Below, one piece after another: positions 1-64,000 of a DNA stretch of 64,000 nt. The DNA is taken from assembly GCA_046290225.1 (NCBI GenBank), contig JBKAGE010000038.1, positions 128,001-192,000 on the forward strand. The letters run 5' to 3'. This DNA comes from Bradymonadia bacterium. GTDB lineage: Bacteria > Myxococcota_A > Bradymonadia > UBA7976 > UBA1532. Under the pieces are notes generated by a model. It was given only the letters and a program-made list of their open reading frames with translations. It was not told the DNA's origin and searched no databases. Positions within the stretch are counted from its first letter, which is position 1; each line of letters begins with the position of its first letter. A program made the position numbers and the translations under genes.

Positions 1-1419
1 CATCAGATCATCTTTGATGGCGAAATGCTGCTCCGTGAAGGATTCCATCATGCCCATCATGGCCATGGCCTCGGGGGGCAGATCTTTCATCACAGTCTTG
101 CTCGTGGCCACCTTGACGCCACTCACCTCATACGCCTCGGCGGTGTACTCCACCTTCACCCCGAGCTTCTCGTTGCTCGCCACGTAGACTGGATCGTTGT
201 AGAGCTTGCTCATCAAGCCTGGGAACTTGCTCCCCTGCCCCTGCTGCATGCGCATCATGGCGCTCAGCGCCAGACCGGTACCGCTGGGATCAGGGTGCGC
301 GGCGATCATCATCTCGTTGCCCAACAGCTTCATCACCTCGTCCATCGACGCGGCGAGGGCCTTACCCTGCTCAGGATCAGCTGCGACGGCGCTCATGATC
401 GACGTGGCGAACTTGGAGAGGGTCTCCATGGGCAACGTCATCGAAGTGAAGAAAGGAGACTCTGGGGGGAACTTGCCCACGAGCTGAACCGGCTTGCCCT
501 CAAGGCCCCGGAAAGTGCGGCTGAGCTCCGCCTCCAGCTTGGGGGCGAAGACCATCTTCAGCCCCGCTCCCTCGGCCCCGATGTCGAGGTTGACGTGCAG
601 CGCGCTGAGATCGCGCACGGCGGACTCCATGAAGTCCACAATGCCCTCCACCATGGCCTCAGCGGCGGGGTTCTGCATCTGCTTCAGGTTGCTGGTCATC
701 TCTGCGCGCATCTCGGTGAAGAAGGCCGCGATGGCGTCTTTGTGTACGGCGGCGATGTGGTCGAGCCGAACCACGAGCGAGCCCCCCTTGAGCAGGGCTG
801 CAGTGCTCAGTGACTCGAAGAAGCTCTTGAACTCTCCGAACTGCCCCGGATGGCGGGTCACCACCACGGACTTGCCGATGAAGTTGATGTAGACCGGCGG
901 TTTGGCACCCTCGTACTTGAGGTACGAGTAGGCGTTCCCCTCGTCCTTCTCTTTGAGGTACTTCTTGGGCAGTGAATCGACGAAGGCCTTCTGATCGCTG
1001 ATGGGCAACACCGCCGCCACCGGCGCCTTGGGGAACTTGGTGTTGTCGAAGACGGCCACCCGCATGGTGCCCTTCCCATCGAGGCCCTTGGGGCTGGTCA
1101 GGTAGAGCTCGGCCTGCAGCTGGCTCACCGCCTGCTCCTCCGCAGGCAACGCCTGGCCCGTGACCGCCTGCAACATCGCGCCGGCGCCGTTGAGGAACTC
1201 CGCGAGCCCCCCAGAGGTGCCGCCATAGGCCATGACCGATGCAGGCACCTCGAGGGTCTTCAGCTTGGGCGTTTTGGCCTTCTTCGGCGTCTCTACGCTC
1301 GCCTTCTTGGCCCCCTCCGCCGTCTTCTTGCCGCCCTCCTCGGGCTTCTTCCCGCACCCGGTCACCATCAACAGGCTCAGGGCAGCGGCCCCGATCAACT
1401 TGGTCCGACCCAATCGCAT
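1..1419 (-). CDS. Hypothetical lipoprotein, 3' end runs off the window
   Basis: Absent from the ORF track because no stop lies in the window. ATG at 1419 has GGAG upstream. Reads MRLGRTKLIGAAALSLLMVTGC-GKKPEEGG (lipobox VTGC), and the same frame reads QHFAIKDDLM at the window edge. Confidence 0.8.
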   Translation of the reverse strand, partial: MRLGRTKLIGAAALSLLMVTGCGKKPEEGGKKTAEGAKKASVETPKKAKTPKLKTLEVPASVMAYGGTSGGLAEFLNGAGAMLQAVTGQALPAEEQAVSQLQAELYLTSPKGLDGKGTMRVAVFDNTKFPKAPVAAVLPISDQKAFVDSLPKKYLKEKDEGNAYSYLKYEGAKPPVYINFIGKSVVVTRHPGQFGEFKSFFESLSTAALLKGGSLVVRLDHIAAVHKDAIAAFFTEMRAEMTSNLKQMQNPAAEAMVEGIVDFMESAVRDLSALHVNLDIGAEGAGLKMVFAPKLEAELSRTFRGLEGKPVQLVGKFPPESPFFTSMTLPMETLSKFATSIMSAVAADPEQGKALAASMDEVMKLLGNEMMIAAHPDPSGTGLALSAMMRMQQGQGSKFPGLMSKLYNDPVYVASNEKLGVKVEYTAEAYEVSGVKVATSKTVMKDLPPEAMAMMGMMESFTEQHFAIKDDLM

Positions 1420-1602
1420 CACCACTCCGTCTTCATCTCGAGGCGGCCTTAAAATTTGGCCGCGTCTGCACAGGCGCCGCGAAGCTCGCTCACATGCACA
1501 CTTCAGCGAACGTCGAGGCAATGGCCTCGGCAAACCTCTAACAAAACCGCACCAGCCTGTGTAGCGGAACAGCGCCACGGGCCTTCAGGAAGCTCGGCGC
1601 TC

Positions 1603-1632
1603 TTGACAGTGTAATCACAAGGTTGCTAATCG
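1603..1632 (+). promoter_or_regulatory. Putative sigma70-type promoter of the OmpA-family gene
   Basis: Perfect TTGACA at 1603-1608 followed by TGCTAATC at about 1624-1631; the -10 match is imperfect. Confidence 0.45.
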
Positions 1633-1705
1633 AGGCGGCCGCCTTGGGCTCATCGGAGCCCCTCGAGGCACCCAATCATTCCGCCTTCATTGCGAGGAGA
1701 ACGCC

Positions 1706-3307
1706 TTGCGCCGCGCTGGACGACTGTCTGCATTTCTTCTCCCGGCCCTCGTGTGGGCCGCCCCTGCCCACAGCCAGGTCCGCCCAGGGAGCGTCGAGCT
1801 CGGCGTCTACGGCGGTTACTGGGAGGGTGACGGGATCCTCAAAGATGCCCCCATCATCGGTGGGCGCATCATGTACAACCTGAGCCGCATCTTCGGCCTC
1901 GAGGTCTCGTACGGCTTCGTGCCCACCGAGGCTGAGCGTTTCGAAGACGTGCCCACGGCCGGCGGCCTCACCCGCCAGGCCGTGACCGAGGATCAGAACG
2001 TCCACGAGACCTCTCTGAACCTGGTCGTGCACCTCAGCGACACCGTGATCACCCCCTACATCAGCGTGGGTGCCGACATGGTGAACGCCGAGGAGACGAG
2101 CTTCGGCCCCAACGTGGCCCTCGGCGCCAAGTACTACATGACCGAGGATCTCTCGCTCCGCGCCGACGTGCGGGCCTACTTCAGCGAGGATGATCAGTTC
2201 GGCAACAGCTTCTTCCACTCCGAGGCCACCCTGGGCCTGGGGTACCAGCTGGGCGGCGACTACGACATCGACAACGACGGCATCAAGAACGTCGACGATC
2301 AGTGCAAGACCAAGCCTGAGGACAAGGACGGCTTCGAAGACAGCGACGGCTGTCCTGAGCCCGATAACGATCAGGACGGCATCAAAGACGTCGACGACAA
2401 GTGTCCCAACGAGAAAGAGGATGCTGACGGCGATGCCGACGAGGACGGCTGCCCCGATCTCGACAAGGACGGCGACGGCGTCGACGACAAGGTCGACCAG
2501 TGCGTTGACACCCCCGAGGACAAGGACGGCTTCGAAGACGAGGACGGCTGCCCCGAGGATGACAACGACAAGGACGGCATCAAGGACGCCGAGGACAAGT
2601 GCCCCAACGAGGCCGAGGACAAGGACGGCTTCGAGGACACTGACGGTTGCCCCGACACCGACAATGACAAGGACAGCATCCTCGACACTGCGGACAAGTG
2701 CCCCGACGGCGCCGAGGATAAGGATGGCTTCCAGGACGAAGACGGCTGTCCTGATCCGGACAACGATCACGACGGCGTGCTCGACGCTGACGACAAGTGC
2801 CCCGCTGAAAAAGAGGTCATCAACGGCTTCGAAGACGAAGATGGCTGCCCCGACAAGGGTGCCTCCAAGGTGAAGATCACCCGCGAGGGCATCGAGATCC
2901 TGGAGCAGGTCTACTTCGAGAATGGCAAGGCTGTCATCAAGACCAAGAGCCTTGTCCTGCTCAACCAGGTGGCCCTCACCCTGAATGCCGCCGACTACGT
3001 GAAGAAGGTGGAGGTCCAGGGCCACACCGACGACCGCGGCAAGGATGCCGCGAACATGGAGCTCTCCCAGAAGCGCGCCGAGGCTGTCCGTGATTACCTC
3101 ACCAGCCGCGGCATCGCTGGCGATCGCCTCATCGCCAAGGGCTACGGCGAGACGCAGCCCATCGCCTCGAACAAGACCCGCAAGGGCCGGGCGACGAACC
3201 GCCGCGTGGCCTTCGTGATTCTCGAGCAGAAGCTCGTGGAAGAGGTCGAGGTGCCTGCTGAGAGCGGTAAGCCCGCTGAAGAGGCCCCCAAGAAGGAAGA
3301 GAAGTAA
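1706..3307 (+). CDS. OmpA-family outer-membrane protein: N-terminal beta-barrel, thrombospondin type-3 (Ca-binding) repeats, OmpA peptidoglycan-binding domain
   Basis: AGGAG before a TTG start, signal peptide, amphipathic beta-strands, DxDxDGxxDxxDxCP repeats, and C-terminal VEVQGHTD...LSQKRAEAV...GYGETQPIASN...NRRV. Confidence 0.93.
   Translation: MRRAGRLSAFLLPALVWAAPAHSQVRPGSVELGVYGGYWEGDGILKDAPIIGGRIMYNLSRIFGLEVSYGFVPTEAERFEDVPTAGGLTRQAVTEDQNVHETSLNLVVHLSDTVITPYISVGADMVNAEETSFGPNVALGAKYYMTEDLSLRADVRAYFSEDDQFGNSFFHSEATLGLGYQLGGDYDIDNDGIKNVDDQCKTKPEDKDGFEDSDGCPEPDNDQDGIKDVDDKCPNEKEDADGDADEDGCPDLDKDGDGVDDKVDQCVDTPEDKDGFEDEDGCPEDDNDKDGIKDAEDKCPNEAEDKDGFEDTDGCPDTDNDKDSILDTADKCPDGAEDKDGFQDEDGCPDPDNDHDGVLDADDKCPAEKEVINGFEDEDGCPDKGASKVKITREGIEILEQVYFENGKAVIKTKSLVLLNQVALTLNAADYVKKVEVQGHTDDRGKDAANMELSQKRAEAVRDYLTSRGIAGDRLIAKGYGETQPIASNKTRKGRATNRRVAFVILEQKLVEEVEVPAESGKPAEEAPKKEEK
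2264..2857 (+). repeat. Six 99-bp (33-aa) intragenic TSP3-like tandem repeats
   Basis: Units of the type DNDKDGIKDAEDKCPNEAEDKDGFEDTDGCPDT occur six times. Confidence 0.9.
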
Positions 3308-3382
3308 GCACGCTTCTCCCTGCCCCTCGCCCGCTTCAGGGCGCCATTCTCCCTCTCACATCTGATGGCCCGGCTCTGACCT

Positions 3383-3817
3383 GTTGAGCGGACGGCCGTG
3401 CTTGCGCACCGCCTGTAGCGGACGGTCATCGCCTTGCGGCGACAGCCTGTGGCGGGCGCCTGAACCAGCTGTGCTGGTACAGAGCTGTAGCGGACGCCGA
3501 GTCTGCCTCCGGCAGCCTGAGCTGTAGCTTTTTTAAAGAGTTATGGTGTGCCTGGTGGGTTTCTCAACCCAGGTAGGGGCTTACGCTGGAACTGGTGCGT
3601 CAGGGCCAACTGCGTCTGCGGTAGATGAATCCACACACACCCCCCTCAACTGATCTTCAAAAGGCTACAGGGAATTTGCCGAAGGCAAATGAGCGTCCGC
3701 TACAGCTTTGCACCGGCGTAAGCCGGGGCAGGCGTCCGCTACAGACGCAGCGCAGCTGGGTCGTCCGCTACAGGCGGTGCCAAAGGCACGAAAGCTTTAG
3801 CTGGCCGTCCGCTCTAC
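3383..3817. repeat. Long imperfect palindrome with internal CTGTAGCGGACG repeats (MITE-like element or structured RNA)
   Basis: Nested inverted pairs: 3386-3397/3803-3814 (12/12), 3406-3424/3762-3780 (19/19), 3445-3462/3729-3746, 3473-3497/3693-3717, 3522-3543/3648-3670. Confidence 0.85.
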
Positions 3818-6800
3818 TTAACGACGATCTCACCCTCTTCAGTGAGCTCCACCATTTTGGTGATCGTGCCGTCTTTCTCGACGTTGAGCTTCAGCTCCGT
3901 CCGCGCCCGGGTCTCCTCGTCGAAGATCACCAGCTTCTGCTCGCCTTCTTCGATGGGGTGGTCCACCACTGGGGTCTTGCCGATCTCTTTGTTCCCCACA
4001 TAGACCGTGAGCTTCTGCTTCTTTTTGGCAGGCTTCACCGTCAGTTTGCCGAAGAACTTCGCCGGCGCGGTCATGCGGATGTAGATCGTGTAGTGGCTCT
4101 CCACCACATCGAGATCCCACTCCGCAGGATCATAGCCGTCGAGCTCAGCCCGGAGACGCAGCGGCGTATTCGGCTTGCGGCTCACCCGGAGTGGCTCGCG
4201 GCCACCAGCACGGCCCAGGGGCACCTTCGCGCCGGGCTCACTCATATCGAAGACCAGCGCCCCTGAGGGGATCGTCTCCACCATGATCGTCGACAGGGCC
4301 CTCGGGCCAGCATCAGGGACCATCCGGATGGCGATGTTCCGGTTCTCTTTCTCGCTCACCTTGAACCGTACGTGTTGAGGGTAGAAACCCTCCTTCGTCA
4401 GCTTCAGGCTGATGTCGTTGCGGGCACCCACCCGTGGGAAGCTCTTGGGGGTCTCACCCACGGCAGTGCCATTGATCTCGATTTGAGCACCCTCAGGGGC
4501 CGTCTCGACCTTCAAAGCGCCAAAGGCAGGCAAGCCTTCCTTCAGCTTGAAGTCGACATCAGCACCACCCTCGGCCACCTGAACCCTGCGCTCCGCGGGC
4601 AAAAAGCCGCCCAGCAGGACACGGACCGTCGAGGGACGGCCAACATAGGTCTCCACTGAGGTGGGCGTCTTGCCATCGAGCAAGTTGCCATTCACCACCA
4701 CCCGAGCGCCGAGGGGCTCACTGGTGATGCGCAGGATCGCCTTTCGAAGAGGCGGTGGTGGCGGTGCCTCTGTTGTCTGGCCCAGCTTTGGTTGCTCGAA
4801 GATGTTTGCAGTCTTGCCGAGCTTCGGCCCTTCGGTCTGGGTCATCAGGTAGTACAAACCGAAGCCGCCACCAGCCACCAGCAGCAGGATCACCAGGCCT
4901 GCGTAGCTGCGTCGAATGCGCAGCGACATCGAGAGGCTGCGCTCAGTCGGGGGTGGGTTCGACGGCTTGTTCTGAGCCTGCTTCTCTGCATCGGAGGCAG
5001 CAGTCAGATCAGGAGGCATCAGCAAAGCGCTCGCAGAGAGACGCGCTGACTCACCCGACCCCTTCACAGCAGACTCAGGGATCCGCATAGGCTGCTCTTG
5101 CGCTGCAGGAGAGGTCTGAGTCGCCGGTTGCACGGCGGGCGGAGCTGAAACAGGCGGCTGGGCAGCAGGCGGTGGGACAGGCTCTGACTGCATGGGGGCC
5201 GTGCGCCGCGGGTTGGGCGTCTCGAAGACAGGGATCTCCGGGCTCGGCGTCTGCTCGACCAGCGGCTGCTCGGGCGGTGCGGACACAGCGGGGCCCGCCG
5301 GGGTCTCTGTAGAGAGCTCGGCGATCAGACCAGTGGCAGGCGCCACAGGCGCTGCAGCAGGCTCCATCACAGTAGGGCCTTCCATGGGCCCGGGCTGGGG
5401 CGGAGGCGGATCGAGGAGCGGGTTGATCTCATCTGCCGAGGCCACCACGGTCACCACGGCCTCGGTGGCTGGACCTGGGGCCATCTCTGTGGGCGCCTCG
5501 AGATTCAGCGCCTGCTCTTCAGCAGAAGCAGGCATCGGTGCAGGGGCGCCCAAGTCGGGGGCGATGCTGGGGGCGATGTCGGCCTCGGGCACATCGAGGG
5601 AGGCCACCATCTCCGTCCTCGAATCGTCGAGTTCTACAGACTCGAGCATCGAGCCCGGCCCTGATGCCTGGGCAGGCTGAGCGCTCTCTGCCTGCTCTGG
5701 CTCCGATGCAGCAACTCCAGATGCAGTCGCTCCAGATGCCGTCGCTCCAGATGCTTCAGGCCCAGGTGCAGCCTCGGGATCTGGGGTCGCCTCGAGCAGC
5801 GCCGAAGGGATCGTCGAAAGCTGCGTGTCTCCAGTCGGGAAACCTTCCGCTGGGGTCATACCCGGCAACGCGGACTCGGCGTTCGAGTCAGTGGCCGGCA
5901 GGCTGGGTGATGGCTCCAACAAGTTGACCAGACCACCGGCAGGCTCACTCGCACGGGCCCGCTCGAGTTCCAGCGTCTCTCGGAAGAGGGTCTGCATGTA
6001 GTTGGCCAGCATGCCCGCGGTGGAGCGCATGCCTTCACCGGCGAGGAAGTCCTCCAGGGCGATCTGCATCGCCCGAGCATCCGGGTAGCGCGCCTCGGGA
6101 TCACGGGCGAGCGCCCGCATGATCACCTTCTCTAGGCGTTCGGGGAATTCGGGGTTCACCGAGCGAGGGGGCGGCACCTCGCACTGGGCCACCACGGCGA
6201 GTGTGTCTTCACCATCGGTGCCACGGAACAAGCGGCGGCCTACAGTGATCTCGTAGAGGTTGATGCCTGCAGCGAAGACGTCGGCCCGGGCGTCGACAGG
6301 GGCCTGAGTCACCTGCTCCGGCGACATGTAGCCAGCCTTGCCGGCGATCATCCCCGTGATCTCCTGAGGGCTCGAGGCATCTCGAGCGACCCCGAAGTCC
6401 ACCAGCTTCACCCCGCCGTCGAAGGTCACCAGGATGTTCGTGGGGGTGACGTCTTGATGCACGATGCCCAGGGCTTTGCCCTCTTTGTCCGATCGCGTGT
6501 GTGCGTAATGCAACGCATCGAGCACCTCGGCGACCACCCTCACGGCATGCTGGAGCGGCAGATAGTTGCCCTCAGCGATGCCCTGTGAGCAGACTCGGCG
6601 CAGGTCGACGCCATGGACGTATTCCATGGCGATGTAGTAGTCGTCCTGCTCACGTCCGAGATCGAAAATCTGGGCGATGTTGGGGTGGGTCAGCGCTGCT
6701 GCGATGCGCCCCTCTTCGAGGAACATCTGCACGCGATCGTCCTGCGACGCGAAGTTCGGCAGCAGGCGCTTGACCACGACCTCTTTTTCGAAGCCGCCCA

Positions 6801-6894
6801 TGCCTCCCTGACGGGCCAGAAAGATTTCCGCCATCCCCCCAGTCGCGAGGCGTCGCAGAAGGGTGTATTTACCAAATTGCTGCGGAAACTCCAT
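3814..6894 (-). CDS. Membrane Ser/Thr (Hanks-type) protein kinase with Pro/Ala-rich linker and C-terminal PEGA domains
   Basis: LATGGMAEIF, VVKR, HQDVTPTN, DFG, GYMSPE, DVFAAG; one TM helix (YAGLVILLLVAGGGFGLYYL); PEGA-like units ITSEPLGARVVVNG and VETAPEGAQIEING. Start is 6894 or 6912. Confidence 0.92.
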   Translation of the reverse strand: MEFPQQFGKYTLLRRLATGGMAEIFLARQGGMGGFEKEVVVKRLLPNFASQDDRVQMFLEEGRIAAALTHPNIAQIFDLGREQDDYYIAMEYVHGVDLRRVCSQGIAEGNYLPLQHAVRVVAEVLDALHYAHTRSDKEGKALGIVHQDVTPTNILVTFDGGVKLVDFGVARDASSPQEITGMIAGKAGYMSPEQVTQAPVDARADVFAAGINLYEITVGRRLFRGTDGEDTLAVVAQCEVPPPRSVNPEFPERLEKVIMRALARDPEARYPDARAMQIALEDFLAGEGMRSTAGMLANYMQTLFRETLELERARASEPAGGLVNLLEPSPSLPATDSNAESALPGMTPAEGFPTGDTQLSTIPSALLEATPDPEAAPGPEASGATASGATASGVAASEPEQAESAQPAQASGPGSMLESVELDDSRTEMVASLDVPEADIAPSIAPDLGAPAPMPASAEEQALNLEAPTEMAPGPATEAVVTVVASADEINPLLDPPPPQPGPMEGPTVMEPAAAPVAPATGLIAELSTETPAGPAVSAPPEQPLVEQTPSPEIPVFETPNPRRTAPMQSEPVPPPAAQPPVSAPPAVQPATQTSPAAQEQPMRIPESAVKGSGESARLSASALLMPPDLTAASDAEKQAQNKPSNPPPTERSLSMSLRIRRSYAGLVILLLVAGGGFGLYYLMTQTEGPKLGKTANIFEQPKLGQTTEAPPPPPLRKAILRITSEPLGARVVVNGNLLDGKTPTSVETYVGRPSTVRVLLGGFLPAERRVQVAEGGADVDFKLKEGLPAFGALKVETAPEGAQIEINGTAVGETPKSFPRVGARNDISLKLTKEGFYPQHVRFKVSEKENRNIAIRMVPDAGPRALSTIMVETIPSGALVFDMSEPGAKVPLGRAGGREPLRVSRKPNTPLRLRAELDGYDPAEWDLDVVESHYTIYIRMTAPAKFFGKLTVKPAKKKQKLTVYVGNKEIGKTPVVDHPIEEGEQKLVIFDEETRARTELKLNVEKDGTITKMVELTEEGEIVVK

Positions 6895-7099
6895 GGGCAA
6901 AAGGCCCCTCATAACAACCTTGAAATCAAGGGGAATCCTATGAGCGCCAGCGTTGTAGTGTCAAAAGAAATGCCCCAGTGGTTTCAGGAAAGCCCTGCAT
7001 TTAACTTGACATTTGTTCAGTGCAACACCATGCTCCCCTCATCGCCCCCGAACAGAGCCCTGAAAAATCAGGGTCATGCTCATCACCAGGGAGAGTGCG

Positions 7100-8326
7100 A
7101 TGCAGAGTGAAATCTTGATCATTGGTGATGAGCTGCTCGATGGCCGAGTGAGTGATTTGCACACAGCAACCATCGCTCACCACCTCGAGCCCCTCGGCCT
7201 GACCATCAATCGACAGCAGGCTCTGCCCGATCATTTGGAGACGCTGCAGACAGCATTTGTGGAGATCTCCGAGCGCGCAGAGTTGTGCATTGTCACTGGT
7301 GGTCTCGGCCCGACCTCTGATGATCTGACTGTGGCTGCCTTTGCTGCTGCAGCCCAGGTCTCACTCGCCGAAGACGCCGAGACCTGGCAACACATCGTCA
7401 CGCGCTATGCCCCAGCCCTGCCTCCGGAGACCAACCGCAAGCAGGCGCTGGTGCCTGAGGGTGCCACCGTGTTGGCGACATCTGTGGGCACCGCACCGGG
7501 TCTCGTGGCTCGCTTCGGTCGCTGCACCTTCTTCCTCTTGCCCGGGGTGCCTCGGGAGATGCACTGGCATTTGGAAGAGCATGTCCGCCCAGCTCTTGCG
7601 CGGATGATAGACGAGGGCCAGCTCCAAAGTGCCCCATCAGCCCACCAACGCACCCTCACCTTCGTCACTGTGGGTGAGTCTGCTCTCGCTGAGGGCGTGG
7701 CATCGTTGGGGCTCGGTGATCACATCCAGCTCAGCTATCTCGCCCACCCCATGGGCGTCGATGTTCGCCTGCAGAGTACGGAGCTGGATGCGATCAATCA
7801 TGCCGCAGAGGCCATCATCGCTCAGCACCCCGATGCCTTCCTCAGCGACGACGGCACGGGTCTTGTCGAGGCTCTACTTCAGCGCCTCAAGGGTCGCAAG
7901 CTCACGGCAGGCACCGCAGAGAGCTGCACAGGTGGCCTGGTTGCAGGTGCGCTCACCGCGATCCCAGGCAGCTCCGCAGTGGTCCTCGGTGGCATCGTGG
8001 CCTACAGCAACAGCGTCAAGATGGCCCGCCTCGCCGTGCCCGAAGCCGTCCTCATCGAGCACGGCGCCGTGAGCGAGCCCTGTGCTGCCGCTATGGCTCG
8101 AGGTGCTCGCGAAGCGCTGGGGTGTGATGTCGCCATGTCCATCACCGGCATTGCCGGTCCTGGCGGCGGCACCGCCGAGAAGCCGGTGGGCACAGTCTGT
8201 TTCGGCTGGTCCGGGCCCGACTTCGATCGCACCCAGACCCATCTGTTTCGCGGTGATCGCGAAGCGGTACGGCGCAAGTCCATGGTGTGGGCCCTCGCCG
8301 GCCTCTGGCGGGAGGTGGGGCGATGA
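7100..8326 (+). CDS. cinA: Competence/damage-inducible protein CinA (MoCF-like domain plus NMN deamidase PncC domain)
   Basis: IGDELLDG, TGGLGPTSDDLT, LPGVPREM, TAESCTGG, SITGIAGPGGG; lies upstream of recA. Confidence 0.95.
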   Translation: MQSEILIIGDELLDGRVSDLHTATIAHHLEPLGLTINRQQALPDHLETLQTAFVEISERAELCIVTGGLGPTSDDLTVAAFAAAAQVSLAEDAETWQHIVTRYAPALPPETNRKQALVPEGATVLATSVGTAPGLVARFGRCTFFLLPGVPREMHWHLEEHVRPALARMIDEGQLQSAPSAHQRTLTFVTVGESALAEGVASLGLGDHIQLSYLAHPMGVDVRLQSTELDAINHAAEAIIAQHPDAFLSDDGTGLVEALLQRLKGRKLTAGTAESCTGGLVAGALTAIPGSSAVVLGGIVAYSNSVKMARLAVPEAVLIEHGAVSEPCAAAMARGAREALGCDVAMSITGIAGPGGGTAEKPVGTVCFGWSGPDFDRTQTHLFRGDREAVRRKSMVWALAGLWREVGR

Positions 8327-9207
8327 GCCAGTTCCAACTGCATCTCATGCTCAGCGGGTCCATCACTGGCGCGTTGCAGCAGGTTCAGAAGCGGATGAGC
8401 CGGTTTGCTTCAGAGCAAGGCCTGAAGTGGCGTGGCACCCCCCGGGGGGCGCTCTCGGTCGTCTCCATCAGCTTCGAGCCGTGTGCCCCCGAGGCTGGCG
8501 AAGCGCTTTACGTTGCCTGTCACAGGGCAGAGCCTCGTGCAGTACAGCTCGACGTCAGCGGCTGGTCCCTCGTCGAGGGCGCCAACGGCCAGTGGCAGTG
8601 CATCGCCAGCGTAGAGGGCGCAGCAGCTGTCACTGAACAGCGCACCAGCCTCCTCGAACACATCACCCCTTACGGTTTCACCCCCATCGATGATCCCCGT
8701 GGGGCCTACATCCTCGTGGGCGTATTGCACGCGTCCGGAAAAGGAGAACCGATTGATCCCACCCTGCTCCCCCAAGGCGATGGTCCGTTGGGCACTTGCT
8801 CCACCGAAGCCCTCGCCCTGATCGAGTGCACCGAGCCCGATGCGCACCGGCAGATCTGGTCCCTGGCCCACAGTCAGAGTTCAGAGCGCGCATCCGTTGA
8901 AGGTGACGCAGTGCGTCAGCAGATCTCTGCCGCTCTCGATCGCCGTATCGCTCGTTATGCCCAGACGCGGCGACGTCGTCCCACGACGGGGCGCCCTGGC
9001 GGAAAGCGCCCACGGGCTCAACCGTCCAGGGAACAGTCAGCCCGGGGCCAGCACCCCAAAGCGAAGCGACCGAGAAACAACCCGGCAAACCAGACCCCGT
9101 CCAAAGCGCCGGAGCGCAGCCGCGCCGCCGGGCAGGACGAACAAAAAACACAGCCTTCGCGGCGCAGACGCCGCCGACGGCCCAATAAACCTCGTAACCC
9201 CTCATGA
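8323..9207 (+). CDS. Hypothetical protein: probable degenerate 2H phosphoesterase (ThpR/LigT-like) with an Arg-rich disordered tail
   Basis: ATGA overlap with the cinA stop, GGAGG RBS, and the usual thpR position between cinA and recA; HxT/S motifs are not visible. Confidence 0.6.
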
Positions 9208-9239
9208 GAACGGGCGCTCGGCGCCCAAGGAGAAGCAGC

Positions 9240-10292
9240 ATGCCTCGCGGTCAAAAAGAGCCCAACAAGGATCAGGCCCTCGCCCTCGCAGTGAGCGCCA
9301 TCGAGAAGCAGTTCGGCAAAGGTTCCATCATGCGCCTCGGCGAGGGTGACAACCTCGTCAAGGACATCCAGGTCGTGCCCAGTGGCGGCCTCGCCCTGGA
9401 CATCGCCCTCGGCATTGGCGGGTTCCCCCGTGGGCGGATCATCGAGATCTATGGCCCTGAGTCCAGCGGTAAGACCACGCTGACCCTGCACGCTGTGGCC
9501 GAGGCCCAGAAGCTCGGCGGTGTCGCCGCCTTCATCGACGCCGAGCACGCCCTCGACATCAACTACGCCCGCAAGCTGGGGGTGAACACCGACGAGCTGC
9601 TCATCTCCCAGCCTGACACCGGTGAGCAGGCCCTCGAGATCGCCGACATGCTGGTGCGCTCTGGCGCCATCGATTGTCTGGTCATCGACTCCGTCGCCGC
9701 GCTCGTGCCCAAGGCCGAGATCGAGGGTGATATGGGCGACAGCCACGTGGGTCTCCAGGCCCGCCTGATGTCGCAGGCTCTGCGGAAGCTCACCGGCAGC
9801 ATCAACCGCAGCCACACCGCCGTGTTCTTCATCAACCAGATCCGCATGAAGATCGGGGTGATGTTCGGCAGCCCCGAGACCACCACTGGTGGTAACGCGC
9901 TCAAATTCTACGCCTCTCAGCGACTCGACATCCGTCGAATCGGGGCCATCAAAGATGCCGGTGAGGCCATCGGCAACCGGACCCGGGTCAAGGTGGTCAA
10001 GAACAAGCTGGCGCCTCCCTTCAAGGAGGCCGAGTTCGACATCATGTACGGCAAGGGCATCAGCAAGTCCGGTGACGTGCTCGATCTCGCCGTCGCAGCC
10101 AACATCGTCGACAAGTCCGGTGCCTGGTACAGCTACGAGCGGGAGCGCATTGGTCAGGGCCGTGAGAACTCCAAGAAGTTCCTCGAAGAGAACGTCGATC
10201 TCATGAACGAGATCGAAGCCAAGGTGCTCGCCCACCACGGCATCGCTGGCCGTGCCGGCTCTGCGGAGCAGTCTGCAGAGAGCGAGGGCTGA
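9240..10292 (+). CDS. recA: Recombinase RecA
   Basis: [62 protein letters not shown]. Confidence 0.99.
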
Positions 10293-10409
10293 TCAGGCAG
10301 AGCGATCTGCCCCACAGCCCCAGCCTGCTCACACCGTGTGAGGCCCGCTGTTCTGGCAGTGCCTCATAGGCCATCAACCCTCGCCTGTCGGTGTGCTAGT
10401 CTCCCCTCC

Positions 10410-11819
10410 ATGAACACCCAGCCTTCATCGAAATGCCCTCGGCGTGCCCTCCGTATCTCGTGGGGTCTCCCCTGGTTGTTGCTCACCCTGCTGCTGCTCA
10501 GCAGCATCGCTGAAGCCCGCACCCGGGTGGCCATCGGTCGTCTCAATGGCCGTGGCGGGGGTGTGCGAGCCATCGGTAAGCTTCAAAAAGCGCTCAAGAG
10601 CTACGACGACATCGCCATTCACTCAACCAAGAGCTTTCAGCGCAAAGCCAAACGGTTGAGGGTCGAGGGTCAGATCCCCGCCGATCCCAACGCTCTGGCA
10701 GAACTGTGCGAGGCCCTCGACATCGACGCGGTGGTCTTTGGTCAGGTGGAGAAGGCTTCACGTCGGAGCCGACGACGCATCGTACGGGTGCAGGTATACG
10801 ATCGCACCGGCCGGCAGGTGGGCAGCCACGAGATCAACGCAGGGCGGAAGAAGAAGATCCCCACACGGGTCTGGACTGCAGTGGCTCGAGCCATCGAGCC
10901 CGATCTGCGCAGCATCGGCGAGGTGGTCGAGGGCCCCATCATCACCCCTGAAGACACTGAGCCGAGGCCTCGGACCGTGAGGCCAGATCCCGTGGCTTTG
11001 ACACCAGAGCCCGAGCGTGTGGGCCGGCGGCCCCGTGCCGAGACGCGCATCGACGAGCCCATGGGCCCTCGCACCCATGAGATCTTCAAAGCCTCTGCAG
11101 GCCTGTTCTTCTTGTCTCGAACCTTCGAGTACAGCGTCGCCGACCAATCGATCCCCTTCGCCGAAGGCGGCATCGACTACACCACCTCGCTTTCTCCTGG
11201 CATCGTCGTCGAAGCCGAGGTGTTCCCGCTGCGCGCCTTTGTGCGCAACGCTGCTGCCCACATCGGTTTGGGGCTCACCTTCGAAAAGGCCTTCCTGAGC
11301 ACGGAACAGGAGGTCACCGATCTGCAGGGCCAGACTCGGGCCCAGGAGCTCAATACGTCTCACCAGCACATTCGGGCGCGGCTGCAGTACCGCGCACCGC
11401 TGGGCCGCAGCGCGACAGCGGTCCAGGTCGGCGGTCACCTGGGTCTGGGTTGGCTGAAGTTCAGGCTTCAGGACAACCCCGAATACCAGGGGGTAGACGC
11501 CTCGTACTTCGACGTGGGCATTGATGGTCTGTTCCCCCTGGGCACCCCCAAAGCCGCCATCAAAATCGCAGTGCGATACCTACCCAGCGCCGATCTCGGC
11601 GATACCGCAGAAGAGCTCGGCGGTGAAGTCACCACCAGCGGCTTTGGCCTCACCGGGGGTGTCACCTCCAAGCTCGGCGGTGGACTCACCGCCGACCTGC
11701 TCGTGGACTACACGGGCCTGAGCCACGACATCAGCGGTGAGGGTCGGGGGCAGCGCCTCGGCGACACTGCATCGGATGCCTATCTCGGCGTGCGGATGAT
11801 GGCGGGGTATGCCTTCTGA
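10410..11819 (+). CDS. Exported protein with a probable C-terminal outer-membrane beta-barrel
   Basis: Hydrophobic signal ending AEA, an N-terminal alpha/beta domain, a Pro-rich linker, then amphipathic strands ending AGYAF (terminal Phe). Confidence 0.7.
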   Translation: MNTQPSSKCPRRALRISWGLPWLLLTLLLLSSIAEARTRVAIGRLNGRGGGVRAIGKLQKALKSYDDIAIHSTKSFQRKAKRLRVEGQIPADPNALAELCEALDIDAVVFGQVEKASRRSRRRIVRVQVYDRTGRQVGSHEINAGRKKKIPTRVWTAVARAIEPDLRSIGEVVEGPIITPEDTEPRPRTVRPDPVALTPEPERVGRRPRAETRIDEPMGPRTHEIFKASAGLFFLSRTFEYSVADQSIPFAEGGIDYTTSLSPGIVVEAEVFPLRAFVRNAAAHIGLGLTFEKAFLSTEQEVTDLQGQTRAQELNTSHQHIRARLQYRAPLGRSATAVQVGGHLGLGWLKFRLQDNPEYQGVDASYFDVGIDGLFPLGTPKAAIKIAVRYLPSADLGDTAEELGGEVTTSGFGLTGGVTSKLGGGLTADLLVDYTGLSHDISGEGRGQRLGDTASDAYLGVRMMAGYAF

Positions 11820-11827
11820 GCCTGCTG

Positions 11828-11891
11828 CTCAGCAGCATATCCTCAGCAGCATATCCTCAGCTGCACATCCTCAGCAGTGGGCACTCAGCAG
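11828..11891. repeat. 14-bp-period tandem repeat (CTCAGCAGCATATC)
   Basis: CTCAGC starts at 11828, 11842, 11856, 11870 and 11884; the last copy contains the gshA stop codon. Confidence 0.85.
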
Positions 11892-13216
11892 ATACGGGTG
11901 CGCTGGCGCAGAGCCACGGTATCTCCGTCCCACCCCTCCCGGATGTCGTCCGCGGGGCTGCGTCCCTTCTCTACTGACGCATCGAGCACATCGAGCAGGC
12001 GTACGGCCTCGGGCTCGAGACGCGTCAGGCCTCGCCGGGCAATGGCGAGGGTCTCTGCGGCGAGCTCCTTGATGGCGTAGCCACCGCTCACGCCAGCGAG
12101 GCCATGCTCCACAGCGGCAGCGCGCAGATCGATACGGGCCGGCTCGTCAAAGGGTGACAGCAGCGCCTCGAGCTCTGACAGCGCAGTTTCGTCGTACAAC
12201 AAGCCATTGTGCAAAGCCGGCAGCGCCAGCACGTACTCACGGCTGCCCATGTCCGCACCTCGAACCTCCATGTACTTCTTGAGGCGCACATCGGGGAACA
12301 GCGTCGACAAGTGGAGGGCGAAGTCTCCCATGTTCGCCGAGTAGCCTTCGAAGCCGTCGCGCATGAAGTCGGAGAACTTCAGCCCTGCGCAGTCCACATA
12401 GCGGCCCTCGCGGTGGATGAAGAACATCGGCACCTGAGCGGCCCAGGCGGCATATTCGGCGAAGCCGGCACCGGGCTCGAGCACATCCGGGCTCAGCTCG
12501 CAGCGATCCGGATCGGTGTGCTCCCAGATGCGGGCCCGGAAGGTCTTCACGTCGAGCAGCTTGCCCTGCTGTACCGTGGAGTTGCTCCACAGGGCGATGA
12601 CCAGAGGCTGCAGGCGCATGGCCACCCGCAGCTTGCGCATGGCGTCAGCCTCGCTCTCGAAATCGTAGTTCGCCTGCACCGTGCAGGTGAGGGCCATCAT
12701 GTGGTGGGCCAGGTTGCCGCGGGTGGGCAGGTAGCGGCGCATGATGGCGTAGCGGGGCTTGGGCATCCAGGGCACCGAGCTCGGCTCCCCCTCGGGGCTG
12801 TACCCCATGCCGCTCCAGATGAGGCCGAGCTCATCGCTCACCCCGCGGCTCTCCTCGAGGTGACGATCCAGCTCGGCCTCGGTGTCGAGGAGAGACACGA
12901 AGGGCGCCCCCGACAGCTCAAGCTGCCCGCCGGGCTCCAGGGTGATCGTGGCGCCGTCGCGGCTCAAAGCCACGATGGCCCCGTGCTCCTCTACAGCCTT
13001 CCAGCCATAGCGAGCCACCATCTGCTCCAAGAACGCCCGGATCCCCTTGGGGCCGTCGTAGGCCGGGGGCTGGGCATCAGCCAGGGACCAGCCGAGCTTC
13101 TCATGCTCGGTGCCCACTCGGAACTGATCTCGGGGCTTGCACCCCTGGGCAAAGTAGCCCGCCAGCTGAGAGATGTCTTCGAGTGGGGTCGCGTCTTCGA
13201 GGGTCTGGGAGCTCAT
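11885..13216 (-). CDS. gshA: Glutamate--cysteine ligase (GCS2, plant/alphaproteobacterial type)
   Basis: VGTEHEK, ITLEPGGQLELSG, WMPKPRY, TCTVQANYDF, HLSTLFPDVRLKKYMEVRGAD. Confidence 0.93.
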   Translation of the reverse strand: MSSQTLEDATPLEDISQLAGYFAQGCKPRDQFRVGTEHEKLGWSLADAQPPAYDGPKGIRAFLEQMVARYGWKAVEEHGAIVALSRDGATITLEPGGQLELSGAPFVSLLDTEAELDRHLEESRGVSDELGLIWSGMGYSPEGEPSSVPWMPKPRYAIMRRYLPTRGNLAHHMMALTCTVQANYDFESEADAMRKLRVAMRLQPLVIALWSNSTVQQGKLLDVKTFRARIWEHTDPDRCELSPDVLEPGAGFAEYAAWAAQVPMFFIHREGRYVDCAGLKFSDFMRDGFEGYSANMGDFALHLSTLFPDVRLKKYMEVRGADMGSREYVLALPALHNGLLYDETALSELEALLSPFDEPARIDLRAAAVEHGLAGVSGGYAIKELAAETLAIARRGLTRLEPEAVRLLDVLDASVEKGRSPADDIREGWDGDTVALRQRTRIC

Positions 13217-13381
13217 GGGCAGGCCGCCTCATTATGGTGGAGAGCTTGGGGGAACCTAGCCTCTGGTGGTTCCCTCGTCAATCAGAGCACCATCTACCTG
13301 TTCATGCGGCGCTTGTGCACCGGCCAGGTATCTGCTAAAGATGCGCGCGCTTTTCAGGGGCCCCGGTTGTCGGGGTCTCAA

Positions 13382-13476
13382 ACACACACACCGGAGCCCG
13401 CGTCGGCGTCCCCACAGACTCTGGAGAGTCGCGGGGCGATGCGAGGTGTAGATGGTGCGTGGAAGATGCCAACGCC
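13382..13476 (+). promoter_or_regulatory. rpsB 5' leader (S2 autoregulatory RNA element)
   Basis: ACACACAC...GGCGT...GTGGAAG..CAACGCC parallels the E. coli rpsB leader as I recall it (CACACAC...GGGGU...GUGGAGG..AACCCC). A GC-rich discriminator-like GCGCGCGC lies at 13343. Confidence 0.65.
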
Positions 13477-13491
13477 ATACAGAGGATTCAC

Positions 13492-14361
13492 ATGGCCATC
13501 ATCAACATCCGTGAAATGATCGAAGCCGGGGCTCACTTCGGCCACCAGACCAAGCGCTGGAACCCCAAGATGCGCCCTTACATCTACGGCGCCCGGAACG
13601 GGATCTACATCCTCGACCTCCAGCGGACCGCCCCCCTCTTCGACTCGGCCTACAACTTCGTCAGCGCCACCGTGGCCCGTGGCGAGTCCGTGCTCTTCGT
13701 GGGCACCAAGAAGCAGGCTCAGGATGTGATCACCAGTCACGCCGCTCGCTGCGGCATGTACTCGGTCACCCACCGCTGGCTCGGCGGCACCCTGACCAAC
13801 TTCAAGACCATCCGCGGCAGCATCGAGCGCCTTAAGAACATCGAGAAGATGTTCGCTGACGGCACCGCCGAGCGCCTCACCAAGAAAGAGGCCCTCAAGC
13901 TGCACCGCGAGCAGGAGAAGCTCGAGGCCAACCTCGGCGGCATCAAGAACATGCCCGACATCCCGGGCGTGATCTTCATCGTCGACACCCTCAAGGAGCA
14001 CATCGCCGTCGCCGAGGCCCGCAAGCTGGGCATCAAGATCGTGGCGCTGGTGGACACCAACTGTGATCCCGAGGGCATCGACTTCCCGATCCCCGCCAAC
14101 GACGACGCCATCCGCTCCATCGAGCTGTTCACCAGCAAGATCGCCGACGCCGTCATCGAGGGCAAGATGCGCCACAACGAGCGCTACGCCGGTCAGGGCG
14201 GTGGCGCCAGCGTCAACGTCGAGCTCACCAGCGACGAGGGTGGCCCTGAGGTCGAGTTCAAGGCCCCCGGCATGGAGATGCCCACCCCCGAGGCCAGCGC
14301 CTCCCCTGAAGAGGCCGTCGCCGAAGAGGCCGAGGCCGCCGAGGCACCTGCAGCGGAGTAA
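13492..14361 (+). CDS. rpsB: 30S ribosomal protein S2, with an acidic C-terminal extension
   Basis: [43 protein letters not shown]. Confidence 0.99.
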
Positions 14362-14548
14362 TTCGCTGTAGTCGGCGCGCTGCAGTCGATCGACTGTCAG
14401 CGTTTCTGCTGCCCCTGACGGGGCGGCAGCCCTCGATATATCCAGCCCACCAGGCAGCAATTTCAGCAGCCCCGGGCCCCCGCTTTCATGACCCAAAACC
14501 TGGGCGGCCGCGTGTCGCCCACCAGAAAATATCGGCGGAGAAACCACC

Positions 14549-15199
14549 ATGGCTATCAGCGCCAAAGACGTCGCCGCGCTCCGTAAGAAGACCGGCGCCG
14601 GCATGATGGACTGCAAGAAGGCTCTCACCGAGGCCGAGGGCGATCTCGCCAAGGCCGAAGAGCTCCTCCTCAAGAAGGGCCTCGCTGCCGCCGCCAAGCG
14701 CGCCGACCGCGTCGCCGCCGAGGGCCTCGTGGGCAGCTACATCCACCACGGCGGTGGCATCGGCGTGCTCGTCGAGCTCAACTGCGAGACCGACTTCGTC
14801 GCAAAGACCGAGGCCTTCCAGCAGCTCGTGCGCGACGTCGCCATGCACATCGCAGCCACGAACCCCAAGTTCCTCGACGACAGCGAGATCCCTGCCGCCG
14901 ACGTGGAGAAGCAGAAGGAGATCTTCCTGGCCCAGAACCAGGACTCCGGCAAGCCGCCCCACATCATGGAGAAGATCATCACTGGCAAGATCGCCAAGTG
15001 GAAGAAGGAGCAGTGTCTCGTCGACCAGCCCTTCGTGAAGGATCCCGACGTCACCGTGGGCAAGCACGTGATCAACACCGCGGCCTCCATCAAGGAGAAC
15101 GTCAAGATCCGTCGCTTCGTGCGCTTCGAGCTCGGCGAGGGCATCGAGAAGAAGGTCGACGACTTCGCAGCCGAGGTCGCCGCACAGGTCAAGGGCTGA
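14549..15199 (+). CDS. tsf: Translation elongation factor Ts (short form)
   Basis: [37 protein letters not shown]. Confidence 0.99.
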
Positions 15200-15203
15200 T
15201 TCG

Positions 15204-15917
15204 ATGAGCACCACCCCCCCCCGCCGGATCCTGCTCAAGCTCTCCGGCGAAGCTCTCATGGGCGAGGGCCAGTACGGCATCTCCCCTGAGGTGGTCGAGC
15301 GCATCGCTGCCGAATTGAAGGTGGTGCACGAGCTCGGCCTGGAGGTGGCGGTGGTCATCGGCGGCGGAAACATCTTCCGTGGTGTCGCCGGGGCCGCCAA
15401 GGGCATGGATCGTACCAGCGCCGATTACATGGGCATGCTGGCCACGGTCATCAACGCCCTGGCGCTGCAGGACGGCTTCGAGAAGAACGGCCTCATGACC
15501 CGGGTCATGAGCGGTCTCGACATGCCGGCCGTGGCCGAGCCCTTCATCCGCCGTCGGGCGGTGCGTCACCTCGAGAAGGGGCGAGTCGTGGTCTTCGCCG
15601 CCGGGAGCGGCAACCCCTACTTCACCACCGACACCGCCGCAGCGCTTCGGGGCAACGAGATCAACGCCGACATCATCCTGAAGGCCACCAAGGTCGACGG
15701 GATCTACGACGCTGATCCCGAGATCTACCCCGAGGCCAAGAAGTTCGACCAGCTCAGCTATGACGAGTGCCTCACCCGCAACCTGCGGGTGATGGACGCC
15801 ACGGCCATCACGCTGTGCCGCGAGAACAACATGCCCATCGTGGTCTTCAACCTGTTCACCCCGGGCAACATCGTCCGCGTGGCCAAGGGCGAGACCATCG
15901 GCACGCGGGTCGAGTAG
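15204..15917 (+). CDS. pyrH: UMP kinase
   Basis: [44 protein letters not shown]. Confidence 0.99.
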
Positions 15918-15981
15918 CCCGACCACTCCAGGGGTGAACCGCCCGGCTCACCCCCTCCCCTCCCTCTTTCACATACCGCTT

Positions 15982-16009
15982 TTGACCCGAGTTTGGGGTG
16001 TGCTAGGTT
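15982..16009 (+). promoter_or_regulatory. Putative sigma70 promoter of frr
   Basis: TTGACC, 16-nt spacer, TGc-TAGGTT extended -10. Confidence 0.55.
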
Positions 16010-16046
16010 CCTCTACGCACATGCAACGAATGTAAGGCACGACAAC

Positions 16047-16601
16047 ATGCAAGAGGTTTACGACGATCTGGAAGGCCGCTTCGAGAAGTCCTTCGAGGCG
16101 CTCCGTCGTGAGCTCAGCCGGGTCCGCACCGGGCGAGCCAACATCAACCTGCTCGATACCATCCGCGTCAACTACTACGGCCAGCCCACCCCGCTCAGCC
16201 AGGTGGCGGCCCTGCAGGTCCCCGAGCCTCGCTTGATCACCATCAAGCCCTGGGAGGCCAGCATCCTCAAAGACATCGAGCGGACCATCATGCAGTCCGA
16301 TCTCGGCATCACCCCCACCAGCGACGGCCAGATCATCCGGCTGTCGATCCCGCCCCTCACCGAGGAGCGTCGTAAAGATCTGGTGAAGCAGGTGCACCGC
16401 ATCGCCGAGGACACCAAGGTCTCTCTCCGCAACGCCCGTCGTGACGCCAACGCGTTCCTGAAGCAGGCAGAGAAGGACAGCGACATCACCGAGGATGATC
16501 TCGCGAGATCCCTCAAGGTGGTTCAGGAGCGCACCGACGCCGGTGTGGCCAAGGTGGACCAGATCATCGGTGAGAAAGAGAAGGAGCTGATGGAGGTCTG
16601 A
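16047..16601 (+). CDS. frr: Ribosome recycling factor
   Basis: RTGRAN, YYGQPTPL, PPLTEERRKDLVK, RNARRDAN, KEKELMEV. Confidence 0.99.
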   Translation: MQEVYDDLEGRFEKSFEALRRELSRVRTGRANINLLDTIRVNYYGQPTPLSQVAALQVPEPRLITIKPWEASILKDIERTIMQSDLGITPTSDGQIIRLSIPPLTEERRKDLVKQVHRIAEDTKVSLRNARRDANAFLKQAEKDSDITEDDLARSLKVVQERTDAGVAKVDQIIGEKEKELMEV

Positions 16602-16645
16602 TCCCCCTCAGCCTACAGCGCAGCCCCCGGGGGCGGCGCCTACTG

Positions 16646-16677
16646 AAGAGCCCTCACCTCGGTGGGGGCTTTTTTTG
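16646..16677 (+). terminator. Rho-independent terminator after frr
   Basis: AGAGCCCTCACC-TC-GGTGGGGGC followed by a run of T. Confidence 0.85.
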
Positions 16678-16688
16678 TGGGCGCGCTC

Positions 16689-16720
16689 TCAGAAGAGGCA
16701 TCAGAAGAGGCATCAGAAGA
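16689..16720. repeat. 12-bp tandem repeat TCAGAAGAGGCA (about 2.7 copies)
   Basis: Copies at 16689, 16701 and 16713; the last contains the stop codon of the beta-barrel gene. Confidence 0.85.
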
Positions 16721-18080
16721 AGTAGTTGTAGGCCGCGTTGATCGTGTGAATCAGCAGCGGATCATCATTGCGGAGATCTTGCACCTCCGCCTCGACCAGA
16801 GCTTCATAGTTCAGATCGATTTGATGATGGCGGTTCGGGCGAATCAACACCCCACCCTGTACGGTGTAGAGGGTCTGCTCTTCGTCGAAGGTCCGACTCT
16901 GGCCAGAGGCACGGCCGATCGTCCGGCCGGTGAAGTATGACAACAGCGCATTGAGCGTCAGCCACTGCCCCGCGTCGTACTCCAAATCGAGCAAGAGAGT
17001 GTACGAGTCGGAGACGAAGTTGTTGAGCACCACCCCCTGAAGATCAGCCCGGGCGCCCACCCCGAAGAGATCGTCGTCTCGCAGCCCGGCGATGTATTGC
17101 CAGGCAGAGTCGTCTCCGCGGTTCTGGCCCTGATCTCGCGTACGGTACTCCACTGACTGGTAGTGGTAGTAGCTCGTGCCGAAATTGAGCGATGCCTGAA
17201 AGCGCACCCGATCGTACGCCAGATCCAGCGGCAGCAAACCCAAGGCGTCACGCTGGTTGGGCTCAAGCACATTCCGGAACACCGTGGGATCAGAGTAGTC
17301 AGCCAGTGAGAAGTGACTGTAGGTCAGCATCAGGTTCAACGGCTGTGTCGGCGTGTAGTCCAGCGTGCCGAGGTAGGTGGCCACGTTGGGGCCGTCGATG
17401 AAGTCCATCACCAGATAGCTCGAGACAAAGAGATCTTCGGTGAGCTTCATGTGGATGCGGTTGAAGCCGAACTGCCTGATCTGCTCGCCGTCTCGCATCA
17501 TGGTGTTTGCCGCCAGCGACAAATCGAAGCCTTCTCGATGCAGCGAGCCGTAGAGGCCAGCGGCCTGGTATTCGGTGTTGAACGCCGTGTCGTACGGATC
17601 AGGCGACAGACCACCATAGACCCCAACCACAGCCTTGCGGTTGTCGGCGACGGCGAAGTTCACGTCCACGCCGTCCACCCAGGCGTTCCCCGCCTCGAAG
17701 ATGAGCCGACGGCCCATGGCCAGCTCTACGTCACCGCCGGAGAGCGGCTGCAGCACATAGAACGACCGGGCCCGGACCACCTCTTCGGTCTCGCCAAAGC
17801 GCCGCTCGTTGGACTCGTTGATGTCGAAGATGAAGGTGCTGTCGAGGACCAGCTTCAGGCCCCCCTCGGTGAGCTTGTCGGCCCGCACATCGGCGTCGAG
17901 AAACACGTACGCCGGCTCGGGATAGTCGAGGCTGGCGTTGTCGGTGCTGTAATACCCCCGGAGCGTCATGCGGCCATACAGATCAGCCGGCGACGGCTCA
18001 GTGGACTTCTGCGCCTCTGCGATGCCACCCCAGAGCGCGCCACCGACGATCAGGGCCCGGGCCCACCGTGCGGTGCTCAT
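16713..18080 (-). CDS. Outer-membrane beta-barrel (putative porin of a porin-cytochrome conduit)
   Basis: Signal peptide ending AEA, many alternating amphipathic strands, C-terminus AAYNYFF; start overlaps the cytochrome stop (ATGA). Confidence 0.8.
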   Translation of the reverse strand: MSTARWARALIVGGALWGGIAEAQKSTEPSPADLYGRMTLRGYYSTDNASLDYPEPAYVFLDADVRADKLTEGGLKLVLDSTFIFDINESNERRFGETEEVVRARSFYVLQPLSGGDVELAMGRRLIFEAGNAWVDGVDVNFAVADNRKAVVGVYGGLSPDPYDTAFNTEYQAAGLYGSLHREGFDLSLAANTMMRDGEQIRQFGFNRIHMKLTEDLFVSSYLVMDFIDGPNVATYLGTLDYTPTQPLNLMLTYSHFSLADYSDPTVFRNVLEPNQRDALGLLPLDLAYDRVRFQASLNFGTSYYHYQSVEYRTRDQGQNRGDDSAWQYIAGLRDDDLFGVGARADLQGVVLNNFVSDSYTLLLDLEYDAGQWLTLNALLSYFTGRTIGRASGQSRTFDEEQTLYTVQGGVLIRPNRHHQIDLNYEALVEAEVQDLRNDDPLLIHTINAAYNYFF

Positions 18081-20317
18081 CGGCTGCTCTCACAGGTGCC
18101 ACAGGTGACCCCTGGGCGGGCAGGGACGAAGCTGCGGGTGGTGTGACACTCGTGGCAGTTGTCCGGGGAGCACTGGCCCACGTGGTTGCAGCTCTGGCTC
18201 GCCTGGGTGCCCTGGAACGTGTCGAGGTGACAGAAGCCACAATCGCTCGGCAGCCCACCGAAGACCCGGTTCGGGTGACAGTTGCGGCACTGCACGAAGC
18301 GGTGCGCGCCAGACAGCCGGAAGCCCGTCTGGTTGTGCAGGAACGTCGACGGCAAGAAGGCGTTCTGCGTGTGGCAGTTGTAGCACTGGGGCCCGAGGCT
18401 GCCGAAGTGCGGATCGCGGTGACAGTTGATGCACTCGGGGCCAGTGCCTGAGAGCGCCTTGCTGCGATCAGGGCCGTGGCACTCTTCACAGGGCAACCTG
18501 TCATGCAGGCCATCGAGCTTGAAGGCGCCGAAGTTGTGGTTCTGGGTGCTGTTCGTGGACCAGTCGGCGGTGGTGTGACACAGCGAGCAGTCCGACCCCT
18601 TGGTGCCCTTGTGGATGTCGAGGTGACACCCGTCACAGGTCTGGGGCAGCCCCTTGTAGTCGTTGTTGATGTGGCACTTGGTGCAGTCGACCTCGCGATG
18701 TTTGCCGTACAGGCGGTATTGCGTCTGCTCATCGTGATCGAAGTTGTCGACCTGCGCCCAGGTTTCAGGGGTGTGGCATGCGTCACATGCGCTGTTGAAC
18801 TGCCCCTTGTGGAAGTTCTTGTGGCAGTTGCCGCAGGCGGTGTCGATGGGCCGGTAGTGCCCCTGCTTGTGACAGGCGTTGCAGTCCACCACGGTGTGGC
18901 GCCCCTGCAGCTGGAACTGGCTGAGGGTGTGATCAAACTGCTGAATCCGCCAGCGCTCGAAGCCATTGTGACACCGATCGCATCCTGCCCCTTCGAACTG
19001 CCCGCTGTGGGTGTCGGTGTGGCAGAACGCGCAGTCTTGCAGCGTCTTCACCTCGGTCTCGGTGCCGTTGGGGTGGCACCGATAGCATGGCTGCTCGTAG
19101 TGACGCCCCTCGAGGGCGAAGCCGGTGATGCTGTGATCGAAGCGGGTCTTCAGCCAGCCCACGGGGGAGTGGCAGTTCTTGCACGGCGTCTCCCCGAAGG
19201 TGTCGCCGTGGGGGCTCTCGTCTTTGTGGCAGTCGCGGCACTCGCTCTTGAGGGGCTTGTACTTCCCCCCAGGGTGGCACTTCTGACACGCCACCTTGCG
19301 GTGCTTCCCCTTGAGGGAGAACCGGCTCATGGTGTTGTGGTTGAACTTGGTCCGCTTCCAGCCGGTCTCCTGGTGACACCGGTTGCAGTCGGTGCCGTCG
19401 AACTGCCTGCCGTGAGGGCTCTCGCTCTTGTGACACGTGGAGCAGTTGTTGTTCTTGGGCTTCCACTTCTCCCAGGAGTGACAATCCAGGCAGTCGGCCT
19501 TCTTGTGCTTGCCTCTCAACGCCCAACCGGTGGTGTTGTGCTCGAAGATGTTGGTCTTCTTGAAGCCCGAGGTGACGTGACACTCTTCGCAGATACGGCG
19601 GCCGAAGACCCCTGGGGGGTGGGGGTTCTTGTGGCAGGTGACGCAACCCGTGACCTCGATGGGCCCGAACTTCTTCTTATCGAGGTGGCACTTGTCGCAG
19701 TCCACCTTCTTGTGACGCCCTGTACGGGGGAACCGGGTCTCCCGCTCGTGGTTGAACTTCAGGTTGGCGTTGAGCTTGTTCCAGTCGAAGGTGTTGTGAC
19801 AGTTCTTGCAGTCTTTGAGGTTCACCCGCCCGATGGACTTGCCGTGGTACTCGCCGTGGCAGCCCTGGCAGTCTTTGGGCGCCCCGAGGTAGGAGTCGCG
19901 GTTGCTCCCGGGGCGTTTGGCGGTGTGGCACTCCCGACAGCCCACCCCGACGTGGCCCCCGGTCAGGTTGTACCCCGTCTGCTTGTGGTTGAACTTGCGC
20001 TTGTCGAGGGGGGTGATCTCGTGATTGCGCCCCAGGTGCTCGCGGTGACACGCGTTGCACGGCACCCCTCGGGCCATCCGGCCGTGGTACCCCTGCCCTC
20101 TCTGCATGCGCTTGTCGATGTCGCGGTGGCAGTCGAGGCACTTGGTGTTGGGCACCCCCTTGAACTGCACGTGACACGTGGTGCACTTCGCCGATTTGTC
20201 GAGGTGGGCGTGGGGCCGCGACAAGGGCAGCGGATCGCTCGAGGCGAGCCCGGGAACCAGCAACACCATGATGCAGGTGAGCAGGAAGAGGAGGTATCGA
20301 GAGCCGATGAGAGACAT
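18077..20317 (-). CDS. Exported multiheme c-type cytochrome with 30 CxxCH motifs
   Basis: Likely start MSLIGSRYLLFLL (signal peptide) at 20317, 746 aa. I counted 30 CxxCH by hand, arranged in triheme modules (FxH..TxFxLxGxH...CxxCH...CxxCH..H...CxxCH). Confidence 0.95.
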   Translation of the reverse strand: MSLIGSRYLLFLLTCIMVLLVPGLASSDPLPLSRPHAHLDKSAKCTTCHVQFKGVPNTKCLDCHRDIDKRMQRGQGYHGRMARGVPCNACHREHLGRNHEITPLDKRKFNHKQTGYNLTGGHVGVGCRECHTAKRPGSNRDSYLGAPKDCQGCHGEYHGKSIGRVNLKDCKNCHNTFDWNKLNANLKFNHERETRFPRTGRHKKVDCDKCHLDKKKFGPIEVTGCVTCHKNPHPPGVFGRRICEECHVTSGFKKTNIFEHNTTGWALRGKHKKADCLDCHSWEKWKPKNNNCSTCHKSESPHGRQFDGTDCNRCHQETGWKRTKFNHNTMSRFSLKGKHRKVACQKCHPGGKYKPLKSECRDCHKDESPHGDTFGETPCKNCHSPVGWLKTRFDHSITGFALEGRHYEQPCYRCHPNGTETEVKTLQDCAFCHTDTHSGQFEGAGCDRCHNGFERWRIQQFDHTLSQFQLQGRHTVVDCNACHKQGHYRPIDTACGNCHKNFHKGQFNSACDACHTPETWAQVDNFDHDEQTQYRLYGKHREVDCTKCHINNDYKGLPQTCDGCHLDIHKGTKGSDCSLCHTTADWSTNSTQNHNFGAFKLDGLHDRLPCEECHGPDRSKALSGTGPECINCHRDPHFGSLGPQCYNCHTQNAFLPSTFLHNQTGFRLSGAHRFVQCRNCHPNRVFGGLPSDCGFCHLDTFQGTQASQSCNHVGQCSPDNCHECHTTRSFVPARPGVTCGTCESSR

Positions 20318-20388
20318 CGGCGCACATACTACCCTGATCTGCCGGGAGAGTGGACCTCGTTTATGCGGCTCTTTTTCGCAGCGGCTGT

Positions 20389-22431
20389 TCAGTTGCCGAC
20401 GCGGTACACCAGAGACAGCACGATGTGCATGGCCAGGGCCACGAACATCACGTTGCTCGAGACCACGTGCACGATGCGGTAGCGCCTGAGTACGCGGGTC
20501 ATGAGGGCGTGGCGGGCGATGGAGCGCTCGAGGCGGGCGCGCTCCTTGAGCAGCACCAGCATGTCGTGGGCGTCGCCCTCGTTGATGCCCGCATCTTTGA
20601 GCTCGTCCATGAGGTCGAGCACCTTGCTCTTCTGCACCCGATCTTCGCTGGACAGCTGAGCGATGCCCGCCAGCAGCTGCTTTGCCTCGTCGGTGCTGTA
20701 GCCCGACTGGTCGAGGCGCAGCATCTCGTCGATGCGCATCATCATCGTGTGGCCCACGGCCTTGTTGCTGAAGAGGCCCTGCATCTCCTGGTTCAGGAAC
20801 TGGATCTGAGTGCGCAGCTCTTCGAGGGCCATCATCTGCCCCGCCTGGCTGCGGGGGATCAGATAGATGATGTAGCGACCCACGATGCCGGTGACGATGG
20901 CCAGCATCATCGTGGCAAAGGCAGCAATGGAGACGAAGCCGTGAAAGTAGAAGGCGGTGTGGAAGAAGCCGTATATGCCGCCCAATATGCCGGTGAAGAT
21001 GTGCAGCTCCATCCAGACCTGCACGCTGCCCATCTTCGGGGCCACCCACTTGCCTAATTTGTAGAGCTGCGTGGCGACGCACAACCCGCCCCCCACGTAT
21101 CCGAGGGCGTGGCTGAGGAAGTCACCGGGCCGGAAGGGCGTCAGCGGATCGATGCCCTCTTTGAGGAACCCTGCCTGATGCAGCAGGGTGGTGAACGTGA
21201 GCTCGGGCCAGTGCAGGCGGCCGAAGCACTCCCAGGCCACCGCCAGGGTGTTGAGCAGGGTCATCACCACCCAGAAGAACCGCCAGCCTCTGACGTTCCC
21301 CTCTGGAGAGACCACGTCGCTGAAGCCCGGCGCGTGGTGCACACTGAACTGCTGCCAGTGATCGAAGATGTCCTGGCCGTCGACCTGGAACATGGCCCCG
21401 GTGGGGCAGGCGGTGATGCAGGCCTGATCATCGTAGCCCGTGCAGTTGTCGCACTTCTGGGCGATGTTCTTGCCCTTGGCCTCCGGATCGCGGTCGGGGA
21501 AGTAGCGATCGATGTCGAGATCTTCCACCGAGTGCATGCGGATCGCGTCGAAGCTGCAACCCCGAGCGCACATGGTGCAGCCGACGCAGTTGTCGTCGAT
21601 GACGATCTCCCGCGTCTCTGGGTGAATGCTGATGTGGCCGAACTTGCACTTGTCGATGCACTCCGGCACCACGCAGTTGTGACAGTTCGCCGGGATCTCG
21701 GTGAGGCCGAACTTCACCTCGCTGGGACCGAGACGATCGGTGCCGTGACGATCACGGCAAGCCTCGTAGCACCCGTCGCACTCGATGCAGATGTCCATGC
21801 GCTTGATCTTCACCCGACGGGCGAAGGTAAGGCGCTCCTGCACGATGAACTGAGAGATGTTCTTGCGAAAGTCGTCATCAAAGCGGGTCTGCTGACGCTC
21901 AGTCACGCCCCGGATCGACTCGCTCACCACCTCACGAAAACCCGCTTCCTTGCGCAGCAGGTAGTTGATGTCGGTGTAGCTGAGCTTGAGGACCTTCGCA
22001 GGGCACATGGCCTTGAGCACGACCTTCTGAGTGTCTTCGGTGATGAAGAGCTTCTCGATGAAGGCCTCACCCACGGTGAGATAGTTCACGATGTCAGGGC
22101 CAGGGAAGCCCCGATCGTGCCGGCTCACGTTCACGTCACCGAAGATGACGACAAAGACCGTAGAGGCGTCGTCCTTGGCGCTGGGCGGCGCGTCGTAGAG
22201 CACGTCGCCTCGGGCGAGCTCCACGTGCTCCACCCGAGGGGCGAGGCGCTCGAGCAGGCCCCGCTCCAGATGGCTGAAGGGGCTGTGCTGGGCCAGAAGC
22301 TCCGCGGTGACCTCCACCGGGGCGTTCTTCTTGCCCTTACGGCCACGCTTCGGTGCCGCCTTCTTTGCTTTTTTGAGCTTGAGGGGCTTCTTGGCGCCGG
22401 ACTTGCGCGGGCTGTTTTCGGTGACACTCAC
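20389..22431 (-). CDS. Fusion protein: cNMP-binding-like domain, 4x[4Fe-4S] (DmsB/NrfC-like) domain and ferric-reductase-like di-heme b membrane domain
   Basis: CNB-like segment PFSHL..LARGDVLY..VFVVIFGDVNV..GEAFIE. Fe-S motifs CIECDGCYEAC, CHNCVVPECIDKC, CVGCTMCARGC, KCDNC...ACITACP. TM helices HIFTGILGGIYGFFH and HVVSSNVMFVALAMH (both H-x13-H). Confidence 0.88.
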   Translation of the reverse strand: MSVTENSPRKSGAKKPLKLKKAKKAAPKRGRKGKKNAPVEVTAELLAQHSPFSHLERGLLERLAPRVEHVELARGDVLYDAPPSAKDDASTVFVVIFGDVNVSRHDRGFPGPDIVNYLTVGEAFIEKLFITEDTQKVVLKAMCPAKVLKLSYTDINYLLRKEAGFREVVSESIRGVTERQQTRFDDDFRKNISQFIVQERLTFARRVKIKRMDICIECDGCYEACRDRHGTDRLGPSEVKFGLTEIPANCHNCVVPECIDKCKFGHISIHPETREIVIDDNCVGCTMCARGCSFDAIRMHSVEDLDIDRYFPDRDPEAKGKNIAQKCDNCTGYDDQACITACPTGAMFQVDGQDIFDHWQQFSVHHAPGFSDVVSPEGNVRGWRFFWVVMTLLNTLAVAWECFGRLHWPELTFTTLLHQAGFLKEGIDPLTPFRPGDFLSHALGYVGGGLCVATQLYKLGKWVAPKMGSVQVWMELHIFTGILGGIYGFFHTAFYFHGFVSIAAFATMMLAIVTGIVGRYIIYLIPRSQAGQMMALEELRTQIQFLNQEMQGLFSNKAVGHTMMMRIDEMLRLDQSGYSTDEAKQLLAGIAQLSSEDRVQKSKVLDLMDELKDAGINEGDAHDMLVLLKERARLERSIARHALMTRVLRRYRIVHVVSSNVMFVALAMHIVLSLVYRVGN

Positions 22432-22444
22432 CGGCGCCCCCGAA

Positions 22445-24133
22445 TCAGAAGGGCAGGATGATGCAGAAGCCGGGGCTCATCGGATCGAACTGGAGGCACG
22501 CCTGGCCGGGCTGACACGGCAGGATGTGGTTCTCCGGAGGCTCGAAGAAGTCTGCGGGATCGCGCTTGATACAACTACAGTTACCCCCCAGTGAGGGATC
22601 GAGTGCGTTGGGCAAACATTGGGCGCCCGGATAACAGACGCTCACGCCGCCTTCCCCGTCGCACGTGGCGTTCACTCCGTCATAACACTGCCCAGTGGCC
22701 ACATTACAACGATGGATCATCGGATCGGGGCAGTCAGCGTCGGCGTTGCACCCGGGATCACAGCGACCGGTGTTGATGTTGCACTCGGATCCCATCTGGC
22801 ACTCGGTGCCACGACAGGGGGCGGCGACGCAGGCCTGGCCCTCGCACGCGAAGCCCGCCATGCAATCAGAATCCTGAATGCACTGCACGCACTGACCGAC
22901 GAAGCAGATGGGGGTGTTGGGATCCTGCGCCTGGCAGTCGACGTTTTGCACACAGCCACCCATGGGGGCTTCGCCGCAGGTGTTGTCCATACGGCAGACC
23001 TCACCGGCGTCGCAAGGTACGTCGGGGCCACACTCGGCGCACTCGCCGGTGGCGGCGATGCAGGCTGGGGTGTCGCCCCCGCAGGTGCCACCACAGGCGT
23101 CGCAACGGCCCGACTGGGGCTTGCAGAGATCATCTTCACAGACATAGCCGTCGCCACAGCCTGCGCCACAGGGGGCGAGGCAGAAGCTCTGGGGATCGCC
23201 GTCGGCGAGAGGGGCGCAGCTCAGGCCGTCCTGGCAGCCCTCGGGGCCGGTGCAGGCGCCGCACACCGCGGCGGGGGCGTTGCAGTTGCCATCGAGGCCG
23301 CAGATCTCGCCCGCACCACAGCCGTTGAGGAAGCAGCCCTCGCAGCGGTAGGTGAAGGGTACGCACTGAGTGAGGGTGGCGTCACAGCGGAAGCCCGAGG
23401 GGCAGGCCTCGGCGTCGGCAGGATCACAGGCGCTGGTGCAGTGGGCGTTGGCGCCGAAGCCGGTGCACTCTGCCCCCTCACCGAGGCCAGCACAGTCGTC
23501 GACCCCACGACAAGGAGAGCAGAGCTGGGCGTCCTCAGGGTTGATCATGCCGCCAGCGCCGCCAATCTCACCGCCAGCGCCGGCCATACCGCCAGCGCCG
23601 CCTTCACCACCGGCCATGCCGCCTTCGCCACCGGCGCCACCAGCGCCGCCGATGATGCCGCCGCCGGCGCCGCCCATCCCGCCGGCACCACCCACGGGAC
23701 AATCGGTGCCACAGACGCCACCGCAGCACTGGTAGCCCTGGCCGAGATCACTGCAGTCAGCGCCGCTCTGGCAGCTGATGGCGGGATCCGCGCAGGAGAA
23801 GCGGAAAGGACCAGTCTCGAGACAGACCGGGCGCTCGTCGGGACAGATGCCGCTGGCCCCTTCGGGCACGTCGGCGCACTCCTTGGCGCTGCAGCTCTGG
23901 GTATCGAGCAAGCAGGTTCGCCCTGTGCCGGAGCACGCGTTGATGCTGGCACACGACTCGGTGGTGCAGCTGCCGCCGTTGCACACCTGCCCGCGGGGGC
24001 AGGCCAGATCGTTGGCGCAACCCGCCGCCTCTTCGCTGTCATCACAGCCGACGAAGGCCAGGCTGCTCAGCAGGAGCATGGCCCCCAGCGTCAGACCGTC
24101 AATGGTGCGCCGCAGCGCAGAGCGTTGTTCCAT
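22445..24133 (-). CDS. Cys-rich surface lipoprotein with a GGAGG linker
   Basis: Lipobox FVGC-DD, many C-x4-DC-x2-G-x2-C modules and a Gly/Ala linker; ends 13 bp before the Fe-S fusion gene. Confidence 0.85.
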   Translation of the reverse strand: MEQRSALRRTIDGLTLGAMLLLSSLAFVGCDDSEEAAGCANDLACPRGQVCNGGSCTTESCASINACSGTGRTCLLDTQSCSAKECADVPEGASGICPDERPVCLETGPFRFSCADPAISCQSGADCSDLGQGYQCCGGVCGTDCPVGGAGGMGGAGGGIIGGAGGAGGEGGMAGGEGGAGGMAGAGGEIGGAGGMINPEDAQLCSPCRGVDDCAGLGEGAECTGFGANAHCTSACDPADAEACPSGFRCDATLTQCVPFTYRCEGCFLNGCGAGEICGLDGNCNAPAAVCGACTGPEGCQDGLSCAPLADGDPQSFCLAPCGAGCGDGYVCEDDLCKPQSGRCDACGGTCGGDTPACIAATGECAECGPDVPCDAGEVCRMDNTCGEAPMGGCVQNVDCQAQDPNTPICFVGQCVQCIQDSDCMAGFACEGQACVAAPCRGTECQMGSECNINTGRCDPGCNADADCPDPMIHRCNVATGQCYDGVNATCDGEGGVSVCYPGAQCLPNALDPSLGGNCSCIKRDPADFFEPPENHILPCQPGQACLQFDPMSPGFCIILPF

Positions 24134-24263
24134 AGGAGCTCATCCTCATCTTGAATACCGCGCTTCCTCGAGGTGACCGGGGGCGGTCAGCCTTGAAGAC
24201 GGCGCAATATAGGATAGGGGTGGGGCTCGGAGCAAAGGCCCCGTGATCACATTGAAGGAGAGC

Positions 24264-25712
24264 CTACGCGCGCAGGCCCGGGTGAAGAAAATCCAAGCCG
24301 GTGATGGGCTTCATCATCTCCCGGATGAAGCGACGCTCCCGGGCGAGCTCGCGGTAGCCGTTGCGCAGGGCAAGGCTGAGCTTCCGCTCTTCGGGCACAA
24401 GCTCGAGAGGGCTGAGCACATGCCTGAAATTCTTGGTAAACCCGGCATATCGGGCGTTGGACGACACCTGAGGACGGATCAACCGCTGCAGCGGGTGCGC
24501 CATGAGGTTGCGGGTGAGTTGAGGCGCAAAGCAATCCATGGCCAGGATGAAAGCGTTCTGCGTGCCCACATCACCGCGCTGCACCGACTCCCAGGCCACG
24601 CGGCTGGGCACGTTGTTCACCACCCCGCCGTCCACCAGTCGGTTGATGCCGTTCTGCTCCAGCAGCTGCGACATCAGGGTGTGCATGTGATCATCCTGGC
24701 GCCAGATGTCGTAGTGGATCAGCGCCGGCACGGCAGAGGAGAAGCCCACAGCGTCGACGACGTCGAAGCGCCGCGTCATCTCGTCTCCGCCGATGACCAC
24801 CTCTCTCAATCGAGGGCGCTTCACCAACTCGGCGATGACTGCAAAGACCCGCCGTAGCTGGCGGCGGATCACAGAAGGCGACACCTTCTGCTGCTCCACC
24901 ACCTCGTCCATCAGGTGCTCGTAGTAGTCGAGATCCCGGCTGAGATCCCCCTTGCCGATGCCTGCAGCCACCACCCGCATGGGGATGCCGAGCTCTTCCA
25001 TCCAGAGGGCCCGCTCGCCGCTCTCGTGCATGAAGTGGCGGCCGATCCCCTTGCGCAGATAGAGCCGGAGCGAGGCCGGCACCCCATAGCGGCTCGCCGC
25101 CGTAGGCTGCATGAAGACCTCACGAAATTTAAGTCCCCGAGCAAGCTCGTAGGCCTCGTCGAGATCGAACCGACGGTGCCGTGCCCGGAACAAGCTGATG
25201 ATCGAGCCCATGGAAGTACCCACCAACAGCTTGGGCACCAGCCCCATGTCGTCGATGAGCTTGAAGGCGCCCATGTACACATAGCCCGATCCGCCTCCAC
25301 CACCAGCGACGGTGATCAACGCCTTGCGACACACTTCGTGGTCGAGGGCTGCGGCGGAGACGCGCTGCTGCTGGTCGACGATACGCTTTCGCGTACGATC
25401 GGTGATGGTGTGCAGAACAGGCAGCGCCTCACGAAGCGTTCGCCAGTCGATGGCGCCTGGGGTCTCGAGGAGCAGGGGCTCAAGGACTTCGACCACCCGG
25501 GCATGAAACTCGTCGAGGGCCCCTTCAAGGTCGACGGTGCGCCCCTCTTCAGGCACGCACTCCACCCGAGCGAGATTCAACGCATACCGCAGCGCAGCAG
25601 CCTCACGAGGGGCGAGGCGATCAGGGCGCTCCACGAGGCCCCGAACCACGGCGACCTCCATGTGCTCCAGGGGGTTGATGCGCTCGAATCGTTTGTCGAG
25701 GTTGATGGTCAC
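24264..25712 (-). CDS. Patatin-like phospholipase
   Basis: GGGGGSG oxyanion loop, GTSMG nucleophile, DGG; likely GTG start at 25712 after GAGG. Confidence 0.9.
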   Translation of the reverse strand: MTINLDKRFERINPLEHMEVAVVRGLVERPDRLAPREAAALRYALNLARVECVPEEGRTVDLEGALDEFHARVVEVLEPLLLETPGAIDWRTLREALPVLHTITDRTRKRIVDQQQRVSAAALDHEVCRKALITVAGGGGGSGYVYMGAFKLIDDMGLVPKLLVGTSMGSIISLFRARHRRFDLDEAYELARGLKFREVFMQPTAASRYGVPASLRLYLRKGIGRHFMHESGERALWMEELGIPMRVVAAGIGKGDLSRDLDYYEHLMDEVVEQQKVSPSVIRRQLRRVFAVIAELVKRPRLREVVIGGDEMTRRFDVVDAVGFSSAVPALIHYDIWRQDDHMHTLMSQLLEQNGINRLVDGGVVNNVPSRVAWESVQRGDVGTQNAFILAMDCFAPQLTRNLMAHPLQRLIRPQVSSNARYAGFTKNFRHVLSPLELVPEERKLSLALRNGYRELARERRFIREMMKPITGLDFLHPGLRA

Positions 25713-26018
25713 TGATCCTCGAGGTGAGAAAAGTACACAAACATTTACAGGATCAACGACCTCTTCAGTCCAGCATTTTACACGTTCACCACAACTCGAC
25801 CCACCCTCGGGCACCTCGGCCCGAAGTGGATCCGGGTCGAGGCTCGCCAGCCTCAGCAAAAATATTGGGCGAGAATGTCAGAGTTCGACCTTCCATCTCG
25901 AACCACAGCTCAGGGACACGGTGAAGTTGCTCGATTGACGTGTCACAACCCCAAAGAGTGTTGGGGACACAACCCCGAAAGCACTTCCGAATACACGAAT
26001 ACATGGAGTGCTGTTTTG

Positions 26019-27299
26019 ATGAAATCCGCTCGCATTTTTCTCTCTTCGATCGTGGGTGCTGGTCTATTGGTCTGCCTTGGCGCTGGGGTGAGCCACAGTG
26101 GCACAGTCTCCCCGGGTGATTGTGCGCCAGGCCGTGATACTGGTGCTCGGCAGCTTGTGCACAGTTACCTGACGGGGCAGAAGAACCGTCACACCTCAAA
26201 GCTGTTGGTGACCCCACAACGTAAGCTCGAGCTCGGTGGTCGTCTGCGCGCCAAGGTCACAGAGCAAAAGTTCGCCTTCGTGAGCGTGCCCTACTTCTCT
26301 TCGAAGGGTGTAAAGCTGACAGTCCGTGGCGGCATGAGCAAGAAGGCCGATGGCTTCGTCATCGAATACGCGCTCAAAAAGTCAGCCCGAAATTGGAGCC
26401 GTTTCAGCGCTGGCGATCTGGTAGTGACGAAGTGTTACCGGTTCAACCAGGCAGGCAACCCCACCACCGCCTTCGAACTCAACCCTGCAGGTGTGGCCAA
26501 CGTAAAGCCCGGCCGCGTGCTGGTCAGCTCGTTCGCGAAGCGGGGCTTCACGGCTGACATCATGCTCAGAGAGAGCGGTGGGCGGGGGAAGCCACACACC
26601 TCGGCAGGTGGCGGCCGCAGTGACAATGGGGGTTCACGCGGCCAGAGGCCTATGAAATCCAGCGGTTACTACTTGCCCCTCCCCTGTGGCACCACAGCAA
26701 GGATCACTCAGGGCAACAACGGGGGCTTCTCCCACAACAACACCAAGAACCAGTACGCATTCGATTTCGGGATTGGTACGGGCAAACCGCTGATGGCCAT
26801 GAGGGCAGGCACTGTACACGCCGTCTATGATGGCACCCGGCCAGGGGACCCCTGTTACAACGGTGGTGATAAATCCTGCTACAGCAAGGCCAACTATGTG
26901 GTCCTGAGCCACGATGACGGCTCGAGATCCATCTACAAACATCTCAGCCGGGTCGATGTACGCAAAGGCGTTCGGGTTCGCCAGGGCCAACAGGTCGGAC
27001 TGTCAGGCTCTACAGGACAGTCGACGGGGCCGCACGTACACATCATGCGCCAGAAAGCGTGCTCGGGGCTGGCCACGAAATGCCATTCGCTGCCTTTGAA
27101 GTTCGAGGACGTCCCGGGCGGGGTACCCAAGAAGAACGATCGCGTCACCTCGGGCAACTGCCCTGCAGGCCAGCGCACGTCCGGCGCCAGCGCAGGTGGG
27201 CGCAACACTGGCGATGGCAACCGCGCGAGCGGTGGTAGAGCCAACAATGGGCGCCGCAAGAGCAACAACACACGCCGCGGCCGTCGCAAGAACCGTTGA
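26019..27299 (+). CDS. Secreted M23-family metallopeptidase with an uncharacterised N-terminal domain
   Basis: Signal MKSARIFLSSIVGAGLLV; ITQG..GGFSH...YAFDF, YKHLSR, VRQGQQVGLSGSTGQSTGPHVH. Confidence 0.88.
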   Translation: MKSARIFLSSIVGAGLLVCLGAGVSHSGTVSPGDCAPGRDTGARQLVHSYLTGQKNRHTSKLLVTPQRKLELGGRLRAKVTEQKFAFVSVPYFSSKGVKLTVRGGMSKKADGFVIEYALKKSARNWSRFSAGDLVVTKCYRFNQAGNPTTAFELNPAGVANVKPGRVLVSSFAKRGFTADIMLRESGGRGKPHTSAGGGRSDNGGSRGQRPMKSSGYYLPLPCGTTARITQGNNGGFSHNNTKNQYAFDFGIGTGKPLMAMRAGTVHAVYDGTRPGDPCYNGGDKSCYSKANYVVLSHDDGSRSIYKHLSRVDVRKGVRVRQGQQVGLSGSTGQSTGPHVHIMRQKACSGLATKCHSLPLKFEDVPGGVPKKNDRVTSGNCPAGQRTSGASAGGRNTGDGNRASGGRANNGRRKSNNTRRGRRKNR

Positions 27300-27357
27300 G
27301 GCCTCCCCACAGCCAGCCCTCACAGCCCCGCTGAGCAGCGCTCATTGTCGGCCCAAG

Positions 27358-29022
27358 TCATCGCCGAGGTGGTCGTTTCATCTGGTGATATCGAGGCCCC
27401 GACCAGATCTGCGCATAGACACGGCCCTCGATCTTCACCTCGTGCAACAGTGTCTTGCCATACCGTTTGAAGTGCCCCGACCACCACCTCCGCTGTCGGA
27501 TGGAGAGGTAGTACACGAGGTAGTCGGCCTCTTTGTGTGACTTCACCCTCTGCATGGCGGGCAGGTAGGGCCTCAGGGTCTGGTGCATACCCGACCAGAC
27601 CTTGGGCCGAGCCTTGGGCCCGGCATCCTCGCTGATCCATGCGCCGACCTCCCGCATACCCTCACCCCAGCCCATTTGAATGGCCTCTTCTGCGGGGATC
27701 GGCATCCACTCGGCGGCCCAGGCGATGGCGTACGGGTGCACCCTGATCAGACGCCCACTCCGGCCGAGGGCCAACATGCCCACGGCCAACGCCGAGATCC
27801 ACACCACCTGCCGTGAGATCTGCGGCCACCTCCGCCCAAGACGCCGCGCGGTGCGGATCACCCACCACAGGCCATAGGCCGCGAAGACGCTCATCAACGG
27901 CATGAAGGGCAACAGATAACGATCCATCTTCTTGGCCCCGAGAGTGAGGACCATGGCCATGGGCAGGTGCGCCAACAACAACCCCCACATGATCCCACGG
28001 ACGGGTACCCGGCGCGTATGACGGGTCATGGGGGTCAGCCGACTTCGTCGCCTCAGAGTGACCCACGCCCCCACGAGCATGGTGAGCAGGACCTCGGGGC
28101 TGGTCTTGTAGAGGGCGAGCACGGCATAGAACGACATGCCCGCGTCGGCATCCGAGGTCTCACCGAGGAAGAAGGTTCGATGGCCCTTCTTCACCAACGC
28201 CTCCCCTTCTTTGATCAGCCGCTCGATGATCTTCTCGGGCTGCTCCCACAGGGCGGGCCATACCGCATACACGACGGCAACGGCGACGAGGGTCATCAGG
28301 GCGAGCTGTGGCACGATCTTCCAACACCGCCATCGCCTGAAACCGCTTGGGTGGTTGAGCCACGCGCTGATGCACCAAAGGCCCCCACCGACGGCGATGG
28401 CGCCAGCGCTGATCTTGGTGAGTACGGCAAGGCCGAAACACACCCCAGCCACCCAAGCCCAACGCCACCGGCCTCGGCGCAGCATCAACGCCACAGCGAG
28501 GAGCCCGATCCACCCGAAGGCGGTGAGCAACTGGTCGAGATGCATGGTGCGGCTCAGCGCCACGAGGTAGGGCTCGGTGGCGATGATGAAGCCGGCGATG
28601 AAGGCAGGGGCGATGTGGCGCGGGCCCATGAGCCGCAGCCACATCACGCTGGTGAGGGGCGCAAGCAGGGCGCCGATGAGCGCCACGGGTGCGGCGCCAG
28701 CGGCCACATGGAGCGGCGTGGGGGTGGAGGTCCAGCCAGGGCCGTGCTCGAGGAATGGCCCTGCCAACCACATCAATGTGACGCCTGGGTGGGTCTTCTG
28801 AAAGGTCTTGTGCCACTGCTCTCGCTCGATGGCCTGCCAAAATCGTCGCGTCCGGCCCATCCATCCGTGGCCGGCATCGATGTTGAGGTAGGCGTCGAGA
28901 TCGGGCAGGCGCGCCCAGAGTGCAATGGCGGTGAGGGTGAGGGCGCCACAGGCGACGAGCAGACGCCGGCGCTGAGCGTGGGGGCGTCGAGCCCACCAGG
29001 CGGTGAGCCGAGGGAGGATCAC
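27358..29022 (-). CDS. Polytopic GT-C fold glycosyltransferase (family 39/ArnT/PMT-like)
   Basis: HPG motif, EPYLVALSRTMHLD, GLAVLTK, RYLLP, many TM helices; start uncertain (29022 or 29061). Confidence 0.8.
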   Translation of the reverse strand: MILPRLTAWWARRPHAQRRRLLVACGALTLTAIALWARLPDLDAYLNIDAGHGWMGRTRRFWQAIEREQWHKTFQKTHPGVTLMWLAGPFLEHGPGWTSTPTPLHVAAGAAPVALIGALLAPLTSVMWLRLMGPRHIAPAFIAGFIIATEPYLVALSRTMHLDQLLTAFGWIGLLAVALMLRRGRWRWAWVAGVCFGLAVLTKISAGAIAVGGGLWCISAWLNHPSGFRRWRCWKIVPQLALMTLVAVAVVYAVWPALWEQPEKIIERLIKEGEALVKKGHRTFFLGETSDADAGMSFYAVLALYKTSPEVLLTMLVGAWVTLRRRSRLTPMTRHTRRVPVRGIMWGLLLAHLPMAMVLTLGAKKMDRYLLPFMPLMSVFAAYGLWWVIRTARRLGRRWPQISRQVVWISALAVGMLALGRSGRLIRVHPYAIAWAAEWMPIPAEEAIQMGWGEGMREVGAWISEDAGPKARPKVWSGMHQTLRPYLPAMQRVKSHKEADYLVYYLSIRQRRWWSGHFKRYGKTLLHEVKIEGRVYAQIWSGPRYHQMKRPPRR

Positions 29023-29035
29023 TGATCGCGACCGA

Positions 29036-29767
29036 TCACTTGAAGTGGTACGCCACACCAATGGTGAAGAAAGCCTGGAACTCCCACTCGGTGCTGATCT
29101 CTCTGATGCGCGCAGTGTTCCCTTCGAGATCCACGGTGGGGTATCGATCGGTCACCTTCCGGGAGAAGCCCGGCGTCCAGTTGCCTCGGAACGCGATGGG
29201 GATGCGGATGTCAGCGTCGGAGACGGGCAGGATGATGTCCATACCGAGCCCGAACCCCAGAGCGGTGTAGAAGTCGGCGCTGGCGCTCTTGAGATCAGTG
29301 ATGCTGCCCGCATCGACCTCGGAGCTCACGGGGATCACGAACTCGGGGCCCACCATCAAGAAGGGCCGTGTGGTCCGATAGGGGATGGCGGCCTTGACCA
29401 TCAACGGGATGTGGATCGACGACTGACTCAAGGTGACGTCGACATCGAGAGCACCAAAGTCATAAGTACCCGTGCCCCGCTCGGCCATGTAGAGCAGATC
29501 GAGTTCGAGGCCGATGGCGCCCCGGTACATGTAGGCGAAGGAGAGGCCACCGCCACCACCGACGCCGGCAAAGCCGGGGTAAGGCAGCTGAGCGTTCTCG
29601 TAGGCTTTCTCTTCTTCAGAGGGCTCGCCGATGAAGCTGCCGTTCACCAGCCCCATGGCGCCGATGCCGAACTCGTGCTTCCGCGCTTTTTTGGCCTGGG
29701 CCTGACCCGCAGCGAGCAGGAGGCCAAAGGCCACACATGATGTGGTGATGAGTGTGGTGAGTTTCAT
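29036..29767 (-). CDS. Small outer-membrane beta-barrel protein
   Basis: Signal peptide ending AQA, strands such as LELDLLY, IHIPLMVK, PFLMVGP, and C-terminal IGVAYHFK. Confidence 0.82.
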   Translation of the reverse strand: MKLTTLITTSCVAFGLLLAAGQAQAKKARKHEFGIGAMGLVNGSFIGEPSEEEKAYENAQLPYPGFAGVGGGGGLSFAYMYRGAIGLELDLLYMAERGTGTYDFGALDVDVTLSQSSIHIPLMVKAAIPYRTTRPFLMVGPEFVIPVSSEVDAGSITDLKSASADFYTALGFGLGMDIILPVSDADIRIPIAFRGNWTPGFSRKVTDRYPTVDLEGNTARIREISTEWEFQAFFTIGVAYHFK

Positions 29768-29957
29768 ACATGCTCCTCACTGGCAGTCGCTCTGCAGGCA
29801 GATTCGGGAGCTACATAGCACACACACAGCCTCAGTGGTACGACAGGGAAGACGCCCTGCAATGTGCCTGACTGTGACTCTGATATGAACCATGATGGAT
29901 GTTGATGTTGAGTGTGGGACCACGACGAGCCATCGACGATCCATTTGAAAGGCGCTC

Positions 29958-31076
29958 ATGATTCTTCAGCTGCTCGCCCTCGCCACCACTCTGCTCACGC
30001 CCCCGCCCCCGCTGGTCTTCAAGGGGCCGATCGTGCAACAGGTCACGACCACTTCGGCCAAATTGCTCTGGGAAGCCACCGACAAGGGCCCGTTCAAGGT
30101 GATCATCGGCAGCGAGGCAGGGCGACGGGACATCCCCATCGAGGCCACGGGGCCATTCCCCGCCATGGTCTCGGTCCCCATCGAGGGTCTCAAACCCGGC
30201 TCGACGTATACATGGGGCCTGCTCGGCGGCACACCGGAGCGCCCCATCAAGCAAGGCACCGTCACCACTCAGGGTCCATCGAACCGACCGTTCACTTTCA
30301 TGGTCTACGGCGACAACCGCTCTGATCATCGCGCCCACACGGGGGTGGTCGAAGCCATGGCCAAAGAGAAGGCCGACTTCTGGATCAACACGGGCGATCT
30401 GGTGGCGGTGGGCGCTCGCCCACGAGACTGGCAGATCTTCTTCGCCATCGAGGGGCGACACCTGGCGTCAACCCCCATGTGGCCGGTCATCGGCAACCAC
30501 GAGGTGGTGGGCCAGGGTCACAGGCTGTTCCAGCGCTACTTCGATCTGCCCGGGAACGAGCTCTACTACGCCATGACCTGGGGCAACGTTCGCTTTGTCT
30601 TCATCGACACGTACGTGCACGTCGATCAGGGCGCCCCCAATGCTGCTCAACAGGCGTTTTTGCTCGAAGAGGTCGAGAAGGCGAAGGCGGATCCCAAGAT
30701 CGATCACATCATCGGGGTGGCGCACGCGGGGCCCTACAGCAGCAATCCCCACCGCCATGGCAACCCGCCTCTTCGCCCTCTCCTGAAGAAGCTGAAGGCG
30801 GCTGGCATGAAGGCCCTGCTCGCGGGCCATGATCATTTCTACGAGCGCGGCACCACCGACGACGGTCTGCCCTATCTGGTGGTGGGCTGCGGTGGCGCGC
30901 CGCTCTACCCCACGGTGGGCCCTGGCAAGCACGATGGATACACGGCCCACGCCAGCCGCAGCACCTACGGTTACGTGCGCATGCACAGCGCTGGGCCAGT
31001 GCTCAAGGGCTGCGCCGTCGATCTGGACGGCACGGCCTTCGACTGTTTTTCTATCTCCGGCGCTCCGGCCCCGTGA
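29958..31076 (+). CDS. Secreted purple-acid-phosphatase-like metallophosphoesterase with an N-terminal FN3-like domain
   Basis: YGDNR, TGDLV, GNHE, GHDHFYER motifs; IEGLKPGSTYTW is FN3-like. Confidence 0.92.
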   Translation: MILQLLALATTLLTPPPPLVFKGPIVQQVTTTSAKLLWEATDKGPFKVIIGSEAGRRDIPIEATGPFPAMVSVPIEGLKPGSTYTWGLLGGTPERPIKQGTVTTQGPSNRPFTFMVYGDNRSDHRAHTGVVEAMAKEKADFWINTGDLVAVGARPRDWQIFFAIEGRHLASTPMWPVIGNHEVVGQGHRLFQRYFDLPGNELYYAMTWGNVRFVFIDTYVHVDQGAPNAAQQAFLLEEVEKAKADPKIDHIIGVAHAGPYSSNPHRHGNPPLRPLLKKLKAAGMKALLAGHDHFYERGTTDDGLPYLVVGCGGAPLYPTVGPGKHDGYTAHASRSTYGYVRMHSAGPVLKGCAVDLDGTAFDCFSISGAPAP

Positions 31077-31724
31077 GCGGCCGTCTGCGTCGCGATGCGC
31101 AGCGCTCAGGCGGCGCTTCCCTCCTCGACGATGCTTCCAGCATCGCCTGCGGGTGAATCACCACCTGCGCACTACGCCTCACGACGCAGTCGACCACTCA
31201 CGTGACCTCCGCGCCTCCGTGGGCTGGCCAGATGGGGGGGAGGAGTTGGGGTTGGGGTTGGGGGCGCAGGTGTCAGTGGTATCAGGCCATTGGATGGGCC
31301 TGATATGTATGTGTCAGAGAGGCGCTGTGCATGTACCCCGCCAGAGCGGCGGCTTCGATCAAAAGCTCTTGCTGTCGTAAGGGGCACAGACCTTCGTGCA
31401 GCCAACTCGACTGAACATAGCTGGAGAGTGGTGACAGTCAGCGCTGTTGCCGTTGTGGGGTCCACGAATCTTCATGCAAACGTTGTGAAGAAGAGAGACC
31501 CGTAGCCAGGAGATCCCACAGAGCCCTTTCAAAGCCGTAATCCACGTATGCACGTGCTCCGCGGAGGCGTGGAGGTTCTGGGGGTCGTCAGCTGAGGGGT
31601 GAGTTGGTGTGCAGTCGTGGTGGCAAAAGCGCAGGCGCAGCAGCGCTGCGTCGAGCATTTTGGCGCCGCGAATGTGCGCCAAATCGCCGCTCAGATGGCG
31701 GCCCACAGAGCCGGAGCGCCGGAG

Positions 31725-34385
31725 CTAGAGCAACAAACACTGGAAGGAGCCGAGGAGGCAGACGAAGTCATCGCCCATGGCTGCGTTGGCGAGATCGATG
31801 TAGCACTGAGCCTGAGCCTGGGCCGCAGCAGGATCTTGAGCGAGCAGGTTGCGGCAGCTGTCGAGGTAGGCCTGCTCACCGCCGACGAGATCTTGGAGGT
31901 TGCAGTCCAAGATGGCAGCGAAGCCGTCAGTGCAGATGTCGGCAGGGTTGTCGAAACAGGCCTCGATCTCCTCCGCAGAGCAGCCCGCCATGCGGGCGTC
32001 CCGGGCGCAGTTGCCGAAGCCCTCTGCGAAGGCATCACCGTTGAGGAGCGAACCCCCGGCGCACTCAATGGCGCAGGCGTCCTCATCCGCGAAGATCGCC
32101 TCTTCCCCGGGACCGACGAGGCCCTCACAGGCAGCGATCTCTGCACAGGCGCCCACACATGCCGGATCGATTTGCGGATCCTCAGCCAGGCAGAGGCCGA
32201 TGTCGTCACAGGCCGCCCGGTTTGCGCAGGCAGCGTTGATGGGCGTCCCTGCAGGCTCGGGGATGCAGTCGCGCTCGCACAGGAAGGCGTCGAAAGCCGG
32301 ATCGCAGACATTCTGCGCGCCACAGAGGCTCTGACACGCGGGGCTCGCCGGCTCCACCTCGATGCCATTGCACTCCGCAACAGCGCCGCAGCCCGCCTGA
32401 CGGCGGGTGGCGCCGAGCGTGCACGACACCTCGTCGACGTTCGTCTCCGCCTCGAGCGCCATGCCGCAACTTGCCACGCACGACTCCACGTCACCGCCCT
32501 CCTCGATCAAGCGGCAGCGATCCATCTCAGCGCAGTACGGATCGCACAGCGTCGTCACATCAGCGCCGTCCACACAGGCCGTCACCGCTTCGCAGGTCTC
32601 CTCGGCACCCTGCAGACAGGCCTCCGCCGCAGCAAAGGTGAGGCCTTCGACGCCAGGGAGCCCCGCACCACAGGACTGCACACAGCTCACCATCGCAGCC
32701 TCGTCGCCGCCCTCGCAGGCCACAGTGGCCTCGCACCAGCGCAGGCAAGCCAGGCCTCCCCCGAGCTCACCATCCTCGCAGGTGGCGCGCTCGTCGCATC
32801 GATCAGTGGCGGCGGCACACGCCAGCCGCTCCAAGTAGGACTCGGGCCGGGCGAAGGTGGCATCGTCACAGGCCGCCTGACAGTCAGCGCCACCGAGATC
32901 ACAGGCCTCGAGCAAAGTGCACAAGGGCGTGCAGTCCGGCGCCGGAGGGGTCTCGCACAGCGGCAGCTGGTCACAGCCTGCAGCAGCGGAAGCGCACAGG
33001 CGGGCAGCCCGAGCCCGATCGGTGAGGAACAGAGCCTCGCAGCTCGCCTGACAGGTGGCTGCGTCGGGGTACTGGCCCAGAGCCTCACACTCATCCAAAC
33101 GACCACAATATGACTCGCAGGTCGCCATAGGCTCTGCAGCGGCCTGACAGGCTTCGATGGCCGGGCACGTGGCGCCACCCGCGCACTCGATGAGGGGGAG
33201 CCAGGAAGCCGCCTGGGCCGCCTCGCCGCTCGCCAGGGCTCCGTCACAGAGTTGCTGGCACCCGAAGGCATCCTGGCCCTCGGGGAGCAGGCCGCACAGC
33301 TCGCTCACCTCGCAGTGCGCCCGACAGCCCCCGGGGGGCGCCGGTGCCGGTGCGAAGCAGGCATAGAGAGGTGATTCGCAGCTGTCCTCCAGAGAGGATA
33401 CGAGACAATCGGCGGCCTCCTCTGATACAGCGGCGAGGGTCTCCGCAGCAGGGATGTCACACGGCTCGCCGAAGAACCCGCAGGCCTCGTCGGCACCGCA
33501 GATCGCCGCCACCGCCTCAGGATCAGTGGCGCCGCCCGCTTGAAGGGCGATGCAGCTCTGGAGCGCCTCACAGTTCCCCGCGAGGTTGTCGAAGCAGCCG
33601 ATGCGTTGGTTCACGCGCAGTTGCACCACCGGATCGGCGTCGCCCTGAGCAGTGGCACACTGAATAGCGCACTCGATCGGATCGAAGTCGGGATCCGCGC
33701 TGCACTGGGACTCGGCGTCACACATGCGCAGGCAGTCCGCCGCGCGATCCTCGAGCATGCATCGGGCAAAGCCCAGCTCATCACATACACCCTGACGCAC
33801 CAGTGCTTCGCCGCAGATGCCCATCCGGAGCTCCACCACGCGCACCTCGCAGCCTTGGGCGCAGCTCTCCACATCGGGGAGCGCCGTGGGCAGACGGAAG
33901 TCTTCCTCGCAGCCGTCGATGGCGGTGCACACCTCGTCACAGGCCGGTGGGGGCGCCTCGGGGATCGGACACTGGTCGAGGCGGCCACAGGCCTCGAGCT
34001 CCACACAGCTCAACCACCCCTGGAACCGGGGCCCCTCGCTGGCGAGGGCGCAGGCTTCGGCGCACGACTCTGCGGAGCCACCGGCGAGATCGAGCCGATC
34101 GCACTCTCCGAGCACCTCACAGGCATCAACACAGTTCTCCACCGGGCGACGGCGAGGCTCCATGTCGGGGAGCGAGGCATCGCTCATCTCACCGCCGGCG
34201 CCGCCCACTTCACCACCGGCGCCGCCCACCTCGCCGCCAGCGCCGCCCATTTCGCCGCCAGCGCCGCCCATCACCATGGCGTCATTGGAGCGCATGCGGT
34301 TTGCATCAGGGGTGTCGGAGCCACCTCCGTCATCGCAGCCAGCGATGCTGAGGGCAGAGACAACAATGGTGAGCCAGGTCTTCAT
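31725..34385 (-). CDS. Large Cys-rich repeat lipoprotein
   Basis: Lipobox IAGC-DD, GGAGGE(M/V) repeats, then many ~55-60 aa modules of the type CxxxCxxxxxC...CxxxC...C...C...C. Confidence 0.85.
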   Translation of the reverse strand: MKTWLTIVVSALSIAGCDDGGGSDTPDANRMRSNDAMVMGGAGGEMGGAGGEVGGAGGEVGGAGGEMSDASLPDMEPRRRPVENCVDACEVLGECDRLDLAGGSAESCAEACALASEGPRFQGWLSCVELEACGRLDQCPIPEAPPPACDEVCTAIDGCEEDFRLPTALPDVESCAQGCEVRVVELRMGICGEALVRQGVCDELGFARCMLEDRAADCLRMCDAESQCSADPDFDPIECAIQCATAQGDADPVVQLRVNQRIGCFDNLAGNCEALQSCIALQAGGATDPEAVAAICGADEACGFFGEPCDIPAAETLAAVSEEAADCLVSSLEDSCESPLYACFAPAPAPPGGCRAHCEVSELCGLLPEGQDAFGCQQLCDGALASGEAAQAASWLPLIECAGGATCPAIEACQAAAEPMATCESYCGRLDECEALGQYPDAATCQASCEALFLTDRARAARLCASAAAGCDQLPLCETPPAPDCTPLCTLLEACDLGGADCQAACDDATFARPESYLERLACAAATDRCDERATCEDGELGGGLACLRWCEATVACEGGDEAAMVSCVQSCGAGLPGVEGLTFAAAEACLQGAEETCEAVTACVDGADVTTLCDPYCAEMDRCRLIEEGGDVESCVASCGMALEAETNVDEVSCTLGATRRQAGCGAVAECNGIEVEPASPACQSLCGAQNVCDPAFDAFLCERDCIPEPAGTPINAACANRAACDDIGLCLAEDPQIDPACVGACAEIAACEGLVGPGEEAIFADEDACAIECAGGSLLNGDAFAEGFGNCARDARMAGCSAEEIEACFDNPADICTDGFAAILDCNLQDLVGGEQAYLDSCRNLLAQDPAAAQAQAQCYIDLANAAMGDDFVCLLGSFQCLLL

Positions 34386-34458
34386 GAGGGCGTCTCCCGG
34401 ATCTGATGAGGCCGCGCAAGATACAGCGTGGGCTCAGATCGGAGCAAGAGGGCCCAGG

Positions 34459-35655
34459 TCAGCTTTCTCGGATGATCAGCTCTGTGCGGTGAATCAGCTG
34501 GTCGACGGCGGTGGGATCGAGGTGCTCCCACGCGAGAAACAGCAGAAATTGCAGGTACTCGTGCAGGCCATCCCTCAAGCGACCCTCGGGATCCGGCGGG
34601 TCGAGTTGCTTGAGATGACTCACGAGGGGTGCCAACGGAAGACGTGCCTCTGCCCCTGGGTGCACATCGGCGAACAGAATGGCGTCCTCGCCTGAGCAGC
34701 CTTCGAAGAACGAGCTGCTCACCCGAGCGAGCTCGTCGGGAGAGATGTGGTTGAGGAAGTGCCGTCCCACCTCACCGTAGGCTTGGTTGTAGCGGGCCAC
34801 CAGCGCCATGAGCCCCTCAAGCACATCGGCGCTCCAGCTCACTGCAGGTGCCTGAGCCTCGCCCACGGCGAGGACCCCCGTTTTAAGCAGGTGTTGCACC
34901 GCTCGGAGCACCCGCAGCTCACCGAGGCCTGTCACCTGCACCAGATCCGTGAGGGTGCGGCGGTTGTCTACCGAAGCCAGAAGCCGCCCTTCGATCTGCG
35001 CAGTCTCCGGGCTCGCCGGTGTGTGAGGTGTGTCGGTGAGCATCAGGGGCCTGAGCGCGTCTGGCAACGAGGTGCGCAGATGGGCCAGCTCGTCCTGGCG
35101 CCGGAGTACGTCGAGCAGCAACTGCTGAGTGCCCATGGGGTTCAGATTGGGCAACAACGCCGCCTCGAAGCGCTGCACGAGGAACCGCCCCGACTTCACC
35201 TCCACCATCGATGCGAGGATCTCTTCAGTCTGAGCCCGCATGGCCGCCCACAACTGTTTGGGCGTGATGTGTCCTTCGGCGATGAGGATGTTGCCGATCT
35301 TGTTGCCCTCGCCCGATTGCCTGAGGAGCTCGGCGAGCTGTTCGGCGCTGATCAGCCCCATTCGAAACACCACATGCCCAAGACGATCACCAGGCAGGTT
35401 GCTGCTGGCTGCGATGATGTCGCCCTTGCGCAGGTAGATGGTGCGACGCGTGTGCGCCTCGATGACGTCGAACCCTGCGGTGCGCCCTCCGTTCGAGAGA
35501 AAGGTCAGCAGATCGATGACCATACTCTCGTCTTCGATCACCCCGCTCATCAGCACCCGCCCCGACGTGGCGCTCTGGCCACGGGGCTTCTCGGGCTCTG
35601 TCTGCCGTGGGGCAGTCTTGATCGTCGGATTGTCCGAGGCGCGCTCAGCGCTCAT
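34459..35655 (-). CDS. DUF4388 (PATAN-like) domain protein
   Basis: MSGVIEDESMVIDLLTFL..GRT..RTIYLRKGDIIAASSN..DRLG..GLIS..KIGNILI..GRF..LLLDVLRRQDE. Confidence 0.8.
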   Translation of the reverse strand: MSAERASDNPTIKTAPRQTEPEKPRGQSATSGRVLMSGVIEDESMVIDLLTFLSNGGRTAGFDVIEAHTRRTIYLRKGDIIAASSNLPGDRLGHVVFRMGLISAEQLAELLRQSGEGNKIGNILIAEGHITPKQLWAAMRAQTEEILASMVEVKSGRFLVQRFEAALLPNLNPMGTQQLLLDVLRRQDELAHLRTSLPDALRPLMLTDTPHTPASPETAQIEGRLLASVDNRRTLTDLVQVTGLGELRVLRAVQHLLKTGVLAVGEAQAPAVSWSADVLEGLMALVARYNQAYGEVGRHFLNHISPDELARVSSSFFEGCSGEDAILFADVHPGAEARLPLAPLVSHLKQLDPPDPEGRLRDGLHEYLQFLLFLAWEHLDPTAVDQLIHRTELIIRES

Positions 35656-35825
35656 AACGTCACCACCTCGTCGGTGCTTCACCTTGTACATTCGGCATCT
35701 CGAGACCATGGAGTGAGCATGTGGTCACCCCCGGGTCCATGAGGCCCCTCAGCGGGCGAAAGTGTCCCGAGTTGGAACGCGCCACAGGCAAAAAGGGTGT
35801 TTGAGTCATGAAAAAACGCATCTGC

Positions 35826-35841
35826 TGATATAGTCCCCCCA
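35826..35841 (+). promoter_or_regulatory. Extended -10 promoter, probably giving a leaderless mRNA
   Basis: TGa-TATAGT, then 6 nt (CCCCCC), then ATG; no Shine-Dalgarno sequence. Confidence 0.6.
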
Positions 35842-37277
35842 TGTCCGTTCATCGCCCTACCGGAAGCGCCCCCATCCAGGACACTCTCGAGCTCACCTGG
35901 ACCGAGCGCCCCAAGCACGCCGAGCACGACGGCCCGCCCATCCCTGGGGTGGTCATGGTGAGCCACGCTGGCGAACCCGTCTTTGCCGGCGCCCCTCTCG
36001 TCAACGGCCGCCTCACCCTCGGCCGTGGTGATCGCGTGGGGCAGTTTCTCATCGAAGATGGCTGGATCTCTCGCCAGCACGCCGAGATCGAGCTCACCCC
36101 TGCCGGCTGGCAGGTGGCCGACGTCGGCAGCAGGAATGGCAGCGCCATCGACGGCATCACGCTCCAAGGCGAGCGACGCCTCATCGAGCACCCGAGGGTG
36201 ATCCGGCTCGGGAACAGCCTGTTCCTCGCCCGGCGCGACATCCGGCCCTACCTGCTCAGCCCGCCCTCGATCCGCCACGGCATCATCATGGGCCCCAAGC
36301 TGCAGAAGACCTGGAGCGAGATCGCCCGGGCTGCCCACTTCGGCAGCACCTTGCACATCACCGGTGAGTCGGGCGCAGGCAAGGAGCTCGCCTCCAGGGC
36401 GTTCCACGATCAGGGGCCTCGGCACAGCGGGCCCTTCATCGCCGTGAACTGCGCCACCATCCCCCCCAACCTCGCCGAGCGACTGCTCTTCGGCGCCAAG
36501 AAGGGGGCGTACTCCGGTGCCGACGCCGACGCCAAGGGCTATGTGAACGAAGCCCACAAAGGCACGCTGTTCCTCGACGAGGTGGCCGAGCTCGACCTCA
36601 CGGTCCAGGCCAAGCTGCTGCGCGTGCTCGAGAACCGCGAGGTCACCCCCCTCGGCGCCGCCCGGGCCCAGCCGGTCGATCTGCACATCTGCTCTGCCAC
36701 CCACCGCAACCTTCGAGATGCGGTCTCTGACGGGAAGCTGCGTGAAGACCTCTACTTCCGGCTGTCTCAGCCTCACGTGGAGCTGCCGCCGCTGCGCAGC
36801 CGGCCCGAGGAGATCCCGATGCTCGTCGATCGGGCAGTGCGTCGGGTCCTCGATGAAGCCATCAAGCGTGGCAGCCCCAGCGACGTCACCGTGAAGGCAC
36901 ACGTCTCTCTGGTGGAGACCTGCATGTTGCGCCACTGGCCCGGCAACGTGAGAGAGCTGATGGCCGAGGTGGCCGCAGCGGTGCAGACCGCGGTCACTCA
37001 GGGCAGCGAAGAGGTGGAGGGTCGGCACCTGCGGGAGCGGGCCGGCACCGCCTTCGAGTCGGGCAGCTTCACCGCCGGTAGTGCCCTGCCCGTCGCCGAG
37101 ACGCCCACACCAGCGCCCGCAGGCGGCCAGAAGCAGCAGTTCACTCAAGAGCAAATCGAGGCGGTGTTGCGAGAAGAGCGCGGCAACGTCTCCCGCTCTG
37201 CCCGGCGGCTGGGCCTGCACCGCACACAGCTGCGGCGGATCATCGATCGCTACGAGATCGACCCCAAGGCCCTGTAG
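35841..37277 (+). CDS. FHA-domain sigma54-dependent Fis-family enhancer-binding protein
   Basis: FHA (LGRG..ISRQHA..DVGSRNG), Walker A GESGAGKE, GAYSGA loop, LFLDEV, REDLYFRL, WPGNVREL, C-terminal HTH. Confidence 0.95.
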   Translation: MSVHRPTGSAPIQDTLELTWTERPKHAEHDGPPIPGVVMVSHAGEPVFAGAPLVNGRLTLGRGDRVGQFLIEDGWISRQHAEIELTPAGWQVADVGSRNGSAIDGITLQGERRLIEHPRVIRLGNSLFLARRDIRPYLLSPPSIRHGIIMGPKLQKTWSEIARAAHFGSTLHITGESGAGKELASRAFHDQGPRHSGPFIAVNCATIPPNLAERLLFGAKKGAYSGADADAKGYVNEAHKGTLFLDEVAELDLTVQAKLLRVLENREVTPLGAARAQPVDLHICSATHRNLRDAVSDGKLREDLYFRLSQPHVELPPLRSRPEEIPMLVDRAVRRVLDEAIKRGSPSDVTVKAHVSLVETCMLRHWPGNVRELMAEVAAAVQTAVTQGSEEVEGRHLRERAGTAFESGSFTAGSALPVAETPTPAPAGGQKQQFTQEQIEAVLREERGNVSRSARRLGLHRTQLRRIIDRYEIDPKAL

Positions 37278-37301
37278 GGGCGCCGGCAACAGCCACTGGG
37301 C

Positions 37302-40259
37302 TCAAGGCGCCTCACCGCCTGCCCACCTGATCTGAACCCGCAACCCCTGGTGCTTGCCCTCTCCCTCGAAGGCGATGCCGCCGAAGGCCCAGAGCAGACT
37401 GCTGAGGGCTCTTGTCGTCTCGCTGTCGCCTCCAGGCTTCGCCGGCCAGCGGGGCTGAGCGGGTGATCCATAGAGCGTGTGGGTGACCACACCGGCGTCG
37501 TCGATCTGCCATGGATCTTTCGCGCCATCTCCCCACCCTTGAGGCACCGCGCCGAGCCAGTGACCTGCGAGGGCCACCCGGTCCTCTGGCTGCTTGGGAA
37601 GAGGCCCCATCCAACTCAAGGTGTCGATCAGGTACCAGTCTCCGAAGACGCGCCGTCGCCGGCTGGCTTCGTGAGTGGCGTAGAGGGTGGGTAGGAGCTG
37701 ACCATTCGGCCGAGGCCTCAGGTTGAGGGCCGACTGCACTGCAGGCACCCCAGGCAGCTCGGTGCGAGCCTTCTTGCTCAGGCGATCCACCATCCCCTCC
37801 ACCACTGCACGGTTGAGCGAGATCACGAAGACGTCGTCGATGATGGCGTAGTACAGCGAGAACGTGCCGAAGAAGCCGCCGGTCTCGGCGATCTCCACAA
37901 TCTCGACCCCGTTGTACTGGCCCACAGGGGCCCACCGCAGCCTCATCCCGACACCACTCACCCTGTTCTGAAGTGTGGTGAGCGTCGCCGCGAGGGCCAC
38001 TGCGCTCTTCACGTGCACCATGGCGTAGACCGGCAAGTCCCGAATGACGTTGTCGTCTTCTCCCCGGTCGTCGTATCGGGTCTCAGATGCACTCAGCTCA
38101 CCGGTCCTGAGCACGAGGTTCCAGAGCTCGGCGGTATCGGGGGCGCCGACGGCCACCCAATCCCCCACCCAGCCGAGGCCCGCCTCACCGATGAGGCCCG
38201 AGCCCTTGGCGACGCTGTCGAGCTCGCGACGCAGCTTCGACTGCTGGCCCACGGCGAGGGTCCAGTGCAAGCCGTCGCCGAGGTTGGGCACCTTCACCGT
38301 GGTCTTGCCTACCGTCTCGATGATCTCGTCGTACTCCGAAGAGTCGATGAGCGGGAGCACGCGTACGTCGAGGGAGAGCAGACCGCCTGACTGCGTAATC
38401 TGGACCGCCACCGGATCGATGAACTGCCGCCAGTACTCCTGATAGGTCTCCCGAAAACGATCGTATGCCGCTTTCTCGCTCGGCGTGATGAGGTCGATCT
38501 TCTGCTCGATGAACGGTGTCATGCTGCTCAGATCACCCCACGCCGACCGAGGCCCGGCGTCGGTGAGCGTGATCTTCCCACCGTCGCTGTGCTGGCCGCC
38601 ATTCGTCGGCAACAGCCCCATATCGACCAGATGCTGAATCGACGGCGGCTTCCGGCCTTCGAGCCAGTGATGCACGACAGTGGCGTAGCCCACGGCCCGC
38701 AGCTCAGCCTGCGCCTTCATCCGGCGCGCTTGGAGCACCTTCACCTGGGGGCTCACCACGTGAGCCACGAAGGCGTCGCCGAGGAAGACGAAGCCCGCCT
38801 CTCCGGCCTTCGCGGGGTACAGGGCCCGCATGTACTGAAAGTCACCTGCCTGTGCGAGGCTGGGCACGCCCGCCTGACCAGCCTTCAGAATATGCGTCAG
38901 CGCTGCGGCGCTGTTCGAGACGATGATCACACCATCGACCTTGACGAAGTACTGACCCACGACGCCGTCGCTGCTCGAGGTGTGACGCACCTGGTGCCCC
39001 ACGAGAGAGATGGTCTCGCGCTTCAGAGGTCCGTGCTTCGCCTCAGCCCGTCGCTCGAAGCCCTTGAAGGCGGTCATGAGCAACGCCTCCCCTTTCACCT
39101 CGAACAAGATCGACAGATCAGAGCCTTCTCTCAGGAACGGATCGCTCATCACCAGGGCCATGGAAGACGCCGCCTGAGGCCCCAGAATCTTCGACAGCTC
39201 GGTCCGCTGCAGCATGAGCTGTTGTTGGTAACGTGCGCTGATGCCTGCCCTGCCGGCCTGACGCTCAAAGGCGGAGAACACCGGGGCGAGCTGCGCTTCC
39301 ATCGTGTCCATCAGCTCGGCGAAGGCTTTGGGATCGTCGAAGTGGGCGTAGAGCATGTCCGCGGGCACACGCTGAGCCAGCGGCTCGATCACAGGCTTCG
39401 TCTTCAGCTCGGCGATCATCTCCGGCCATGGGTGAGCGGCGAGCGGGACCGGCACTACGTTGCTCAACGACACCGTGGGTGTCTCGTTGGTGGTGACACC
39501 CAGAGCGCGATCTATCTGCAACGCCTCTTCGATGGAGGTCATCCCGGTGTAGAGCGACATGGCCTCGCTGATCTCACCTCGCCGACGACGTCGACGATCC
39601 AGCTCGACCGGGCCCTGGTCAGAGACCCCTTTGGCGATCCGCTCGAACCGTCGGGCGACATAGGGGTTGAGCAGGCTCCCGGAGCGCTCCGCCCCGAACC
39701 AGTGTGCGGCGCTCCGGTAGAACGCTGCGTGCAGCGCATCGCCGGGCTGGGGCGGCTCTGCTGGCGGGATGGTGACGGTGTGCACGATCCCGTTGCCCTT
39801 CCTCTGACTCAGAGTCACCTCGATCTCGAGCGGCCGACTCAGCGGGTGGGCGTCGACCAGCCGGACCACGGCGAGGCCAGCCTCGGGCATCCCCCCTTGG
39901 GCGAGAGGAACCGCCACCCCATGGCGAGGGCCTTTGATTTTGGCGCTGACGAAGGTCAACCCGTTGGGAATGGGCGCCCGCACCTTCAAGAACAGACGCC
40001 CGTCCTGCACATGTTGTGCGAGGAGAGTGCCGGCGATGGGCTCGCCTTTCTCGAGCGTAAACGCCGTTGACTTCCGCGGCCTCGCCTCAGCCTTGCCCAC
40101 AGCTGGGCCCAGGGCAGGCAGCTCGGCCTTCTGAGGTGCTCGGGTGACCTCAGCCCCATCGGCCTGTCCCTGGCTCTTGACCTGCCCCGACTCGGGGTTG
40201 CAGGCCCCCAGGGCACACAGAAGGAAGAGGCTTGACGATCTCCACAGGGTTTTGCGCAT
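37302..40259 (-). CDS. Large hypothetical lipoprotein (985 aa)
   Basis: Lipobox LGAC-N, long ORF with typical codon bias; no motif recognised. Confidence 0.8.
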   Translation of the reverse strand: MRKTLWRSSSLFLLCALGACNPESGQVKSQGQADGAEVTRAPQKAELPALGPAVGKAEARPRKSTAFTLEKGEPIAGTLLAQHVQDGRLFLKVRAPIPNGLTFVSAKIKGPRHGVAVPLAQGGMPEAGLAVVRLVDAHPLSRPLEIEVTLSQRKGNGIVHTVTIPPAEPPQPGDALHAAFYRSAAHWFGAERSGSLLNPYVARRFERIAKGVSDQGPVELDRRRRRRGEISEAMSLYTGMTSIEEALQIDRALGVTTNETPTVSLSNVVPVPLAAHPWPEMIAELKTKPVIEPLAQRVPADMLYAHFDDPKAFAELMDTMEAQLAPVFSAFERQAGRAGISARYQQQLMLQRTELSKILGPQAASSMALVMSDPFLREGSDLSILFEVKGEALLMTAFKGFERRAEAKHGPLKRETISLVGHQVRHTSSSDGVVGQYFVKVDGVIIVSNSAAALTHILKAGQAGVPSLAQAGDFQYMRALYPAKAGEAGFVFLGDAFVAHVVSPQVKVLQARRMKAQAELRAVGYATVVHHWLEGRKPPSIQHLVDMGLLPTNGGQHSDGGKITLTDAGPRSAWGDLSSMTPFIEQKIDLITPSEKAAYDRFRETYQEYWRQFIDPVAVQITQSGGLLSLDVRVLPLIDSSEYDEIIETVGKTTVKVPNLGDGLHWTLAVGQQSKLRRELDSVAKGSGLIGEAGLGWVGDWVAVGAPDTAELWNLVLRTGELSASETRYDDRGEDDNVIRDLPVYAMVHVKSAVALAATLTTLQNRVSGVGMRLRWAPVGQYNGVEIVEIAETGGFFGTFSLYYAIIDDVFVISLNRAVVEGMVDRLSKKARTELPGVPAVQSALNLRPRPNGQLLPTLYATHEASRRRRVFGDWYLIDTLSWMGPLPKQPEDRVALAGHWLGAVPQGWGDGAKDPWQIDDAGVVTHTLYGSPAQPRWPAKPGGDSETTRALSSLLWAFGGIAFEGEGKHQGLRVQIRWAGGEAP

Positions 40260-40609
40260 GGTTGACCTTTCGATGCGGGTGGCTCGACTCGACTGGCGAC
40301 ACCACTCCGCAAGAGGCGAGCCAAATCTCCGAACGCGGCCTTGAATGGGGTCGTACAGGTGCTCTTATACACCCAATGCACAGCGCTGCTGAGTTCACGT
40401 ACACAAGCCAGAGAACTCGTGCTCGCTCAGGGTGTCGAATCGGGGGAACAACGGGGGAAAGCATGGTGGCGCTCGACCATTCACGCCTGAGCTATGGGGC
40501 GCTCTTCACACTCATAGCTTGCTTCTGTGCACAAAGCTGCGAATCACCTGACCCAGCACCTGCGCAGGATATGTCGCATCACGACACCCACACGCGGCGA
40601 TCCCGTATT

Positions 40610-40772
40610 TAGAGCAGTATAAGGAAGGAACTGATACGGCAGGCGAAGAACATCGGCGAGAGGCCACGCGAAGAAAGCGCAGGTGATGCCAAAGCATTGT
40701 CGAGCATTTCTGAGCTTGGGATCTCGTCGATGGGCGAGCTTGGTGTGTCAGTTCCTTCCTTATACTGCTCTA
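40610..40772. mobile_element. MITE-like element with perfect 25-bp terminal inverted repeats and TA ends
   Basis: TAGAGCAGTATAAGGAAGGAACTGA (40610-40634) and TCAGTTCCTTCCTTATACTGCTCTA (40748-40772) flank a 113-bp non-coding core. Confidence 0.75.
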
Positions 40773-40892
40773 GATCCAGACTTAAACCCGCGAACCTCTC
40801 GCTCTCACTGCTGTCCAACGCATGTTGGGCAGCATCTGTGGGCGGCACCTCGACTCACAGGTCATCACCTCATTCTCGATGGAGCCGAGCCC

Positions 40893-43388
40893 ATGAGAAA
40901 ACGTGATCTGTATTGGTTGAGCATCATCCTGAGCGTCTTCTTCGTCTCGATGCAGCTACTGACGGGTTGCGAAGGGACCCAGCAAGCACCCAAAGGCATC
41001 GAGGCTTTGCCTGATCGGTTCGTCGAGTTCCTCGACATCAATCAACCTGACGAGGAGCCACTCGACGAGGCGAAGCCCGACTCACAGGCGGGGGCCAAGC
41101 CTGACCCACATGCAGAAGGCAAAGGCTTCACAGAAGCGGAGAGCGACCACGACAAATTTCCAAAGATGCGCAAAGTCGTGCGGTCGAAAACCGTCCTCAG
41201 TCGGCTTGGCACCATGGGGGGCGACGGTACGGACAAAGTCGTCGACGACCTGCAGGACGGCGCAAAGCTCGTCGCGCTCAAAGACGCCTTCGACGGCGCC
41301 ACGGGTGTGGCCATGGCCAAGGGCCCTGGTGCTGGCCGTGACACCCGTAGCCGCATCGGTGAAGCCGGCGCTGGTGAGTCAGCCAGCGTGAGCAATGCCG
41401 AGATGCTGGGGCTCCGGGGCGCATCCAGTGCCAGAGTCGAAAGGCGTGTGCGCGGTCGAATCAAAGTCGCGTCACGAGCGACGTCGCAATCAGGACAAGG
41501 CGAGCTCGACGCCACCAAGGTGGCCAGGGTCATCAAGCGGCGACAAGGCGCTCTCAAGAGCTGCTATGAGCAACAGCTCAAGCGGAACCCCAAGCTCTCC
41601 GGCAAGGTGCTCTTGCAGTTTCAGGTGCTCGAGAGCGGCCGAGTCGGCTCTGCGGCCATCGTCCAAAACTCCACTGGCTCTCCCGAGTTCGGGAAATGCC
41701 TCACGGACCGCTTCAGGCGCATGCGATTCCCTCGGCCTGAGGGTGGCGCCGCCAGCTTCACCTTCCCCTTCGCCTTCAGCCCGGTGGACGGGGGCTACAC
41801 GCCACCCACCCCCTCGCCGAACTTCGCCGACCAGAAGCCACCCAAGCCAGAGCCGGAAAAGGAGCGCCCTCCTCCTGAGGAGTCCAAGCGTGTCGCTGAC
41901 AAGCTCACCGAAGACAGTGAGCGTGATCGCGTCGACCACGCGGGTGATCAGATCGCCGTGGTGCCGCCCTCCAAGTTCCTGCCGCGGAGCTTCTACTTCG
42001 AGAACACCTACCTCGCCGGCGACGCAGCCTTGAGCTGGCGCATGAAACGTCTCGACGAGGCCCTCTCCCCACACAGACGGCCCTATGCCCACGCTGGCAT
42101 CACCGAGCAGGACATCGACCCCCCCACCACCCAGGCCCTCGCCCTCGACGTGAGCCTCGATCGGCCCACACTTGAGGCCCCTGGGCGTGTGTTCATGCAG
42201 GTGGGCCTTCGAGGGAGCGAGCGTTTTGGCTGGCGCCGACCGCCCCTCGAGGTGGTGCTGGTGGTGGATACGCTCGATCGCGCGCTGGTGGACGCCGCCT
42301 ATCAATCACTGCGCAAGCGCCTCAACGGCGCCGACCACCTAGCCATCGAGCAGGTCGGTGTGGGCGAGGTCATGCCCATGCGCCCTGGTGATCAGTTGCC
42401 CTTCGAACTGCCCGTCGTGGATCCACCACTTCATCGGTCGAGTACCCTGCGGGGCGCCCTGGAAACCGCCGGCAGCCTGCTTGCAGGTGAAGCCCACCGC
42501 CGTCACCGGGTCCCTGGCAGCAGGATGGTCTTGCTGCTCTCCACCCGACTCGACGATCGCGAGGTCCGCCTCGCCGAGCCTGCAGTGCACGCGCTCACCC
42601 TCAACGGGGTCATCACCTCAGTCTTCGAGCGCACGCTGGGCAGTGATCCCGTGGGCTGGCAGCTCGCCGCCGCAGGTCATGGTCACGCCCACACCATCCG
42701 CGACGCCGCCTCGGCACCGCAGGTCGTCGAAGCCGAGTTCGAAGCCATCGCTCAGGTGGTGGCCCGCCTCGTGCGGCTCAATGTACGCCTCGGCCCGGAC
42801 GTGGAGCTGGTCCGCGTGGTGGGCAGCCGCCCCCTCGAAGCCCCCGAAGTGAAGGCGGTAAAGGCCCGTGAGGTCCGCATCGATCAGATCCTCGGAGAAA
42901 CACTCGGTGTCGAGGCTGATCGCGGGGACGATGATGACGGTGTGCAAACGGTCATCCCATACTTCCTCGGTGGCGACACCCACGTGGTCCTCTTCGAGCT
43001 GTGGGTGAAGTCACCGGGCGCAGTGGCCGACGTCTCTATCCAATACAAAGATCTCATCCAGTCGAACAACGCCACGGCCCACGCATCCGCCTTCATCCAG
43101 TCTGCCCCCCGAGCCCTGGCCCCCCATCATCGACAAGTGCGTCGAAACCTGGCCCGGGCAGAGGTGGCTCAAGGACTGCTCGACGCAGCGACTCAGGCGA
43201 AGCGAGAGGGCAAATGGGCCGCTCGCAGGGTGCTCGGCCAGCTGGGGGCCGGCCAGGAGGACGGTCCTCTGGTGATCAGCGTACAAGCGCTGCTCGACAG
43301 CCAGGCCCCTCAGCAAGTGGTGGCCTCAGCCCTGGAGATCGCCGGCATCAGGCACATCAGCCATCGGGGTCAGCAGGGTCGATGGTGA
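40893..43388 (+). CDS. Lipoprotein with an AgmX/PglI (TonB-C-like) domain and a degenerate VWA-like domain
   Basis: Lipobox LTGC-E; VIKRRQGALKSCYEQQLKRNPKLSGKV...CL..RMRFPRPEGG..FPFAF; RPPLEVVLVVD..RMVLLLS..LAAAGHG..EFEAIAQVVAR. Confidence 0.82.
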   Translation: MRKRDLYWLSIILSVFFVSMQLLTGCEGTQQAPKGIEALPDRFVEFLDINQPDEEPLDEAKPDSQAGAKPDPHAEGKGFTEAESDHDKFPKMRKVVRSKTVLSRLGTMGGDGTDKVVDDLQDGAKLVALKDAFDGATGVAMAKGPGAGRDTRSRIGEAGAGESASVSNAEMLGLRGASSARVERRVRGRIKVASRATSQSGQGELDATKVARVIKRRQGALKSCYEQQLKRNPKLSGKVLLQFQVLESGRVGSAAIVQNSTGSPEFGKCLTDRFRRMRFPRPEGGAASFTFPFAFSPVDGGYTPPTPSPNFADQKPPKPEPEKERPPPEESKRVADKLTEDSERDRVDHAGDQIAVVPPSKFLPRSFYFENTYLAGDAALSWRMKRLDEALSPHRRPYAHAGITEQDIDPPTTQALALDVSLDRPTLEAPGRVFMQVGLRGSERFGWRRPPLEVVLVVDTLDRALVDAAYQSLRKRLNGADHLAIEQVGVGEVMPMRPGDQLPFELPVVDPPLHRSSTLRGALETAGSLLAGEAHRRHRVPGSRMVLLLSTRLDDREVRLAEPAVHALTLNGVITSVFERTLGSDPVGWQLAAAGHGHAHTIRDAASAPQVVEAEFEAIAQVVARLVRLNVRLGPDVELVRVVGSRPLEAPEVKAVKAREVRIDQILGETLGVEADRGDDDDGVQTVIPYFLGGDTHVVLFELWVKSPGAVADVSIQYKDLIQSNNATAHASAFIQSAPRALAPHHRQVRRNLARAEVAQGLLDAATQAKREGKWAARRVLGQLGAGQEDGPLVISVQALLDSQAPQQVVASALEIAGIRHISHRGQQGRW

Positions 43389-44038
43389 GGTTCTTCACGT
43401 GCATGTTGCTTGCTTCCTACGCCCTGGTGGAAGGCACCTCTATCGTCCATGGGCATCCCCCCAGTCCGAGCTTGTGGCCGCTCAACTCGGCCACATCTGA
43501 GCACCAGGACATCGCTCCGGAGGCCACTCGCTCCCCAAAGGTGATTTGCACGTTCAAGCCCACAAAGCATGGCGCTCATGAACACTGTAGCCCTTGCCCT
43601 CACTGGCCAGAATCGCCGCAGAAGTGCCTTCAGGCTCAAGCAGAGCTGGACGCCCAAGCCGTACGAGCAGGGGCCTGTCAACGCATGTCTTCAGCGTCCA
43701 CGCACATCTCTGTGCATCCATCCCTCAGTGACCCCAATGAGTACAAAAAATTCGCCGGCGTGCTCCTAAGGCGCTCGAGCAGCATTCGTCGTTGCGTTTT
43801 CAGAGCCTTTCGCGAGCAATGCCTCGCCCACGAAGAGCTCCTGCCCCTCATCCTCACTGTGACGGTTCGGGTGGGCACTGACGGCAGGACACGCCAGGCC
43901 GATGTCGGGCCCCTCATTGGCCCCTACACGTTGATCTCGTGCATACAAAACACCCTGGAACGCTTTCGCTTTCGTAGAACCCAACTGCCCCACCAGAACA
44001 TGTTCGAGCTCACCTTCCAGCCTCCTCCAGGATTCTGA
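43382..44038 (+). CDS. Small exported protein with a divergent AgmX/PglI-like C-terminal domain
   Basis: Overlaps the upstream stop; hydrophobic N-terminus; SIRRC...VTVRVGTDGRT...LISCIQNTLERFRF...FELTF. Confidence 0.6.
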   Translation: MVRFFTCMLLASYALVEGTSIVHGHPPSPSLWPLNSATSEHQDIAPEATRSPKVICTFKPTKHGAHEHCSPCPHWPESPQKCLQAQAELDAQAVRAGACQRMSSASTHISVHPSLSDPNEYKKFAGVLLRRSSSIRRCVFRAFREQCLAHEELLPLILTVTVRVGTDGRTRQADVGPLIGPYTLISCIQNTLERFRFRRTQLPHQNMFELTFQPPPGF

Positions 44039-44146
44039 AACGTTTGCACATGTTCGTCGTACTCCTCTGTAGTCATTTTCAATGAGCGGGTATGTTGAGT
44101 CATCTGCCCCTGCTCTCAGTGCCTCAACTCGTCAATCGAAGCTGCC

Positions 44147-45112
44147 ATGCCCATCACCCGACGCCTCGTGTTCATGCTCTTCGCCCTCTTTGCTCTCCCT
44201 GCTTGTGGAGGCGCGGACTCCAACGAGCCGGCCAGTGGGGATCCAGGCAATGACGAGCGCCCTGGTGAGGGCACGCCACCGACTACGGATGTCAATCAGT
44301 TGCCCCTCTTCGTCGACACCACCGAGGCTCGAGCCCTCATCGACAGCGGCGCCCTCGTGCTCGACGCCCGCAGCCAGAGCGATTGGAGCGCCGGCCACCT
44401 GCCCAGCGCGGGCAACGCACCATGGCAGACCTTCGTCGAAGGTGAGCAGAACGGGAACCTCTCCGACACTGGCTATGTACAGCAAGCCATGCGCACCCTT
44501 GGCGTGAGCAACAATGTGCCTGTGCTCGTCTATGGCGCGTGGACCGAGGGTTGGGGAGAAGAGGGGCGCCTGTACTGGACCCTCGACTACATGGGCCACG
44601 AGCGTGTGCACATCCTCGAGGGCGGTCTACCTGCCTGGCAGCGCGCCGGTGGCAAGACGAACACCGATGCCCCCTCCCCTGCGCCCGGCAACTTCACCGC
44701 GGCACCTCGACAAGGGCGCATCAGCACCGACGAGCTCAAGGCCCTCATCGACGCCGGTGAGTCCATCATCGTCCTCGATAACCGCCGACAGGAAGAATAC
44801 GAAGGCGCCACCCCATATGGCGCCCCCCGTGGAGGTCACATTCCCGGGGCCATTCATCTGTATTGGAAGGATCTGATCACAGAAGAGGGCCTGCCGTCTC
44901 TGAGCAGCCTCACCCAACGGCTTGCCTTGCTCGGCATCGACGTCGAGCGTCCACAGGTGGTGATCACATATTGCACGGGGGGTGTGCGCTCCGGGTTCGG
45001 CTATGCCGTGCTCCGGGCCATCGGCCACAGCGACGTGCGCAACTATGACGGCTCGTGGTGGGCCTGGTCCCGCAACGAGAGCCTGCCCATCGAGCGGCCC
45101 AGCTTCGAGTAG
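44147..45112 (+). CDS. Tandem-rhodanese sulfurtransferase, lipoprotein
   Basis: Lipobox LPAC-G; LDARS..GHLPSA, ILEGGLPAW, GGHIPGA, active site YCTGGVRS, NYDGSWWAW. Confidence 0.92.
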   Translation: MPITRRLVFMLFALFALPACGGADSNEPASGDPGNDERPGEGTPPTTDVNQLPLFVDTTEARALIDSGALVLDARSQSDWSAGHLPSAGNAPWQTFVEGEQNGNLSDTGYVQQAMRTLGVSNNVPVLVYGAWTEGWGEEGRLYWTLDYMGHERVHILEGGLPAWQRAGGKTNTDAPSPAPGNFTAAPRQGRISTDELKALIDAGESIIVLDNRRQEEYEGATPYGAPRGGHIPGAIHLYWKDLITEEGLPSLSSLTQRLALLGIDVERPQVVITYCTGGVRSGFGYAVLRAIGHSDVRNYDGSWWAWSRNESLPIERPSFE

Positions 45113-45139
45113 ACAGCTCCAAAGTAGAGTGGGCTTAGG

Positions 45140-45155
45140 TGGCACTTTGTTTGCT
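45140..45155 (+). promoter_or_regulatory. Sigma54 (-24/-12) promoter
   Basis: TGGCAC-TTTGT-TTGCT matches TGGCAC-N5-TTGCW with exact GG-N10-GC spacing, just upstream of the protease start. Confidence 0.75.
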
Positions 45156-45168
45156 TAAATCCGCCCAC

Positions 45169-46560
45169 ATGAAAAAAAACGCACATCGCCACGCCCTCTG
45201 GCTCTGCCTGCTCGCAGCGGCCTGCACTGAAGACAACAGCCCCGCCACCGACACTGCTGACGCTGGTCCCAGCATGGCCGACGCCACCTCTGGTGAAGGC
45301 GGTGGCCCCGGTGAGACCGATGCCGGGATGTCCGAAGGCACTGCAGATGCTGCAGTCGACCCTGCAGCAGACGCCGGAGATGGGACACCAGATGCGAACA
45401 TCTCCCTGCCTGACGGCGGCATCAACCCGCCCCCTGGGCAGGACGAGTGCGGTGATATTCGCACCACAGCCAAGGTGTACTACGGCACTCGGGAGCCCAC
45501 CCACGTTCCCCTTACGCCTGGCCAGGTGCTCGCCGTGGGCAGTTTCAACGGGTGTACTGGCACGCTCATCGCCCCCACCTGGGTCCTCACCGCCTCACAC
45601 TGTGGCCTGAGAACCGGTCGTGAGTTCTGCATCGGCCCTGATCCTGACAACCCGGACACTTGCCTCGTGGCCAACCGGGTCTACGAGAACCCCGAGGCCG
45701 ACATGGCCCTCGTGGAGCTCAACAGCGACGCCACCATCGCATTGCCTGGGGTGGAGCCGATCCCCATCATCACCGAAGACATGTCCAACGGATGGATCGG
45801 CCGTACCGCTGAGGCTGCCGGCTATGGGCAGACCCACGACCGGCGCTTCAACACGCGATACTTCACCGCTCAGCCCATCGTGCGCGTGCAGGGTGACTTC
45901 CTCACCATCGACGGCGAGGGCGAGCGGGGCGTCTGCTTCGGCGACTCCGGCGGCCCCGTCATGGTCATCGCTGGTGACAGCACCGTGCGCGTCGCTGGTG
46001 ATCTCAGCAACGGCGACGGCTCCTGTGTGGGCCAGGACAACTTCACTCGAGTGGATCGCTACATCGACTGGATCGAGGGCTACACCGGTCCCACTCAGGT
46101 AGAAGGTGCTGCGTGCGGCAACATCAGCACCGAGGGCCGCTGTCAGGCAGGCTGGGCGGCATGGTGTGGCGACGACGGCCTGCTCCAAACCGAGCAATGT
46201 GCTGGTGCCTGCGGCTGGGACACTGCAGCCAACGGCTTCCGCTGCATCGAGGGCGATGATCCCTGTGGAGGCTATGATGTGTACGGAGGGTGTGACGGTG
46301 ACGTGGCACGCTGGTGCGAAGGCGGAGAGGCCCGGGCCAGAGACTGCGGCGCCTGCGGGCTCTTCTGCGAAGTCGCCCCTGGCATCGGCTCCCGCTGCAC
46401 TGACGATCCATGCGCCTCTGGCGATCTCGACTACCTGGGTCGCTGCAATGAAAATGTGGCCGAGTGGTGTGGTGATGAGGGCTTCCAAACCCGCAACTGC
46501 ACCGAACAGGGGCAGACCTGTCAGTATGTGAACCGCCGAATCGGGTATTTCTGCCGCTGA
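45169..46560 (+). CDS. Trypsin-like (S1) serine protease lipoprotein with Cys-rich C-terminal repeats
   Basis: Lipobox AAAC-T; CTGTLIAPTWVLTASHC, DMALV, CFGDSGGP; three repeats of the type C..G.C.G..A.WC. Confidence 0.93.
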   Translation: MKKNAHRHALWLCLLAAACTEDNSPATDTADAGPSMADATSGEGGGPGETDAGMSEGTADAAVDPAADAGDGTPDANISLPDGGINPPPGQDECGDIRTTAKVYYGTREPTHVPLTPGQVLAVGSFNGCTGTLIAPTWVLTASHCGLRTGREFCIGPDPDNPDTCLVANRVYENPEADMALVELNSDATIALPGVEPIPIITEDMSNGWIGRTAEAAGYGQTHDRRFNTRYFTAQPIVRVQGDFLTIDGEGERGVCFGDSGGPVMVIAGDSTVRVAGDLSNGDGSCVGQDNFTRVDRYIDWIEGYTGPTQVEGAACGNISTEGRCQAGWAAWCGDDGLLQTEQCAGACGWDTAANGFRCIEGDDPCGGYDVYGGCDGDVARWCEGGEARARDCGACGLFCEVAPGIGSRCTDDPCASGDLDYLGRCNENVAEWCGDEGFQTRNCTEQGQTCQYVNRRIGYFCR

Positions 46561-46684
46561 GCGCCCCAAAAAACACACACCTGCACACATCCGGCACTTT
46601 CCCCTACCACTGCCCCGAAAAACCACCTAATATCTCTGATGCCACCATAAACTCCACTCCTGGAGTGTCAGCGAGGAGCATCAG

Positions 46685-47164
46685 ATGGCATCTGCATCAA
46701 GATCACCCACCGGTCCCGATGATGCGCATTGGTCAGGGTGGAACTTCGATGGCTTCTCTACAGATGAGCAGCAAGCATCTCACCTGAGTGCTTCTGCCAG
46801 CGCCTCTCTATCAGAGCGACTCCAAGCACACGACACAGTCCCTGATCTGGGGATGCACAACTGGTCCTCGGAACGGCCTCACCTGATTCCACCAGAGCCG
46901 TTCCACCCTGAGGCCGTATCTGAGCAAGAAGCGCTGCCAGAGATTCAGGCACCCCCCCCGACCTCTGGACGGCACACCCTCGAGCAAAGCATCAGCCTCT
47001 GGGCCCACCGATCTTTCTATGGCCTGGTGCTCGCAGGCGTCTATGGATTGATCAATATGCTCAAAATGCTTATCGGTCCTGAGCAGGAATATGACATGAT
47101 GCCTGGTGAGGAGCCCCGAGATCGAGTTGTCAGACCACTTTGGAGTCGCAACAAAAGACGATGA
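46685..47164 (+). CDS. Hypothetical single-pass membrane protein
   Basis: GAGGAG RBS before ATG and one hydrophobic segment (FYGLVLAGVYGLINML); atypical codon usage. Confidence 0.55.
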   Translation: MASASRSPTGPDDAHWSGWNFDGFSTDEQQASHLSASASASLSERLQAHDTVPDLGMHNWSSERPHLIPPEPFHPEAVSEQEALPEIQAPPPTSGRHTLEQSISLWAHRSFYGLVLAGVYGLINMLKMLIGPEQEYDMMPGEEPRDRVVRPLWSRNKRR

Positions 47165-47330
47165 CTGAGTGTTGATGTGTGTAGCACTCAGCCAAGACAA
47201 GAAGTCTCAGTGATAGAGATTCAATGATGCCAACGGTGCCTGGAAGGCCACTTCAAAAAAACTGTCACATCTTCCACACCTTCCGTATTCATCACTGAAT
47301 CACCTACATCACCCGTTGAGGAGCAGATCG

Positions 47331-47699
47331 ATGGCGGCATCTCATACGCCCACTGATTTCAGTCATCAGACGTGGTCTCATGCATTATCTCATCGACCTG
47401 CTCGTAAAAAGCCCCCCCGCCGTCGGGCGCTTTCAACTCATCGCACGACGACCAGGCCCATCCAGCGAGAGCCGTCAGGCAGGTGGTGCCAAGTGAAACA
47501 AGCTGCCACATCGCTGATGAGACAGGGTTTTTTCTTCGCAGTCCTCGTGGGCGTCGTCGTTCTGGTGTCTTCCCTCGGCCTCGTTCTCTTTCGAGGGCGG
47601 TATTATCGGATGATGACTGGCTCGAAGACTGATCCCATCAAACGGCCCAACCCACATCAGAACGCTCGAGGGTTCAGCGCCGGTGACAACCTGGACTGA
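47331..47699 (+). CDS. Hypothetical single-pass membrane protein
   Basis: GAGGAG before the ATG at 47331 and a TM segment FFFAVLVGVVVLVSSLGLVLF. Confidence 0.5.
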   Translation: MAASHTPTDFSHQTWSHALSHRPARKKPPRRRALSTHRTTTRPIQREPSGRWCQVKQAATSLMRQGFFFAVLVGVVVLVSSLGLVLFRGRYYRMMTGSKTDPIKRPNPHQNARGFSAGDNLD

Positions 47700-47732
47700 T
47701 CTCTCTCGGTATAGATGTCGCAATGGATGGTG

Positions 47733-48431
47733 CTATTCGAACCGATAGCCCACGCCGTGCACGGTCTGAATGAACACAGGGTTACGTGGATCATCCTCGA
47801 TGCGTTTACGCAACTTCGAGACATGTTGATCGAGGGTACGACTGTTGGGCATGTGGTTGAGCCCCCAACAGGTCCGGAAGAAAGTCTCTCGATCGACCAC
47901 GCGCCCCCTGCGCTCTACGAGCAACCGCAAAATCGCGACCTCTCTCAAACTCAACTCGACGGTGTTCTCCGGGCGACGGGCTCTCAGCTCTTCTGGATAG
48001 ATCGTCCATGGGCCCAGTTCGAACGGACGGCGCTGATCAGCTTCTGAGGTCGAGCCCCCGGGCTTGCGCGCCATGGCGCGCCGTGTCACCGCGCGGATGC
48101 GGGCAATGACTTCTTTGACGCCGAAGGGCTTCATGATGAAGTCGTCGGCACCGAGCTCCAAGCCCAGCACCCTGTCGATCTCTTCACTCTTGGCGCTGAT
48201 GAAGATGATGGGCACGCCTTCATCCTGGGCGCGGATCCGACGACATACGTCGTAGCCGCTCATCCCCGGCATCATGATGTCGAGGAGTACGAAGTCGGGC
48301 CGCTCTTCTCCATAGAGTGTGAGGGCAGATGGGCCGTCGACGGCCACGAGGGGGGTGTACCCTTCTCCCTCGAGGATTTCGGTGAGCCCTGTCCGGATCA
48401 ATGGATCATCTTCGGCGATGAGCACCCGCAT
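47733..48431 (-). CDS. OmpR/PhoB-family response regulator
   Basis: VLIAEDD, LLDIMMPGMSG, ISAK, GADDFIMKPF, winged helix RTLDQHVSKLRKRIE, TVHGVGYRF. Confidence 0.97.
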   Translation of the reverse strand: MRVLIAEDDPLIRTGLTEILEGEGYTPLVAVDGPSALTLYGEERPDFVLLDIMMPGMSGYDVCRRIRAQDEGVPIIFISAKSEEIDRVLGLELGADDFIMKPFGVKEVIARIRAVTRRAMARKPGGSTSEADQRRPFELGPWTIYPEELRARRPENTVELSLREVAILRLLVERRGRVVDRETFFRTCWGLNHMPNSRTLDQHVSKLRKRIEDDPRNPVFIQTVHGVGYRFE

Positions 48432-48433
48432 GT

Positions 48434-50077
48434 TCAGCTCTCCTCGGTGGCGGGGGTGTGCAGTGTGAGTTCGAAACAGGCCCCAGTGTGGGTGTCGACG
48501 GCCCCATCGAGCAAGACCAGATCGCCACCGTGCAGCCGGGCGAGTCGACGGGAGATCGTGAGGCCGATGCCCGTGCCCGAGGCCTGGGCCGTGAGCCGAT
48601 CGTCGAGCCGGTAGAACGGGTCGAAGATGCGCTCTCTACTCTGAGCAGGGATCCCAGCCCCCTGATCGGCCACCATGACCCACGTCCGCCCTTCCCCCTG
48701 ACCGGTGATGATCTTGACGCTCTTGGCGCCATACTTCTCGACGTTGCTCAAGAGGTTGCCCACAACCTGCTCGATCACATCGACGTCTGCCATGACCTGA
48801 GCGCCAGCGTGGGCGTCGATCTCAATGGTGATCTGTTTGTCTTCCAGGGCGGGCCGGAAGTGCTCCACGGCGGCTCGGACCACCTCGTCGACGCAGATGG
48901 CCCGGGGTTTGAGCACCAGCTGTTGTCGCTGATCCCGAGCGAAGCTGAGCACATTGCTGATCATGCGACTGAGCCGCTGGCTCTCGTCGACGATCACCCC
49001 CATGTACCGTGCCGCCCGCGGGTCTTCGTCGAAGATGTCCTCGAGAGACTCTCCGAGCAGCTCGGCGTACATGCGGATGTTGGTCAATGGGGTCTTCAGC
49101 TCATGGGAGACCTGGTTGACGAAGGTGACCCGTTGCGCTGCGAGGGTGATGGTGCGGTTGCTCTCTCGATGAAACAACACTGCGAGGCCGATGAGGGCCA
49201 GGGCCACAGCGGCAATGGCAGCCCATCGAGCGAAGTCATCCTCGCCTGCGGGCGGTGGCTCGGTCCAGCTGACGAGGCGCCACGCCCCAAGGGGCGCTGG
49301 CAGGGCAAGCTCTGCCAGGGGGTCAGCGGCCTTGTCGGGCTCGTAGTCCCCCCATTGATAGAGCACCTCTCCACCAGCCTCGAGGAGGGCGGTCCGGACA
49401 GCTGAGGCGCCCACCTCAGGCACCCCGCTGCCGCCACGTGTTCTCGCACGACGCTCGATCACCTCGGTCTCCGGCAAAGCCGCCACCAGCTCCGAGAGCA
49501 GCGCCGCGCCGGGGATCTCGATGCCCAGGGTTCTGGTGCCCATGGGGGTGGTGATCTGTCGCCAGAAGATGAGGGCCATGCCCCCACCGGTGAACCAGGG
49601 CTGCCAGCCATGGGCCTGAATGGTCTGGGGCACCACGATGTTGCTCAGCGAGTCGTTGCCGACGAGATCATTGCTCGGGGTGGGCCCCAGGGCACGGCCC
49701 TCCCACAATCCCCGAGTGCGCTCGAGAAACCGCCGCTCCCACTCGCTCAGCGGGCCGTCGAGAGGAGGAAACACCCGACGACCACGGTCATCGAGGATCA
49801 TGATCTGCCCGATCTCCGGGGTGCGCCTGACGAACTTGCGCAGGGCGGCGACATCGGTGGGCAGATCGTTGGTCAGCTTGACGAGGGCTCGGGCCCGGGC
49901 CTCGATGAGGGCGTCGATCCGCGCCCTCAACGCCTCGAGGCGATTCAGCTCGAGGCGTTTGAACTGCTGGGAGACCTCCACCTCGGCCTCTTGGGCCATC
50001 TTCTCACCGAGCAGGCCGAGGGCCACGAGGGGGGCCACGGTGAGCAGCAGCAACAGCAGGTTCAGGCGGATGTTCAT
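48434..50077 (-). CDS. Membrane sensor histidine kinase (HisKA plus HATPase)
   Basis: Two TM helices, VSHELKTPLT, NLLSNVEKY, DQGAGI, IFDPFYR, GTGIGL. Confidence 0.96.
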   Translation of the reverse strand: MNIRLNLLLLLLTVAPLVALGLLGEKMAQEAEVEVSQQFKRLELNRLEALRARIDALIEARARALVKLTNDLPTDVAALRKFVRRTPEIGQIMILDDRGRRVFPPLDGPLSEWERRFLERTRGLWEGRALGPTPSNDLVGNDSLSNIVVPQTIQAHGWQPWFTGGGMALIFWRQITTPMGTRTLGIEIPGAALLSELVAALPETEVIERRARTRGGSGVPEVGASAVRTALLEAGGEVLYQWGDYEPDKAADPLAELALPAPLGAWRLVSWTEPPPAGEDDFARWAAIAAVALALIGLAVLFHRESNRTITLAAQRVTFVNQVSHELKTPLTNIRMYAELLGESLEDIFDEDPRAARYMGVIVDESQRLSRMISNVLSFARDQRQQLVLKPRAICVDEVVRAAVEHFRPALEDKQITIEIDAHAGAQVMADVDVIEQVVGNLLSNVEKYGAKSVKIITGQGEGRTWVMVADQGAGIPAQSRERIFDPFYRLDDRLTAQASGTGIGLTISRRLARLHGGDLVLLDGAVDTHTGACFELTLHTPATEES

Positions 50078-50116
50078 CGGGCAGACTCGAGGGTGGGCAC
50101 GTCAGCGCGGCGGGCT

Positions 50117-51499
50117 TCAGTACGACTGCTGCGTATCGAGCTGGAACTGGCGCTTGCGCATCGACTTGCGCTGCTTGTTCCAGTTCGCGCCGTCGAGGTT
50201 GTCGGCATCGAAGTCGTACTCCTGCTTCTGCTTCTTCAAGGAGGGCGCCTTGTACTTGGTAGCGTTGAACTGCAAGTAAGTCGAGGTGTCCTTGAGGGCC
50301 TTTCGGGCCTGCTCCACCTTCCCGGCATCGCGCAGGGCCATGGCCTCCTGGTTCCGCTCGTTGGCGATGAGCTGCACGACAGCCACCATCACGTCCCGGT
50401 TGCTCGCCTGCTCCACCTCCTGGCGAGAGTCGACGAAGTTCGCCGACAGCTGTCCGCGGCCCTCAGCTGTGTTCTTGCTCACCATGTCGGCGTAGGTCAC
50501 CCGCACGTCGGCGAGCTTCTCCTTGGCGCCCACCTTCCTGGGGCTCACCTCGACCTCGAGGAGGGCGTACTTCTCCTGACGGCCGTAGAGCTGGGAGAGG
50601 CCCACGGTGACCTGCTGGCCGGTGATGTCGCCGTCGCGGCCGAGCAGACGCACCGGACGCACGCCCTCGGCGCAGGTGATCTCCACCTGGACATCCTGGG
50701 CCACCACCGAAAGCACGTCGCCGAGCTCTGCCTGGAAGATGGTGGCCAGGTTGGCGGCGTCCTCGATGAAGGTGTGGTTGCCGTCGCTGTTGCGGGCGAG
50801 AGAGAACATCAGATCTTCGTTGTAGCCCAGGCCCAGGCCGAAGGTGGTCACCGAGATGCCCTCCTTTGCCAGGGAGGCGCCGAGCTCGCCGAGCTCACCG
50901 GGGCTGCTGGGCCCCACGTTGGCCATACCGTCCGAGAGCAGGATGATGCGGTTCACCTTGTTGCGATCGTGGAACTTGCGCACCTCTTGAGCGCCCTTGC
51001 TCACTCCGGCGAAGAGGGCGGTGTTGCCCCCAGCACTGATGGCACGGATGCCCGCCTGAATCGTCGCCCGCTCACTCACCTTGGTGGCGGGGACGATGAC
51101 CCGGACGGTGCTGTCGTAGGTCACCACGGAGACGATGTCGTCGGGGTTGAGCATGTCGATGGCCTGCAGCGCCGCGGCCTTGGCCTGCTGGATCTTGCGC
51201 CCCTGCATCGAGCCCGACTTGTCGAGGACGATGGCCACGTTCACCGGAGTGCGGCTCTCCGAGGGCAGAGGCACCCCGGTGAGCCCCACCTTCATGTACA
51301 CCGTCTCCTTGCTGTCGGACTTGATCAGCGGGTGAGAGCCCTGCACGTCGATCTTCACCCGGGTGTTGCCGTCGGTGGCGATCTTGAGCGGGCTCTGGGC
51401 CTGGGCCGTGGCGCAGCCGGAGAAGGTGAGGGCCAAGAGGGCGATGGTGAGTGCCGACAAGCTGCCGGCGGCCTGAATCTTCGACGTGAGCGGATGCAT
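50117..51499 (-). CDS. VWA-domain lipoprotein (YfbK/chloride-channel-accessory-like)
   Basis: Lipobox FSGC-A; MIDAS VLDKSGSM, GGNT, LLSDGMANVG, GLGLGYNEDL. Confidence 0.92.
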   Translation of the reverse strand: MHPLTSKIQAAGSLSALTIALLALTFSGCATAQAQSPLKIATDGNTRVKIDVQGSHPLIKSDSKETVYMKVGLTGVPLPSESRTPVNVAIVLDKSGSMQGRKIQQAKAAALQAIDMLNPDDIVSVVTYDSTVRVIVPATKVSERATIQAGIRAISAGGNTALFAGVSKGAQEVRKFHDRNKVNRIILLSDGMANVGPSSPGELGELGASLAKEGISVTTFGLGLGYNEDLMFSLARNSDGNHTFIEDAANLATIFQAELGDVLSVVAQDVQVEITCAEGVRPVRLLGRDGDITGQQVTVGLSQLYGRQEKYALLEVEVSPRKVGAKEKLADVRVTYADMVSKNTAEGRGQLSANFVDSRQEVEQASNRDVMVAVVQLIANERNQEAMALRDAGKVEQARKALKDTSTYLQFNATKYKAPSLKKQKQEYDFDADNLDGANWNKQRKSMRKRQFQLDTQQSY

Positions 51500-51654
51500 G
51501 ATGTCCTCGCAGGTGCAGGTTGATTGTGAGCCTACGGTATCGGGACCGCCGACGTCAGTGGTCGCCTGCAGGTGAAAGGGATTTCAAAACTTTGTAAAAG
51601 GGGCCCTCAGTCCCGCTGTATTGACCCTTCGACGTGCACACCTGGAGCCTGTCG

Positions 51655-53028
51655 ATGACATTCGGTGAGCAATTCAAGGCCCTGGGCAGGGCCCTGGCCG
51701 CCCCTCGGCGCGCTGGCCCACGGACTCTGGCCTGGCTGGGCACCTACGCCCTGGCCCTCGGGGTCATCTTCGGAGGTTTCGCCTGGGTGCTCGTCGCCTA
51801 CCAGGGCGATCTGGGCCGAGGTGTGCTGCAGTTCTTTCTCCCCGATGACTGGCTCTTCGCCGGAGAATTCCTCGTGGAGCGCTTCTGGGCTTCTCAGGCA
51901 CGATCGGTCCTGGTGAGCCTCACCCTCGGCGGCGCCCTCATGCTCAGCAGCGTGCTGTTGTTCCCCATCAAGGAGAAGCTCGGCGCCACATTCGAAGACG
52001 AAGCCACGCTCACCGGCAAACCCATCCACGAGTTCCCGCTCTGGTATCAGGCCTGGGAAGAGATCAAGCTGTTCCTGCTCTACACCGCCCTGGCCTTTGT
52101 GGTCCTGCGCCTGGGCCACACGCCGGATCCCACCCGCCGGCAATGGGCGAAGGTGCTCAGCTATGCCGTACTCTGCCTGACGTTCTCCATCGACTTCCTC
52201 GCCCCCCTGCTCCAGCGACACCGACATCGGTACAGCCAGATCGTCAAGGTGATGCTGCGGCGACCGCTGCTGGTGTTGGGCTTCGGGTGCCTTTTCGCCT
52301 TGCCCCCGGCGCTGGTGGGATCATGGCTCGCCAAATCATCCACGTGGCCCATCGCCGAGGTCCTCGCTCTGGGCTTGATGCTCAACCTCGTCTCGCTGCT
52401 CGGTGCCGTGCTCGTGGGCAACGCCCTCGGCGCCGCCCTGCTCGCCGATACAGAGCGCACTCCGGTGAGCAGCCTGCCGGTCCGAGGCCTCACGTGGCTC
52501 GTGGTGATGGGGGTGCTGTCGGTCAACCTCTATGTCTTTGGGCAGATCGGCCGAGCGGCCTGGGGCATCACACCTGTGCTCAAGTGCGAGTACAGCCTTG
52601 ATCCCACCACCCTCGACATCGACGTCTCTGGCCTGCTCAGTCCCACGCTCACGGTCTCGGGCAGGGTGGAGATCCACAACCCCACCGATCGAGACGTAGA
52701 GCTCGCAGATCACCGCATCGAGCTGCGCCATCGGGGCGATCTGCTGACGCAGTCGAAGCTGCCCCGTATGTCGGTCCCTGCAGGTGGGCGAGAGCAAGCC
52801 GACTTGTCTTTCGAGTTGAGTATGGGAGGCGGTGTGCTGGGCAAGGGCATGGCCCTGGCGAAAGAGGTCACCTCAGGGGGCGTAGGCGATGCCCTCGGGG
52901 CCCTCGCCGACGCCGGCAGCGCCGCCATCGACAAGGACTTCTACGCCATCACGCTGATCATCCCCACCGATCTCGAAGAGTTCCCCATTTACCTCTACGC
53001 AGGTGAGAAGTCGGCCTCGGGGGACTGA
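51655..53028 (+). CDS. Membrane protein with an EI24/CysZ-like N-terminal domain and a LEA_2/WHy-like C-terminal domain
   Basis: About 7 TM helices with FPIKEKL...E and DFLAPLLQRH; C-terminal LTVSGRVEIHNPTDRDV...SVPAGG. Confidence 0.65.
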   Translation: MTFGEQFKALGRALAAPRRAGPRTLAWLGTYALALGVIFGGFAWVLVAYQGDLGRGVLQFFLPDDWLFAGEFLVERFWASQARSVLVSLTLGGALMLSSVLLFPIKEKLGATFEDEATLTGKPIHEFPLWYQAWEEIKLFLLYTALAFVVLRLGHTPDPTRRQWAKVLSYAVLCLTFSIDFLAPLLQRHRHRYSQIVKVMLRRPLLVLGFGCLFALPPALVGSWLAKSSTWPIAEVLALGLMLNLVSLLGAVLVGNALGAALLADTERTPVSSLPVRGLTWLVVMGVLSVNLYVFGQIGRAAWGITPVLKCEYSLDPTTLDIDVSGLLSPTLTVSGRVEIHNPTDRDVELADHRIELRHRGDLLTQSKLPRMSVPAGGREQADLSFELSMGGGVLGKGMALAKEVTSGGVGDALGALADAGSAAIDKDFYAITLIIPTDLEEFPIYLYAGEKSASGD

Positions 53029-53042
53029 GCCCAGGGGTGTCT

Positions 53043-54302
53043 TCAGCGCTGATCGCACCCCACGTCGAAGCGCTCCCATCGGGTGTCACCCTCGATGTCC
53101 TGGTCGATCTCCGTCAGCGAGATGCCGACGCCAATGGCGCGATCCCCTTCGACGAGGTGGTAGCTGTTCGGGCTCTCGAAGTCGGCATCTTCAGCGTCGA
53201 ACAGGTTGCCACTGTACGTGTAGCTCGGGCTGTTCTCGGTGGAAGGCTCACTGTTGAAGAAGTTGTTGAGCAGCACCCCTTCGGTGATGCCGTCGAAGTG
53301 CACCGCTGGGGCCTCGGCGACACGGACGGTGTTGTGGAGCATACGTACGCTCCGGCTACTGGTGGCCAACAACCCCGGACCACCGGATGCACGCCTCAAG
53401 ATGAAGTTGTTCTGCAGCATGAGGCTCACATGATCGGGCCACACCACCACAGGATGCGTCACCTCGATCATGGCGTTGCGGGCCACTACGTTCTGGCGGG
53501 CTCCAGCGCCACCGAACCGCATGCCCACACCGTCGAGGGCGTAGATGAAGTTGTCCGAGAGCAGCCACTCAGTCCCCCCCCGCAAATCGATGGCCGCCTC
53601 AGAAGGCTCGACGCCTCGATAGGATGTGGTGATCTCACCGCACATCACCTCCACACCGGCGACGCTGCCATCTGAAAAGATGTGGCTGCGGGCGTGGTCC
53701 ACCGTCTGCACGCGCCAGAGCAGCGTGTTGTGGGCCTGGGGAGAAAGGGTGATGCCGACCTGACCCCGACGCACGGAGACGTCGGCGAGCACACTCTCGG
53801 CCCCTTCCATGCGCACACTCCCGATGATGGAGATGTCGGTGGATGTGCCTGTGAGCCCACGCACGGTGACGCCGGCAGGCACACTCAGCGGTGTCTCTTC
53901 GACATCGTATCGACCAGGGTTGAGCACCACCTCAGTGTCGCTCTCCGCAGTGGTGATGGCCTCTCGCCATGGATCATTGGGCCCCACCTGCACTCGACCC
54001 GCTCGAGGGCGCAGCACATCAGATCGCAGATAGGGTACGCACCGTGCCGAGGGCTCGGGATAGGCGTGGGCAGCGGTGTCGCTCTCCTCGTCGAACCCGC
54101 CGCCAAATTGCGGCACCTGAGCATCAGGTGGCAGCGCCATGTCGGGCTCGGCGATGGCTGGTGGCGCAGGTGCCTGCACCTCTGCGTCTGGCACTGCAGC
54201 GTCTGGGGGCAGCGCCCCACCTGAAGAGACCTGCACTTGAGGTGACAGACATCCAGAAAGCCCCAACGCAAGCAGAGGCCATGACACATTGCGATGACTC
54301 AT
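53043..54302 (-). CDS. Lipoprotein with a right-handed beta-helix (pectin-lyase-like) domain
   Basis: Lipobox LSGC-L; AITTAESDTEVVLNPGRY, repeated xxxNNxI rungs, and a C-terminal YHL..AIGVG..DIEG..R..DVGCDQ tail; ATGA-coupled to the upstream gene. Confidence 0.8.
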   Translation of the reverse strand: MSHRNVSWPLLALGLSGCLSPQVQVSSGGALPPDAAVPDAEVQAPAPPAIAEPDMALPPDAQVPQFGGGFDEESDTAAHAYPEPSARCVPYLRSDVLRPRAGRVQVGPNDPWREAITTAESDTEVVLNPGRYDVEETPLSVPAGVTVRGLTGTSTDISIIGSVRMEGAESVLADVSVRRGQVGITLSPQAHNTLLWRVQTVDHARSHIFSDGSVAGVEVMCGEITTSYRGVEPSEAAIDLRGGTEWLLSDNFIYALDGVGMRFGGAGARQNVVARNAMIEVTHPVVVWPDHVSLMLQNNFILRRASGGPGLLATSSRSVRMLHNTVRVAEAPAVHFDGITEGVLLNNFFNSEPSTENSPSYTYSGNLFDAEDADFESPNSYHLVEGDRAIGVGISLTEIDQDIEGDTRWERFDVGCDQR

Positions 54303-55969
54303 GGACACACCTCCAGCGGCGCCCAGCGAGCGTCCAGCGGTGGTAAATCAGCCTCTGATGCGGGCTCTACAGTGAAGCGGGTAAAGAGCGCTCGTCCGGA
54401 ATCGAAGCCGCCGAGACCGGCCATCCCGATGTGGGGGGGATCACCGTCGACGTCGATGTCGGGTACATCAACGACAGCGACAGGGCCGCCGTCTTCAGGT
54501 GGCCGGTCGAGGTTGTAGAGGCTCGCCCTCAGGCGGTTCCCCACCACCACCACCTCCATGCGGTGGGTGTCAGCGGCAAAGGTCAGCCAGTCGTACCGCG
54601 TACCCCCTTGGGCCTCGTCTACATAGAACTGATAACGACACCCCTCGAAGTAGTTCCGATCTCGACCTGGGCGATTTTGATACACACAGTTCAGGGAAGG
54701 GGTCAGGTTGTCCGGCGGTACACCAGGCTGCAACCGGCTCTGATCATTGCGGATGTAGCACCCCAGCCATCGAAAGTCGTTCACCGCTCTGAGGTTCACC
54801 CGTGGAAAAGCGAAACGGTTGTAGGGGGTGTCGTCGGCCAGCACCCGAAAGACCACCGACACCTTGATGTTCTGACTCGCGGTGGCAAAGGGGGCCACCG
54901 CTTCCACGGTGAGCTCCTCGTCGACGCCACCAATGGACAACAACCCCTCAGGCGTCCACGCCCAACCCGGGCTATCGTCTACTGAGGGTGGATAGAGCGT
55001 CCACCCCGGCTGCTGCTCTTGGAGATCGAAGGCGAGGGTGGGCTGTGCCGGGAGGGGGTTGTCAGACATCCCCGCCCCGTCGAACTCAGGATCGAAGGGC
55101 AGCCCGTCACCCACGGCCCGGACCTGCACCGTGGCATCCTCTGGGATGGCTTCGTCAGTGATGATGACCACCTGCTCCGGCGTGTCCTCGAGCTGCCAGG
55201 CAGTGAGAATCGGCCACGGGATACCACCATCGCGGACGATGCCATCGGGGAACACACCCAGCTCGAAACTCTGCGCCCAAAGCTCGGGCGTCCACAGTAC
55301 ATCGCCGAGGCGAATGGGCTTGTCGAAGGTGAGGGCGATGACGTTGATGCCCTCGATGCGCATGCGCACCAGAGCGGGTGGGCCGGGCAGCGCCTCGGGA
55401 TCGATGGGCGGCGCCTCGGTCCACACCCCACCACTCTCCACTGTGCCCTCTATTTCGGAAGGCTCTCCAGTCTCTGGGGACTCCGGAGGGGGCGGCGGCA
55501 TCAAATCCGGCACGGTGCAGGTGACCCGGACAGCCTCTTCGATCAGGGCAGCCGTCGACGGCCCGCCAAAGAACGGGTCGTCCAATAAAGACAGCGCATC
55601 GATGGGGCGATCATCTGCGGTCGCCCACTGGCCATCTGGGCCATTTCGATATGTCAGAAGGTTGCGTGCCGCCCACCGAGGCACCCCGAGCGTGGTCAGA
55701 TCATCGAGGGTGAGCCCGGGGCTGCTCAGATACGTCAATGCCAGGGTCGAGGCCTCTGGACATGTGTCGCGCTCTGGAGGCGGGGCCATGTCGGGTCTGA
55801 CAGCAGCATCAGGCCTTGGGGCAGCATCAACAACCTCAGTTGCATCGGGGCCTGAAGCATCTGACGACGACTCAGCACCGCCCGCCACCGAGGCATCGCC
55901 TTCGCAGCCCCACATCAACGCCCCACACAGCGACCATGTCACCCATCGAGTCCACACTTGCAGCCTCAC
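54299..55969 (-). CDS. Hypothetical lipoprotein with a helix-hairpin-helix-like segment and a C-terminal beta-rich domain
   Basis: Lipobox MWGC-E; AARNLLTYRNGPDGQWATADDRPIDALSLLDD..GGP; Pro-rich linkers. Confidence 0.7.
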   Translation of the reverse strand: MRLQVWTRWVTWSLCGALMWGCEGDASVAGGAESSSDASGPDATEVVDAAPRPDAAVRPDMAPPPERDTCPEASTLALTYLSSPGLTLDDLTTLGVPRWAARNLLTYRNGPDGQWATADDRPIDALSLLDDPFFGGPSTAALIEEAVRVTCTVPDLMPPPPPESPETGEPSEIEGTVESGGVWTEAPPIDPEALPGPPALVRMRIEGINVIALTFDKPIRLGDVLWTPELWAQSFELGVFPDGIVRDGGIPWPILTAWQLEDTPEQVVIITDEAIPEDATVQVRAVGDGLPFDPEFDGAGMSDNPLPAQPTLAFDLQEQQPGWTLYPPSVDDSPGWAWTPEGLLSIGGVDEELTVEAVAPFATASQNIKVSVVFRVLADDTPYNRFAFPRVNLRAVNDFRWLGCYIRNDQSRLQPGVPPDNLTPSLNCVYQNRPGRDRNYFEGCRYQFYVDEAQGGTRYDWLTFAADTHRMEVVVVGNRLRASLYNLDRPPEDGGPVAVVDVPDIDVDGDPPHIGMAGLGGFDSGRALFTRFTVEPASEADLPPLDARWAPLEVCP

Positions 55970-56054
55970 ACGCAGTGAATCTTCAGGTGGATCTCGGCAT
56001 GTTCACTGGGGGGTCATGAAGGGGGCGGGTCAGACAGTACAGCCTGCGAAGCGC

Positions 56055-57791
56055 TCAGGGCTTGAGGCCTTTGCACGGCTCCCCTGCTCTGGGCGTCACA
56101 CACTGTCGCCAGACCTGGTTGAGCTGATGTCGCATGCCAGAGCGCACGTTTTGGAGATGCACCCCGGCTTCTGCACAGCGGCAATGCTCCAGGGCATCCC
56201 GCGTGGCCTCGATGGCCATGGCCTCTGCTCGATCAGCAGCAAGTCGCGCCTGATAGATCGCCTCAGCTTCGTGTTCGGGATCGACTTGGAGGCTGTCGAT
56301 GACCACTGGGGCAGGCTCGGCCTGAGCGAGATATTTGAAGGCGAGCGCACCGGCGACGACCAGCGCAGCGGCCCACGTGAGCGCCAGCAGGGCACGCCAG
56401 CCCCACCACATGGGACGCCACTCGTCGACGCCGGCCTGCTCCACGGCGGTGTGCATGCCTGTCGGGGTGTGTACGCTTGCCGGTGTGGGGGGCGCCGACA
56501 TGCGAGGCGTCGCCACCCTTGAGGGCTTCAGCTCGGGGATCGTCACCACTGGGGTGGGCATGGTGCCGAGGGCTGGCCTTCTCAAGTTGTCCGGTGTGCT
56601 CAGCGGGGACCATCGCGCCACTGGATCCAGCTCGCCCACCACAACAGGCTTTGACTGAGGTGGATCAGGCTCGGTGTCAGGCTCGGTCACCAGCGTGCTC
56701 CCGTCGGGGGCCAGCATGGCGTCGAGGCTCAAACCGAGAGTGGCTTCCCACAGGGCCCCTCGCATCTCTGCAGCGGTGCGGAACCGTTGCTCGGGGGTTT
56801 TTCGCAACGCCTTGAGCAACACCGCCTGAGTGGGCTCGTCGATGAGCACCCCACTTTGCGTCCAGTCATCCAGCGCCCGCTCTGGAGCGATGCACAGATG
56901 CGCCGAGGCCAGCTCGGCGAAGTCATCGCTGACGCACTGTTGCGCGAAGAGAGGTGCCCCGGCGAGCATCTCCACCGTGATCACCGCAGCGCTGTAGATG
57001 TCGGTGGCATGAGATACCGGCTCGCGGATGAACACCTCCGGTGCCATATAGGCCCCGCTGGAGATGCTGTGTCGGACCTGTATCCCCTTCGCGGCTCTGG
57101 GCACGCCAGCGTCGATCCACTGAGCAGCGCCAAAGCCGGTGAGCGTGAGAGAGAGTGCACTGTCGCTTGTGGAGATCACCACCGCATCGCTGGTGAGATC
57201 ACTGTGCACCACCTGGGCCTCGTAAAGGCTCTCAAGGGCCTCGAGCAACTGGTCCAGAAGGGCCATGGCGTCTCGGGCCGACATCGCCCCTCGGCGCTCG
57301 ATCAAATTGGACAGCGTGATGCCATTGATGCGGGCGGTGGCGATGTAGAGCCCCTGCACTCCGTGCATGTCGAGCTCGCCATAGTCGACGAGCTCCACCA
57401 CCCGCGGCCCCGCAGCTCTGCTCAGACAGTTGATCTCGTTGAGCCAGACGGGCCTCTGGTGTTGCCCGAAGAACACCTTGAACGCCACGGGCCGGCCCGT
57501 GGCCAGGTCGATGGCCTCGTAGATGCGGCTGCGATGGCTTGAACTGATGATGCCCCACACTGAGTACTGACCACCGATGATCCGGCCCAGGCAGCGATCA
57601 CCGGACCACTTCAGCATCTCGTCCACAGGCAGGTAGACACCATTGTCCTCAGGACAAGCATCCCCAGGGGTGGGGTCGACAACCCCCACACCACACTTGG
57701 GGCATCGCCAGCTGCGGCCGCTCTGCTGAGCACCCCAGGCGGAGATCTCTGGTGTGGTGTCCATTGTGGAGAGATGGGTGCGAGTCGTCAT
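56055..57791 (-). CDS. Ser/Thr kinase-fold membrane protein, probable pseudokinase, with an N-terminal zinc-ribbon-like motif
   Basis: CPKC..CPED; VAFK, VVHSDLTSDA, LTGFG, YMAPE, DIYSAA, KALRKTPEQRF; one TM helix. Confidence 0.85.
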   Translation of the reverse strand: MTTRTHLSTMDTTPEISAWGAQQSGRSWRCPKCGVGVVDPTPGDACPEDNGVYLPVDEMLKWSGDRCLGRIIGGQYSVWGIISSSHRSRIYEAIDLATGRPVAFKVFFGQHQRPVWLNEINCLSRAAGPRVVELVDYGELDMHGVQGLYIATARINGITLSNLIERRGAMSARDAMALLDQLLEALESLYEAQVVHSDLTSDAVVISTSDSALSLTLTGFGAAQWIDAGVPRAAKGIQVRHSISSGAYMAPEVFIREPVSHATDIYSAAVITVEMLAGAPLFAQQCVSDDFAELASAHLCIAPERALDDWTQSGVLIDEPTQAVLLKALRKTPEQRFRTAAEMRGALWEATLGLSLDAMLAPDGSTLVTEPDTEPDPPQSKPVVVGELDPVARWSPLSTPDNLRRPALGTMPTPVVTIPELKPSRVATPRMSAPPTPASVHTPTGMHTAVEQAGVDEWRPMWWGWRALLALTWAAALVVAGALAFKYLAQAEPAPVVIDSLQVDPEHEAEAIYQARLAADRAEAMAIEATRDALEHCRCAEAGVHLQNVRSGMRHQLNQVWRQCVTPRAGEPCKGLKP

Positions 57792-57922
57792 ACTCCACCC
57801 TACACGCAATTCCCGGACCAACATTTCACACCATTCGAAGGACCCAACCATCAAGGTGCTATGCAGAGGCGTCGAATCACAGATGTCCGCCTTTCCGGTC
57901 TGCGTTTTCTACGGGGTCGTCC

Positions 57923-60094
57923 ATGAGCCGCTCAGCATCTCGCCCGCTGTTGGTGATCGTCCACCCGAACCCTCAAGCCCAGGTCTCTTTGAGAACCACA
58001 CTCGAGGCTGGGGGTCACTTGATGGTGGCCGTGGCCTCAGACGGTGTAGATGCCGTCGAACGGGTCATCCGCAACCAACCTCCAGTGGCCGCGTTGCTCT
58101 TCGATTGGGAATACTTCGATCTCAACGCGCCCAAGTTCCTGCCTCGACTGGTGAGAGCTCGGGTGCCTCAGAAGCCCTTCCTGCTCACACTGCATCACGA
58201 CTGGCAGCTCAACGATCTGCATCGAGCGGAACAGCTCGGGGTACAGGGGTTGCTGTGGGCCCCACTGCGCATGCCGGCTCTGGTGAAAGAGCTGGTCTCT
58301 CTGAAAAAGACGGGCCGCTCGAGCAGCTTCCAGTCGACCCGGCAGGCGATCTCGGAGCGGCGCAGCCTCAACAAGGGCGCCCTGGCACGCGCTGGGGTGA
58401 AGCAGGACAACGGCTGGTCCAACCGGATGGCCGCCCTCGCCGCCAACGCCCGCTCCCGCTCGGGCGGTGCGAACCGCGAAGAGCAAATCGAGTCGTTGTT
58501 GAGCAAGATGGACAACACCTTGGGGCGCCCCGTGAGCGTGAAGCTCGCCGAAGCGGTGGTCCTCAACCTCAAGGGTGATGCCTATGCTCTGCAGGAGTTC
58601 CTTACCACCCACGCCGTCGATCGCCGCGCGGTACAACGACTGAGCGAGGTTGTCCAAAAGGTGGGTGGTCAGTCCGCCAAGGCTCAGGCCAAGGGCCGTA
58701 CCGGCCCCTCGGCCATCTCACTGCTCCTCGCCACAGATGTGATGGAGCGGGTGAAGGCCCGCGCTGAAGGCCGGATCGTCTCTGGCGCCTTCAAAGATGT
58801 GCGCCAGGCCGCCGCGGGCTATCTCACCGACTCTTCTGATGCCGCCGATCTCGCCATGTTCATGGGCGAGTGGCTTGAGATCGACGCCTCGGTCTTCTCG
58901 AGGATGCAGCGCAAACGGGCTCGACGCATGGCAGAGCGCATGCTCTCGGAGTCGAACGAGCGCAAGGCCAAGGAGTACGCCCGGCTCTTCGCCCTGGCCT
59001 CTCTCTTGAACGCCCGCAACAACCCGCAGCACATGGCCGAACAGGAGCGCGATGCCCTGGTGGGGCTGGCTTCGGTGTTGTCCTCTGCCCGCTCGAGCGG
59101 AGAGGACGGTTTGCAGCGTCTGATGGAGATGTCGGAGGGCGTACGATCTGGCGAATATGACGATCTCGGCCTCAACCCCGGGGAGATGCCCGACTTCGCT
59201 GAGTTCAATGACCTGTTCGCCGAGATGGCCACCGAGATGGACGATGGCGATGACGACTTCGCCGCCCTGCAGCGCGATCTCGCCGCCCTCGGTGCCGCCA
59301 TGGGGCACCCTGCAGAAGAGGCCAAAGCCGTTGAAGAGATCGCTGATGACCCCCGAGCAGCCCTGGTGGCCGCTCTGGCTCAGGAGCTCAACCTGGGCCA
59401 GGCGCTCATCTCGGAGGTGGCCCCCGATGATCTCGCAGAGCATCTGCCCCCCTGCAAGATGCCGGACTGGCAGGCCCCTCCGGAGCGCCTGCGGGTCGTA
59501 CGCACCATGGCCCGCATACTGACTGACACCACGAAGTCGGAAGGCCACGACGAGCTTCTGAGGGCGTTCCACCATCGATACGAAGACGAATTCTTGATGA
59601 TCCGAGCGCTGCTGGTCTGCATCGAAGGGACCCGAAGCCCCGCTGCGGTGAAGATGGTGCGCGATCATCTCGACCTCTGCCATGGCACCCCCACGGCGAG
59701 AGACATCAAGGGCTATATCGCCCGCGGCGCCCTCGGCCAGGCCATGCTCATGGTGGCGGAGCTGCCCAGCTCGGAGAAGCAAACGGCGCAGCTCGTCAAC
59801 CTGGTGGCCATGTCACTGCGCAACGCCGGACAGCTGTCGGAGTCGGAGTGGCTGTACCGCAAGGGTCTACGTCAGGCCCCGAGCCGCATCAGCCTGCTCT
59901 ACAACTACGCCCGTCTGAAGATGGACCAGGGAGAAACCCAGGTGGCAGGGCAGCTGCTCAAGCGCGCACTGCAGATCGATCCTCAGCACGAGCCCTCGGT
60001 GGAACTGCTCGAAAACATCCGCTTGCAGATGGCCGCCAAGCGGCGCCGCAGCGGCAAGCGCCCCGATCGCGCCGACGAGCGCCGACGGGCCTGA
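57923..60094 (+). CDS. Protein with an atypical receiver domain and C-terminal TPR repeats
   Basis: N-terminal VAVASDGVDAV..LLFDW..GVQGLLWAP; C-terminal YRKGLRQAP..LYNYARL..LKRALQIDPQH. Confidence 0.78.
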   Translation: MSRSASRPLLVIVHPNPQAQVSLRTTLEAGGHLMVAVASDGVDAVERVIRNQPPVAALLFDWEYFDLNAPKFLPRLVRARVPQKPFLLTLHHDWQLNDLHRAEQLGVQGLLWAPLRMPALVKELVSLKKTGRSSSFQSTRQAISERRSLNKGALARAGVKQDNGWSNRMAALAANARSRSGGANREEQIESLLSKMDNTLGRPVSVKLAEAVVLNLKGDAYALQEFLTTHAVDRRAVQRLSEVVQKVGGQSAKAQAKGRTGPSAISLLLATDVMERVKARAEGRIVSGAFKDVRQAAAGYLTDSSDAADLAMFMGEWLEIDASVFSRMQRKRARRMAERMLSESNERKAKEYARLFALASLLNARNNPQHMAEQERDALVGLASVLSSARSSGEDGLQRLMEMSEGVRSGEYDDLGLNPGEMPDFAEFNDLFAEMATEMDDGDDDFAALQRDLAALGAAMGHPAEEAKAVEEIADDPRAALVAALAQELNLGQALISEVAPDDLAEHLPPCKMPDWQAPPERLRVVRTMARILTDTTKSEGHDELLRAFHHRYEDEFLMIRALLVCIEGTRSPAAVKMVRDHLDLCHGTPTARDIKGYIARGALGQAMLMVAELPSSEKQTAQLVNLVAMSLRNAGQLSESEWLYRKGLRQAPSRISLLYNYARLKMDQGETQVAGQLLKRALQIDPQHEPSVELLENIRLQMAAKRRRSGKRPDRADERRRA

Positions 60095-60133
60095 AACCCC
60101 GCCTTTTCATCCCCCGCCCCACTCACGATCCTC

Positions 60134-60162
60134 TTGACTCTCCCCCCTGGGGCTGATAGATC
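60134..60162 (+). promoter_or_regulatory. Putative sigma70 promoter of rpsT
   Basis: TTGACT, 17-nt spacer ending TGa, then TAGATC followed by GC-rich GCCGCG. Confidence 0.5.
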
Positions 60163-60208
60163 GCCGCGTCTGTCCGCAGACCACGTATTCACAGCAGGAA
60201 TCATTTTC

Positions 60209-60481
60209 ATGGCCAACACCAAGCAGACCATCAAGCGTATCCGGCAGAACGAGAAGGCCCGTATCCGCAACCGGCACATCCGCTCCACCTTCCGCACCTA
60301 CACCAAGCGCGTGCGCAGTGCTGTGGAGTCCGGCAACCTCGCCGCCGCCGAAGAGAGCCTGAAGCTCGCCGTCACCGCCCTCACCCGGGCGGCCTCGAAG
60401 GGCGTGATTCACCGGAACAACGCAGCCCGCTCCGTCTCCCGGCTCACCAAGGCCGTGAACGCGCTCCGCGCCCAGGCCTGA
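60209..60481 (+). CDS. rpsT: 30S ribosomal protein S20
   Basis: MANTKQTIKRIRQNEKARIRN, AASKGVIHRNNAARSVSRL. Confidence 0.99.
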   Translation: MANTKQTIKRIRQNEKARIRNRHIRSTFRTYTKRVRSAVESGNLAAAEESLKLAVTALTRAASKGVIHRNNAARSVSRLTKAVNALRAQA

Positions 60482-60698
60482 GCACTCAAGACCTGATGTG
60501 GCAGGCCTGACGCGTCGGGCCTGCTCCGACGTTCGAGCAGCCCTCCTGGCGCCCAAAGGGTGCATGAGAGGGCGCACGCCTCATCGTCGCCTTTCCCAAT
60601 GCAGTCACCGCTCTGGTGAGCGCCCGTTCCCGGCGTTTATCTTTCGCGTGATCTTCTGTGTCGTCCGCTGAGCCCCCCTGCTGCTCAGCCGCCCCCAC

Positions 60699-61712
60699 CT
60701 ACACTTGTCGTCCAGCGCAGAGGTCGAGCAACGCCGACTCGAAGAGCAGGTCCGAAGGCACCTTGCTCCGCTTGAGCGCCTGATCGGCTGCAGTCAAACG
60801 GTTCAGCGCCCACAGAAGCTCGTCCCCCCGGTACCGATCGAGTTGTCGCATGAAGCTCTGGGCTCTGAAGGGGGGCACACCGGCAGCTTGGGCCACGGCC
60901 TTGGCGTCGGCGCCACGGGCCCGCACGCTCCGGCCGATGATCAGCTGACGCACCTGACGTGTGATCATCGCCAGCAGCCCCAGCGGGTTTTCGCCCTGAG
61001 AGAGCAGCTCGTGGGCTTGCGCCAGAGCCTGACCCGCATTTCGGGCCGCGATGGCGTCCACCAGCTCCCAAATCGTTCGGGTCCGAGTATGCGCCACGGA
61101 GTCTTCCACGTGCTTGAGCTCGATGGCGTCAGGCTCCGACACGTAAAGACACAGGCGCTCGAGGGCTGAGTCGAGCCCGGAAAGATCACGGCCGACAGCA
61201 TCCACCATCAGAGATGCAGCGTCTGGCCGCAGCACACGCCCGCGGCGCCGGGCCTGCTGGGCCAACCAGCCGGGCAGCTCCCGCTCGTAGGGGGTCTTGG
61301 CCTCGTAGACACACCCGGTCTTGGCGATGGCCTTGTAGACCTTGGTGTTCTTTTTGATCTTGCTGTGGGCCTGAAGCACGAGGCAGCTGGACGGATCGGG
61401 ATCCTTGAGATAGCTGAGGAGCACCTCCGCTTGAGCGGCGTTGCGATCAGTGAGCATCACCTCGGCGTGGATCACCCGGACGAGGCGTCGAGGAGCCATC
61501 ATCGGCAGGGTGCGAGCCGCTTCGATGACCCGGGCCGCCTTGACACTCTCCCGAGCATCGAACCGATCGAAGTTGAAGTCTTCCACCGCGCCGGTGAGCA
61601 CGGTCTCCTTGAGCCACTGAGCCGCCTGACGCATCAAGAACGGCTCTTCTCCGTGGAGCAGGTAGATGGGCTGATTGCCCCCATCGAGGGTCTTGGACCA
61701 CTGCGAAGACAC
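60699..61712 (-). CDS. holA: DNA polymerase III delta subunit
   Basis: PIYLLHGEEPFL, DFNFDRFD, TLPMMAPRRLV, LERLCLY, IWELVDAI, ADQALKRS; converges on rpsT. Confidence 0.93.
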   Translation of the reverse strand: MSSQWSKTLDGGNQPIYLLHGEEPFLMRQAAQWLKETVLTGAVEDFNFDRFDARESVKAARVIEAARTLPMMAPRRLVRVIHAEVMLTDRNAAQAEVLLSYLKDPDPSSCLVLQAHSKIKKNTKVYKAIAKTGCVYEAKTPYERELPGWLAQQARRRGRVLRPDAASLMVDAVGRDLSGLDSALERLCLYVSEPDAIELKHVEDSVAHTRTRTIWELVDAIAARNAGQALAQAHELLSQGENPLGLLAMITRQVRQLIIGRSVRARGADAKAVAQAAGVPPFRAQSFMRQLDRYRGDELLWALNRLTAADQALKRSKVPSDLLFESALLDLCAGRQV

Positions 61713-61726
61713 TGGCTTCCTCTTCT

Positions 61727-62251
61727 CTAGGGCCTGGGGCCAGCTTCGATGAAAGCTGCCATGGCCTGTCTGGCCCCGAGATCCACCGCAGAAGCCAGCG
61801 CCTGCCGACGAGCAGCGAGGGTGGCCACGGGGCTCGGCGCCCTGAAATAACGCGCCCCCTGGTTTATGGGGGTCCCTGACCAGATCAGCGCCCCCTCGGG
61901 GGTCATCAACCACAGCTCCACCTGCACTCGGGCTCGATACGCGCCGGCGACGCCCTCGCCATCAAAGCCCACAGGCACGTCATCCACCGGCCGCACAGCA
62001 CCGTGCAGTACCGGATCACCTGCCTCAGCATCGTGGAGCAGCTGCGCCACTGCCTGACGCAGCTGAGCGCCAAGGCTGCCGTCACCGGTGTGATCGGTGA
62101 ACACACCCAGCCGCGCCCGCCCGCGCTGATCTTCGGCGGTGAGCCATTGATACCCGCAGCCGCTGCACGTGAGCACCGAGATCGCCCCGAAGAGCACACT
62201 CCGCCTCGATGGGCCAGGGCCGTGGGCCCCTCTGAGTCCTGATCGCTTCAC
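61727..62251 (-). CDS. lptE: LPS assembly lipoprotein LptE-like
   Basis: Lipobox SGC-GY, FTDHT..G..LRQAV, immediately upstream of holA (conserved lptE-holA order); start uncertain (62197, 62251 or 62281). Confidence 0.65.
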   Translation of the reverse strand: MKRSGLRGAHGPGPSRRSVLFGAISVLTCSGCGYQWLTAEDQRGRARLGVFTDHTGDGSLGAQLRQAVAQLLHDAEAGDPVLHGAVRPVDDVPVGFDGEGVAGAYRARVQVELWLMTPEGALIWSGTPINQGARYFRAPSPVATLAARRQALASAVDLGARQAMAAFIEAGPRP

Positions 62252-62304
62252 AGGGGCATCACTACCACAGATCGTGTACAACAGGGCCCTCCAGGAGCCG
62301 CTCT

Positions 62305-63087
62305 ATGTACCTCACCAGCCTCTGCCTGATCGGGCTGCTCGCCCGCCCCCCGCTCATCGCCGCCCCCGACGAGGCAGGCTGGCGTCAGCACGTTGCTCAG
62401 CTGGAAGAGCAGGCGCTCCGCGCCCCGGACTCTCCGGCAGCGCCCATGCGCCTCGCCGCGGGGTTCGCCCGACGGCGTCGAGTGGCCGAAGCCCTCGAGT
62501 GGGCCTCTGAAGCTGCCCGTCGTGGGGCACATCCGCTCCGGCTCGCGTTGATCCGCGGCGACGCCTTCTTCTTCGCCAACCGATTTGAAGAGGCCGCAGC
62601 AGAATACTTCGAGGTGGCCAGCACCTCGAAGACCAACACCCACGCCCATGCACAGCTCTGGCAGTGTTTGAGGGCTGTGCCTCAATCTCAGCTCGGGCGG
62701 ACCATCGACGTACTCACCGCCCGTGAGCTACTCCTCGAAGCGGGGCTCTTCGTGCCCGACGAGTTCACGTGGCCAGTGCAGCCTGACATGGCCAGAGCAG
62801 CCATCACCGAGGGGCACAAGGCGCTGGGCATGCAACGCCCACGAGAGGCGGTCGCCCATTTCCAGAAGGCCATCAAGGCGGACGGCACGCACCCGGAGGC
62901 GTTCAAAGGGATGGCCATGGCCTTGAGTCAACTCGGTGAAAAGCGTCAAGCTCTGGGTGCCTGGCAGCTTTTTCTCGGACTCAACCCCGACGACAACCGG
63001 GAGATCCGCCAGATCAGACGGCGTCTCATCGATGAAGAGCGCCGCCGCGGCCTGAAAGCCAACCAGAAGAAGAGGAAGCGTCGATGA
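62305..63087 (+). CDS. TPR-repeat protein, probably exported
   Basis: AGGAG RBS, hydrophobic N-terminus, TPR-like [39 protein letters not shown]. Confidence 0.8.
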
Positions 63088-64000
63088 CCCGCGTGATGAA
63101 GAGCTTCAGCCGGCCTGCTGTGTGGATCGGCTGTGCATTGATGTGGGCGGGGTGTGTGGCCGAGAACCCTGATCTCGCCGACGTACAGGTCGTGGGCGGC
63201 ACTGACGCCTCCACGGCTGATGGCGCAACGGGTGGCGCAGGTGGTCAGGCCGGTGCTGGTGGCCAGGCGGGCGCCGGTGGCCAGGCGGGCGCCGGTGGCC
63301 AGGCGGGTGCCGGTGGTCAGGCCGGTGCTGGCGGTCAAGCCGGCGCTGGCGGTATGGGCGGTCTCATCGGCGGCGCTGGCGGTCAGGCTGGCGCTGGTGG
63401 TCAGGCCGGCGCTGGCGGCATCATCGGCGGTGCAGGTGGCGCGGGTGGAGATCCAGGTGGCGCTGGCGGTATGGGCGGTATGCCCCCACCCTCAGATCGC
63501 GATGATGACGGTGTGGCTGATGTCGACGACAACTGCCCCGCTACCCCCAACAACAACCAGCGAGACCGCGATCAAGATGACGTGGGCAACGCGTGCGACA
63601 ACTGCCCCGATACCCCCAACCCCGATCAACGCGACAGCGACGAGGATGGTGTAGGCGACGCATGCACCCAGGGCGATCGAGACGGCGATCAGGTCGTCGA
63701 CATCCTGGACAACTGCCCCGACATCCCCAACCCCAATCAGGCAGATGGGGACTTCGATCTGGTGGGCGACGCCTGCGACAACTGCCCCGACATCCCCAAC
63801 CCTGATCAACGCGACAGCGACGAGAACGGCGCTGGTGATCTGTGCGATCTCGTCGATCAGTCCTGGGTGGCTGTGTCGTGGGAAGACGAGACCCTCGACT
63901 TCGACCTGCACGTGCTTCACCCCGAGGGCGAGTTCTTCAGCCGGGAGCTGGACTGCTGGGCGGCGAACCGGGAGGCGTCGTGGTGTAACCCTGGGTATGT
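63084..64000 (+). CDS. Lipoprotein with a GGQAGA linker and thrombospondin type-3 repeats, 3' end runs off the window
   Basis: Absent from the ORF track. ATGA-coupled start; [25 protein letters not shown], 18-bp GGQAGA repeats, then [38 protein letters not shown]. Confidence 0.88.

Follow-up and report, generated by a model that had tools for sequence, protein, structure and literature searches.

A candidate electron conduit built around a 30-heme cytochrome in aerobic Myxococcota, related to the PCC3 and PCC4 porin–cytochrome clusters

Organization of the Locus

The window, a 64,000-nucleotide stretch of a Bradymonadia contig, carries three co-oriented genes, here named A, B, and C (Table 1), and inspection verified the reading frames and coordinates that a first-pass annotation had given for them. 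In the case of gene B that annotation had counted the CxxCH motifs correctly, although the listed reading frame, of 1001 aa, begins too early. The true start is the ATG at 20317, which yields a hydrophobic N-terminal signal and exactly 30 CxxCH in 746 aa; the longer frame and other overlapping ones are artefacts of a GC-rich genome. The start of gene C overlaps the stop of gene B as ATGA, as had been described. A gene for a Cys-rich lipoprotein, gene D, lies 13 nt upstream of gene A and had been missed. At the other end, a hairpin is probably the terminator of frr and marks the end of the cluster; its stability (z −3.5) was equalled by 1 of 200 shuffles, and it is absent from the listing of a consensus scan. 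A promoter scan returned 0 sites.

Table 1. Coordinates of the genes and the hairpin in the window
Feature	Position	Strand	Description
Gene A	20389..22431	−	680 aa; CNB fold, 4x[4Fe-4S], predicted di-heme b membrane domain
Gene B	18077..20317	−	746 aa; signal peptide, 30 CxxCH; homolog of PCC3 periplasmic cytochrome
Gene C	16713..18080	−	455 aa; signal peptide; predicted 22-strand outer-membrane barrel, plug-less, C-terminal Phe
Gene D	22445..24133	−	562 aa, 75 Cys; lipobox-like FVGC at residue 30 (by eye)
Hairpin with U-run	16645..16676	+	between frr (+) and gene C (−)

Gene A

From a basic, disordered N-terminal tail, gene A continues into a CNB-fold domain with a degenerate nucleotide pocket (residues ~40–185), a HydN/DmsB-like 4x[4Fe-4S] domain (residues 205–360), and a five-helix membrane domain of the PCC3/PCC4 type (residues 379–679). 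Its 16 cysteines form four ferredoxin groups between residues 215 and 342 and every one of the 16 is invariant across all 75 homologs in the alignment. The histidines of the two pairs H477-x13-H491 and H655-x13-H669 are conserved in 74, 75, 75, and 74 of the same 75. The fusion is as the first-pass annotation had described it, and the histidine pairs, which match the heme-b motif of PCC3/PCC4, are predicted to ligate two b hemes. The membrane domain matches no Pfam or NCBIfam family, PF01794 included. Foldseek and VIA searches with the whole chain returned CNB and ferredoxin folds only, the CNB domain having filled the lists of matches.

Pfam detects the CNB domain weakly (E 0.023, under the cut-off), and its beta-roll is seen by fold (3mdp_A; Z 13.8, rmsd 2.9, 119 aligned). 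CNB domains that bind cAMP or cGMP carry a phosphate-binding cassette, Gly-Glu...Arg. This motif is not kept among 64 close homologs of gene A: the Gly position is I, V, L, or F in 64/64, the Glu position is Gln in 51/64, and no Arg is conserved. It is intact in the PtdE-type proteins P0113 and P0114. Loss of the motif weakens the suggestion of a built-in regulatory domain; the domain is probably a structural module or one that binds a ligand other than cAMP.

The Cytochrome and the Barrel

Gene B consists of a signal peptide and ten three-heme modules, with 24 aa per heme. Besides the 30 CxxCH it has 30 distal histidines, which are invariant in 40/40 alignment rows, and with one such histidine for every heme the protein has no obvious open catalytic heme; judged from sequence, all its hemes look bis-His. 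The N-terminal half is basic, the C-terminal half acidic to neutral. There are no paralogs of gene B in this genome. Orthologues adjoin gene A in 16 of 20 relative loci, and because all 16 have exactly 30 CxxCH the count is not a product of chance. Hoch_5161 of Haliangium ochraceum is a 28-heme homolog; the B gene of locus L092 is 74% identical to it, and from that locus homologs of A and C would be expected on either side of Hoch_5161.

Gene C matches no Pfam or NCBIfam family at E 0.1. Fold searches retrieved generic porins and TonB-dependent barrels, none outstanding; the ESM Atlas gave unnamed clusters only, and the names of 20 distant barrel homologs are uninformative. Its structure model nonetheless bears out the barrel originally assigned, with 22 strands after a signal helix and pLDDT 86.6. 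A complex model of the barrel with residues 526–746 of gene B scored 0.69, against 0.00 for the best of three controls; that mark is reached by 116 of 157 solved pairs and by 2 of 215 mismatched pairs, a calibration that is rough here because our own alignments were used. At least 67% of contacts are common to the runs, with partner pLDDT of at least 71, and contacts fall on 21 of the 22 strands of C, almost all on one face. Gene C is therefore predicted by the model to enclose residues 595–729 of gene B, that is, the last six hemes in the last two modules. The complex model and the conservation figures were built on the same alignments.

Conservation of the Cluster

Gene A occurs in 20 of 24 genomes of the family, in 3 of 3 other members of the order, and in 0 of 13 other genomes of the class. 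Gene B is found in exactly the same 23 of the 27 family and order relatives, a co-occurrence among related genomes that are not independent observations. In five genomes checked where B and C do not follow A, all five keep the B–C pair elsewhere. Among the best 80 of 259 loci, the Fe–S and membrane parts form one fused reading frame in 71; where there was room, a B-family gene lies downstream of A in 54 of 65 loci, and a barrel comes next after the B-family gene in 46 of 47. Three of the 11 loci with no B-family gene downstream have one nearby on the opposite strand. The A–B–C arrangement recurs across Myxococcota, and nearly all members of one order of aerobes in that phylum have it. The hosts are uncultured oxygen-breathing myxobacteria.

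Whether gene D belongs to the system is uncertain. It adjoins A in 19 of 20 relative loci and remains with A where B and C have moved away. It also has paralogs and is present in two genomes that are without A and B (G004 and G006), which weakens the case for a necessary subunit. The Kofleriaceae/Polyangia loci show no D match beside A, and an ESM Atlas search with gene D gave Cys-repeat matches only, all below 0.9.

Electron Donor and Host Metabolism

Relatives of gene A point to the cytoplasm as the source of electrons. In 3 of 103 homologs with the Fe–S and membrane domains, an NAD(P)H flavodomain interrupts the Fe–S domain between its third and fourth cluster motifs (full in P0099 and P0105, partial in P0107). 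A gene for a ferredoxin–YpdA-like flavoprotein lies beside the gene for the inner-membrane protein (IMP) in 17 of 20 PCC3-type loci and in an Emticicia plasmid cluster. These observations favor a cytoplasmic donor over quinone and lend indirect support to the early proposal that such a donor replaces a CymA-type quinol dehydrogenase. Counting against it, three queries turned up no cognate flavoprotein in this genome (G000; 99% complete), the cluster included, nor was one found in 10 of the 24 genomes with both A and B, and a 2-oxoacid:ferredoxin oxidoreductase was likewise not found in this genome. The single match to the NapC/NirT family, sought as a CymA-type partner, lies elsewhere in the genome, unlinked to the cluster. 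The host encodes aa3-type and cbb3-type oxidases and an ACIII-like cluster; its genes give no sign of Fe(III) respiration, for which an assay had been proposed.

Proposed Electron Path and Alternatives

The conservation of A, B, and C together, the histidine pairs that match the PCC3/PCC4 heme-b motif, the 30 apparently bis-His hemes, and the predicted threading of the barrel support the trans-envelope conduit put forward in the first-pass annotation. It seems probable, on balance, that the three proteins form a continuous wire across the envelope, which would take electrons from a carrier in the cytoplasm to the outside and bypass the quinone pool. A cytoplasmic reductant, NAD(P)H acting through a flavoprotein in relatives and some cytoplasmic carrier in this host, would reduce the four [4Fe-4S] clusters of gene A. 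Electrons would then cross the inner membrane by way of the two putative b hemes, H477 and H655 lying on the cytoplasmic side and H491 and H669 on the periplasmic side in the topology that we infer. The basic N-terminal modules of gene B may dock with gene A and accept the electrons, and its 30 hemes would span the periplasm. The last two modules, seated in the barrel as in the complex model, would expose the terminal hemes outside.

When electrons leave the cell from a donor in the cytoplasm, membrane potential is consumed and not generated. The likely task of such a wire would thus be redox balancing, or the reduction of soluble acceptors outside the cell (chelated metals, quinones or humics, possibly O2), and not mineral respiration. 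That nearly every genome in an order of aerobes has it likewise speaks for a role in redox balancing or otherwise outside respiration.

A conduit coupled to quinones, as proposed for PCC3 and PCC4, with the Fe–S domain a side branch or a relic, appears unlikely to us. He et al. 2017 (PMC5566968) proposed a quinone-active cytochrome b, and with the cognate flavoprotein missing as described above, quinol would be the simplest donor available. Against it, all 16 Fe–S cysteines are invariant in the 75 homologs, and the flavodomain fusions and neighboring flavoprotein genes link the family with NAD(P)H chemistry in the cytoplasm.

We judge quite improbable a wire that runs inward, in which electrons from external donors or partner cells reach the cytoplasmic Fe–S domain and reduce it, for energy or for redox sensing read by the CNB fold. 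Porin–cytochrome conduits can run both ways (PMC10734462), and the CNB fold abuts the Fe–S domain with no catalytic module fused. Such a wire would need an outside donor of very low potential, unlikely for aerobic hosts. Moreover, both PCC3 clusters of Sideroxydans ES-1 are down-regulated on Fe(II) (PMC8788666), which is also at odds with the published iron-oxidation model; in CL21, by contrast, one PCC3 IMP increased alongside iron oxidation.

Least likely is a wire that ends in the envelope, with the barrel anchoring gene B while B stores electrons or feeds an envelope partner such as gene D, or O2 at the surface (as in NOX-like superoxide formation): the lack of an extracellular cytochrome in the cluster, the persistence of D beside A, the aerobic hosts, and H. 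ochraceum, a strict aerobe with a B homolog, speak for it, but the apparently bis-His hemes would make a poor O2-binding site, and the paralogs of D, its occurrence apart from A and B, and its absence beside A in Kofleriaceae/Polyangia weigh against it.

A bolder form of the outward wire is conceivable, although doubtful. Aerobic myxobacteria may use a minimal, quinone-independent, three-protein wire to push cytoplasmic reducing power to the surface, for offensive or nutritional ends (prey surfaces, metal chelates, O2). The Fe–S/di-heme fusion would then be a Rosetta stone indicating that all of the PCC3/PCC4 class connects to the cytoplasm in place of the quinone pool; the form without a flavoprotein would use a new kind of donor. 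Because cultured H. ochraceum encodes Hoch_5161, the question of what these conduits do may be directly testable. If real, a wire of 30 hemes in one chain, with a barrel and a membrane entry to itself, would also give bioelectronics a compact component.

Comparison with Known Systems

The architecture had been thought unrecognized, but its parts are already known. PCC3 and PCC4/Ptd, both of them predicted conduits, are widespread, and a published model ties them to quinones and iron oxidation. The PCC3 cluster (He et al. 2017, PMC5566968; Hoover et al. 2023, PMC10734462) shares with gene A a five-helix IMP bearing two [WY]X3HX13H motifs and [ST]GXXG, in gene A W473/H477/H491, Y651/H655/H669, and T514-G-x-x-G518; the variable positions are W in 11/75 and S in 16/75 of the A homologs. 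HHalign relates the membrane domain of A to PCC3-type IMPs at 99.7% (E 1.5e-26). The IMP of PCC3 stands alone at about 300 aa, whereas in A it is fused to the CNB-fold and 4x[4Fe-4S] domains. Gene B fits the periplasmic cytochrome of PCC3 (>20 hemes, 22–39 aa per heme), and its profile scores 389–515 bits on the homologous 21- and 24-heme cytochromes of 20 PCC3-type loci. PCC3 has a second, extracellular multiheme cytochrome; none was found in the cluster in the window or in 20 relative loci. The PCC3 porin and the modelled gene C are both barrels of about 22 strands, yet homology between C and nine PCC3-type porins is doubtful (HHalign 2.3%, E 0.021, 332 columns; motif GR..G...DG in common). 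PCC3 hosts are Proteobacteria, whereas those of A–B–C are Myxococcota.

In the predicted PCC4 subgroup II or Ptd cluster, ptdABCDEFG (He et al. 2017, PMC5566968; bioRxiv 10.1101/2023.11.21.568154), PtdE (CNB plus [4Fe-4S]) lies directly upstream of PtdF, a ferric-reductase-like membrane protein, together with a porin and multiheme cytochromes (bioRxiv 10.1101/2023.11.21.568154). From its sequence, gene A reads as a PtdE–PtdF fusion. It matches P0113 and P0114 (E 4e-23 and 2e-26), and its profiles match loci L134 and L136; all four are called Ptd-type by anatomy and not by the accessions of the papers. He et al. 2017 (PMC5566968) note a single genome there with the Fe–S and IMP genes annotated as one; in A-family loci the fusion is the rule. 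PtdE has two intact CNB domains and A one degenerate one; the penta-, tetra-, and deca-heme cytochromes of Ptd contrast with the single 30-heme cytochrome, and the FAD/NAD(P) oxidoreductase PtdC has no counterpart in the cluster.

Resemblance to other systems is more partial. The peat EET1–4 clusters, as described (10.64898/2026.05.27.727921), have 8–13-heme cytochromes and are another system. In the ferric reductase/NOX/MsrQ superfamily, helices 3 and 5 likewise carry two His-x13-His pairs, and two hemes relay electrons outward from the cytoplasm, as is predicted also for A. Ferric reductase and NOX take their input from a C-terminal FAD/NADPH domain, whereas A would take it from a ferredoxin domain with a c-heme wire as output, and PF01794 does not match it. 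MtrAB, MtoAB, and PioAB likewise place a multiheme cytochrome inside a plug-less barrel, as predicted for B–C, but theirs is a decaheme, whereas B has 30 hemes in c7-like repeats. Barrels of the MtrB type have 26 strands. Gene C has no MtrB family match, and its fold match to MtrB (6r2q_B; Z 15.7, rmsd 6.4, 359 aligned) is one of many to barrels. MtrAB uses CymA, whereas A–B–C brings its own inner-membrane module.

Differences from PCC3 and PCC4 are the fusion in A, the sole cytochrome with no extracellular one, the failure to find a cognate flavoprotein in the genome, and the degenerate pocket. By sequence homology, A–B–C is probably a compact variant of the PCC3/PCC4 conduits, the version with the fewest parts, in which a cytoplasmic Fe–S input is fused to the predicted membrane hemes.

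Gene Organization and Conservation

The three co-oriented genes read in the first-pass annotation as a candidate trans-envelope electron conduit are all found as minus-strand reading frames (A, an Fe-S/membrane fusion; B, a cytochrome; C, a barrel), with the ATGA coupling and 30 CxxCH motifs it had described. A and B lie 71 nt apart; an upstream GTG was rejected as the start of B. Downstream, a hairpin stands between the cluster and a convergent rpsB-tsf-pyrH-frr block.

Genes of the cluster and neighboring features in the window
Feature	Position	Strand	Description
A	22431-20389	minus	680 aa
B	start 20317	minus	746 aa, 30 CxxCH
C	18080-16713	minus	455 aa; overlaps the stop of B as ATGA
D	24133-22445	minus	562 aa with 75 Cys and a lipobox-like FVGC; 13 nt separate its end from A
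Patatin-like phospholipase	24264-25859	minus	upstream of D, a position kept in 6 of 20 relative loci
Outer-membrane beta-barrel	10338-11819	plus	OMP_b-brl match, unrelated to C
Outer-membrane beta-barrel	29036-29767	minus	OMP_b-brl match, unrelated to C

The A-B-C module is real and conserved. Judged by homolog names, the host belongs to Myxococcota, class Bradymonadia. A is present in 20 of 24 genomes of the host's family, in all three others of its order, and in none of 13 others of its class; B occurs in the same 23 genomes. B follows A in 16 of 20 relative loci, with 30 hemes in every one, and C comes next in 15 of the 16, the contig ending in the last; for the other four loci, and in the related genome G027, B and C are paired elsewhere in the genome. 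A neighborhood survey, suggested with the first-pass annotation, shows that the co-occurrence recurs more widely. Among the best 80 of 259 loci, nine from the host's order, the fused Fe-S/membrane frame is found in 71, a B-family gene lies downstream in 54 of the 65 with room, and a barrel then follows in 46 of 47; Kofleriaceae, Haliangiales, and Polyangia records are included, with 24-30 hemes. Distant barrel matches were also examined in 16 short loci, and a B-family cytochrome adjoins the barrel in 14. All of these occurrence counts are taken across kin, which are not independent.

D, a Cys-rich lipoprotein candidate, adjoins A in 19 of 20 relative loci, and no match to it was found in the Kofleriaceae, Haliangiales, and Polyangia loci. 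D has paralogs and is present in two genomes that lack both A and B, so it may be no more than a neighbor. A small lipoprotein with 1-2 CxxCH replaces it upstream of A in some Polyangia-like loci (L122:8120-8770, L138:7919-8662).

Two further cluster types occur in relatives. One (L048, L050, L051, L054-L057), seen in several family members and absent from the host genome, combines a stand-alone inner-membrane protein (IMP) with a B-family cytochrome of 23 hemes, further cytochromes of 11-19 hemes, and a related barrel; a flavoprotein is often present as well. The other (L047, L049, L053) comprises several cytochromes of 8-9 hemes each, together with a CNB+Fe-S+membrane protein and a flavoprotein to which seven CxxCH motifs are fused.

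The Fe-S/Membrane Protein

A contains the predicted four ferredoxin groups (16 Cys) and two membrane His pairs, H477-x13-H491 and H655-x13-H669. In an alignment of 75 of the 120 homologs listed, none of the 16 Cys varies, and each of the four His is kept in 74-75. Pfam detects 4Fe-4S dicluster domains, with cNMP matched only below threshold; NCBIfam and PDB matches are to HydN/HycB-like four-cluster proteins. The predicted structure (pLDDT 85.4) displays a CNB fold at about residues 40-185 (Z 13.8 versus 3mdp_A), a ferredoxin domain (Z 11.1 versus 9mqx_E), and five membrane helices, the last preceded by a long helical insert. Since neither signal peptide nor twin arginine was found by eye, and the loop charges are consistent with N-in topology, we infer that the CNB and Fe-S domains would be cytoplasmic, with a His pair close to either face of the membrane.

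The fold of the proposed built-in regulatory domain is thus present, but cyclic-nucleotide binding is disfavored. The phosphate cassette is degenerate: its Gly position is I/V/L/F in 64 of 64 close homologs, Glu is mostly Gln, and Arg is not conserved. The domain therefore probably binds neither cAMP nor cGMP.

The Cytochrome and Its Predicted Barrel

B consists of ten three-heme modules, one N-terminal and nine c7-like repeats; searched as a profile, it hits the dodecaheme 3ov0 (E 4.7e-10). Exactly 30 non-motif His, one per heme, are invariant in 40 aligned homologs. Bis-His ligation is therefore probable for every heme, which would make B a wire rather than an enzyme. The modules are basic from 1 to 5 and acidic from 6 to 9; conservation is highest in module 9. 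Twelve hemes extend about 12 nm, and 30, scaled accordingly, would reach about 30 nm. It has been proposed that 21-27 hemes may span the periplasm (PMC10734462). The B proteins of Kofleriaceae/Haliangiales (L092, L096-L133) carry a conserved RES[VI]CR-like C-terminal motif adjoining the barrel start. The host genome encodes further frames with 9-11 CxxCH (C3:25106-28501, C58:22501-25764, C78:227552-228925, C38:213053-215251).

C has no family match in Pfam or NCBIfam. As annotated, it models as a barrel (pLDDT 86.6), which is 22-stranded and plug-less and ends in Phe. Its structural matches are to barrels of a generic kind, led by a SusC barrel (Z 19.3), with MtrB at Z 15.7. The suggested modeling of cytochrome with barrel gave, for C26-455 plus B526-746, a score of 0.69, against 0.00 for the best of three controls. 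Of 157 solved pairs, 116 reach that mark, as do 2 of 215 mismatched ones, a calibration that is rough here, own alignments having been used. At least 67% of contacts are common to the runs, with partner pLDDT no lower than 71. The modeled contacts join B595-729, the last six hemes, to 21 of 22 strands of C and lie almost entirely on one face. Conservation is higher at contact residues than elsewhere (C, 0.74 versus 0.58; B, 0.79 versus 0.65), a comparison not independent of the complex model. The model supports binding of B to C; the solved Mtr complex is similarly arranged, and this likeness may explain part of the score.

Electron Donor and Function

For the class as a whole, flavodomain fusions and flavoprotein neighbors favor a route that would run from NAD(P)H through FAD, Fe-S, and heme b to heme c. 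A flavodomain, whose best NCBIfam match is YpdA-like but under cut-off, lies within the ferredoxin domain in 3 of 103 Fe-S+membrane homologs among the matches listed, inserted in the loop corresponding to A residues 315-324. In 17 of 20 loci (L191-L210) resembling the published predicted conduit PCC3, a gene for a membrane-anchored ferredoxin + YpdA-like flavoprotein lies beside the IMP, mostly divergent; the PCC3 descriptions cited here give four genes (He et al. 2017, PMC5566968; PMC10734462). The Emticicia oligotrophica plasmid pEMTOL02 (L174:6655-19239), from a cultured Bacteroidota strain, also has a ferredoxin-flavoprotein gene beside its IMP, together with ccsA, 23- and 40-heme cytochromes, and a C-related barrel.

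Plain transfer of this NAD(P)H route to the host is opposed by several absences: no cognate flavoprotein was found in its genome or in 10 of 24 genomes that have both genes A and B (of these ten, five are at least 90% complete), and no 2-oxoacid:ferredoxin oxidoreductase in its genome. A flavoprotein is nearby in only 5 of 71 fused-frame loci among the best 80 of 259. Quinol may instead be the donor to A in the host; a quinone-active cytochrome b has been proposed for the IMPs of PCC3 and PCC4 (He et al. 2017, PMC5566968).

Oxidases of the aa3 and cbb3 types are encoded in the host genome, as is an ACIII-like cluster; of four molybdoenzyme matches, the three examined fall below the cut-offs for respiratory reductases. 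Outward movement of electrons from a cytoplasmic donor dissipates membrane potential, and we therefore read A-B-C as a putative redox valve or surface reductase, not as a system for mineral respiration. PCC3 is down-regulated on Fe(II) in ES-1 (PMC8788666), and one PCC3 IMP is up with iron oxidation in CL21 (10.1101/2025.02.27.639646). The strictly aerobic H. ochraceum (PMC3035250) encodes Hoch_5161, a 28-heme homolog of B that shares 74% identity with the B protein of locus L092, where A-B-C is intact.

Relation to Known Conduits

The first-pass annotation did not recognize this architecture as a characterized system, but its parts have precedents. Two WX3HX13H motifs and SGXXG are the defining features of PCC3/PCC4 IMPs (He et al. 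2017, PMC5566968), and A shares them. A B-profile search of 401 gammaproteobacterial genomes matched 46, of which 20, on long contigs, were examined as loci. All 20, assigned to PCC3 by anatomy and not by name, have an IMP, a 21- or 24-heme B-family cytochrome, and a second, variable cytochrome (69 CxxCH in L191, at least 88 in L195), and a porin-like frame is next in all 10 checked. HHalign gives 99.7% for the membrane domain of A against their IMPs; for C against nine of their porins, the match is weak (2.3%, E 0.021).

The Ptd cluster, of unknown function, comprises a CNB+[4Fe-4S] protein (PtdE), a ferric-reductase-like membrane protein (PtdF), an FAD/NAD(P) oxidoreductase, a porin, and 5-, 4-, and 10-heme cytochromes (10.1101/2023.11.21.568154). 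A is in effect a PtdE-PtdF fusion, joined to a PCC3-type cytochrome.

No description of this fused Myxococcota module, or of a PCC3 flavoprotein partner, was found in the article text covered; Figures 6-7, Supplementary Figure 4, and the supplement tables of He et al., and the supplements of the Ptd preprint, may show fusions or neighbors. A lake survey reports numerous unassigned Myxococcota cytochrome clusters (10.1101/2022.03.26.485925). The module works like PCC3 and Ptd and is a member of neither, since it lacks the extracellular cytochrome of the former and the small cytochromes and flavoprotein of the latter. A-B-C is a variant of the PCC3/PCC4 kind of conduit, already published though uncharacterized.
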